The translations under genes and the position numbers were made by a program. A DNA stretch of 59,068 bases, counting the filler, from Basidiobolus ranarum (lineage: Eukaryota): assembly GCA_040143965.1 (NCBI GenBank). It is 2 parts of 2 records of this genome, joined end to end, with 100 filler letters (N's around TTAATTAATTAA, not from the genome) between each part and the next. Parts side by side here need not be neighbours in the genome. Positions count along the whole stretch, not along the records: positions 1 to 29,541 come from JASJQH010000104.1; 1 more part is not named here. One strand, 5' to 3'. The notes under the pieces are model-generated. The model made no database searches and had not been told where the DNA came from. It worked only from the letters and a program-made list of their open reading frames with translations. Of the stretch, positions 1 to 59,068 are shown piece by piece; the stretch's first letter is position 1; every line of letters begins with the position of its first letter.

Positions 1-669
1 CATCCATCTCCAGAACTCACTGTGTGAAGTCAATTTGGCTTCATTACAAGAGTGAATTTCGTAGTATGCAGTTAATTGTGAATGTTCTTTCATTATGAGA
101 GTAAACATCCATGACAACTCCACCTTATACTGAGAGTGCAGGCATCAAAAGAGTGTCCCGAAAGGAAGGTCATGTTGGCAAGTTGAGGTCGAAGAAGCCG
201 GAACAGCCTTTGAGGAAGCGACTCTTGGATGCCATCAGTGTCTTCTGTTTGCGGTTGCTACCATGGAGCAGAAGCATTGTTCACTGAGGGTCGTTTCCGA
301 GGTTTGTCATTAGATTGGGGGGTGATCTATCTGGCGTAAGCGTAAATGTATTGCCAACCACCGCTCAAGTACTTGCCTCATGAATTGTCAGAAATATCGG
401 ACAACACTCATGCCTGGCAATCACCATTACTGGTAACAACAGTTTAAGGCATCTATGAATCGTTCGATTCTGTTGCGCTGTTCACTCTTTGAGACGCGGG
501 GTTGTATGTGTCTGGTGGTAAGAGTGAATGGGGTGACGGAAGAGGCGACACTCTAGTTAGCCAGATGAGTGACGGAACATGGAAGCTGTCATCGTACCAA
601 GATAGAGTTGATTCTGACTTTGAATATTGCATTCTATAGCATCTTCATATCACTTGAATATCAGCAAAA

Positions 670-1524
670 ATGGTCAGAATCTCTGTTTTGAACGATTGTC
701 TCAAGAACATCAACAACGCTGAGAAGCGTGGCAAGCGCCAAGTCCTCATCAGACCTTCATCCAAGGTTATTGTCAAGTTCTTGTCTGTTATGCAAAAGCA
801 TGGTAAGTGAATGAGTTTAATTTGAATAATCTACTGACATGAGGCATTGGGCTTTGTATTTTGTGAGGCTTTTGCGAGAATGAAGATGTTTGTAGTGTGG
901 TAATGGGACAATGATTGCAATCTAATCCGACGTCTATAACTGGATGAACGTAGTATCTACCTACCTACTTTGTCTTTTAATGCTTCGGTACATTAATTAC
1001 GTGTACTTACACGGCGTGGTTAAGGGGTTTTTCACCTTGCATGTTGTTTATATCTACGTGACAATCCTTGTACTTTTCAGTATAAGTTTGAGCTTATCCC
1101 ATTAGCAACACGAAGGCATCATTCATTCATTGCGAACATTTCGCAAGGTGCAACCTTCGTTGGTGCAGACAGTGCAGGGGAGTTGGCACTGACAGCAACA
1201 GAGTGTACTCTATCCAGTATTATTGGTGCAGATATGCTAACGTTTTCATGATTGATGTGTCTAGGTTATGTTGGTGAATTCGAAGAGATTGATGATCACC
1301 GTTCCGGCAAGATCGTTATTCAATTGAATGGTCGTTTGAACAAGTGCGGAGTTATCTCACCTCGTTTCAACATCAAGCTTACTGATATTGAGAACTGGAT
1401 CAACCAATTGTTGCCTTCTCGTCAATTCGGTTACCTTGTGTTCACCACCTCAGCTGGAATCATGGATCACGAAGAAGCTCGTAGAAAGCACACTGGTGGC
1501 AAGATCTTGGGTTACTTCTATTAA
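670..1524 (+). CDS. RPS22: 40S ribosomal protein uS8 (S22/S15a), 2 exons
   Basis: Exon 670-802 [48 protein letters not shown] intron 803-1264, exon 1265-1524 [18 protein letters not shown]...GKILGYFY. Confidence 0.98.
925..1066 (+). ncRNA. snR44: Intronic box H/ACA snoRNA, snR44 orthologue (guides SSU Psi106 and LSU Psi1056 equivalents, yeast numbering)
   Basis: Hairpin 1 (CCGA 927-930/TCGG 985-988) with pocket CTATAACT 934-941 + TTTAATG 976-982; H box ACATTA 990-995; hairpin 2 (TACGTG 998-1003/1055-1060) with pocket CTTACA 1006-1011 + TTTA 1047-1050; ACA 1061-1063. Both pockets are 14 nt from their box. Pockets complement recalled rRNA CAUUAAA-UC-AGUUAUAG and UAAA-UA-UGUAAG. Confidence 0.88.
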
Positions 1525-1771
1525 ATCACTTTGTCTTGATTCATTATCCCACTTTTGCTGTTAAAATTTAAGAATATCATATTCAAATAAATTTTTAATA
1601 ATCAATCTGCTTGGCAAGATCTTTTTGTATCTTTTGGAATGGTGAGTCATTCGACAACTAAGCCACTTCAGCTTTTAATATTTGCATGTGAAAATGGATT
1701 TAATACGAACTCGAATAAAAAGTGAGATAGATATTTAGTACACATTCAAGCATCTGTGTTATATCTAAGCG

Positions 1772-2426
1772 ATGGAAGACCCAATTAAAGAACTCCCGTT
1801 GGTGATTAGGAATGCTTTGGGAACAGTGAAATCTCAAATGTAAGTACTCTTTCGGGAGGAGGTTTATGGCTCGACACTAACTAATTTGACTTTGTAACCT
1901 TTATGTACGAAATTTAGTCAACGAGAGACATTAGAGATGATCTTCATTGATGAAAGCGAATTTGTCCACCCTTTGATTCACATTCTACCTGGACCAGGCT
2001 CTAAAGAAAGAGTAATTCAGGCATATCGATTTTGGAAGGGTAAATGAATAAGACTAAATTTTACAGTTTCTCTTTCTAAGTATACGAGTTTGTATATGTT
2101 TAGGCTGTACATGGGAAGATATACCAGAGATTCAAGAAGTATGGTTTGATCCTGGCTTATGTAAGGCAATGATGAAGCTTACGCAAACTGTTAGACCCAT
2201 TCATATGCCTTTGATTCAAAGTGAGATACGGTTGACAGTTCTGCTGGATTTTGAAAAATCCCAAGGAAAATATCGGATCAAAAAGCAAGAAGATTTTATT
2301 CCTTTTGAGGATTTGTTGAATCTGTTTCTACCAGGAAGTAGGTTTGTCCTTGAGAGAGTGAAGAGACTAGGATCATATGCTGGAGCGGCTCTTGGAGTAA
2401 CCATGAACCTGATTGGTTGGTGGTGA
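1772..2426 (+). CDS. Small fungal NTF2-like fold protein (SigF-like NTF2 family), 3 exons
   Basis: Spliced (introns 1840-1917, 2040-2103): MEDPIKELPLVIRNAL...QRETLEMIFIDESEFVHPL...AYRFWK...YRIKKQEDF; MEDP start, FxHP and IxxQED are typical of this family. Confidence 0.65.
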
Positions 2427-2544
2427 AGATTATTAAAGCAATGATGCCTATTAAAAGACTTATGATTTATTTCTTTGTTTCAACTTGATATGTGTTAGAT
2501 TTTAAGATATAGCAGATTAAAAGATAATGCAAAGTGCCACCACC

Positions 2545-3553
2545 TCACCAAAGACCCCAAAGTAACGGGAGTGTGAAAGTTCCAACCCAAATCCCTTGTG
2601 CTGGATTAACCCGGAGCCCATAGCTCAAGGCACTGTTCCCCTTGGGCACCGGTCTACCAGTAACTCTCACTGTCGCCAATACAACCGCTTCAGACCCGGA
2701 TACTTGGGCAGTTGCGGTTACTACCACATCCTTAACCACATCAGAGTTGGGCAACGTTGTAACCGCCGAGCCGGATGCAGTACTTGGGATGCTAAGTGTC
2801 AAAGGAGGAGCGGTGACACCATTCGAACCTGGTAGGGTGAACTAATATTGTTACAAGGGTTAGATATTCGTATCATGTAAATATCCATCCATGAGCAATG
2901 ACTTACTGTAACAATGGGATTAATTGAAATAGAATGATCTACAGTGTCATGGGTTAGGTTGATGTTAGTACTTTGACAATGTAACGTTGAAGAGTGTATT
3001 CGTAAACCATCTTACCAGGGATGCTTACACCGGTTGATGGCTTTGGTGACTCAACTACACTAGTAGTAGGAATTCTCCCAGAGGTTGGGTGGCTTGTTGA
3101 TACAGTAGGATTTACATCTGTATGTGTGTTGATACTTGAAGTTGGGACAGCACTTGTAGGAGGTGTTGATATGGTTGTTGGAGCATGAGTAGTCACTACA
3201 GGTGTAGTGTGTGGTTCTGGTGCACTAGTAGGAACAGTTGCTACACTAGTGGGTGGAAGTGATGGTGCCGATGTGGTTGGCTTGGGAGGCTCACTTACTG
3301 GTTTGGATGGCTCATGGCTAACACTTGGTTGTGGAACTATAAAAATTGAATGAGTAAGCCTAATTGCAGTCCATATGACCCTTGTTACACCATATATAAA
3401 GAGAATTTACCGAAAGTGATAGGATGGGCCTCTGGGGTGACTCCTTGTCCATATACCGCTATTAACGATGATTAGAAACGTCCTTCGTATTCACTATGAC
3501 TTGCTATACTTACCACATAGGTTTATCAAAGCCAGTAACATGTATACCTTCAT
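2545..3553 (-). CDS. Secreted Ser/Thr/Pro-rich (mucin-like) protein, probable GPI anchor
   Basis: Signal peptide MKVYMLLALINLCAVYG across the first intron, long T/S/P-rich exons, C-terminal small residues then hydrophobic tail (GNSALS...GIWVGTFTLPLLWGLW). Confidence 0.75.
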
Positions 3554-5064
3554 GTTCTTGATTAGAGATTTGCAGTTCTACTTCTCTACGAAATAAAGGA
3601 TCGACAAGACGACAATAGAAAGGCTTCTCTTGAAGAGGCACAGGATACCTATCTTAACATCACTGAGGAGGATACTTTTATACAAATAAGGGGCGTACAC
3701 ATCCATTGTAGGGTATAATTGTAATTACTGTATCAATTCATGTTTCTCACTTGCTTACTACAGATACACACTAAGTATAAAGCCTCCGTGCTTAAATTTA
3801 TGCATAGCCAAGGGTCAAGAACATAGCAGATCCTACTCCATCTGGCTCGTCTATTTTTAGAGAAGCAATAGCTAGCGAATTCTTCAGTGATCTTAGGGTT
3901 ATATCCTCAATCAAATCTGAGTAAGGGGCCAATGTACAGGCGAATGAAACAAATGAAGTTGAAACATCTAGGCAGTTCCAACCATCCTATTGTGAATAAA
4001 TTGCTACCCCAACCCCATTTTAACCATCAACTTAACCAACTAAGATGCGTGATGAGTGGTATGTGATGGGTGGTGCGGCTATTCCTCTTTGGAAATCGGC
4101 TAGATATGCCGACCAATGGTCCTTTTCAGTAGCCTAAACGACTTTTCCACAGTATAACAGATTTCGATAGTTACGTGTAGAAAGAAAAGAATGAAGGAAA
4201 GGTTGGCTGTAGAATTGATTTGCCTTAGTAATTCCCGATTACTTAACACAAAACCAATCGCTACTTGTTCACATTTACTAAGCATTTACTTGTTGTATTG
4301 TGATATTTTCCATTTTCATTGACTATCGTGGCCGTTACCTCGATTTTCTTGCGCTCTACCTCAATTATCTTGCCCACTGCCCTGCACACAAACTTCTACC
4401 ACAAGCGAATTTGGGTGAGATTGTTAGTGCGACTGTTACCAGCTTAGTGCTACTGATTGGGCGGTTTTATTAATAGCGTTTACCGAACTTTGGTCAGGTA
4501 TCTTCGACACACTCACTTTGATACAATCACTAGACTCTGACTCATCCACCGACTCTGGCTCTGGGTTGAACTTGGGGACATGGCAATCCAATCCAAGTTG
4601 AATAGACTTGGTCAACAAATGATCTGATTCTCAGCTAATGCACGGAATCTTCTTCGCACAAGATCTATTGGTCGCTCATCTTTGTTACCCAATCTTCCTT
4701 CATTTCCTGATTTAGTATTAGCTTATGTTGGCGGACACTGAACAAGATAAATTGAACTCATTTGCACCTACGACCGGTTCATTTTTCATAGACTTTCTAT
4801 ATCTACTCTCACTCTCACCCTCACCCTTTCTCACCAACTGTTCCATATTTTTCTTCATAATCGGATTCACATATACAATACTAGTAGATTTGTACCCCCC
4901 ATTTACTTGTGTCTCTAGATTAAATTCACTCGCACAGTAGTAGTTGCCCCTTTTATTTAATATACTTGCATCTGGACCGTCTGCTCTCTTACTCTCTCCA
5001 CTCTCACTTTTCGACCTTTCTTGGTACTTTACCAGATCACCAAATTAGCCTATTGGAAACAGAT

Positions 5065-6306
5065 ATGAGTTCCCATTCTTCATGTTCCAATTCTTCCAAA
5101 TCTTTCGGCAAAAGAAAGCTTCCCTCTTCCTTTGAAACAGGTACATACACATTCCATTTTTCCACCGAATCAATACGGCTCTATTATGAGTAATATAACA
5201 AAACATTAAAAGAATCAACACTAAATACTCTCTACTTTATTTTGATTATGATGATTCTAGGCCAAACTAATAAACCTGACGATTCTTGGAAGGATGTCAA
5301 TGCAAACATTCGAAAGATGGACTCTCTTTACGACGCTTCTTTTTATACTTGGTTGAAAAATGAAGAAAATGTGTTAGTCACTTCGGTCTATCTTCACCGT
5401 ATAGCTAATGAATATACTCTGGAGCGTATCATTACTGCACTAAAGTGGCTTATTACTGAATGGCGTGTTGAGTCAGTAGTTTTATTAGTGCGCCATATCA
5501 CCTTAGACTGGGCTGTCCCAATGCCTGATATGACAGAACAGGCAGTTCAAACAGTATTGGATCTAGCCGAACGTCGACGAGCACATCTTGTAAAAGATTT
5601 GACAAAAACCTGGAGTTGTAACTTGGTGGCACAGCTTGCTGGAGGATTGATGAATGGTTGGGTCTGTATGAAGCAGAAAGAACGATTCCTGGCTGCTTTA
5701 ACATCCGAATGGGATTTTCGTCGGTTATCGGAGTTCTTTAGCTACTTACAAACCTCAGCCAATTTAGACTACCGAATCAAGGTTTCTTTGTTACAAGAAG
5801 CTGTACGTCGGGATAAACTTCGACATGCCAAATACTCGACATCCGCAAAATCACCTACGGTTCTATCTCCACCAAGACGTCGTCGTAGTCGTCAAGGGTC
5901 TAATTTAGCTAATAAGAAAATCAAAACCAGCACGGGTAGCCAGGATGATTTGGAAATGTTTGCCCAAGTATCAGAGGATGTACAGAAGAGTAACGTGTCG
6001 TCTGGATCTCTGACAACAGACAATATCAGTTCGTTAACGTCGTCTGGTATAACCGATGTACGGTATAGCATTCGGACGGATATTGACTGCTGCTGCCCTT
6101 CCAACTCAGCATGTAGTCATCAAACACGTCACACTAGTGGTGCATCTTCTAGCAACACAGACACACCCAACCCATCCGAGATTGTCGATTCTATTGGCAT
6201 ATCACAGTCCAACGAAGATACGCTATCTGCAAAAACGAACCTATCCAACACCGAAAACCCGAATCCCCAAAGCCAAGTCTCCAAACGCCGCACATCACTG
6301 ATCTAA
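5065..6306 (+). CDS. Uncharacterised protein: Trp-periodic helical repeat domain plus disordered basic/Ser-rich tail
   Basis: ATG 5065, intron 5141-5260, long open exon to 6306; NLS-like PRRRRSR. Confidence 0.75.
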
Positions 6307-8965
6307 GCAATACCTATTCCAAATACATATTCGTAATCTCTTCTTATCACCATATTTACCTTTTCAACCCTTGCTTTTTAGACTTTTACACTTCTCGACT
6401 CCTTTGTAAAACCTCATGTCCTTTACCATTGTGATTACAATCCCTCCCCCCACTGACTCTTCAAAACGTAAATTTATGCACCTATTAGCACATTTCTATA
6501 TATTCTACCATCCATCTTTTTTGTTATTTGTTGATGGGCCTAATTTGATTATTAGATTCCTTTCGGAGTTGTTTTTTTCTTTTCTTTCTAACTGGCCACG
6601 GTTGCAGTAAGGTAACGGTTACCGTCACCGTTGCACAGTTAGCCCCAATTATCTGCACATATAGCATACTTGTGATTTACCCCGTTGATGTAATAAAGAT
6701 TACGCAAATCCATTGGTCAATATCTGTCGAGTTCTTACATCAGTTCATTTTTTTTCAACATCCTTTCTAGAACTTATCCATATTCTTCTCATCTTGACCT
6801 AAATCAAGGATAGTCCCGATCTTGATTGAAACTGATGAGCAAAGCTATCGGTTAATTTGTTGGATTTGATTTGTATCAGAATCAATTGATGATTCAATAG
6901 ATTTCTTTGGTTAATATCGATTTGAATATGGTGAATTGGAATAGTATTCGTGAAATTATTCATGGAAATTTCATGGGAATTGATCGGAGCCAATGATTGA
7001 GTTAGCTAGTTATTGTGTACACACTGGATTTATTGTCAGAAGACTCTAGACGTGAATGATTCATGAATAATCACCAGACAATGTCTACTCATACGTTACT
7101 TGAAACAATCGAATCATGGGATTATCTAGGGTTAGGGTTGGGACTAAGGTGAAGGTAACATGACTAACCAGAGTTGATGTGAAAAATACTACGGAATTTA
7201 TCCTACAATTTCCAAAATTCATGTGGATCTGCTGGCAAATAGTTTTCTAGATATTATTTCAGTTGTGGTTCATCACTAATTGGTGGGTATAGTAGTTACT
7301 CCACCACAATAGGGAATAGATAAGTAAAATATCTTTCCGTTTCGGTTCGGAGAAATAGTTCACCCCCGAGAGGAAATGAGTGGCAGTGAGTAGATATTTT
7401 AAAGCTAAGGTCAGGTCAGAGAAAATCATCACTAAATGAACAAGTATTCCTAATGGTAAATGTATAATGAAATTAAACAACCTATACTTTTGCCCAGAAT
7501 GTTGATCTGACTTGGATATTGATGCGTCTATGACTCTTAATTAATGCAATGCACTCCCCGCTCGGAAATCAAGTTTAATGATCATCTTGGTTCCTACTAA
7601 TCATCTATAATATACCTAGCATTTGTGATTGTTCGTGTGTCCAGATGGTTCTCTTAATCTATTTAATAACTGTTTCAAATCCAACCAGAAATATCAAGCA
7701 GGTAATCATAGGCAATCACAAGCAATCATGATAGAAGTGCGTTCAGTAGCATTGGCACTCATCCACCTCACTCTCCATCTCATTACTTCCTAACCAAAGA
7801 GGGTTGATAGCGAGGTTGATATACTAAAACGACTGAAAGAGATTCGTGGGGTTGTGTTGTTAACCAAATGACCCACACAATGAATGTCTTTCGATTGACT
7901 AAAATGGATCAGTGGAGAGTGCCATTTGCATGAGTAATGTGATACAGAGTGGTCTAGATCTTGTGTCGGTTTTCACAGGGTGACACAGCATCAAGCTTTA
8001 CAGATTTTGAAGAGGCATTTTCTAGATATGGGCGATGTAGATAATATAATGGGAACCTATTGTTACTGCAGTTAAAAGAGGCAACACGTGGCGCATGGAT
8101 GTCTCATTCTTTCTGACATAATTTATTAAGGTTCTAGACTTTCAGTTTGTTGATGGTTATTATTGTATCCGCATTCACACCCACACCCACACCCACCTAC
8201 GGGTAAGTGAGGTGTAAATACAGATGCGCACATTGCGGAATTCACCAATACATGTTAATTAAGCTTGAGTTCCAGTACTGAGACACTCATTCTCTTGAGC
8301 AGAGTGAGCCTTGGATATATGCAAGGCAATCAAGACATCGATCATTTTAGCCAGCGGAGAAAAGGTCCGAGCACTTTTAATTTATGAACTTCATTACTAA
8401 TAGCAATGAATAGTCATCACCTGTTAGTTTGGGAAATTCATCCTCCCTGGGTTCAGTAGACAAACGAATAGCTCCAACTTCCCCTTATTATTATATATAT
8501 GTATAGTTTAATTATTAAATAAGATGCCAAAACTCGATCAGTAACGGGAATTAAGGAATACACTAGAGGGGCTAGGCATTGACTAGGAGTGTTAATATCC
8601 CAATTTGGGTCGAAAGCCATTCTGGACTGATGTTTGTGCACCCAAGGAACTCTCATTTAAATAAAGAGTCGGTAGCGGCCGGAGCATGGTTGATTCTTAT
8701 TAGCTCATACACCCATTCTGTGTTTTTCTCTCTCCACGATATTCACATTTTGATCTGTTGGAAATAGAAATCTCCTTTACTGTTATACCGCACCTCATCG
8801 AAAGGTCAAATTGGTCTTCCACTGTATTGAAAAAGACTGGTTCGACCAAATTCCTTCCCAACAATATACATAAACTTTTCAGTCATTTCAACCTATTCAA
8901 GGCGATAAACTGTTCTTTCACCTGCTCAGCCTTTCAAACCCTCTTCTCTGAATAGTTACCCGTTA

Positions 8966-10791
8966 ATGTTCCAATCTTCCCATGTGCCTCCAGAGGGACC
9001 AGTGACCGCGTGTATCATCGGGGTTGGAAATAGGTGATTATTGTGTCCTTACCTCCACTAGATATATACATCGTAGTAACCGAGCATTCTTCTATGTAAT
9101 AGGGGATCTTTGTATGCCAATTTCGCCCTTAAAAACCCACATCTCCTGAAAATTGTTGGCGTGGCATCTCCAACTGAATTTCGACGATTTAATCTAGCTA
9201 AGGTGATTTTTTTATTGACAATCATCATTGTTTATGCGAGCTCTTTTGTCTTATTCGATGGTTCATTTATAGCGACATAACATTTCTTCCGAACATATAT
9301 TTTCCAATTGGAAAGAGGTAAACCTCCGTTGACATAGGTGTATTGGATGAGTTCATGCTAACTTGTTTTGCATTGATAGCTTGCTGTGCAGCCGAGAATC
9401 GCTGATGCTGTGATCATTTCTAACCTAGATTCTTTGCATTATCATTCCGCACTAGGTAATTAGTTGTAGTATGTTGGTGCGTCTTTACCTATTTACTAAT
9501 GCGATTTATCAAGCTTTTATTGAGAGCGGATACCACATACTATTGGAGAATCCACCCTCACTTAATCTGGAAGAATGTTTTAAGGTTGCGAACGCAGCCA
9601 TCCAGCATAATGTAATTACCAATTCCTTTACCTTTCGAACTTCCCATCAGATCGATTAAATGCTTATGTTTAGGTCATATTTATGGTGGGTCATCCAGAG
9701 CGGTACAGTGCCTACAATCGAACTATGAAACGTATGATTGATTCGGGTGCAATCGGAGAGGTGATGAGTATTCAGCATATGGAGCCCATTGGTTTCCATC
9801 ATTTTCGACCCTCTTTCTCTCGCAATGGAGTGAACAAGAGAGATAAATCGTTATCACTGATGTCCAAGAATATCCACGACATTGATCTGATCTCCTGGTT
9901 CATGGGCACTAGATGTCGACGAGTCAGTTCTTTTGGAAATCTGTACAACGTCTATCGGAAGAAGAACTTTCAAATCCGAGCATCTGCCCGCTGTCGACAG
10001 TGTCCTCATGAGCAAGAGTGTTGTTATTCTGCGCAACAAATGTACCTGGATAATTCCCCTTGGCTTGATAGCAATCGAACTCCTCGTATTGTACATAGCC
10101 CTATTGAGGAAATCGAAAATCTCGTCGGTCCGTACGACTACAAGGATGTCGATGAAGCTGAGGATTCCTGCGATAACCAGGTAAGGTCCATGGATGTGTT
10201 GCATCGATGGCTCAAACACAGTGTGCTGACTTTTTTGTCTTTAGGTTATCAACATGGAATTCGATGGTGGCAAGACATGCAACTTCACCATGGTAGCCTG
10301 TACGGAGTCTATGTGCGAGCGCAAGACGAGAATATTTGGTACTTTGGGCGAGTTAGAAGCTGATGGCCAAGTGGTTCGTCACTTTGATTTCTTGACCCGT
10401 CGCAGTGAGATCATTCGACCAGAAAGAGATAATGAACACGAGGATGGCGTGACCAACAGTATGTTCTGTTATCCTAGAATCCATCAATCTGACTCTTCCT
10501 AACCCTTTTTTCTCTTTTAGATGGGGATTATGGAGTGATCCGGTTTTTTCTTGAGTGCGTAACCCTTTATGATACTCAGGGACGTGTCTTCTGTGAGCCT
10601 CAAGATGTCTTGGGTAAGTGTTGTCTGAACCATGGCTGTCTTATTCAATTTCTAAACATTTATTCGTTCCATTAGAGAACCATCTTTACGTGTTTGCTGC
10701 GGAGCATGCTCGCAATCATGGAACTGTCGTCAATATTGATGATTATCGTCGGGACTCAGTTGGAGATACTGATGATCTTATGGATATTTGA
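8966..10791 (+). CDS. Gfo/Idh/MocA-family oxidoreductase (YteT-like), multi-exon, divergent active-site motifs
   Basis: VTACIIGVGNRG Rossmann start, IDSGAIGEVMSIQHMEPIG, SKNIHDIDL, RVSSFGNL, CDNQVINMEF, ERKTRIFGTLGEL, ENHLYVFAAEHAR; all introns GT-AG and in frame. Confidence 0.88.
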
Positions 10792-10822
10792 TAGTTCAAT
10801 CTTGTGGATATTTGATAGTTCA
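10775..10822. repeat. 24-bp tandem duplication spanning the oxidoreductase stop codon
   Basis: ATCTT(A/G)TGGATATTTGATAGTTCA x2. Confidence 0.85.
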
Positions 10823-11264
10823 CTCCTCCACCTCCCTAAATGTCTCTGCAATCACTTGTACTTAAATCCCCAACCTCATTAATCCTTAGCATTCATCCTA
10901 ACTCCCTTTATATATTTCGATCACTTCCTTAACATTATCATAGACTTTACCTTATCTTTGCACCTCACTTGCATCCCTCTATAACTCACCTGCACTCACC
11001 TCCCATCAGTCAACCCTTAATGATTGAAATTCACCTGTAAAATAAACGCATCCAGAGATCTCAAGTACTAGCGAATATCAACACTTGTTTAACGATCACA
11101 TCGTCTGGACGTCGATATCACTGACGAACATTCCATTCAAAAAAGGTGGCTTCACATTGAAAAGTAAACAACCACATGAGGAGATGTAGTAGAGAAAGGA
11201 AGATTCTATTACGGTTATTATAGTTGACTCTTACTGGATCCTCAACGACGTTCATACTAGAATC

Positions 11265-12307
11265 CATGGAAGCCGATTCCATTTCGACTGAAGATTCGGC
11301 TTTAGTGGATCCCATTTCGTTATATGGAAAGTATTTTTATGCAAGTATATATATATCGCACCATACACATTGGGCAGACTGGAAGGGTATACCAAATACC
11401 CAAGTCACGTTGACGGTACTCGATCAAAGAAGTATCTAAACAGGGCTTGGTATGAAACTAATGATTACTTCTCATTGAAAGGAAAAAAATTACCATCCAA
11501 CTCGTCACTAGGAATCTTTTTTCCACCTAATTTAGCCGATGATCAAGATTACTCACTGTTTTAGGAGCCAAAATGATCTACTTGTTGTATCACCCTGATG
11601 TATCAAGTTTGATAGAATCGCAAGAAACCAATGGTTGTTTGTTCATTCCAGTGATTTGAAGAAACCTGATTTGGGTGGAATTTTTCAACGCTTGGGACAT
11701 TGACAGTAGGTATAAATATGAATCTAAAGTCTTCCTAGAAGTCATAAAATCAACTCATAATTTTTATACCATGTCTGAAGAAATCTCTCCTAATTCTGAG
11801 AAGCAATTATTCGGTTTCTTGGACTGGCTTAACACCATATCTCCCCAAGTGGTATTGGATCAAGAGGGCCGTAGACGTTTGACTGTACATTTTGGTGTCA
11901 AAGAGTATGATCCCGAGACCGACCGAGTAATCTTTGATGTAAAAGGAGCCGTAAAGCAACGTTTCTACCGCAATGGATACTTCCAAACTCCTCGAATCTC
12001 CGAAATATTGTCCCAGGAAATGTCACTTACCTCCAGTCCAACTTTCATGAATATTGAACCGTGTGAGGGTGGCGTGTGTGGGAAAGAGGGAGTATGGAAG
12101 TTCACATATAACGTAGAGAAAGGGGAATATGACGATGAAAGGTGGATAATTCCGGTCAGCTTTGAGTGTCAGCTTCAATTCCTCACCAACTCTGTGGTCA
12201 AAGAAGATCTATCGTTCGAATTAACCAAATGGTTTAAAAGATTGGTGCCATGGTTCTCTACAGAGACTCGTTCAGGAGATGCACATTATCAACTTTTAGC
12301 AGTCTAA
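11265..12307 (+). pseudogene. Unknown protein gene with in-frame TGA and a non-canonical donor; probable pseudogene or disrupted allele
   Basis: Exons 11265-11330, 11444-11481 and 11565-12307 join in frame (LYGKAWYETNDYFSLKGAKMIYLLYHP...), but intron 2 starts GA and TGA 11657-11659 is in frame with the 210-aa ORF. Confidence 0.5.
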
Positions 12308-12864
12308 TGAATGATCCATCCGTACTTGTAAATTTCACTTCAGGTGATGTTCATGTCCATAATTGTAAAAATTTGGTAGGCTCTTTGTTGGGAAATTATC
12401 GTTCACTTGAATTGTACATTGATGGTTCCTATAACTTCTTACCAAACCTTATTGTATTCAACATAATAAACTCAATATCTCGATTTATTTGTTATCCATC
12501 GACTAGTCATGCCAATTAGCGACGGTCTGACTGCCCGATTCCAAATAAGACTAATCTGATCATCCACTGTCATCCATTAACTAATATGTACAATCTGACA
12601 TGGAAGTGACATACTGATTACTTCTCCTAGTCATAAGACCTCCAAATAGGCGCAAGTGTGTTTAACAATGGTTCAATAAGATTGCTAAAATCAATTTACT
12701 AAATGATAGATGGAATCTCTTAGTATTCAACCACGAAATTTCATGTACTCAGAGGAGAGTATAGGTGATCGAATGAGGTATGATTCTTCAACACATATAT
12801 ACATAGAGTGAGGCTTGGGGATGGGGATGGGCGGGAATAGATTATACAAGATTGTTGGTGATCC

Positions 12865-13982
12865 TTAGCGTCTTTGCTTCTTCATCTTCACCTGACATTC
12901 TTTACAATACCAAGCACCTTTAGGTGGATCTTTTAAACCAACACATTGATAATGAAACCATTCCAATTCACACTAAATAAATCCAATAAAATCCATTAAT
13001 CCATGAAATGAATTCGGTTTGTTAATAAATTCTTATACTTACATTATCATTATCACAAGCAATCATTTCACCAAACGATATCTGATTACAATAACAATAA
13101 GTAGGTTCATTCGGATCAATTCCAATTTCATGATTTCTATATTCAACATTAGTTTATCATATTTTAGAAATCTACAAAAAAAAATGGATTTCTTTACCGT
13201 TTAGTCACTTGCTCCAAAGGTTCTTCAATATCTTTCTTAGTATGTCGTGAGCTGGTGGAATTTTGTTGTGGTACTCTTGAAGGGGCTACATTTCCTTAAA
13301 TCAATGATAGGTGGGCTTGATGTCGATATGATAAAATAGAATTCTATTGAAAGGAGATTAACTCTACCTTTCTTATTTTCTTTTCGTTCGTGAGAGATAT
13401 CTTGGTTGGTTTCCTTAAGATTTTTATCACCACTAAGTACCTCCTGAAATCCAAGAAAATGATACTCCAAACGGTTCACATGACGGTCGACCTTTATAGT
13501 TTGTCAGTAGTTTTCAACCAAAATAGAAAATATCCAAAAATAAAAGAAAAAAAGATAAATCTAACAAATACCGTATCAGCAAGTTTCACAGCAAGGTTCA
13601 ATTTTTTCACTTCTTGTTTGGTATTTTCAGTAATACTTTGGTTTAATACTTTTAAACTAGAAATTCTTTCTTCTGTACTTTTCCTTTTATCTATCGTATT
13701 TAGAAAACCATCTAAAATACTTTCATACGTGTTATTGGTTTCTATTGTAAAAGGTTTTTATCAGTTTTAAACACGTTTTGAGAAAGTTTTGAAAGGAAAA
13801 ACTTACCGATAAAAGAACCTGCCACTTCTTTCCATAACGTGGAATTCCTTTGAAGTTCAGAGGGAAGTGAATCTAACGCTTGAAAATAATACAAATAATC
13901 GGTTCATTATTCACTCGTTTGAGTTGTAAAGAAAACGGGGGTTTCCGTGCTTACTATCGAAATAATCTTCTAGGTGATCCAT
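12865..13982 (-). CDS. ING-family (Yng2/Pho23/ING4-5-like) PHD-finger chromatin reader, ~7 exons
   Basis: Spliced: [20 protein letters not shown].../[21 protein letters not shown].../[52 protein letters not shown]; stop at 12865-12867. Confidence 0.92.
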
Positions 13983-14364
13983 ACGTGAACAAGTGAGAAG
14001 GGATCTTACTGTGTGCTACGTGCTACCTTCTGTATCTTATCTGAACATTAGAGCCTATAGCTAATCATAACCAATTATTATTCGCTTGGACCTGATTTTC
14101 ATTGAAATGATCGATCAATTCATCGATACTCTGATTTGTCTAAGAATTTCTATCTATATATATATCACACGTAAATCAAGTCTAGTTTATTTTTTTCTTG
14201 ATCAAAACTAAACTAAAACCCAATATTTACTAAATTGAAATGAAATGAAATGAAAATTTCCACTAATCCACCAAGATAAAAGTGAGTGTTAAAGAAGCGT
14301 ACTAGATACGTACTAGAGAGTATAGAATAATTATGAAGATTGAAAGTGTAGATTACGTGCTATC

Positions 14365-15862
14365 TCATGAACCAATAGATTGAACCCATTTTTCAATGTC
14401 AATCTTCTCGTTTTGTGTTCGAAGAACGTATGGATGTGACTATATGATGGAAATACATGTTAATACCTTCTGGGGAAACGGTAGGGGTTATTCACTTACC
14501 ATCAGTTCTTTGGGTGTGGGTCTTTTTGCTGGGTCCTTCACCAGGCTAAGATAAAATGTTACCACTTGCTTCAGAGAAAATCATGATCATTAAAAGACAA
14601 ACCATATTTGTATCAAGTGATCAAAATCAGATGGGAACTGTCCTGCGGGTAAGGATGGCATCTCTTCGTGAACAATGAATTCAAGTAACTCGAAAACCGA
14701 TAGTGGCTTCCCTTCTTGTGGAAATGGGAAACGACCAAGGGCAAGCTCAAGTAGTGATATTCCCAAGCTCCATACATCCGATTTGACAGTATAAGTAGCA
14801 CCTGAAATTCGTTCAGGCTATATCGATCATAACATTACTTAGATCCTACAATTCAAACCGAACTCAACAGTAAAGTCTACTAACCGACATGTATTGACTA
14901 GTACCAACAAATGTTTTGGCAATCGAATCTACAAGAATTCCTGATACTCCAAAGTCACAGATTTTCACTAGTCCCGCGGAATTTATTAGGATATTCGACG
15001 GCTTGACATCTAAACAACTCCCTTGAGTACTTGGTTCTTATTTCCTTTAAACATACACATAAATCATTACCTCTGTGTATAATACGGTGGTTATCGTAGA
15101 GATAGGTAAGGCCATCTAAAACCTAGAAGCAATGATTCAGTTCGAGTTTTCATCATATGAAGGGTGGTATGTATTAAATACTCACCGCATGAGTGATCTT
15201 TCCAAGGACGGGTTCAGGAATGGGCCCTGTTTTTTTGTATAGATAGTCGAGCGATCTATAGAAGATAAATGCAGAGTGAATAAAATAAGAAACCAAGTCA
15301 AATTGGTCCAAGAGCAATTACATACCCCATATCCATGTACTCCATACAAATGGAGAATTTCATATCATTTTCATGCATAAAAGCACCATAGAAAGATACA
15401 ATATGAGGGGAATTACAATCGTGCATGATTTGAAGCTCTCTAATAATCTGTTTTCTGACAGCCGCTTTTGCCTCTACGTGTACAATCTAGGAAAACGGAA
15501 ATATACGGACATAAAATCAATATCAGATTAGAAAGTAACAATGCAAGATTATCACCTACCTTTCTAGCCATTATCGTCTTGGTAGGAACGTGGAGAACTT
15601 TAGATACAGTCCCACCATTGCCTGAACCAAGTTCATGGATGGTTTGCAAATCTTCACGCCGTAAATCTAGTTTGAACTCTAAGCCAACCTCTAGATTGGA
15701 AAGTTGGTCGTAAAGAACTCCACTCCCAATACCAGACATATCTGCACTATAACGATTTCCCTGCTGTGTTATCGTACCATGAACTACTGGGGAATTCGTG
15801 AGTTCCAAATTCTTGAAATTACGCTTCTTACGGATATTTCTGGGCGTTGCAAAAGCACACAT
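14365..15862 (-). CDS. STE7: MAP kinase kinase, Ste7/Byr1/Fuz7 type
   Basis: N-terminal docking motif [36 protein letters not shown], activation loop [25 protein letters not shown]. Confidence 0.93.
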
Positions 15863-16698
15863 GATGACTCTTTTTTAAAATGAATGGTGCCTCTCGACTA
15901 AAAGAGATGATATAAAATACAATACAAAACCTCCAGAAATAGGGAGGAGACAATTAGGTTAAGAGAGTTAGGATACTCGAGGTAGATGAAGTTTAGCAAC
16001 AGGAACGATGGGCGAAAGGTATGAGGTGAAAATATATCTATATGTATATATAAATATATTAAGTAATACAATAAAATCGTAGGTAAGTGTGTGTACCTGT
16101 GTCAAGCTGAGGAGAGCAAAAGTAAGTTATTCTGATCCAGTATAGTGCGATTATTTCATCATACGTAGATAAACAGTTAGTGCAGGAAAATTGGGATATT
16201 CTATCATGATACTAACCCTAAGATATCATTGGCCTTGACGTAACACCTCCCCCTACCTCAGTGTACAATCTCAAAACGTAATTTGATCAAAAGAGGGGCT
16301 GAGGTTGTCATTTTTCAGATAGCTTGGTTGGCTGATACTCCCACTGATACAGTACTGATACTCAAGAGATCCTCGGTTTTGAACTCTTGACCCTTGAATT
16401 GACTAGTTTACTATTATGGCTTGGTTGACTCGAGACAGCTTATTTTAGCATTAGTTAATTAGCAATGTGTAGAGCACAAGATGCACTGAGAATTTATCCT
16501 TTGTTACACAGCACTGGTAATCTCTTTCATATATTATGTGGTGCGTATACCTAGAGCTTTATAGGTCTTCTTCCTCATAATATTTACACTAATAACTGCA
16601 CGTACAAATAGACACCGCTTGTTTGAGACATTTATTTACTTCATAATATACATTTGACCTGATTGATATTTGGCGATTACTTTGAACCGTCACTCATA

Positions 16699-18353
16699 TT
16701 ACCGACAATTTGTGGGTGACTCTACTCCATGTGGAAGGTATCTTTCATCAAAGTAACCCGGCTCTGAGTACATATGAGGCGACATCATAAATGGTGGACT
16801 GGCTGGATATTCTACCCCAGGTGCTAGTGGTGGAAAAGGGCTGCTAGGCATATGAGTGAAGCCCCAGGATTCACAAGGTGATGGAAAGCCTCGGAAAAGA
16901 GGTGACTGTACGATACGTAGCCGTTAGAAATCAATTGGTACTAAATTCAGTAAATATGATGTGTAAATACCTCTGGTAAGTAAGAAAAAGATTGACGTTG
17001 TCCCAAAGGAGATGGAGTGGTTTCAAAGGCAAGCTATGTAATTTTCATCATGTAATTAGAAAATGACAGAGTTATTAAGATTTTATGAACTGTACTTACG
17101 TTAGAAGATGAAGGAGTTGACATTTCTCTTCTCGGTAACTTTTGTTCATAAATATATTCAATAAATTTAGGTTTTCACAAAAAGTAAATTATGCAAAAGA
17201 CATACCTCTGGTGTCGAGTTAGCCCTTCTTGGACCAATAAGTCTAGATCTTCGTCTATCTGTTACGGACGGAACGGGTGAATTTTGTCTTGGAGCCTCTG
17301 GTTTAGGACTGGACCAGTCATCTATCCTTTTAGTGGGTTTGTCCAGTGAATTCTCCGGAAAACTTTTAATAGGCACGCTAGACTTTGGAGGAGAATAGAA
17401 ATGACTGTTAAGTATAATCGGTTCGGAGTTACGGTGTACAAAGCTATGCATTTCGCTAACTCGGGGGTGACGAGGATGTTTCTCATAAAGTGAGGAATTC
17501 GAATTAGCATAAAAGTTTTGTATATTCTCGTGTTTAATGGTGTGAGGAGTATGACTGCTTCGCTGTGTATTCCCAATTTCACTCCGTATCGTCCCAAGGG
17601 GAACCTCAGAATCAGGAAGCTTCGACATCTCTTTAGGAGGTTCCTTTTCCGAAACAGTTTCAGATTCCATGTTTTGACTGGTGTTCTCGAGAGGTGGAAG
17701 AGCATCTTCTGATTCTTTCATTTGATAGAGAATCTCTTTAGGGGTCAAAGTGATTCTATGAACGGCTGGCTTGGGCAGATTCGGTGGTTTGGGGGCATTG
17801 TTCTGCAAGATATAAAAAAGGTTATTGGAGGTTGACTTTCAGTATTATATCAATATCTTGAACTTACTCCTGGATGAAAGGTAAACTCAAAATAAATATC
17901 GCCAGCAGGTAGTCCCTGCGAGGTCAATCCAAACCATCCTATCAATTACGACAATGAGTTGGGTGTGTCAAAATTCGGTTACCGAAGAAACTTACCATCC
18001 CACTGATAGCTCTGTAGCACTGGCGAGAAATCAATAGTGCGCTGACCGATCAATGAGCTATCGCGTAGGTTCTGATCCAAACATTGTACCCTTAAGACGG
18101 TATCCTCCTCGAACACATCAAATTTGAAGACATCCTCCCAACAAGGCTTTTGCCCACCATTTTTGTCCGCTTTAGTGCGTTGATTACGAACACCGTATTC
18201 GACAAGGATATAGGGATCCTGCTTGCCTATCTTCTGAACCACGCGCAAGCCTCGACCTTGACATGGTTTTATTTCCAACACACCTAAATGCTTTTTGGGT
18301 TTTCTCTTCCCTTTGTGCATTAACATAAAGAGGGGGGGTACTTGTGTCGACAT
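16699..18353 (-). CDS. C2-domain protein with Pro-rich tail (Inn1/Fic1 ingression-protein-like)
   Basis: IGKQDPYILVEYG...RTKADKNGGQKPCWED C2 domain, then long disordered PxxP-rich exons; last exon ends TAA at 16699. Confidence 0.8.
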
Positions 18354-19590
18354 TGTGGAGCCTAGCAAGTAAAGAGAGTGTAAAAAGTGATCATCGACAG
18401 GCGGGAACCAGTGTAGTTATAAGACTTAGGAAAAGGAAAACCCGAATTAGGAAGCATACACAAATGAATTGTGTATATGCATAAATGGTTTGTATATACT
18501 ACAATGGCAATGATCTTGAGACAAAACTATATCGATCCCCATTCACATCGCTACTGAACCACAAAATCCACGCGCGCCATCAGCTATTTGGCTGTAACTA
18601 GGATTAAGTAACAAAGCGATTTCCAAGTAGAGAATGAGAGGCGTAAATATAGCACTCAATGAAGACGAAGTTAAAACCTCGAAATCGCGATCAAAACCGG
18701 ACAAAAATAAACAGATGATTGGTTTGATGGCTGGTGATTGGCTTATTCGGACTAATCATGTTAATTTAATCTCGTAGTCAACAAACGAGATCGATTCAAG
18801 CTACTACTCGTATTGCTACTCGTCAGCCTTTGCTTACACTTGAATGATTAGACTTCTTTAAGAATTCGCGATGTATTTCGCGGTGTTTCGTATTTCGTGA
18901 TCTGCTTTCCCTAATAATAGTTTGGAGTTTTTAATTAGCGCTTTTATTTTATGACTGAGTAAACTTTTGTCAATCAAAAACTTAACCACGAGTATCCAAT
19001 GATTACTTTGAGTAGATGTGAATTCAATCAAAATATACCATTATGAGATAACCCTCCCAACATCGATACCCTTTCACCCTCCCCTCTTCTTAATCTGTGC
19101 GTCTAATATGACTCTCTGACTACCATTATTCACTCTTCCCTTTTGTTGATGGTTTGATACTGACTAACGAGAAAGAATTCACTACCAAAGATATCGATCT
19201 GACAGTGTATTAAAGAATATCGTTAATATCGAGATAGATTCTTCAAAAAGAATGTTTAATCTATCTATATATATATGATGTCCTATTTTCGAGTTGTTTC
19301 ACTTATAAACACTTTCTCTACCTTTTTCGCAATAAAAACTAGCATATATAAGGTTTCTCAATACTCATCAATGTTTGATAAAGTGGAATGTTCTATTATC
19401 AATCCTTTAACAAGTATATTATCTACAATATTGGTATAATAAAGTAAAATCGCAGTGTTTCACTGAACAACAAGGAAATCATATGTAAAAAAGAATTTGC
19501 TCAAGGCGGTGGAAAGTGGAAATAAACAGTAATAGCAACATAAATAGTAATCCCCTTGAAAGTGATCGGATGTAGATTGAATGAGTCAGT

Positions 19591-22535
19591 CTACCAAAGT
19601 TCTACTTTAGAGGGTGGGGTACCTTGTGCTCTTGCTTCCCAATAACCACCAGTATATTGCCAGGACTCGTGTTCTGGGGAATGAGGGTCCGCTCTCTTTT
19701 CAAACCACTGAGGTGTCCAAGTTTCACCCGCAGCTTCCATCTGTTTTCTACGTTCTCGTTGTAATTGTTCAAGTCGTAGTTTCTCTTCATCAGCCTTATC
19801 AACCTCACCAAGTTCAAAAAGTCGTTGATCAGGACGATAGCGAGTGTCGGTATGAGGTAGTTTGTCTTTGATGTCTGCGGTGATTTCATTTAATTCCATG
19901 GAAAATTGAGTAAACCCGTAGTAATCAGAAGCATTTGAAAGTGGTGGATGAACATGCCAAATGACTTCATATTTATCTTCCCCATATTCAGTCCAGAAAG
20001 CGTGATTCCACTTGCCGCTGAGAGTTCTCACAACCTCTCCTTGAGCATTGTACAATGATGCTTGAACCTCATTATTCGATGATTTGAAAAAGGTTCCTTC
20101 TTTGAAGGTCAGTATACTGTACTCATTGGTAGTGTGGTTGGTGATGCGTACATCCCCCGAATGTTCCAAATAACGAGTGCCCGCCAGCATGTTTCGTACC
20201 CAGGTGGAGGGTTTAGAGTACGTATAAAGTTCATTATGCTTTGGTAATTCTACGTGAACAGTTCCACTTGGGATCATTTCAATCGATTTCCCCCAAAATT
20301 TACTCTTGATACTCGATTCTTGCCAGAATTTGTAGTGAGGTGATTCCGCGTAACAAGCCATGATCGGTGGATGATGGAGAACTTTCTCGGCGATGAATTT
20401 GAATCCTTTATCTGGCCTGTCGCATTCGTAGGTCTCACCAAGAAGAGGGTTAAATGGTTTTCTACCTGTTCGTGATTGACTAGATCCGTAGGCAGATAAT
20501 GCAAATGCTGTAACATATGCTAAACGATCGATGGAATCCGACGCCTCAGATGCCTTGTCAAGTAGTTCACTGTATTCAAGTTCTTCGCATAGTCGTTGTA
20601 GTAGATTTAACGGTTCGTTGAGGGCAACAGGCATGGCCACAGAAGACAGATCTTTTCCAACGTTTTTACGAAGAATTGACATAATGCTAACATCCGGTCC
20701 GGATACGGGAGAGGGAAGGGCTCTGCGACGATGGATCAGCTGTAGCGAATCCTTTCCAGAATGCAAATGAGTTATTGTTGAATCTTGGGGCTTAGAGGGT
20801 TCACATGCTTCCATCAAACTATCGTCATCATCGTCATCATCATCAATCTGCGATGAATCCTCGGTGCAAAGCATTCCATCTTGATCATCATCTCCAGATA
20901 TGCCTTCAGAAATAATTATCTCGGTAGCATCAAAGAATTCGTCCTCTCCGGTTGCAGCAGAGGAAGCAACAGACATTGGACGACTGTTACATCTATCGAT
21001 AGATACGCGACCGTTGCTACCAACATCATCCTTGAGATTTTCATTTTCTCGTGAAAGGATAGCAACTGTATTTTCTAAGGAGGAGCTTTTATTAGCTTCA
21101 TCAAACAGCATATCACGTAAATAGATATTGCTATTCTCTATATTCAAGAGGCAGCTTTCCAATTGCTCTACCAGATGCAGTGTCGTAGAAGGCGTAGCGT
21201 TACCATTTTCTGTAGCACCTAAGGAATAATGTGGTTAGTATAGTTAACCTGATGAACATAAACTTGTAGAAAAATACCTGAGTTGCTGGGTGGAGTTTCG
21301 AGAGATTGTTTGATGGAATTGATAAAGTTTTTGGCGTTGCTTAGATGTAATGCTAAAATATTGTATACCTCCTTCCCTTTACTATAAGTAGGTGACGGTT
21401 CTGAGATGTTCATGGCTCCTTGGCGCAGTGTGGAGATACGCAGACCCTCGTTGACCGACTTTACGGAGTTGGAAGTATCATTTTGCAAACTATCGCCGAC
21501 AACTTTGTCCCCGGATTGCTTAGAATATTTACCTATAACATTCATCCATTGCTCAAAGTCCTCAGCATTCAAAGCCTTCAAATTGTATAAACAGGATCCA
21601 CTATCAATGTTTATAATCCGAAGACTGGGGACAACATATATCACTGACAGTGGTATCTGAATAGACCCACGACAGTAACTTTGAGGATTCTTGAAATAAG
21701 ATAGTACACCTTTATCAATTTGTACCCAGCGCTTAGCCCAACCTGTTTGTTTAGTTAGTTAGTTGATATTGAGTTACAATCACGTTTAACACGTATATAC
21801 CAACCTTGTATCTTCTTTCTTTTCTTTTTAAGGAGCCAGCCACTAATCTCGGGCTCATTCTTTTTCTCCTCAGGACCTGTTAAATAAGAATAACATGATT
21901 AACCAAATGTTCGAAAATAGGCAAAAAATGAGGATTTTACCATCTTTAAGCCCGACAAAGAACGTTAGTTTTTTCGATGTATTACGAGAGAAAGAATTAT
22001 CTACATAAAGGAAAATAAGTATGATACGAATATAAGACTATACGTGATATATTTCTTTACCGAAGCATAAAACATAAGTTCCAGGCTCTTGAACTAGATG
22101 TGAGCCTTTAATGGTTGTTTTTGAAGACTCGTAATGACCGATGGGAATTATCTCAACGAGGCTAGGATCTTTAGTAGCAAGAAAGATGGTGGATGACTTT
22201 CGGATAGTCTTTGGAACAGGATTTTGAGAGTCTTGAAGACTAAGTATTGAAGTACTATCATCGCCTAATTCACAGTCGGCGCTTTCCGGAGCGAGAGAGT
22301 TGGAAGCAGGACCTCCATTGGGAACATTCCCAGCTCTAGGGGGGAGAAGATTTAAGCTGGTTGAAGACGCGATAAACAAGTCCGAAGAAGAGGTGACTTG
22401 TTCTCTTCGGTAATAGAGACCAAAAGAGATGTTCTTTCTCTTTGTTGAAAAATACCACAACAGATTCTTTCCCTTTTGGTCGACATATATGTAATGTTGA
22501 AAGATTTCTCTCGGTGGAACTTCTACTTCCTGCAT
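19591..22535 (-). CDS. OSH3: Oxysterol-binding protein-related lipid transfer protein (GOLD + PH + ORD), Osh3 type
   Basis: GOLD (LLWYFSTKRKNISFGL...GTYVLCFDN), PH (GWLLKKKRKKIQGWAKRW), FFAT-like DEFFDA, ORD motifs KPFNPLLGETYE, AEKVLHHPP, DTRYRPDQR. Confidence 0.95.
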
Positions 22536-23054
22536 TTCACTTTTCCTTTAGTACTTTTGTATGATAACTGGAATAACGGACACAAAATTCAATATTTAGA
22601 TAATTTCGAAACTGAGAGCAATATCAAGTGTAGACACGTGCAGTTTGTTTGAGGATCGAATTGGCAGATTGACGGGATTCTCACTACTCATGAGCCGAGC
22701 TAATGGCATAGCCTTCGCCCGGATATTTAGCTACCAATTAATCCTAAGAAACATTTCTAGAATCTAGTTGAGGAACGAAAGGAAATCCGCCATTCATCCA
22801 GATTAATAATAGTTTGTCTCGATCCAAATCTGGATATTTTATCAGTCAAGATCTCAAAGACTTTCTTGGCAGCTTTTCTTGCATAGCTTAAACAAAAAAC
22901 TAAATATACACATTATTATGTTATTCGATGTTGAGAACCAAATGTTTACTTGGATTTTTGAGCTGCAATAAATTTACTATACAATACTTGTCTCAGTAGG
23001 AGGTTAAGTTCCGACATGTACTGTGATTAAAATGCCATGTTGCTAGATACTTCA

Positions 23055-23927
23055 CTATAATTGAGATGCTCCTGTAAGCTGAATCAGGAGCTCTTTACAT
23101 GCCATTTTTTTGGCTTCCTTTTTACGTATTGAGCTAGCGTATCCTGACCAACGGATACCCTTATTGTATACAACTACCTCGCATTTATATACTATTTTTT
23201 TATCGTCACCAATGTCTACGTTCTCGATATATATTGGAGGCTCCAGTTCAGGACAGTATTTTACCAAGAAATTCGACAAGGCTCCAATGTAATTACCTGG
23301 TGGAGGCAGACTTACTACGAAGTCTTCTGGTAATTCAAATTTGGGTCGATTTTCCTCAGCAATCATATCGGCTGGACAAGCCTTTGTCGCAATATCATCT
23401 TCCTTCGGTCTTTCGTCACTCCCCTCGGGACATACTGATTCTTTAACCTTAGAGCATGTTCTCTCTTCGCCGCTATGTAGTTTTATTGTAATATCGGTGA
23501 CATCCCTCCATATTGGTGTTAGAATGTTCTTTACACATTCTCCCCCAAACTCTAGAAATATCAAACCCAGTATTGCTTTGACCAAGGTCGCTTGTAAAGT
23601 AGATGAGATTAGAGTGTATGGATACTCAAAGCAACATTTCAAATTCAAAGATTCGCCTATCAGAGGTAGTAAATAGTTGAGTATTCTATTGAGGTTCGTT
23701 GTCACAAAGATATTCCTCTTTAATTTCTCTTTTAAAAACTCGTTCCAAATGATGGATTCACCTATCTCTTGATATCTTGAATGAACCTCTTTCAAGTTTG
23801 AAAATATCAATAAATCTCGATATAAATTCATATTCGAATGAATATTGGATACGTTTGGTGTAACATTCTTGGATATGGATTCCATCAATGGTTTAATGTT
23901 CACTTTATCGTTCAGTTCGAGGTTCAT
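23055..23927 (-). CDS. Intronless RNase III-like domain + dsRNA-binding domain protein, catalytic signature degenerate
   Basis: SRYQEIGESII aligns with ERLEFLGDAVL and ATLVKAILGLIFLEFG with ADxxEAxIGAIYLDxG; C-terminal dsRBD NYIGALSNF...P.Y...YKCEVVV...KKEAKKMACKELLIQL. First ATG at 23927. Confidence 0.7.
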   Translation of the reverse strand: MNLELNDKVNIKPLMESISKNVTPNVSNIHSNMNLYRDLLIFSNLKEVHSRYQEIGESIIWNEFLKEKLKRNIFVTTNLNRILNYLLPLIGESLNLKCCFEYPYTLISSTLQATLVKAILGLIFLEFGGECVKNILTPIWRDVTDITIKLHSGEERTCSKVKESVCPEGSDERPKEDDIATKACPADMIAEENRPKFELPEDFVVSLPPPGNYIGALSNFLVKYCPELEPPIYIENVDIGDDKKIVYKCEVVVYNKGIRWSGYASSIRKKEAKKMACKELLIQLTGASQL

Positions 23928-24397
23928 TCTATGATTAAGGAGGCACAAGGAGTCACTAGAATCACGTTAAGAGCTCTCTTTATCTCTGGATTCTTCGTAG
24001 CAATTTATCCGTTGATTTAGCTTGGACAGTATCTCACTCGTATCCCATTCGAGTTCGCATCCACATCACCATCATATCATGAATCTTAAAAATGAGGTGT
24101 CGTGAGTTAAGAAAAGGCAGCAATTGGAATTTTCAATGACTTCCTTCATGATGATCCAAAAGATCTAGTGACTGCTCCCTATCATCACAAAAAAATTCCC
24201 CCACGTGATACGAGAGAAAGGAAACCTTTTTGATGGGTGGATTGGATAGGCTCAAAAGTCCCCCCATTCGAGAGAATTCGTTCTTTCTCTTCTGAACTCC
24301 GTTCATTTAGTTTTTGACAAGGTACTCTATCCATTACATTGTAGAATCCATCCGTTAGAAACTGTCGACTAATTAAACTTTGAGTGTAGTGTTGAAA

Positions 24398-24912
24398 ATG
24401 GAGGCTGTTCAAACTTTCGGTCGCAAGGTAATTAAATACTGAATATGTTCTGGAAATGCCAGGATATTTCTCTGATTCATATGAATTCGTTAATTGATGT
24501 TCTTTGGGAAATCTTATAGAAAACCGCTACCGCCGTTGCTTTCTGCAAGCGTGGAAAGGGTATGATCCGTATCAACGGATCTCCCATCGAGCTTGTTGAA
24601 CCTGAAATCCTCAAATTCAAGGTTTACGAACCCATCCTTATCCTTGGTGAGGACAAGTTCGCTGATGTTGATATCAGAGTTCGCGTTCGTGGTGGTGGTC
24701 ACACTTCCCAAATCTATGCCATCCGTCAAGCTATTGCCAAGGCCATCGTTGCCTTCTACCAAAAGTTCGTCGATGAAGCTTCCAAGAAGGAGATCAAGGA
24801 AAAGCTCATCGCCTACGACAGAACTTTACTCGTCGCTGATCCTAGACGTTGCGAGCCCAAGAAGTTCGGAGGTCCAGGTGCTCGTGCCAGATACCAAAAA
24901 TCTTACCGTTAA
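24398..24912 (+). CDS. RPS16: 40S ribosomal protein uS9 (S16), 2 exons
   Basis: [10 protein letters not shown], intron 24428-24519, KTATAVA...[18 protein letters not shown]. Confidence 0.98.
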
Positions 24913-26286
24913 TCTGGAGTTTGTTTACTGTGCATTGTCTCAATGCTATCACTTATCCAGAATGTCCAATAAAGACAATTTATATATGCATTTATTTCAC
25001 TTTCGTTTGATTTTTGAATGAGTACGGTCTGAGTGTATGCGCCTGATTGCATACGCCACTTCAGTTGATTTACTACATGAATGAGTGTTATAACTTGAAT
25101 ATTTATGAATTGGTTACAGCTTTATCTGAAAGAACTGATTATTGTTACTTTGCCATCGAATCATGCTAAAAACTATGAACCCTCATTCTTACTTTTTTTG
25201 AACCCCCATTCTTGCTCAATTCAACATAGTAGATCACTTTGTCTATCCATCCCATTCGCCTGGTACTTTACTGGTGAAAGGTAGATTACTCACCGTTACC
25301 ATTAAAATACCATCGCTACCATACCATCCGGCTATCTCCTCATCCCGTTTGAATCGAGAAAATAGAATCACGACAATTCATGACGTGTGAATATTCCATA
25401 GTACATGAAGTATTTTCTAGTTCTAGTCCCAAAATGGACAATCCAAGCAGCATTGCATCCGATACGTTTATCTGACCCAACAAATGCCAAAAACATCCCA
25501 TTCCTTTCACCTTGTATCTTTCGGATTGACGTTGAGACGACACACACACATATTCTCTCTCTTTAGCGATGATAAGGAATTTCGATGGGAAACTAGCCAT
25601 TTTTGGAAGGTTGAATTGATGAGGTTGGGAGAGGCTTTGAAGGGAGTATATCCATTATGAGGCACTCCGAAGATGTCTTTTCATATTGCCAAAGCTGTCT
25701 TTAATATATCGAAAGCAATCTCAGTCAAAGTTGTGTTCTGCCTCAAATAAGTAAATCACTTTACCTGATTCGCCAATAAGCTATCAAGGTTGCAGTTGAT
25801 ATTTTCCTAAGGGTTTTCACTGTTGGCCAATGAAGTTGGAAGCATTACCACCATGATATTAATGCCACATGATTGGAGGAGAGGCACCTACGCAATAGTA
25901 TTGAGAGAGAGCAAAGTTTAAATTAATCCCCAAACTATTTTGTAAACATGGTGCATTTTCACGTGAGAATGAGCGAGTTTCGCAGATCTGAATAGCATCA
26001 ATATGTTCAAGTTAGAGAGTGTTTGTCAGTGGTTTGTGTTACTGAAGAGTGGTTGTAACTAACCCTAAGGAAGCTAACAACTAATATATCCCGGAATAAT
26101 CGAGTTAATTATTATTATTATTAAACCTGACTCTGAACCAAACTAGCGGGTCTCGGTTGATATCTTATCTAAGGAATACGGACATTTCTATATATATTAA
26201 AATAGAGGATGCTATTACTGTTGGTGTTCTCCAAACTTGGATCTAATCTCGTTAAGGATATCAGCTACCAATGGGAGGTTTATGTT

Positions 26287-26347
26287 AATCTACCCATACT
26301 AAAATCTATCCATACTAAAATCTATTCATACTAAAATCTATCCATAC
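26287..26347. repeat. 16-bp minisatellite, ~3.8 copies
   Basis: AATCTATCCATACTAA units with single substitutions. Confidence 0.9.
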
Positions 26348-26700
26348 GGGGTGCCTTAGGATCAGGGGCCGGATGAGAGAATTGTGCCAGAGACAGATAG
26401 ATCTATCACAGAAGTCGATCAATGACGAATAGATTAATAACGGGGCGTTTATTTAAGGAATGGTTATAGGGTCGGTTGACATATTCAAAGGATGAAGTAA
26501 TTACAATAACAAATTAGATAATGGCAAATGAGGCCCAGGTTTAGCCCTACGAGAGGGTAGGATGAAGAGACAATGCGAGCCCTGCAAAAGGGTGACTTGA
26601 TGAGGGGATGAACACTATTAATACAACATCAGAAAAAGAAAGCTCTCCAGGAATATTACAAAGTAAGATTTGCACCAGTCGTAGTTACGTAGTGGCGTAC

Positions 26701-28269
26701 TTATGGGTTGGAAAAATAAAGTGACTCTTCAAGGCAATCCTGGTCATGGACAGCCGGGGTCTGGTTCAAATCAAAATTAAGGAAATCCAGGCTTTCTGAG
26801 ATTTTGGAGTTCTTTGATGGGATTCTAGTTCTTCCTTTCATGGCTGGAAATAGGGGCTCGTCCAAACAATTGTCAGAAAAGTTGATGCTTTGATATAGGT
26901 TACTGTTGGGTGCCTGAGAGATGGAGTGGGCGAAGTTGTCGCTTTCTAAACCAAACTCGTTGTTCATTTCCATATTGAGTTGGTTTGTCAGCTCTTGACT
27001 AAAGGGCGTATGAATGATAGGTTCGGAATATGTGCGATTGTTAAAACGCCCTGGCTTGTTTATCCTAGTTAAAGTTGGATTAACAAGTCCGGTTCCAATG
27101 GAATGTGCCCTGATTGCAGATATAGGCGATGGTTGTGAAAGATCGATTCCAGTTGCAGAGACAGGTGTGTCCATGAGATATGGGAATCCACTCCCTTGAA
27201 ATTTGAGATTCATATCATACGCGTCATGCAGATCATTTCGCTGGTCCATGTAAAGCCCTTCATCCTCCACAATTGTGCTCAAATGTGGGTTTGGTGTGCT
27301 GAAATTCAAATCATCAAACGAAGCAATAAATTCTGGTGGACACGAGTTACGTCTTGCACCAGAGTATGGAGGTGCAAGAGAGCTTTGGAGTAGCATCTGC
27401 TGGAAATTTTCATCAGTGGGTGTTGTAAGCTGTTCATGTGATTGGGACTGTGATACTGGAGACAACGGGTCATAGTTTTGAAGCCCATTCATATCAAGTG
27501 CAGGAGTGACGGTTAATAAGTTGGGAGAAATACTGCCTGTCGGGTTAATGGAGGATGGGTATAGCTTGGATTCTTGGAAGACGTGTAGAGAAGGCACATC
27601 TAGTGAATAACTACGCTTAGAAGCACGCGCTTGCTGATAATTTGCAGCTATATCATCAAAGCTCTCTGAAGTGACGACTTTCAGAGAACCACAACGTTTA
27701 GTCCTTGGCGCCTGTGGGAGTGGTGTGTACCTTGAGCAGGACTTGCGTCTGGATGAAAGCAACGGGTTTTGCTTCATATCATTCAGCATTAAGCCTACGC
27801 CAGAAAAGTTCAATGATTCATGGTTGAGAGAAAAGGCAGTAGAAGGGTCATACAAGGATTGATGCAGATCGAAAAGATTTGATTCTGAGGAGTTAATGCC
27901 CGAGAAAGTGCCTTCTTGACCGCTATCTCCACTAAGCTCGGAGTTTTCGGTTTGAGAGGTTCCTAGATTTTTGGCTTTGGCTCGCCTATTCTGAAACCAT
28001 ACTTGTACTCCACGAGGAGTCATGTCAAGTTGCTGTGCTAGTTCTTTACGAATGGTACTGTTTGGCTTTGCGTTTTCCTGGAAGGCTTTTTCCAAGACAG
28101 AGAACTGACTTCTGGTGGTTCTTTTACGATGCTTGACCTCGAAGGGATTATAGAAAGAGGTCCTGAATTCTCCATGAGGTGTTTGGTGGAATGTCTCGAA
28201 CATCGGAGTGTTGTTCGTGTTTTGAACTGAAGTTTGAGGATTTTGTGGGGACGTTGCCATTAGACTCAT
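26701..28269 (-). CDS. Homeodomain transcription factor, single exon
   Basis: FYNPFEVKHRKRTT...LEKAF...KP...RKELAQQLDMTPRGVQVWFQNRRAK followed by ~400 aa low-complexity region. Confidence 0.95.
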   Translation of the reverse strand: MSLMATSPQNPQTSVQNTNNTPMFETFHQTPHGEFRTSFYNPFEVKHRKRTTRSQFSVLEKAFQENAKPNSTIRKELAQQLDMTPRGVQVWFQNRRAKAKNLGTSQTENSELSGDSGQEGTFSGINSSESNLFDLHQSLYDPSTAFSLNHESLNFSGVGLMLNDMKQNPLLSSRRKSCSRYTPLPQAPRTKRCGSLKVVTSESFDDIAANYQQARASKRSYSLDVPSLHVFQESKLYPSSINPTGSISPNLLTVTPALDMNGLQNYDPLSPVSQSQSHEQLTTPTDENFQQMLLQSSLAPPYSGARRNSCPPEFIASFDDLNFSTPNPHLSTIVEDEGLYMDQRNDLHDAYDMNLKFQGSGFPYLMDTPVSATGIDLSQPSPISAIRAHSIGTGLVNPTLTRINKPGRFNNRTYSEPIIHTPFSQELTNQLNMEMNNEFGLESDNFAHSISQAPNSNLYQSINFSDNCLDEPLFPAMKGRTRIPSKNSKISESLDFLNFDLNQTPAVHDQDCLEESLYFSNP

Positions 28270-28840
28270 TTTTGAGTGAATGATGCACGGGGTTGATGTA
28301 TTGAGAAGAAAATTAACTAGGGGATCGGAAGAAAAGTATAATATTCGTTCGAAATGTTCCTATTCTTGAGAGCTAAAGTAGATGATATTTAAATGAATCA
28401 GCCAAGGTGCCTTGATATTTTCCAGGCCTCTATAGACCACACTTTGCCGAGATACACCTATCATGCTTAACACTTATGGAAATTTCGTTAAGGTATCCTA
28501 CTACCATCTCAGCTTTCATTTCTAGAAGGAACATTCGTATGTGGAGTCGGGAGCCAATCCCAATTTCGTAGTGAAGATTTGAAGTAACCAATCATTCTGC
28601 ATTTCAACTCGAATTTCTATTCTATAACGTTCTATACCGTAATATCCTTATTCCGCTCAGATTCGGAGATTGCTAATACTGAGATTACCTGATAGATTGA
28701 CCAAATCATGCTAGAAGAATCCAACCAAAAAAAGCAATCTAACCTTGTGAGTGAATCTTGGCTAAAATATATTTCCAATTGACAAGTGTTTCAAAGCACG
28801 GACCTTGTAACATGATATGCTCGCCTCGCGTTATTTACAT

Positions 28841-28886
28841 GTTCCCATACTCGTTCCCATACTCATGCCCATACACATTCCCATAC
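28841..28886. repeat. 12-bp tandem repeat x4 upstream of the homeobox gene
   Basis: (G/A)T(T/G)CCCATAC(T/A)C units. Confidence 0.8.
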
Positions 28887-29447
28887 CTACTGTAGAGTTG
28901 GGATTCAATATTACTTAGTTTGGCATTGATATCACCGTTGTCTGTACCAGTCTACATTGTTTATTCTACCTCTACCCGCACTTTGGATTATTCACAATAA
29001 GCTTGGTACCCTTAGAGGGTTTATAGTTACCTGATTATCTCTTTCCCTTGAATTGTAATGGTGTTTGCTCAGCTTATGTTAGAAGTAGATGATTTGTATA
29101 CTACGTTGTGAGGAAGTTGTTGATCCACTTGCGAAATTCTCAACTTCATATAAGAAGATATTTTACATGAGACCCGATCAAGTTGACGTGAATTCTTTTC
29201 CATATCGTACTACGGGCATCACTTCCAACGAACTGAAGTTTCTAACGTAATCTGTAAATTTAGTACATGTCCTTTTTAACTATCTTCAGAAAGGAGAAGT
29301 CTAATAACATTCTAAGGGCTGTATTGTTACCAAGCTAGCTATATTATAAGCGGATCTATGGAGGTTACATTATTGCATATAGAGTGCATAGATACTGATT
29401 AGCCACCTAGTTCAGCTTTATGCTTTGGGTTGAGTGTAAGATTTAGA

Positions 29448-29541
29448 ATTTACCATAGATTTCTGAAAATACTTACCATCGATTTCTGAAAATATTACCA
29501 TTGATTTCTAAAAATATTTACCATCGATTTCTGAAAATATT
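29448..29541. repeat. 23-24-bp tandem repeat running into the assembly gap
   Basis: TTACCATNGATTTCTRAAAATA(Y) x4, cut off by Ns. Confidence 0.9.
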
Positions 29542-29641
29542 NNNNNNNNNNNNNNNNNNNNNNNNNNNNNNNNNNNNNNNNNNNNTTAATTAATTAANNN
29601 NNNNNNNNNNNNNNNNNNNNNNNNNNNNNNNNNNNNNNNNN
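29542..29641. other. Artificial 100-nt scaffold spacer
   Basis: 44 N + TTAATTAATTAA (stops in all six frames) + 44 N. Confidence 0.95.
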
Positions 29642-29841
29642 TTTCATATATCACATATAAGTTAGTCAACATTATTTAGTCAAATATCACTTAGCTGCAA
29701 ATCGGAACATATATTTTATATATATGTGAATTATGTGAGAATTAGCAATTACCTATTGAAAATTTCAAACTTGTCCAAATTCCCCCAAAAATAGCTCATT
29801 TTACTCCCACAGATGTTCTGAACACAACCCCAGATCGTGAG

Positions 29842-30803
29842 ATGATGCGTGATCGCGATTATTATAGAGGTGGCCGGGAGACGAGTAGAGAGCAAGAAGG
29901 TAGAAATAGAGAACGCAGCCGTGAAAGATGGGGCCGAGAACGTGAAAGAAGTAGTAGTCAGTATCGTAGGCGGTATAGTGAACATGATCGAGATTTAAAT
30001 CGACAAAGTTATCCTAGAGAATGGGAACAAAATGGTCGTTCTCGCTCTCCTTCCATATCAAGGCATCCTAGAGAAGCAGTTGAAATGCAAAGGGGCCCTT
30101 TTGAACCTCATTCAGCTGACTTTGCTCCGACTCGGTATGACTCTTATCGCCCTCATTATTCTCAGTTACCACCACCTCCGCCTCCACCCGAGGTTATGCC
30201 AACTTATGAAATCCGCCCTCCTCCACCCTTGATTCCCAACACTCCACCTCCGCCTACTTCTCATCCAATTCTCCCACCTCAGCTTTCCGGGCCCTACACA
30301 CCTCGTAGAGATTTTATTCACCCACCCGAATCTACGCCGCCACCTCCAAAGTATGCACTTCCACATGATTTATCTCCGTCTCGTAACTCGGAAACCCAGA
30401 ATTTCTATCGTAGAGATTTTACCCCAACCCACACAAGTCCATATACCCCTCGTCGACTTTCTAAAGGATATGAACCGTTTTCACACGAGGCTCTCGTCGA
30501 GAGCTTAACCAAGGATTTTGAAAGCGAGGTTTGTACTCACTCTATCGTCAACCTTGATTTTGTACGTTATCATCACAGATCATATATTAATCGTTATCTA
30601 TGGCTCAGATGGCCAAATTCAATCTAGAACGTAAACGAATGCGGGAAGACGAAGCACGCATTGGGGAGCTAGCTCGTAAAGCCCAATTTGATGTGTGTAT
30701 ATCAACACTTGCAGTGGAAAAACTAGAGCTTCGACTTGAATATCTCGACAAACAACTAGAAGAGCTTGGTCCGGTTCAGAGCATACCTGATATGAGTTTC
30801 TAA
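29842..30803 (+). CDS. Arg/Ser/Glu-rich + Pro-rich protein with C-terminal coiled coil (unknown nuclear protein)
   Basis: RDRD/RERSRER N-terminus, poly-Pro middle, intron 30529-30608 joins in frame to MAKFNLERKRMREDE...LELRLEYLDKQLEEL. 5' end uncertain (near the gap). Confidence 0.75.
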
Positions 30804-33265
30804 TTTAGAACTACCAACTCGGTCATAATCCTAAGGCTCTTTTTGTCACATCAGACACCGGATATAGCTTCTATATGTTGTCATTTTGGACCCTGGACGC
30901 ATCATCTCCATGTCTTCTCTTTCATTCCAGATACATACATCCCCTCTCTTCTATGCTATATTGTAAATTTTGCGTACGTGTTCTTAACATCCTGATCTCA
31001 ACCTAACATCTTCCCAGTTTTAAGCCCATCAATCGATCATTATTATGATCCTCTACCATTGTTAATGCGTCAGGTATAAAAATAAAGGTTTCAACGGAAA
31101 GTTTTCTACAGATCCCACTTCAAAAACTAGGCGTATAATCATTTGTTTATATTCGCGTTTTTGGTCCAGTCCGCTTTTTTAAAATACCCCGGATATTGGC
31201 AAGCCTTAAGTAAAACTCCTCATCCATATTGAATCCCATCTGTTAGTCTTACAGGTTGGGTGTTAATTAGCAACATCATAAATACTTTCAATCTGATAGG
31301 AACTATACAAGAGCGACTTCAGTGGCGAATATCCTGTTTAAAACGACAATGAGATCAGTATGAGATGGAATTGGCAGTATATAAACGATATCTATTTCTT
31401 TCAACAATGATTGGCCATTCATTAGAATAAACACGATGAATAAAACAATCCAAGTTCAAGCAGGGCTCTTAAAGTATCCCGATTGGATGGCTATGATGTG
31501 TAGTGATGTTTACCACGAGTTCGAAACCTATCTCCACTAAATTTTTTCCCAAGTTTAATGTTGAAAGCAACCATATAGTTTTCCAAAAAAAATCCACCAA
31601 TAAATTTCGTGTAAACCCTATTCAGTGATAGATGCCATACGCAAAGTATTTAACTTATTCAGGGATTTACATTGTTCGAGTTTTGTCCAACGAAAATGAC
31701 AACTAGTAAGTGAATGTGAATGTTTGAAAATTCAATTGGTGTTCCTCCATCACTTTTCTACTGTTAATTGTCGACATTGGAGTTTTCATGGATTCAGCTC
31801 CGTAGTTTTGGCATTTGTAATGGTTTTCATTCAATGATATATATATATTCATGTAAAAAGATGTACTAGATAATCTCCGTAATCTCTATTCCAGACTGTT
31901 CTTCTTTGTCCACAATGTAGCTGCGCTATGTAATCAGATTAAATGATGAAAGTTAACTGGAAACTTTTATGAGAACACGCAGTGAATATAGTTTATTTGT
32001 AAATGATCAGCTGGGGAAAATGTCAGGTGAGAAGGAATCGGTCTTTGTGAATTTAATCGTGATATCTTTTCCCAAATGGTTTTAGCAATGTTAGCATGGG
32101 TTTTCAATAAATGGTGAGTATCCTGTTAGGGGAGAGATTCATGGGGTTCTAAGTTGGAAACATCCCTTGAATTGTTGTGGAGAAGTGGAGCGAAGAAGCC
32201 ACCGTGTAGATGTAGCGTTAAAAGTTTTACCACTATCAATCAGGATTCGGTTGGACTAGAATCTTAATATAGAACTAGGAATTTGACTTACTAATTAAGA
32301 GCTAAACGGTGTATGATGAGTCAAATGTTATTTTTAAGAGTTGCTGTTGAGTAAAGAATGTGTTATTGCGAATGAAGCATATTGTGAGCAAGAGTTCGCC
32401 ACCACTCTGGGTCCACTTTAGTAAGTGAAGATTGGCCATTCCTTGGTCGCTCTCACGGTCACTCTCCAAAGTTAGGTTTAATGACTCTTACTATCGGGAA
32501 AATCGGTTACCTCATCATCCTAGAAAAAGACGTACATATCCATGTCATTGTGTTCGACGTGGACATTTACAGAATCGATGATACTGTGGTTGATGTTGCA
32601 GTAAGACCTTGCTAGAGACAAGAAAAGCGTACATTTGAACCTGATAGACTAAAAGAGTCGCTTAATTGAAAGTTATTGACTTCATCTATGCTTCCACTTG
32701 TAAAGGAGGCATCAAGGTTTGGCACCATTGCTTCGAGTTGCCGCTTACTAATACGCCCTTTCGGATGCAAGTATCGTAGAGATATCTAATATGTGGCTTC
32801 TAACAAGTATCTCGTCTATTACGAAATGAACCTCTTGAACACTTCTTAAGTATGTTTGAGCTAGCCAGTCTACTAACAGATCTATGAAAGTAAATTTCCA
32901 ATGCAAAGTTTTGACCCTGATTTTTCTAATCACAAGAAGTATCAAGTTCATATAAAAAATCCCTTCCCATCCGGCCACCCACCAAATCTCATTTTTGGAA
33001 TTTCCTGCTGATAAACAATCCCTTTTTTATTTTATCCACTCTCATCCTTTGTTAGTTATTCTTTATTTCACTGACATCCCACTTAGATAACGCCAAGTTT
33101 TGTGCTTTTTGTTGACCCTGACATTATTCTAACCTTGAAGATACCGTGCTTGGATTGTTTCCTTGTTTATTATCTTTAGAGTGTTGTCTAAAATATCTCC
33201 AAGTTATCCTCCAGATATCTCAACCCATAAACACTACACTCTAATATACATACATAGAAAGCGTT

Positions 33266-36200
33266 ATGTCCTCGGAAGAGAAGAGAGAACCACCTTCCTC
33301 TATCACCTTAGAAGACGGGACTCCAGTTCACTTAAACGGTATTTTTCTTCTGCTTTGTTTTAGATATCCCTTGATATATCACGGTCCCAACCCACCTGAT
33401 ACTTTGGATATTTCTCAGTTACTTTATGGGAGATAGTTACCAGTTGGTTGAGATTGATACTTAGATTTACTCTTTCTATTAGACTATGTCTACGTAGCAT
33501 CTGAATATGTTATTGCTGAACCATATTTTGTCGCCCGAGTAATGGAGTTCCTGTATGATGACATTGACGATGACCTGAAAGTCCGAGTTGCTTGGTTCTA
33601 CCGACCTAAAGATGTCACAGCTGGACGACGCAAGAATGACAACCGAGTTTTATTCGCGACGATGCATTCTAGTACTCACCCGATTTGTAATATTAAGAGT
33701 GTTTGTATGGTGAAACACTTACACTATATATCTGACCTTGAGCAATACAAAGAAAAGGAAGACCACTTCTATTACAGTCAATTATTTGACCGATACATAT
33801 GTCGTACCTACGAGGTTGTTCCATGTGAGACCATTAAAAATGTGCCCGTGGATATCGCCGTTGCTTTACGCCAACGGTACAAATTTATCTTGGCTGAGGA
33901 GGCCAAGGCATTAGATTTCAAAAATCCTCATCGTGTATGTGCAAAATGTAACGAGTGGTGCCCAGGGTAAGTGCAAACTACTAATGATTATCGGGATATT
34001 GCGAGAGATTTACATGAGTGGTTCGTATGTGTTCGTACATGGATTAACGCTTTCTTCATTAACCTAGTTCGGAAGCTATTAAATGTGCTATATGCTATAA
34101 TAGTTATCATATGAGTTGCACATCTCCCCCGATCACCAAAAAGCTTGCCAAAGGGTATGCTTGGCAATGTGCTCCTTGTCTACGAAAGTTAGCTGAAGGG
34201 GCGCTGGAACCAAGTCAAGCTTCAGCCAAGTCACTGAAGCTCCAGGAACAGGAGAAAGAAGCCAAAATACGAGGTAAGCAAAGAGGGATCTTGAGCTATT
34301 CATCCCACCTTACTAAACATTTTCCATTCAAGCTGAACTTGAAAAAGCCGAACAAAATCCGGAGAACATGCCCAAAGGGAATAAATTATGGCCTTTTAGA
34401 TATTTCGGTATACATTCCAAAGTGAACGACATTTTTGGTATGTTATCTTCTTCACTAGGTTCATTTATGTCCATGCAAATACCAACCCATTGGGAATCGT
34501 TTTAGATTACGACGATCGTATTTATCCTAGAGCTGCCTCTCGTATTGGAGGAAGATACCAGGCCAATATTCCAGAGCTTATCACCGCAAACTCTGCATCT
34601 GCCTCTGATTCCAATGCGCCTACACCTAATTCCATGATAGATTCTAGCCAGAGTCGGTCTAGTTCCTCAAAAAAGCGCAAATCCAGTAGATATACAACTG
34701 GAGTGAAATACTCCGACGGTAAGTGAATTCATTGTATTGATTCATTCTCCAAGCACAGCATCATAATCTTCACTTACTAGAACGCGTCAAACTTCCAGTT
34801 CGTGGCATTGGAAAAACCTCCACTCTAATATTCTCCAAACCTGATCGAGTCTCTTCAGAAGAAGGTAACATCCCATTCCCGTTCCCATTCCCGTTCATTG
34901 GATTGGATTAAATTGAATATTAACCTAACAAATTCATTTATAGTGAATGAATTCGTGAAGAAGGTCCAAAGCATTCAATTACCGGTATCCCCGTATTCAC
35001 CCGATGTTTATGACCGAATTTTATCGGAATTACAAAGAACCAATATGAATTGGGATGAGGTGTTTCGAAATATGCATAATTTAGTACCGGAAGATTTGAA
35101 TACCGCACAATGGACCAAAGAAGAGATCGGTCAGTTTGAAAGAGGGATCATTACATATGGTCATGACTTGCAGATGTTTAAGAAGCAGGTATGCACCATC
35201 TCCCAATTCACCTACATATATCTATTACTGAATTGTTGGGGGCTTGCTTTTAGATTTCTACTAAGACTATGGGACAAATCGTACGATATTTCTATTTATG
35301 GAAGAAATCCGATAGATATCAGCCAGTCTATGAACAATTTACTAAAAAGTACCGACCTAGGTATGTTCGTTTGTTCTTTGTTTGTTTATCGGTCACCGAA
35401 ATTAAAGGGGACTTTGATTCGGTTCATTAGTAAAAAATTCAAAAAACGCAACGGTGAAGGTGAAGGTACCGAGGAAAAAAAGGAGGATTCCCCTAAACCT
35501 GAAATAGTGAAGAGCGTTCTGGTGGAAGACGAGGATGATTTATTAGAGGGAAATTCGCGTCGTTGCATCAACTGCTCGGCTACCAAGTCAGAAAAATGGT
35601 ATCGAGCTCCTGGCCAGCTTATGTCCAGTAGGATTGGGAAGAAGGCTCTTTGCAAAGCGTGTGGTATCTACTGGCTGAAGTATGGAGAATCAAGACCTTT
35701 GTATGAAAGGGGTAGAGAAGGTAGAGCATATGGCACTTCGGTTTTCAGCAGTACTGGTATTCATCATTTCTTGGTATTCTGCTTAGGTAAAAGCAATGGT
35801 AAGAAGAAAAGAACTAGTGAAGCACCGCAGGAGAAATCCCGGAAAAAATCGTCTTTAGATGTAATCTATTGAATTTTTATCTTTCACTTTCGGAAAATTC
35901 TCTATAACTAGTTTTTACTTAGGTTAAGCCGAAGGAACCGCCGAAAAAGATATTTAAACCAACACCGTGCGGAGTATGTCGACTTGACAATCGATCAGAT
36001 GTTTTATTGACTTGCTCAGAATGTGGTTTGTCAGTTCACAGTGGTAAGCAACACTTCATCTCATTATCAATGAAAGTCGTATTAAACACCTTCTTAGATT
36101 GCTACGGTGTTCAGGATAAGCCCCCCAAGGATTGGACTTGTGATCCCTGCGCCAATATCAAGAAGCCTTCCGCTTCCTTGGTTCGTATAGATTGTAAATG

Positions 36201-37157
36201 CGTATTGTTGATAGATATTTATTCTCTTGAACGATTTAGAGTTTTCATTGCGTCTTGTGCAGAAACCCAGAAACCATTCAACCACATCAAGCTCTCAAAA
36301 AAACCATTGGAAACAATTGGTGCCATGTGGTCTGTGCTACCTGGATACCTGAGATTACCTTTGGTGATGCGAAATGCTTCGAGCCCATCGAAGGGATAGG
36401 AGTCATCGCTCCGTCGAAATGGAAACAGGTTACTATTTCAAGTATATAGTTGTTGTAGTCGAATGTCAGCTGATCCTTTCTTTTATCTAGACATGTAGCA
36501 TTTGTGGAATATCTGATGGCGCATGTGTTTCTTGTGCTGGGGGTAATTGTAGGAAAACGATGCATGTGTATTGCGCCCAAAAGTCTGGTTGCAAACTTGG
36601 ATTTGAAGTATTTCCTGTCGGGGGAAAGAAGGCAAACCAAAATATTACCAAGAATACATTCCCAAGCAACGCAACGCTAGCTCCAAAGATATGGTGTCCA
36701 GATCATAACCCTAACAGCACGAATGTAATCGAAATGGCAGCAACTAACCCCGAAACCAAATCGGTAAATTTCTTGATTGAACTAACGGTTCATATGGAAC
36801 CAAGACTGAATATACATTTTTTTCTAGACCGCACTTTATATGTACAACACAAAAGTCAAGCAATCAGAAACATCCACCTCCGGAGCAATGCGTTTATCCA
36901 AATTATTACTGGCGGCAGCTAGTGCCAGAAAACGTGTTTTAGTACCAAAAAAGGTCGACTGGTTATCTGCCAGCTCCTTACCACAACAGCATTGTGTTAA
37001 ATGCAACATAGATGTATCTCCTATATGGTGGCAAGTGGGCACTGTGAAAAAAGATTGCTTAAATCTGCCCGAGCAAACTTCAGACTCCGAGAAGATATGT
37101 CATAAATGCTACTGGGAATACAAAGAACAATCAGAACCAGTACCACCTGCCAATTAG
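33266..37157 (+). CDS. SNT2: Snt2-like chromatin protein (BAH-PHD-ELM2-SANT-GATA-like-PHD-ePHD)
   Basis: EPYFVARVMEF, VAWFYRPKDV, YYSQLFDRYI, HMSCTSPP...GYAWQCAPC, YPRAASRIGGRYQA, WTKEEIGQFERGI, CKACGIYWLKYG, NNWCHVVCATWIPE; ~15 GT-AG exons. Confidence 0.92.
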
Positions 37158-38316
37158 TGGACGTAAAGCGGCGAATTATCTACCTTTCTTTTTAGTACTG
37201 AATCAACTGCTCATCATTCAGAATTTGTTCTTTACCACTGCCTCGTTTCCCCCTATTCGTCTCCTTTCAACTACTTGTAACATTCAAATTCCCTCATAGA
37301 TCCTTTAGTCACTCTTTCCATTGATATTCGCCTTTTGTTCTTGAAAAAACTCTTAATATTTCTTCATTATCTCAAAGATTTCTTTTGTAGATACCTTGCC
37401 CCTTCTTCCCTCTAAAAAATGTTTCTTTTGAAATACAACTATCTGTTCTAGTATCAGCCGAGTCGGAATACTCCGCTCTATTATTTTCATTGGTCTTGTC
37501 CTCTACGAATAGTCAATGTTTGGTTCACTTTTGCATACATGCTCAATACCTTCAAACAAGCACGTGAAAGCAAGGGCAAAGATATTGGTTGAGAATGATT
37601 TGATAGCGTTTTAGTACTTACTATATTTGGCAATGGGATCTTCTGCTTGACATGAATCTATTGTGTCACATTGACCATTAATGAGTGATTTATAGGGGCA
37701 TGAAAGCAAGTACAATCAACAGATGGCCTGTTAGTACTTAAATTGGATTAGGGTCAACCATTCATTTATTCGCTATGAGCAATTGGGGAGGAAGAAGTTA
37801 TATAAAGACGTTCAAGTATCAAACCATACCACTAGCCTCTTTGCTTTTCTTCCACTTATCATGAACTCTCCGAAGCAACCCAAACTGATTCAACGTGTAG
37901 AACGTTGCCAAATAGCTGAGCCACTACTGGATATTGTTTCGATACCGGAGATTGTTACCGTTACAGCCACGAGCTCTCCAGTACGCTTCTCGAATACGTT
38001 TCCGTTGCGTGCAATGATTCTACTGGATTCTCGATGATATTTTGGCTTTGAGTTCTCAATAACATATCAACTGAGAGTTAAACCACAAATCTCAAGCCCC
38101 TCATAACTTTGAGCCTTGAAGCTCATAAACCATGTTCATACATTATCCACTATGTGCTGCACGCATTTTGTAGCTAGCAATTGGATCTCCAACATCAAAT
38201 GGTCCCTGGAATATTGAATGTAGCTACAATACATATATATCTCTTCAAGCCAGTTGTCACGTTTTAAAAGGACAAACAATAAAATGAGAGCAATGAATTA
38301 AGATGAGACAGGTTGT

Positions 38317-39998
38317 TTAATTGCATGAATAGATGAGGTCGCTTCTTTTAAGAAGCTCTTTGGAAATGCCCACACCGTCAGAATTACCGATAACATGCAA
38401 TCGTTTGAGGCGAGTACATCTGTCTATTAAGTATTCTAAAGCAGAGTCAGAAACATACTCTCCATTGGTAATTCGTAGCTCCTTTATATAGGGAGTAGTC
38501 TCAGCTATCAACCTTAGTAGCTCATCGGTCATGGTCCAACCCGTGATGCCGAATCTTCTAATGCGATGTCCATATTTGCGTAGAAATGGGAACAGTGGGC
38601 TTACTTCAGATGGACAGGAATTGTTGTCTGCTTTGTCGAGCATCAGGAACTCTAATTGTGTACAATGCTCACTGATTGATTCGATCGATTTGACGCTTAT
38701 GTCGGTGGTATTCAAGTCTAGTTTGCGCAAGTTTCGGCACTTCTGAACTATTGGAGTAACACTTGAGTCGGAAATGTTGGTGAAATACAGGGAGACCTCT
38801 ATCAAATTTGGGCAATGTTGTGCAATGACCTCGCCAATATCCACAGGTAATTTACTAAACGAGATCGATAACTTGGTCAAATTACTTCCGCAAGAGGCCA
38901 AGAATTTCCCCCAACTGTTTAACGGTGCGGGTTCTTTGGATATGTATGTTAATTCCAACTCCTTTAAATTCTTCTTTCTACTCTTTGATAATATGTTTAG
39001 CATATCTGCGAAGGGAAAGTGGGAGATAGAGAAGCTTTCCAGTTTTATCAATGATCTCCATAATTTACCCATCAACTCTTCTGGTATGGATACTCTTGCT
39101 TCCCGACTGAATAGAATTCCGGCTGTTTTCAATTTTCCACCGAATTTTTGGATCATTTGTCGTAATAAATTATGAACTGTTATATCGCTATAAGTTCCGG
39201 TGAACTCGAATTTGATTTGATTTACCTTGGAGCAGTGAGAAGCTAACGAAGTGAGTAAGTTACGGGGTATATCATTTGCGCATAATTCAAATCGAGTTAA
39301 ATTAGGTAATCGTTGTAAGAGAGATTTTATCAAGGTTTCCTCGAATTCGTCCCCGATTAGTTCTATAAAAGTGAGGGTATTTGAAGTGGGAAAGGTGATA
39401 GGCAAAGAAATTCCAGAAAATCCGGTCAATCTTAAACTGATTTCCTTTAGTTTGGCGCAGTCTCGAAATAAGGTAGTTAAAAATGGGATCCCTTCCTCCG
39501 ATGGAGTCACCTCTATAGAATGGACCTTTCGAAGTTTGTTTAGAGAGCCAGAATCTACAGTGACAAGGGAATGTTGCGAAAGAGAGGCGAAACAGGGGAA
39601 TATCACTTGTTGTAGGTTTGGTAAGTATTTTAGTAATTTTTGAAGGTAAGCCATGATTTCTCTACGATATCCATCGCAATCTAAGTATAAAACCAGCTTT
39701 GCCACTTTAAAATAAACCCAATTAGAAAACAGTTCAGCTATCCATAATATATAGTGTGATAAACGCGTATACCTTCCGGGTTTTCTACCACTATTTTTCT
39801 AAAACTTTCGAATTGTGTACATTTGTAGAATACCGGTGAACGCCATAAGAAAGGTTTTGCGACGTGATACCATTTTTTTGAAACCAGACAACAGTTGGTT
39901 AAAGTTTGAAAATCTTCTTGGAACCAGTGGAACACATAAACTAGTATTTCTTTGGTGAGAGGTGAAGTGGTCGGCTCTGCATCACTTGGTACTTCCAT
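38317..39998 (-). CDS. F-box + leucine-rich repeat (RNI-like) protein, 2 exons
   Basis: F-box LTKEILVYVFHWF...LTNCCLVSKKWYHVAKPFLW; LRR-CC repeats (HCPNLIEVSL, KCRNLRKLDL, HCTQLEFLML, RCTRLKRL). Confidence 0.92.
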
Positions 39999-40375
39999 AT
40001 TACGAGAGTATGTTAGTTACCAAGAAATTCCACTTCCTATTCTGCTTCTCTTTGATCATGATTCGAAAATATCCATTCATACACTATTTGTTTATCAAAG
40101 GTCTGGGCCGTGCCGAATTTGTCACTGGAGTGAGAGGAATAGGGGGAGGGGGAGGGGGAGAGTTAACTAATTATGTACTATCTTCGTGGTTGGCAATTAT
40201 CCTGAATCAGTATATATATATACATATAGCAATATCAATCATCTCACATGATCCTTTTTTTACTCAGCAGCTATTCTCTTGGTTAGGCTGGAGAGCTTAT
40301 CTTGGTTAGACACGCATACATTCAATTTAGATTAATCAATTTGTTTATTTTGTTTTGGTAAATATGCACCATTGA

Positions 40376-42044
<1,669 letters not shown>

Positions 42045-42237
42045 TAAATCAAGTAAATATTTCCAGTGTGGAGCATTGGCCAAACAGTTTATTTTGGATG
42101 AGTACTGTAGAGTGTGTATGTAAGAATGATGCAATATGACGATAAATATACCCATCGTAAAGAGACTCATGATATGTTACTCGGATCAATATTTTGGGGA
42201 TTTTACTTTCTTGCCTCGTCTCGCCTTGGATTCCGCA

Positions 42238-44690
42238 TCAATGCGTTTCCTGGTCAAGTGAGGATGTCAAGATTACTTTTGGATGTATACTAATGTCAGT
42301 GAAAATTTCTGCTAATTCTTGGTGTGAATGCTCAATCTCTTTCTTGTTTTCTTGCACTCTTTGTGTTCCTCTATCGATAGCATGATGTACCTCCTCAAGC
42401 GCATTACGAGCAGGTTGGCTTAATTTTTCGTCAAGTTCTTTTTCGTAAACGTTGATTAAGTCTGATTTTAACTTATCCTCAAATGAGGTGAGGGTTTTAA
42501 TTAGCTTTCTTTCAAAATACTCCCAACGTAGATTCATGTACCCAAAGCCTGAGAGCGAGAAAGCGTAAGTAGAGAATGTAAGTAAATGGTATTTGGATAG
42601 GTTACGAACCGGTAGCCGCTGCCACAAAGTAGCTAGGCAAAGTGAAGGTTAGAGGCAGATTGAGGCTGAACATTGAAAGCCCAATACCCACAGCAGTAAT
42701 CTAGAATCCGATAATTCCGGATCAGTCCAGTGATTGAATGGTGAACAATGTAAGAAAGTGTATCGCCGTTACCTGAAGTCCCGCTGACTGAGCTACAAGG
42801 TTACTTGCTTTCTGATGAATTTCTTGGCATTGGGTCTCAATGTCAAATCCATGTCTTTGTCTCCATACAATATTACTAAGTACAAATGGGTCCGACTCTT
42901 TGACGAAATCAACGTTGTTTAGCTTCGATAACAAGCCCTCTAAGTCGGCTTTGAGCTCTCTGGAGATCATGTTTTCTTGGTAAGGCAAATCGGTGGCAAT
43001 TTGTTCCAGGCAGTTGGTTAAGTTCAATCGTAGGCTTTCGAGACCTTCATTAAAACGACCAGTAGCATATGTCATCTATGAATAGATATATTCTAGTTAG
43101 CTTTGGAAAAAGTGTATGTCATAGTTGAAATATGCAGAAAGTCGAGTACGAACTCTGTGCTCAGCTTCTTCAAGGATTTCGGTTCCAAAGGCATTTCTCA
43201 AGTCGATGTCTACCGAGCCAAATTTAAAGAAGGCGTGGTAAAACTTGACCCTATTGAAATAATTTCTAATACGATTCTTCACATCCAGGATGTTGTGGTC
43301 AACGATTTTGATCTCTTTCTCCAAGAAATGTTGGGCCATACTTTGTTTACCAGTTTGAAGATGTTCTGTCAACTTTGCTACCTTAAGATCGGTTGTTTCG
43401 AGAGTCTTTAAAAGTTCATTCTGTTGGTTTGTTAGTCTCTCTAGGGCTTTCAAGCCAATAAATCCTGTTGATTCGTACTTCATGGTTTGGATTTGCTGTG
43501 GTGTCAAGGTTTTGCATACAATATCCTTGACTTCTTGAATGCCTGACCGAATCCAAAGTTCCTGGTATTGATTGACTTCGGATTTTTTCATGGCTTCCTG
43601 GGCAGCAAGGGCATCACGGGTGGATAGATAAAAGATTTGGGGTAATTTCTGATCTTCGGTTGATTCAGAAACAAGTTGCTTAATCTCGGATTGCACTTCG
43701 TTGATAATCGAGTCAGCTCTACTGGAATCGCCACTAACTGCTTCCACTTCATTAATCAACATTAAGACATTCTTCTTTTTGTTCACTTTTCGGAAAAATT
43801 GGCGCTCGGTAGCCCCTTCAAATCTGCGGATGGTATCAGTCAAGAACAATACCAAATCGCTTCTCTGGATGATATCATCTACCACTGATTCATCTACTCT
43901 TCCAAGTGCTATACAGAGGAAAATGTTGAGTGCCAAATTGATATGGGATATGACTTGAAAGCATCTAGATATTATCTGTCTGCTGTGTCTAACCTGGTAA
44001 TTCATACAATTCTGTATGTTGCGCTCTTAGCCAGTCAGTAGGAATGCTAACATTGACGCAATCACCAACGTCGATTGAAGAAGGGGTTTGACCAAAACTA
44101 CAAAAATACTCTTTAATTTGGGTGTTTTTCGTGGAATGCTATCAAAGAGAAGTGGAAATGTTATTGTACCAAATACGATGAACTTTTCCCGTCTGAAGTG
44201 CAGTAGTACGCAAGGTAATAGCGTCCGAGGTTCCCTTCTCTCCGAATGGACTGTCTAGTAAAGCGTTGATAAGAGACTCTCCACCAGTTCTTGCCTCGCC
44301 AATAACTTTAAATTGCAAGAGAAAGGAAAAGGATTTTAGTCAAAGTTGAAACCACTAAATACACTTGTTTTCACGTCACCCCAGGGTCATATACCTACCG
44401 GCAACTCGGAAAATCGCATCTAATTCCGGGATCGCCGTGGCGGTTCTCTTAATCCAACTCGAATTCTGCTCTTCTAACTTCAGTTGGAGATTATTGATCT
44501 CTCCAAGTGTTTTAGATAGTCGTTGTTGTATGGTTTCGCTTTTTTGAGGAAGGTTTTCAGTAGAAGTTGAAAACCTAGAAAGTGCGTAATACGAGCTAGG
44601 TCGACGTAAGGAAGTCAAACATCTCGTTCTACCAAATGATAAAGGAAATCTTCTTAAAGAATGCAACTGGCTCACCACTATAGTTGACAT
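42238..44690 (-). CDS. Mitochondrial dynamin/P-loop-related membrane protein (Mmc1-like)
   Basis: Arg/Ser-rich targeting peptide, degenerate P-loop GEARTGGESLINALLDSP, SDLVLFLTD, helical bundle, C-terminal hydrophobic segments followed by LRWE. Confidence 0.6.
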
Positions 44691-45389
44691 ATTTGTATAT
44701 TAGTGGACGACTTGGTCAAATCAACACTGCCAGTCTTGGGAGTCTTGGTTCAAGAGATCGCATTCAGTTGTCTGATTAACTGAAAATGCATCACCTATAT
44801 GGATGAACCCCACAAAATACGTAGAAATCAACATTTACGATGGGGATTTTTAATTGAATTTCCATAATTTTACACAATCTATTGCTTTAGTTAAATCAAT
44901 TGTGTTATCCTAAATCTCTCCTCGTCTACAGTGTGAGATGCGTGAGCTGTGAGCGACACATCAACCGTGATCCTGCTAATGGATGATAAAACAGGTCACT
45001 TGGTTAACTTCCTCGCTGAAACTAGACCTCCGTACACTGCAGGCTTGCGAAAGGTACTTGTTACGATTTCATCACCATGTGCATGCTCACACAGTTCTTA
45101 TGAGAGCTAGTAATGAACGTCACAAAATCCACCAATTTAGTAGAGATGAATCATGTGATTCCATCAAGATTCCGCCTTGCAGTAGTATTGGAGCAAGCTT
45201 AGTTCTAAACTGCAGTAAAATTACCTAGTCACTATTTGTAAGCATTTTCCAAGCATTCCCTTTGTAACAGGAGTTATTATTGTTGTTCTCCTATTTCTAA
45301 ATAAACCTTTACAAACCACCTTTCTTTTTACTCATTTCTTTGAACAATATTAAATCGAGTAAGTGAAGTGGCGCTCCGTTCAAAATCCA

Positions 45390-47052
45390 ATGGAATGCAA
45401 AGTATGCTGCAACGTTCAACGTCGATTTTATTGTGCTTCTTGTATACAAGAAAGGTATTCTCCCTATCTTTCTTCTTTATCAATATCACAAGAGAAACTC
45501 TAGACAATTTGGTGGAGCTTTTATGTACTGCTTTATTATTTATTCTGATGAAATTTCCTTTGTTTTCCAAAAACCAATCCTTGTAGAGTACGAAAGCATC
45601 AAGCAGTTGCAAATCGATATGCAAACAGCATCCGTGAAGTTTTAGATAAGTTTCAAGTGGCTTTAAAATCTTCTCAAGTTGAGGGAAAGCAAAAACATAT
45701 CCAAAAGCAAGCTCTAGAACGAAGTTTAACTCGATATAAAGAACAGTTAGAAGCCAAACAAAAGCAAATTGATATAGGTATTCATAGGTTTTATTATCAA
45801 TTGAGCATTCTCATTACCACTAAGTTTTAGAAGAATAACCATCCTTTTGATTGTCATTATTACACTATTGTGATACAGAAAAATCGCGAGTACATCAACT
45901 TCAAGTTAGAAATGGATTACTTCGAGAGAATTTGATTTCTGCTAGAGCTCGATTGAAAGCATCTAGAGAGCAAGAAGTGGTTCGTTATGAGACTTACATG
46001 GCGAAACTCTTCGAAAAGAAAAAGCACGCACAACAGATCTTAGCACATACAAGAAGGGTCCTAGTATGGGAATTGCTATCTTTATTTGAGTTACGACAAT
46101 TAGGCGACGACACAGTTCATCCCAATCATCATCACTCAAATCCCTTTAACCTTCGATGTAAATACATTATCGCCGGGATCTACTTGCCGAGCAACGGGAA
46201 TTGGCCTGGTGAGTGATTCTATTTTTGTTCGCTTTCATAGAGCCATCTAACCATCTCATATGAAAAGAATGTCCTAGAGACCAATTGAATGCCGGAGTAG
46301 GTCACATCATTCACATGTCGGGGCTGATGGCTCACTATCTCAATGTAAAACTTCCGCTTCAGGTGCTCTACAAAGATTCTCTTCCATACATTAAAGTAGC
46401 ATTGGACAACGCTTCCGAAAGGTAAGTAGCAATATATATATATACGATGAATAGCTCATTTACCAAAAATATGAAATAGCGAGACGATGCCACTCTATTA
46501 CTCAGATGATAACAACGACTTGTTCACAGCGGGAATGGCGATGCTTAGCTACAATATTCTCTGCCTCTGTTATTCTCAAGGGTTAGAAATCTCGCCAAAT
46601 CAGATACATCACATATTACGAAATTTGCTCATGTGTTGCAAGTCGAACAATTTAGGCCGGTGAGTTTTATGAATCTATCGAGGAATTTCCCAGCTCTCTC
46701 GCCCCATTTAAATGAACGAAATGGCTAACCTTAGAATCTTCAATGCATTAGGACAAACAACAATCCACGCAAGATCCCTATGTTCAATGTAAGCAAAGTG
46801 TACCAAATTATAAAATCTACAAGAAACCCTGAAAATGCATTGAGTGTGCATGAAGCTCTACAGCTTAACTTTGCCGGAGAAGACTCTAGCGAAGAGGATG
46901 AAGACGGCAATGAAACATGGGATCTAGTCGAGGTTGTCTTACCGCCTACACCAAGTCAAACATTGGATATCGAACATTGGAGTAAAAGTGCAATGTCTGA
47001 GAAAGGAAAGCAGGCGGTAGGGTATCTAAGCGGATGGGTAAACTTCCTGTGA
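45390..47052 (+). CDS. ATG14: Atg14-like PI3K complex I subunit
   Basis: First exon MECKVCCNVQRRFYCASC (CxxC..CxxC), long coiled coil, LNAGVGHIIHM..LMAHYLNVKLP, FTAGMAMLSYNI..LCYSQG, acidic WDLV motif. Confidence 0.8.
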
Positions 47053-47284
47053 TGTAATCAAGTAGCTCTTCCTACACCTCCCACCCTTCATCACCCATCT
47101 CACTTGCCATCTGATTTATTTATGTATATTACATTCCCTCTCAAATCATTGTCCTAGAAACGATTGGTAATAAAAAAGACAGATGCACGTTTGTGAGTGA
47201 AAAGTCAAATTCAAAATTTATTATTCAAAAGTGGATTAAAATTGATATACAGCCAACATCTCTATATATTGCGGGTGAGATTTC

Positions 47285-48046
47285 TTACAATTTAGTAAGT
47301 CGATAGAAACGAACAAAATCCAGACGCATTTGTTCTGGCACATACGGATGCCACGCAGTGGTAGGAAGTATCTCCAACTTCAAACATTTCTCTGCGTTGG
47401 CAACAAAGGCATCTTGAGCTGCTTGGTTTCTTACTTCTGACATGCAGTAGATAGTTGTCTTTCCCTGGTCGTCACATAGTTGATTCATAGTGTACACCAG
47501 GTCAGTAGCACTAGCCTCAGAATAAATACAATCCGCTGCAAAGATGAAATCCAGAGGGAATTCGCGTTTAATACGCTCTATTTCCTTTTGATATTCCTCT
47601 CCCCAAACTAAGGGCATAGTTGTCACGTTGGCTTGGTTCAAAGCTACGTTTCGTTGAAGTCTGGGTACAAGTTCAGGGATATCTGTCATTATTACGTTGG
47701 CTTCTAATTTACTCAACACAATACCTGGCACACCGATCCCAGCACCTAACTCGAGACAATTTTTCCCAGCGACGTTTAAATTCTTCTTCTTATTGACACC
47801 TTTGCCTCCTCTACGAAATAGACATTCCAAGTAACAACTAAGTATAAAAGAGGAGCCCCAAGCGTATCCTCCCAAATGTGGTGAGTGAGGATCTTGTTCA
47901 AAACTTAAGGTGAATTGTCCGAGTTTAACGGATATTTGGTCGGCAGCTTGTAAAGTCCACCTGTCCAACTCTTCCATTTCTTTATTGGTAAACTTTCCAT
48001 CTTCCCAGCCAGAAGTGATGTATTGAAAAGAACTAGGGTCAGGCAT
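47285..48046 (-). CDS. Protein-lysine methyltransferase, METTL21/Efm family, single exon
   Basis: GGYAWGSS, CLELGAGIGVPG, VIMTD, LVWG, DFIFAADCIY. Confidence 0.92.
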   Translation of the reverse strand: MPDPSSFQYITSGWEDGKFTNKEMEELDRWTLQAADQISVKLGQFTLSFEQDPHSPHLGGYAWGSSFILSCYLECLFRRGGKGVNKKKNLNVAGKNCLELGAGIGVPGIVLSKLEANVIMTDIPELVPRLQRNVALNQANVTTMPLVWGEEYQKEIERIKREFPLDFIFAADCIYSEASATDLVYTMNQLCDDQGKTTIYCMSEVRNQAAQDAFVANAEKCLKLEILPTTAWHPYVPEQMRLDFVRFYRLTKL

Positions 48047-48390
48047 ATTTATGGTAGAACTATGATAAGAATTGATTTCATTTGCTTTAGTAGATTTAAT
48101 ATGGCTTTAGAGATGGAAAAAATCCCATCACATGGATTTGTTTACATGATGATTGGTTTAACCAGGTTCAATATTTACGAAGAAAGTTAAATGAGTTGGG
48201 TTACGATCTGATTAAGTTAAGCAGTTAAGTTAGAAGATGATTAAGAGTCTAAATAAGTTGAATAATAAAAAGTAGTTCTATAATGCTGATGCTGTAGGTG
48301 AGTTCTATGTGGAATACGGGGTGTGTACATATGGAGAAAATCAGAAAATATTAGAAAATGATTATATAGTATAAATCAAATAACTAGAGT

Positions 48391-48790
48391 TCAAAAGCAT
48401 CCGATCAACTCTTGGATTTGCTGGATGAGGGTAGACATGGTTTGATTGGAGAATTCCCCTTCATCTGTGATATCTGGGACTAGTGCATCTCCTTCCACAA
48501 AATCCAATAGCTGTCTAACGCGAATCAACTGATCAATTTTATCAGTTGACTGGGAGTTCTTTTCATAAATTGTCTTCAGCTCTAGAAAAAGATTTAGATA
48601 CGGGCAAATTGACGGTGATAGACATGAAATATATACCTTGGTACAGTTGATGAACTTGAAGCAGAGACTCTCTCTGGTGCTGAAAAGAGCTTTGACTTTG
48701 TTGAATACGGTCGGGTACCACGAACTCGTCTTGATCAAATTCAAACCCTTCATCCCAAGACTCCGAGGCGCTTTCATAAAGTGACAGCAT
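48391..48790 (-). CDS. Small acidic/helical hypothetical protein, 2 exons
   Basis: The two ORF-track fragments join in frame via GT-AG intron 48582-48636 (...HQLYQ/ELKTIYEK...). Confidence 0.6.
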
Positions 48791-49089
48791 TTCTATAATC
48801 TATGTTTGGATACAAACTCCCAGAGCAGCCCAACCTCTTGCGCAGTTATATATATATTCCCCCATTCACTCGTCCATTATCAGCGTGGCAAAGTTCAAAA
48901 TCGTCAGAGAGTGATCACCAATTGTTTCCGCTTGATTTCTAGATTTCCAATTAAAAAGGGGGAGATAATGGGCTGATTGAGGCTCAATAATGATAGAAAT
49001 GGTTGGATTTGTTACTCAAAGCTTGGATTAGGGTTATCGCACTCAGGCCCATTGTAGTATTGATCTAATAGAGCATTCAAAACCTCAAA

Positions 49090-49159
49090 GTTTCATGTAT
49101 TTTAAGGTTGAAGAATAGAATTGGGTTTCATGTATTTTAGGGTTGAAGAATAAGAATTG
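49090..49159. repeat. ~35-bp tandem duplication
   Basis: GTTTCATGTATTTTARGGTTGAAGAATA(A)GAATTG x2. Confidence 0.85.
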
Positions 49160-49444
49160 TAATTGTTACTAAATATATTCCAATTTACCCCAGCCTCTTT
49201 AATGCTCTGTGTGCTGTTTCCGGTTTGTCAGCCACCATTTCCCCATTTACTGCTTCAACCATACCCTAGCGTTGAGCTGATGCCAATCGAACATTCATTC
49301 ACCTCTTCCCCATACAAAACATGAAACGAGCGAGAAAATGGTCTCTATCTTTTATTAAGCAGATTTCAGCACATCATTTATTCCAATATTTACAAAAACC
49401 ATTTCCGATATTTACAAGCAAAAGAGAACTCTGCACACGAACAT

Positions 49445-50831
49445 TTATAGAAAATCGGGTTTTATGGAATCTTCATGCATATCCATAACCTGCAGAAACG
49501 AATGTTCAGTCCGTCATATTTACACATGTATTAGAAATCCATAATAATCTGGTAAATACCTCGATTTGTTCCTGCAGCATTCGAATCATCACGTCCGGTG
49601 CTAACATCGAAGCCAACTGCTTGACTTGATTTTCTAAATGTACGCGAAACTCACGCTCCGCCTTTAGTCTCTTGTCAAAATCTCGCTCACGACGATCAGT
49701 GGTAACTACAAGGTTTTCGTGGTTTTGTGACACTTGACGAAGCATTATACCTTGAAGTATCGAATTAGTATAGGGTAACTCCACTTGATGGGGAGGGTTT
49801 AATACTTACGGAGTTCACGAATGGTCACATCTTTACTACGAGATTCAGCCTCGAATCGTTGCCGAGAAGCCAGCTCGATCATCAAGTTTCGTTCAATTGT
49901 GTCACGCTTCTCCATCTCTAGAGAATCCATATGATTGAGCTTCTAGCTCTAGTGACGAGGGGAATTTGCTCTAAGGAGACTTACCTAATTCAACTCGATC
50001 TTGAAGTTTGGTAATTTTGCGTCGTAATTGCTAAGTTGAGATATTTTGTTATTTCTTTGTTCCTGACTATCGAAAATCAAACAAATATGGTCTAGATACC
50101 TCAATTTGAACTGCATCTTCACTCTCACCGGTAGAATCGCTGGTGATTGAAACTTTCCGCTTTAACACTCCTCTGGTAATATAGGCGAGAGTTAGTAAGT
50201 GATCTCCAATCATCAAGACACATTATTCTTTACTTTGGTTCCAATGAACTAGTGAAGAGTGGAGTCGAATCGAGGCTGACTGAGCGTGGTGTTCTAGGAC
50301 GTGGGGACATACCAACACCACTCAAGTTTGGTCTATCATAATCATAAACGATTAGAAATCCTTAATTAAACCAACGATTGGTCTATAACTTTCACTCACT
50401 GCTTATCACAATAAATTGAATTGAAATTGTTGTTCCACTCCGGTCTAGGCTTTGGTGTGGATTTGACTGGTGTGGGGCGTTGCGGTGATAATTTGAATAC
50501 TGGACGCTCTATCGGCTCTGGTTTGGGGATACGTTGAGGTGGGTCAATGAAGCCAAACCGACGTAACGATCTAGGGGAAGCACGTGGGTATTTGAAGTCT
50601 AAAGAACATTTCCAAAAGTTAACGAAATTCCAAAAAAGGTTTTCTTTACTAGACAATGCTTTTAATACCTGGACTTGTTGATGTTGTGGTACTAGAAGAA
50701 CAACTGAAACGTCGTGAAGGAGTAGGGGTAGCTAGTGGTGAAGTGGAGACTGTACTACTTTTCGTGTCAGTTAGGGAGGGAGAGGGAGAGCTAGGCCTCT
50801 CTTCTCTGCAAGGATAAGCAAAACCCTCCAT
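49445..50831 (-). CDS. Ser/Pro-rich N-terminus + coiled-coil hypothetical protein, ~8 exons
   Basis: MEGFAYPCREERPSSPSP..., consistent GT-AG junctions, coiled coil RERDFDKRLKAEREFRVHLENQVKQL, last exon VMDMHEDSIKPDFL*. Confidence 0.65.
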
Positions 50832-51347
50832 ATTACTTAGTTTTACGTTATTCAAGTGTGGATAAAAGAGATAATTTCAAAGATTTCAATAGCAAATGAT
50901 CATATGCAATTAATTGTACAAGGATAGTGGGCGCGGAAGGTAGCTCTCTTTTATAGCAACTATGAATGATTAAAAATAGGGTATTAATGTGAGACCTTCA
51001 TGTCTTTGTGCTATTTCTAAAAAATTGGGAAACAATATAATGGCGAATCGTTGTTTAAGAATCACTCCATTTGATCATTGTTGATTGCATTCCATAGTTA
51101 TTTGATTAACTCCCTACATAATGAGATAGCAACAGTAATGGTTGTATTAAATGGTTGTATTGTCAAGGAAGTTATCCAATCTATGAACCAATCTTGTATG
51201 ATCTATAAATGATGACACGTGACCCCTCAGATGTACGGTAAAAAAAAAGAAAAAATACAAAGCAAAAGCAGTGAGGTTGAAAAAATGGATTTCCTTTGAC
51301 ATCCAAGACTAGTCACCATATACCGTCACCATAGTTAATTTTTCGTC

Positions 51348-51807
51348 ATGGGAAAACCAAGTACGTAATATAGAGTAGATTCATGTTACTTCAGCACTAA
51401 CGAGCTTATTCATTGCCGACTTTTAGAGAAGATGCAAGTTGATGACGAATGTATGTAGCCATAAATTTGATATACATATAATTTTCTGCCAGCTAACGAT
51501 CCAAATATCTTAATGTAGCTGTCTCAAACAAGGAAGTCGTTGATCGTGAATTGGCTCAGCTTCAACATCGTACAGCTCAAAGGTATTTTATTCTCCGTCA
51601 GTTTTATTGCGAGTATACTTATTGAACAATGGAAAATACAGTGGTGTCAAGAAGGGCAGAAAGAAACAAATCTCTGCAAAGGCCCAAAAACGCAAGACTA
51701 AATTGCTTGAAAAGGCGCTTACCTCGGTAGAGAAGGAGGAGAAGCGATTAGATAAGCAAAGTGAGAAATCTATTAAGAAGCAGTTAGGCAAGAAGGCATG
51801 GGAGTAA
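51348..51807 (+). CDS. Small basic protein, Alb1/Ecm1-like ribosome-biogenesis factor, 4 exons
   Basis: Spliced MGKPKKMQVDDES...SGVKKGRKKQISAKAQKRKTKLLEKAL...KRLDKQSEKSIKKQLGKKAWE. Confidence 0.6.
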
Positions 51808-52632
51808 TCAACAAAGCAAGACTTTGTTAAACATGAGCTGCCACCATATAGAAACACATTTGTACTCGTAGCAATGTAGCCGCTACCATCCCTGTTCACA
51901 CTAAATAATTTAATTCACTCCAATTGTATTTTGCAGTGGATGATTCTGGAGATACGCTACTGAACTTCTATACTCAGAATAAATTGAGCCAACTTTGGTT
52001 TGTTTATATGCTATATATTCAATGACTTGGTTATTTTAACTTTAATAAACAACCGTACTATTGGCAATAGCAACCCTTATCATTGCTCAACCCCAACTCC
52101 TGTCTCGTTTGGTATGGTAATTTGGCTTAGATGCTGTGCACTTTGTAGACATTAACAAACCTCAGCGAAGTTGGCTGACTATTGGTTACCAGATGAACAT
52201 TAGATCTCTGACTGATTACCAATTGGTTGATCCTCAATACGCTATTCAGATAAAGGTTCTTTCTAGAACGCGCCTACAGGTGTTAACTTCACTAGTAGAG
52301 TAATAAGTGATGTCTAGATTTTGATATATGCCCGTAAGTTAAAATCTAGTTTCTTCCGTAACCAGCCGATCTGACCATCGATTAATTGATAGTTTACCAT
52401 TTGTCCAAATGTTCATCAATTCTGTATGATATCATCATACTTATCCCGAACATCCTCTGGGAAGCGAGAATGACATGCTGAGTAGTCCAGAGCGATTCGG
52501 TAATTGGTTTCCCGTTATATTGAGGACCTAGGACACTTATAAATACAGCCACCGTCTATCTTCTCCCACTCAGTGTTCCTTACTCACAAATAGAACTTAA
52601 TTACTAAACCCTTAATAGAGTTTGAAACTGCT

Positions 52633-53611
52633 ATGTTTGATATTGACCACACCTACTTTGACCCCAAGCTCCATGCCGATGCCTTGGAGAAGATTCGTAA
52701 CAAGAAAGCCTTCATTTGTGATATGGATGGCGTCATCTACAGAGTAAGTGTTTTGATGTACGTATCTTTTGAGACTTTTTGCTAAATAGACTCTTTTCTA
52801 GGGAAATAATTTACTCAAGGGTGTCAAAGAGTTTGTTGAGTGGCTTAAGCGCGAGAATAAGCAGTTCCTTTTCTTGACCAACAACTCAGCCCCCACTCCC
52901 AGAGAATTATCTGAAAAGTTGGCTCGTCTTGGTATTGATGTCCCCGAAAAGCATTTCTACACTTCTGGTATTTGCACTGCCAAATTCTTGCAAACCCAAA
53001 AGCCTGGAGGTTCTTGCTATACCATCGGTGAACCTGGTCTCACCTATTCCCTCTACGAGCATGGTTTCATCATGAACGATGTTAACCCTGACTTTGTCGT
53101 TGTTGGTGAGTCTAGTAGCTACAACTATGAAAAAATTGCCAAGGCTGTCAAGCTCTGTTCCGCTGGTGCTAAGTTAATCGGTACCAACTTGGATGTTAAT
53201 GGTCCTGATGCCAACGGTGTTCTCCATCCTTCTTGTGGTTGTTTCGCCAAAGCCATTGAATTGGCAAGTGGAAAGAACGCTTTCTTTTGCGGTAAACCTG
53301 GTAGTTTGATGATGAGATATGCCCAACGTATTCTTGGTTGCACTCGTGAGGAGACATGTATTATTGGAGATAGAATTGACACTGATGTACTTGCCGGAAT
53401 CAATTCTGAGATTGATTCAGTGTTGGTTCTGAGTGGTGTAGCCACCAAGGCAGACATTAGTAACTCACCATTTGTTCCTACCTGTGTTCTCCACGGTGTT
53501 TATGAGATTCCCCCAGAGTTTGAAGATGATCATATGCCTGACCAGCACAGTGCTTACAAACCTCAACCTCTCCTTGACGACAGTAGTTACGACACAATAA
53601 GTAACAATTGA
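52633..53611 (+). CDS. nagD: HAD-IIA phosphatase, NagD-like
   Basis: FICDMDGVIY, intron 52744-52801, FLTNNS, LIGTNLD, GKPG, IIGDRIDTDV, VLVLSGV. Confidence 0.92.
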
Positions 53612-54052
53612 ATCGTGGATGATATGGACTTGACACCAAGTGAACGCACGTTCCACTTATCTGAATCTGAGGATTCAAATGAATTCTTTGAATCTTCGAC
53701 TCAGTTCCACGAAAAGTCACCTGTTTGCTCGTTTGAAGTTGCGCGGCCTATTTGCCATATAATGTAACTTTGTTATATCTTATTAATAAAATCCTGCTGT
53801 AGTTATAATATAATACTTTGATTGTACCAAAATTATTCCTATTTGTTGAAGCCCATTCGTCGAATCACATTACGCATACATTTTTTGGAGTTACGTGGAC
53901 TAATCTGCATAATCGATCGTCATCAGTAGATCTTAGTAATCAATCGATCAATTTAAATTAACCATGTGAGTTTTGGCCATTGAGCAATCTTAAAGATTGA
54001 AGGCGGGAATTTCACTGAGCGACTTGGTCCTTTACTGATACTGTCACCAAAT

Positions 54053-54535
54053 ATGTCGAAGTCCTTACTAGATCAACACAAGCTTGTAGATACGTTACTT
54101 GAAGAAGTAAATGCAGTAGAAACATTAGGAAATTTCTTATTCACTAATATGTTGGAGATTTTTTTAACCTGTTTATTTAGAAGGAATCAATATTAAACTT
54201 GAGTTTCCTTTCTTTAGAAGTAACTCACCATTGACGGGGTATTCTGCCAAACAAGCGGGAGGTATTTTACTTTATTGCTATGAAGGTGATGGAATTTTCA
54301 ACTGATCTTCCAAATAGTCGACGCGAATACCATAGTGGCCTCTCTTGAACGTTTAGAAGCTATGATAAAGGCGAGCGGTTTGCTTACCTTATCGAGCGTA
54401 GAGTCTGAAGCAAAGAGCGTGGCAACTTTAACCGAGGAGAAGACTCATTCTGTGGAGAGATTGTTTCAACAACGCGATCAATTGATACAAAACACTAGAG
54501 CAGTACTGACAATGATTGGGGCTAACGATGCATAG
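54053..54535 (+). CDS. Small helical hypothetical protein, 3 exons; first intron apparently GA-AG
   Basis: MSKSLLDQHKLVDTLLEEVNAVETL/EGINIKLEFPFF...KQAG/VDANTIVASLERLE...; frame closes with intron 54129-54180. Confidence 0.55.
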
Positions 54536-55087
54536 AAAATTTATATATTTATTACTCAAACCGAATACTTTGGTATACTTGATAGTTGATAATCAGTAAG
54601 GAATATGAATGTGAATACATGACGTTCTTTTGTTGGTTACCATTCTAGATTTTCTCTTACTTTTCTATGTATCATAATACGCCAATGTCAACAGAATTAA
54701 GTCTAGATTATGGCTTTATATCTAAGAATCAGCTGCATTCTTAACAATGGGCTTGCTACTTTGTTCCGTTAATAAAGGTTAGTATGAAGCCATGTCCGAG
54801 AATATTCAAGTAAAGTAGGCAACTTCTTGCTCAAAACAAACCAGATATTTAATCATAATGATTAATTTTATTGCTATAGAGACAATGATTCCAAAATTGA
54901 ATAGAAATGCACGTAACACAATACTATATGAAATTATTTGCACCAAATTGGAAAATAAAAATTTAACAAAAATCAATTTTTATCACGATCCTATTGGGAG
55001 TGACTGGTTATTGATTTTACTGCAAAAATTTGTACAATCTTAACCTCGAAGAGAAAGGCTCTTCGTCTTCTATCTACGGTTCTTTTA

Positions 55088-57219
55088 ATGTTGCTACAAA
55101 TTTGGAATCGGTCTTCCGTCTTGGTCAAATCTGTTCCTGGGAAATGGGCTTTGACTCGACCCACCTCTATATTTACTAATACACAGGAGCAGCATCGTGA
55201 ATATAGTTCTAAAAAAAGTATGTTTTCTAAATCAGTCACACGTAGTGGGGCGCAGACCTTTTGTTAACTCTAATTGACTATATATAGAAAAGTCCAAGAG
55301 TGGTAGATCTTCAAAGCGCATTGAGAATGCTATAAGAGATGTAGGCAATGCTTTTGCACAAAGTCAAAGCAAATCTTCGTCGGCAAGCGCCAATTGGACT
55401 AAAACTAAGGCATATCCATTTGTTTACGAACGTAAGTATCCTTCAACACTTACTAAAGTCTTTGTTACGGGTGATGTTAATATATTTTCTTGTGTTCAGC
55501 CGCTCAAGCACCACTGACCGAAGTTGCTCATCTCGCACATGACTTGGACCGAGTTCTTTTCAAGTAAATCTTACAAATGGTCGTCTCGTCATTTTCTTTC
55601 ATATATTAAAGGAGACTTTGTATTTAGCCCTGGAGTTCATTTCCTTCAAGATCCACGTTCGAAAGTATACAACTTCGATCCTTACTTGAAGAATATCCTT
55701 CCACCTTCCGAGTTCGATTTTGATGCTTTGCAACCATACATCACTTCGTCTAAGGATGAGGTAAACTATGGCGAGATTCTTACATTAGTGGTATCTGACT
55801 CATAGATGATTTCTATATAGAATTTAAGACGACTGGCTATTCAACACGGAAAGAAATTTGTTGGATCTACATCCTCCACTTCACATCTCCTATCCCATAT
55901 GTACTTCCTTACTACCGCCTTCAAGCCCATTAATGCTTCAGTTCTTTCCAGTTCATTTGCCAACGAGGTACGTTTAGAGTCCTTAGAATACGTATCCACT
56001 TCAAGATCCTAAACCTTCTTTAATAGCCACGTGGTTATACTAGATCCATGAAGTTACCTGCATCGGTATGCCTTAGACTTAAGGATGGCGTATATGCTAT
56101 CGATGCCGACAAGAGTTTTGATGTCACGGATGGCGTGTTGATTGTACTTGGAAAATCCATGGAAAAGATGCTCACTTTACCACCCAACGAGTTCGCCAAT
56201 TTCCACAAAGAAAACTCCTGGAAGATCAAGGATCTCAAGAGCACACCAGAACCATATCATTACGCCAAAGTAGAGGACTTCTTGTTGAGAGCTCAGTTGG
56301 ATTGCCAGGATCCTAGATTACCTAAGCAAACATTCGATTTGAAGACCAGAGCAGCCATGCCCATTCGTTTAGACAAATATAATTACTTGAACAACAGCAT
56401 TTATCAGATCAAGAAACGCTACGGGTTATTCGAATCGTTTGAACGTGAATACTTCGATATGATCCGATCAGCATTCTTGAAGTATTCCATTCAAGTTCGC
56501 ATTGGTAATATGGATGGCGTCTTCGTTTGTTATCATAATACCGCTCGTGTCTTCGGTTTCCAATATATTTCTCTAGATGAGATGGAAACCCGTCTTTTCG
56601 GCAATCCAACGATGGGTGAGCAGGTTTTCAATATGTCCATCAAACTCTTAGGAAGAATCCTAAACACCGCCACCGAAAAGTACCCTAATCAGGTAAATAT
56701 CCATCATTCACTAATGTCCGTCGTTTTCTTCTAATAACCCTTGTTGTATAATAGAGTCTATTGGTTACCGTGGATACGAAGGAGACCTCCCAGGCCATGG
56801 ATGTGTATGTTGAAGCGATGAATGAGGAGCAGGGATATTCTCCCAGTGCTGAGGAGACTGTCAGAGCATTGCCTGTCTACAAGGTGAAGGAAGATACCAA
56901 GGTTTCCAAGTGGCAAATCAATAGCTATTCCATGGTGAATAATCGCAGAGTGAACGGATCATTCGACGTATCCTCCGATGGAACCGACGAATGGGAGTTC
57001 AATTACACTCTTAAGGAGATCAAATCAAGTCCAAGTGAACTTATTCGTCAATATCAAAGCGTTAGAAAGAGACAGTCAGAGTTCTACTACACTGCCGACG
57101 ATCCAAATGATAAGCAAAGAAAGAAGATGGGACCTCAGTTAACCCGCCTCCTAGAAGGGTTGAGACAGAAGCAACAGGAAGAAGAGGGAGCCCAAGTCAT
57201 GTATAAGCCTCTTCGTTAG
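55088..57219 (+). CDS. PET127: Mitochondrial 5'-3' RNA processing nuclease Pet127
   Basis: LAHDLDRVLFNPGVHFLQDPRSKVYNFDPYL, YITSSKDE, FVGSTSS, RAQLDCQDPRLP, FDLKTRA, SFEREYFDMIRSAFLKYSIQVRIGNMDGVFVCYHN. Confidence 0.96.
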
Positions 57220-58054
57220 TGGTTGTTCAATTTAGAGTCTGTAATATTGTCATTTTCATTCCGTTTTCTTATCATTCCGTTTTCTTATCATATGCTATGT
57301 AGCTTTAGATTATTTATTTGAATGTTATTTTCTCATACCATGCTCATTTCATCTAATTCGTAACTGACTTCGAACCAATAAATCTTGAATTATAGATCAT
57401 ATCATTCCTTTAATAGCAAAGCGACTTTATTCGGAGCATCAAAATGATATTCTTTACTTTGATAAACGAAAGTACTGTAGCTTTCATGTAGCTTTCATAG
57501 CAAAGAACTAATATCAGGTTTATGCAGTATTGACTGTCATCGTTCAAACACTCTCTATGGAAACATCCTGTTTACTCTACAACAAAGATGATGATTAAAC
57601 AAGTTAATTTAAGCAGAATATCCAAATGTAATATTAATCAAGCTGCAAGACAAATTATATATATGTATATATGGTTTACTATGCTTAGTTGCACTATAAA
57701 TTAAAATTAACTTTAGTTTTAGTAACTCAAGGTTAGAGGATATACACTAAGCATAATTAATCTGGTTAGAGGAAATCTAAAGAGAACCAACAAAATCATT
57801 CTGACTCAATGTCGATAAAATGTGAGATGCTTTTATATGTCCAAGTATCCAACTTTGATGACTGTTATCTCAACATATACCTCTTCACACTTGCTTGTGT
57901 ATGGAAATCGGCTTATGTAGGTATCAACACATGTGAGGGAAACCACTCCTACCATTGTGTTAATTTGAAGCAAAAAACTCCATTCTATCCAAAAGGAAAA
58001 AGATAAATTTGGATAAATTTTAGCATGAAAAAAGTGTTAAAGTATTTGGAAGCC

Positions 58055-58675
58055 TGTTGGAAGTGGTTTGGAGAATTAGAGGAATTGGTGGTTTCACTTA
58101 TTGATTTATTGAGTAGAAAGTTGACATTTATAGTTTTGTGAAGATGTAAATAAGTAAACATGTAGAATGTGTTACAGAAGGCCCCAGGAACATGTGTGCA
58201 AAGTTTGGGGCTTCTAGCACAAGTTTGAAAAATCTATATATTTGAGAACTTCTAAGTTGGTAAAAATATTCCAAGTAAATTCCAATTGAGAATAATGGAT
58301 AATATCTTAGTGAATTATAAGATAATTAAGTACTAAGCTATATATGACTATATAGGTGTTTAGGCAATGTTAATTTCAATACTCTCCCTCAACTAAATAG
58401 TCATATAAACTCAACCTAATAAAGGTTTAAATTTCTCAAGTTTCTGTCTAGCTAATGGTTTGGTTAATATATCAGCAATCATGTCTTCTGTAGAACAATA
58501 AGTTAAATCAATAAACTTATTCTCTATTGTCTCTCTAATGAGGTGATGATTAATATCTATATGTTTGCCTCTATTATGAAACATGTGATTTTTTGCTAAT
58601 TTGAAACAACTTTGATTATCTTAAAATATTGTAGTTGGTGAGTTTTGAGAATAACCTATATCAGCTAAGAGTTTT
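58055..58675 (-). mobile_element. Degenerate Ty1/copia element A: RNase H C-terminus, PPT and 3' LTR
   Basis: Minus strand IF*DNQSCFKLAKNHMFHNRGKHIDINHHLIRE...YCSTEDMIADILTKPL; PPT TTGAGGGAGAG then LTR start TATTGAA at 58381; probable LTR end TTCCAACA at 58055 (approximate). Confidence 0.85.
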
Positions 58676-59068
58676 TGTTGGATAATTAATCTTTATTCAA
58701 TATCATAGTTAACTTTAGTTAAAATACATATATCAGAAACAGAAAGCAATATATCTATAGCCCCTATATTCTAAATAGGAATATTTCAATATCTATATAA
58801 CAAGTATGTCTTATTACCCCTACTTATCTATTATATCTTATTACACAAACTCCTGAATATCTCAAACAATTGATTTACTTTTCTACTATATAAGTCATCA
58901 TATACTCTTAAGAATAAAGTAACTAAAACACACTATCATAAGTTGCTTCTAATACCCCAGGTCTACCCCCATTATCTCAAGATCCTCCAACAGTTTTCTT
59001 AACCATATTGCTTCTTTTGTTGCTTCACAAGCAGTCTTATATTCATCTTCTATTGTTGAAAGTGCTAC
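58676..59068 (-). mobile_element. Second degenerate copia element B (RNase H start + ~279-bp LTR) nested in element A
   Basis: VALSTIEDEYKTACEATKEAIWLRKLLEDL at 59068-~58980, GGGG then LTR TATTAGA(58954)...AATAAA...TCCAACA(58676). Confidence 0.72.

What the first reader, a model, noticed from the sequence alone, without database searches (positions are those of the whole stretch)
925..1066. snR44-like H/ACA snoRNA retained in the RPS22 intron with both yeast targets
Seen: the 462-nt intron is far longer than others here and contains a textbook hairpin-H-hairpin-ACA with 14-nt pocket-to-box spacing. Known: S. cerevisiae snR44 lies in an RPS22B intron and guides 18S Psi106 and 25S Psi1056; the pockets here complement those recalled rRNA contexts. 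Inference: host gene, guide and dual specificity are conserved between yeast and a distant fungal lineage, and the RNA is probably unannotated.
Basis: partly seen in the sequence, partly recalled or inferred. Interest (0 to 1): 0.72.

Follow-up and report, generated by a model that had tools for sequence, protein, structure and literature searches.

The report
snR44-type snoRNA in RPS22 intron
The long intron of the ribosomal protein S22 gene of the fungus Basidiobolus carries a small guide RNA of the yeast snR44 family, which directs two pseudouridine marks on ribosomal RNA; it is real and anciently conserved, but an ordinary member of a known family.

Summary
Window 924/925-1066 (+) lies in the 462-nt intron (803-1264) of an RPS22/uS8 gene. 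It has hairpin, H box (990-995), hairpin and ACA (1061-1063), with 14 nt from each pocket to its box. Rfam's snR44 model aligns end to end but far below threshold (14.5 vs 33 bits).

A metagenome scan with RPS22 exon 2 gave 80 loci. Of these, 55 have an intron at the same codon, and 48 of those 55 carry a homologous H/ACA RNA inside it. A covariance model built only from 45 of those loci finds the window element at 58.4 bits, E 2e-12. Ten of 20 loci tested pass Rfam's snR44 threshold. Stems covary while the guide strands and boxes stay fixed.

Pocket 1 matches 15 nt around U106 of eukaryotic 18S. Pocket 2 matches 10 nt of the fungal 25S site.

The host is Basidiobolus. Its own rRNA, the RNA's expression and close relatives could not be examined.

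Verdict: a divergent new member of a known family, already described in Neurospora and Fusarium. Interest is low to moderate. A strong ~52-bp helix bracketing the snoRNA is the one unusual feature.

The parts
670..802 (+). RPS22/uS8 exon 1 (44 codons plus the first base of Gly45)
   Evidence: Read. The translation gives an uS8 N-terminus that matches exon 1 of 73 metagenome loci by tblastn.
803..1264 (+). 462-nt phase-1 intron hosting the snoRNA. It starts GTAAGT and ends TAG. A TGCTAAC branch-point-like motif lies near 1236-1242 (read by eye).
   Evidence: The same intron site is present in 55 of 80 related loci.
849..908 (+). 5' arm of the long helix bracketing the snoRNA. 849-891 pairs with 1114-1156; 895-908 pairs with 1097-1111.
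   Evidence: Duplex energy is -57.5 kcal/mol against -26.8 +/- 4.2 for 1000 shuffles, with 0 shuffles as low.
924..1066 (+). snR44-family box H/ACA snoRNA. The mature ends are inferred, not measured.
   Evidence: Rfam snR44 alignment 925-1066; R1 hit; R2 hit at 58.4 bits, E 2.1e-12.
927..988 (+). Hairpin 1. The lower stem is 927-930/985-988 and the upper stem starts at 942/975. The pocket strands are 934-941 (CUAUAACU) and 976-982 (UUUAAUG). They are complementary to 18S CAUUAAA-UC-AGUUAUAG.
990..995 (+). H box ACAUUA
   Evidence: It aligns to the family's H-box consensus AgAUuA. The A at box positions 1 and 3 is invariant in alignment A2.
997..1060 (+). Hairpin 2. The lower stem is 999-1003/1055-1059 and the upper stem starts at 1012/1046. 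The pocket strands are 1006-1011 (CUUACA) and 1047-1050 (UUUA). They are complementary to the fungal LSU motif UAAA-UA-UGUAAG.
1061..1063 (+). ACA box, three nt before the predicted 3' end
   Evidence: It is invariant in A2, but my selection pattern required it.
1097..1156 (+). 3' arm of the bracketing helix
1265..1524 (+). RPS22/uS8 exon 2, ending in the stop codon TAA
   Evidence: 74-87% identity to the 80 metagenome loci.

Best explanation
Window 924-1066 encodes an intron-hosted box H/ACA snoRNA, the Basidiobolus orthologue of yeast snR44.

Inferred pathway: it is transcribed as part of the RPS22 pre-mRNA. It is released from the spliced intron by debranching and exonucleolytic trimming, protected by the H/ACA proteins (Cbf5, Nop10, Nhp2, Gar1).

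The 5' hairpin pocket pairs with 18S rRNA on both sides of the U equivalent to yeast U106 and directs its conversion to pseudouridine. The 3' hairpin pocket most likely does the same at the 25S U equivalent to yeast U1056.

Shown here: the sequence architecture, homology, covariation and complementarity to other organisms' rRNA.

Inferred, not shown: expression, processing and the modifications themselves.
For: 1. Architecture. There are two hairpins, H box ACAUUA, ACA three nt from the end, and 14-nt spacing in both hairpins.

2. Rfam. RF01262 snR44 aligns full length (1-211) exactly to 925-1066. It shares the guide strings AUAACU, UUUAA, CUUACAC and GUUUA.

3. Related loci. Of 80 loci encoding RPS22, 55 have an intron at the same codon. 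Model R1 finds one hit in 52 of the 80 loci and in 48 of those 55. All 48 hits lie inside the intron.

4. Independent model. R2 was built from 45 of those loci without the window. It finds 924-1066 at 58.4 bits, E 2.1e-12.

5. Link to snR44. Ten of 20 such loci reach Rfam's snR44 gathering score, from 87.3 down to 35.1 bits, at the same coordinates.

6. Covariation.
- On A2, 85% of cells are paired against 37-49% when the partner is slid. 18 of 24 pairs have compensatory changes, and 0 of 500 shuffles reach this.
- On A3, 89% are paired, 22 of 24 pairs have compensatory changes, 0 of 500.
- The H-box A.A, ACA and the guide strands do not vary.

7. SSU target.
- Pocket 1 is complementary to 7+8 nt of CAUUAAA-UC-AGUUAUAG.
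- In L056 that U is SSU position 106.
- Where the Rfam snR44 consensus and most related loci have G, opposite C in UAUCG-type 18S, the window has U, opposite A in UAUAG-type 18S.

8. LSU target. Pocket 2 (UUUA plus CUUACA) is complementary to UAAA-UA-UGUAAG, found in 3 of 11 eukaryotic LSU stretches (L149, L156, L157). In L156 that U is about LSU position 1051.

9. Literature. Yeast snR44 lies in the RPS22B coding-region intron and guides 18S-Psi106 and 25S-Psi1056 (PMC5291244, PMC7641733, PMC5699541). N. crassa ACA1 (136 nt, intronic) guides 18S-Psi105 from the H hairpin and 26S-Psi1037 from the ACA hairpin (PMC2780460).
Against: - Rfam's own model is far below its cut-off (14.5 vs 33 bits; E 2.2 even in a 511-nt search). 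It gave nothing at gathering threshold.
- The fold is no more stable than shuffled sequence (z -0.71).
- Only 18 of 24 model pairs are standard pairs in the window under the model alignment. The apical part of hairpin 1 pairs in a different register.
- The host's rRNA was never seen.
- The LSU site varies among eukaryotes: 8 of 11 LSU stretches lack the motif.
- Pocket 2 offers only 4+6 contiguous pairs.
- There are no expression data.
- The A2 members were chosen with a pattern that demanded ATAACT, TTTAA, TTA[CA]A, TTT[AT] and ACA. The invariance of those columns is therefore partly by construction.
- A4 was aligned by R1, which had seen the window.
- The taxa of the metagenome loci are unknown (one search was unresolved).
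Confidence: 0.87

Rival explanations
1. It is a real snR44-derived H/ACA snoRNA, but only the 5' hairpin guides (18S). The 3' hairpin is kept for snoRNP assembly, or has drifted to another or no target in Basidiobolus.
For: Pocket 2 gives only 4+6 bp with the fungal LSU motif. The LSU site differs among eukaryotes, with 8 of 11 stretches lacking the motif. The host LSU was not seen.
Against: CUUACA and UUUA sit at the same model positions as in the homologues. Many of those homologues also have only CUUACA plus UUUA. The spacing to ACA is the canonical 14 nt. The N. crassa homologue is assigned the LSU target (PMC2780460).
Confidence: 0.1
2. It is a decaying relic. The sequence descends from snR44 but is no longer made or functional.
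For: The Rfam score is low. Six of 24 model pairs are not standard under the model alignment. The intron is unusually long.
Against: Both boxes, both lower stems and both pocket strands are intact. The pocket-1 complement, at 15 nt, is longer than in most homologues. The element's own fold restores the apical stem in another register.
Confidence: 0.03
3. It is a chance pair of hairpins in an AT-rich intron with no relation to snoRNAs.
For: The MFE z-score is -0.71. Rfam gave E 2.2.
Against: R2 gives E 2.1e-12 over 59 kb on both strands, with the next hit at E 1.6. The element lies at the same place in the same intron of the same gene as 48 homologues.
Confidence: 0.005

Closest known systems
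Saccharomyces cerevisiae snR44 (Rfam RF01262), hosted in the coding-region intron of RPS22B
   Same: Box H/ACA with two hairpins. It has the same host gene and the same order of guides: the 5' hairpin for 18S-Psi106 and the 3' hairpin for 25S-Psi1056. It shares the guide strings AUAACU/UUUAA and CUUACA/UUUA (PMC5291244, PMC7641733).
   Different: The window RNA is about 142 nt against a 211-position model, because the upper stems are much shorter. It scores only 14.5 bits. Pocket 1 reads UAUAACU and UUUAAUG instead of GAUAACU and UUUAAGU. Pocket 2's 5' strand is shorter in complement (CUUACA against CUUCUUACA). The S. cerevisiae gene itself was not examined here, so identity of the intron site rests on loci L137 and L139, which score 82-87 bits on the snR44 model.
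Neurospora crassa ACA1 (PMC2780460, Table 2) and the intronic snR44 of Fusarium graminearum (PMC9606315)
   Same: N. crassa ACA1 is intronic and 136 nt, close to the window RNA's size. Its H hairpin guides 18S-Psi105 and its ACA hairpin guides 26S-Psi1037. The authors list it as the snR44 homologue.
   Different: These are Ascomycota. The host gene is not named in the passages I read, and their sequences were not compared here.
Human SNORA50 (Rfam RF00407); ACA36 is listed as the human homologue in PMC2780460
   Same: The 3' hairpin of the SNORA50 model aligns to hairpin 1 of the window through AUAACUGG...CUUUUAA. This is the same 18S site (14.1 bits, E 6.5, below threshold).
   Different: In SNORA50 the guide sits in the other hairpin. 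There is no LSU partner pocket and no RPS22 host. This is a resemblance of one pocket only.
Other fungal snoRNAs fixed in conserved ribosome-gene introns: snR59/snR39 in RPL7 and snR191 in NOG2 (PMC8476143)
   Same: An intron position is retained across most fungi together with an embedded snoRNA. That paper reports retention in 82% and 72% of species. Here 48 of 55 intron-bearing RPS22 loci carry the snoRNA.
   Different: The host genes and guides differ. The RPS22/snR44 pair is not discussed in the passages of that paper that I read.

Membership tests
Box H/ACA snoRNA (class) | Hairpin-hinge-hairpin-tail, with H box ANANNA in the hinge | tested here: met
   Hairpins are 927-988 and 997-1060, with ACAUUA at 990-995.
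Box H/ACA snoRNA (class) | ACA three nt from the 3' end | tested here: inconclusive
   ACA is at 1061-1063, and all models end at 1066. The real 3' end was not measured.
Box H/ACA snoRNA (class) | Bipartite pocket complementary to the target, with the target U 14-16 nt upstream of the H or ACA box (rule as stated in PMC2780460) | tested here: met
   Spacing is 14 nt in both hairpins. The complement is 7+8 nt to 18S and 4+6 nt to the fungal LSU motif, using rRNA of other organisms.
Box H/ACA snoRNA (class) | A stable RNA bound by Cbf5/Nop10/Nhp2/Gar1 | not testable with these tools
snR44 (Rfam RF01262) | Score at or above Rfam's gathering cut-off (33 bits). This is an operational cut-off of a model built on budding yeasts. 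| tested here: not met
   The score is 14.5 bits, E 2.2 in 511 nt. There was no hit at gathering threshold.
snR44 (Rfam RF01262) | Homology to sequences that do pass RF01262 | tested here: met
   R2, built from 45 loci without the window, hits 924-1066 at E 2.1e-12. Ten of 20 such loci pass RF01262 at the same coordinates.
snR44 (Rfam RF01262) | 5' hairpin guides the 18S U equivalent to yeast U106 | tested here: met
   There is a 15-nt complement. The target U is SSU position 106 in L056 and 107 in L019. The host 18S was not seen.
snR44 (Rfam RF01262) | 3' hairpin guides the 25S U equivalent to yeast U1056 | tested here: inconclusive
   UUUA plus CUUACA match UAAA-UA-UGUAAG in L149, L156 and L157, which is 3 of 11 LSU stretches. 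The host LSU was not seen, and only 10 contiguous pairs form.
snR44 (Rfam RF01262) | Hosted in the coding-region intron of RPS22 | tested here: met
   The intron is 803-1264, after codon 44. The same site is used in 55 of 80 loci, including L137 and L139, which score 82-87 bits on RF01262.

The most novel reading that the evidence does not exclude
The ~52-bp imperfect helix (849-908 with 1097-1156) that loops out the snoRNA may be a functional RNA element rather than an accident. It is absent from 13 homologous introns tested and is rich in G-U pairs.

[quoted passage not shown] That would let a 462-nt intron be spliced in a genome whose other introns examined here are about 40-80 nt.

Another is an entry site for a double-strand RNase that frees the snoRNA.

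A third is a binding site through which the S22/uS8 protein represses splicing of its own pre-mRNA, as shown for the other intron of yeast RPS22B (PMC13232506).
Probability: 0.25. Interest if true: 0.45.

Novelty: new member of a known kind. Interest (0 to 1): 0.3.

Why it matters
The result extends the snR44/RPS22-intron partnership from Ascomycota to Basidiobolomycota. This implies that the snoRNA, its two-pocket layout and its host intron site predate the split of these fungal phyla. The metagenome survey shows the partnership is the rule wherever the intron survives: 48 of 55 loci.

Practically, standard Rfam annotation misses this gene (14.5 vs 33 bits). The RF01262 model could be widened with the sequences gathered here.

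A survey of fungal snoRNAs found only 7 of 50 H/ACA families in both early-branching fungi and Dikarya (PMC5824354, section 21). If snR44 is not among those seven, this adds one. The list is in a supplement I could not open.

None of this changes how H/ACA guides are thought to work.

Tried and rejected
- Own-genome search for rRNA: no genome is held.
- Rfam at gathering threshold on the whole window: 0 hits.
- The rest of the intron showed no second snoRNA. The only other hits were sub-threshold PART1_1 (E 5.9) and SNORA50 (E 6.5), and I saw no box C/D motifs by eye.
- RNAalifold on the MAFFT alignment folded hairpin 1 correctly but misfolded hairpin 2. I therefore set the hairpin-2 pairs by hand from the anchored columns.
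These read AAATAGGTAGG (plant-like) and GAATGCGTAGG. It was found only after searching assemblies that hold fungal-type 18S.
- Naming the taxon of the window-like subgroup (L070-L085) with a neighbouring gene failed. The best named hits were Chaetothyriales at 45-55% identity, so the taxon stays unresolved.
- Earlier notes of this scan hold nothing on this genome or sequence.
- 'The fungal snoRNAome' main text does not mention snR44 or RPS22, and its supplement is closed.
- A search for Basidiobolus plus snoRNA returned one unrelated paper.
- The second R2 hit, at 13697-13776 (E 1.6), was dismissed as noise.

Full report
**What is there**

The window starts with an RPS22/uS8 gene on the + strand. 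Exon 1 is 670-802, a 462-nt phase-1 intron is 803-1264, and exon 2 is 1265-1524.

Folded alone, it forms two hairpins, 927-988 and 997-1061. They are separated by ACAUUA (990-995) and followed by ACA (1061-1063) three bases before 1066. In both hairpins 14 nt separate the base of the upper stem from the box. The described anatomy is therefore present at the stated coordinates.

Its folding energy is not unusual: z = -0.71, and 44 of 200 shuffles fold as well. Structure prediction alone proves nothing here.

**Host**

An oxysterol-binding-protein ORF of the window (19591-21234, minus strand) is 99% identical to a protein named Basidiobolus ranarum and 70% identical to one of B. meristosporus. 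That protein aligns at 99-100% over two exons. NCBI taxonomy places the species in the phylum Basidiobolomycota.

The host's rRNA and the expression of the RNA could therefore not be examined.

**Rfam**

At gathering thresholds the window has no RNA family hit. In a permissive scan of 780-1290, snR44 (RF01262) aligns over its whole model (1-211) exactly to 925-1066. It scores only 14.5 bits against a cut-off of 33, E 2.2. The alignment shares the strings AUAACU and UUUAA in hairpin 1 and CUUACAC and GUUUA in hairpin 2.

The 3' hairpin of human SNORA50 also aligns to hairpin 1, at 14.1 bits and E 6.5. Both hits are leads, not proof.

**Relatives**

A scan of metagenome contigs with exon 2 (85 aa) returned 80 loci at 74-87% identity. 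Mapping exon 1 onto them gave four groups:
- 55 have an intron at exactly the same site, after codon 44 in phase 1, 73-372 nt long.
- 18 have no intron there.
- 6 are cut off upstream.
- 1 (L125) has only a partial exon-1 match.

A simple pattern (ATAACT, then 15-110 nt, then TTTAA) matched 35 of the 55 introns. A fuller pattern matched 32 loci, 28 of them distinct.

I aligned the window with these 28 (A2). Because the pattern required ATAACT, TTTAA, TTA[CA]A, TTT[AT] and ACA, the invariance of those columns is partly by construction. The invariant H-box A.A, the lower-stem C-G and the first C of CUUACA were not required.

**Structure and covariation**

On A2, with hairpin 1 taken from RNAalifold and hairpin 2 set by hand, I counted the following:
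- 85.0% of cells form standard pairs, against 37-49% when the 3' partner is slid by 1-3 columns.
- 18 of 24 pairs show compensatory changes.
- 0 of 500 shuffles reach the observed values on four of five measures (14 of 500 on the fifth).

Model R1, built from A2, found one hit in the window and in 52 of the 80 loci. That includes 48 of the 55 intron-bearing loci, and all 48 hits lie inside the intron. The seven intron-bearing loci without a hit are L072, L073, L075, L109, L120, L134 and L136. None of the 18 intron-less loci has a hit within the roughly 3 kb of flank held.

On the 53-row model alignment A3, 89.2% of cells pair and 22 of 24 pairs show compensatory changes, with 0 of 500 shuffles reaching this. 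That alignment is fitted to the structure, so it leans towards it.

**Independent test of the window element**

I realigned 45 of the 52 loci, dropping five duplicates and two truncated hits. From these I built R2 without the window. R2 scores window 924-1066 at 58.4 bits, E 2.1e-12, over all 59 kb on both strands. The next hit has E 1.6.

One caveat applies: the alignment used for R2 was made by R1, which had seen the window.

Under the model alignment, 18 of 24 pairs are standard in the window. The apical four pairs of hairpin 1 are not, because the window forms its own apical stem in another register.

**Link to snR44**

Of 20 loci scanned with Rfam at gathering thresholds, 10 hit snR44 at the same coordinates as R1. 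The scores are L139 87.3, L137 81.6, L099 55.6, L129 44.7, L093 43.4, L088 38.1, L122 37.6, L107 36.7, L103 36.3 and L076 35.1 bits. The family defined here is therefore snR44, and the window RNA is a divergent member beyond the reach of Rfam's yeast-based model.

L137 and L139 have the intron at the same codon. The S. cerevisiae gene itself was not examined.

**Targets**

*Small subunit.* Pocket 1 (934-941 and 976-982) is complementary to CAUUAAA-UC-AGUUAUAG, 7+8 pairs, leaving U and C unpaired. Of these, 34 carry it in an 18S context: 28 read UAUAG and 6 read UAUCG. The motif's presence in those hits is by construction.

Rfam places the SSU start of L056 at 2027, so the target U is SSU position 106. 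In L019 it is position 107.

The Rfam snR44 consensus and most related loci have G opposite the C of UAUCG. The window, L112, L117 and L136 have U, which would pair with the A of UAUAG. This is consistent with guide-target co-variation, but the hosts' 18S sequences are unknown.

*Large subunit.* Pocket 2 (1006-1011 and 1047-1050) is complementary to UAAA-UA-UGUAAG, 4+6 pairs. This large-subunit site is not universal. Of 11 eukaryotic LSU stretches recovered, only three carry the motif: L149, L156 and L157. L156 and L157 come from assemblies that also hold UAUCG-type 18S. In L156 the target U is LSU position 1051 (LSU start 619), close to yeast 1056.

Many homologues likewise carry only CUUACA plus UUUA.

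**Literature**

- Yeast SNR44 lies in the second, coding-region intron of RPS22B (PMC5291244, passages).
- snR44 guides 18S-Psi106 and 25S-Psi1056 (PMC7641733, passages; PMC5699541, table passage).
- N. crassa ACA1 is 136 nt and intronic. It is assigned 18S-Psi105 (H hairpin) and 26S-Psi1037 (ACA hairpin), and is listed as the snR44 homologue (PMC2780460, Table 2 passage).
- F. graminearum has an intronic snR44 whose level depends on the debranching enzyme (PMC9606315, one passage).
- 'The fungal snoRNAome' states that only 7 of 50 H/ACA families are detected in both early-branching fungi and Dikarya (PMC5824354, section 21 read in full). Its main text does not name snR44, and the supplement that lists the families is closed.
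- A search for Basidiobolus plus snoRNA found one unrelated paper.
- Conserved snoRNA-bearing introns are documented for RPL7 and NOG2 (PMC8476143, passages).

**Unusual feature**

The intron arms on either side of the snoRNA pair with each other: 849-891 with 1114-1156 (39 bp) and 895-908 with 1097-1111 (13 bp). The duplex energy is -57.5 kcal/mol, against -26.8 +/- 4.2 for 1000 shuffles, with none as low.

Thirteen of the 59 flank pairs are G-U. This argues for a structure in the sense RNA rather than a DNA palindrome.

I tested 13 homologous introns with flanks long enough. None shows anything comparable: z ranges from -2.9 to +1.05. In the homologues the snoRNA ends 12-117 nt from the 3' splice site, against 198 nt here.

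Possible roles are a zipper stem that shortens the effective distance from the 5' splice site to the branch point (concept as in the abstracts of PMC12350175 and 10.1101/2025.03.14.643126, seen in a search listing only), an RNase III-type entry site, or an S22 autoregulatory site as shown for the 5'-UTR intron of yeast RPS22B (PMC13232506, passages). None of these was tested. That is an analogy only.

**Verdict**

This is a divergent new member of the snR44 family in its ancestral host intron. It is probably missed by routine annotation and has an unusual bracketing helix. It is biologically ordinary, and interest is low to moderate.

Noticed in passing
window 849-908 and 1097-1156: A ~52-bp imperfect helix rich in G-U pairs brackets the snoRNA inside the intron. 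Duplex energy is -57.5 kcal/mol against -26.8 +/- 4.2 for shuffles (0 of 1000 as low). It is not seen in 13 homologous introns tested.
   Followed up: partly
L072, L073, L075, L109, L120, L134, L136 (RPS22 introns): Seven of 55 loci keep the intron at this site but give no snoRNA model hit. Five of these introns are only 73-111 nt long. L136 has a hairpin-1-like stretch but no clear second hairpin.
   Followed up: no
alignment A2, columns 18 and 67 (window 942 and 975): The pair closing the upper stem of hairpin 1 alternates between G-U (window, L093, L137, L139, L140) and A opposite C (most others). This could be an isosteric wobble that the standard-pair counts ignore.
   Followed up: no
alignment A2, columns 82-87 (H box): In many homologues the last H-box position is G or C instead of A (for example AGAUUG, AUAUCG). 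The Rfam snR44 consensus also lacks the final A there. The window has the canonical ACAUUA.
   Followed up: no
L070, L071, L074, L076-L078, L080-L085, L128: This subgroup includes the loci with the RPS22 exon 2 closest to the window's. It shares the window's UUUAAUG strand but has a 2-nt shorter 5' pocket strand (UUUAACU). Its taxon could not be named.
   Followed up: partly
L088-L146, just after the ACA box: In many homologues the ACA box is followed within a few bases by a branch-point-like CTGAC or CTAAT. The snoRNA 3' end there lies only 12-60 nt from the 3' splice site.
   Followed up: no
L001-L068 (prokaryote genome contigs): 34 of 68 pattern hits in assemblies labelled as bacteria or archaea are eukaryotic 18S fragments. 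One assembly (G004) holds several different eukaryotic LSU types. This looks like contamination of those assemblies.
   Followed up: no
L056 6653-6995: A group I intron (Rfam RF00028, 109.5 bits) sits inside the LSU rRNA gene of this rDNA contig.
   Followed up: no
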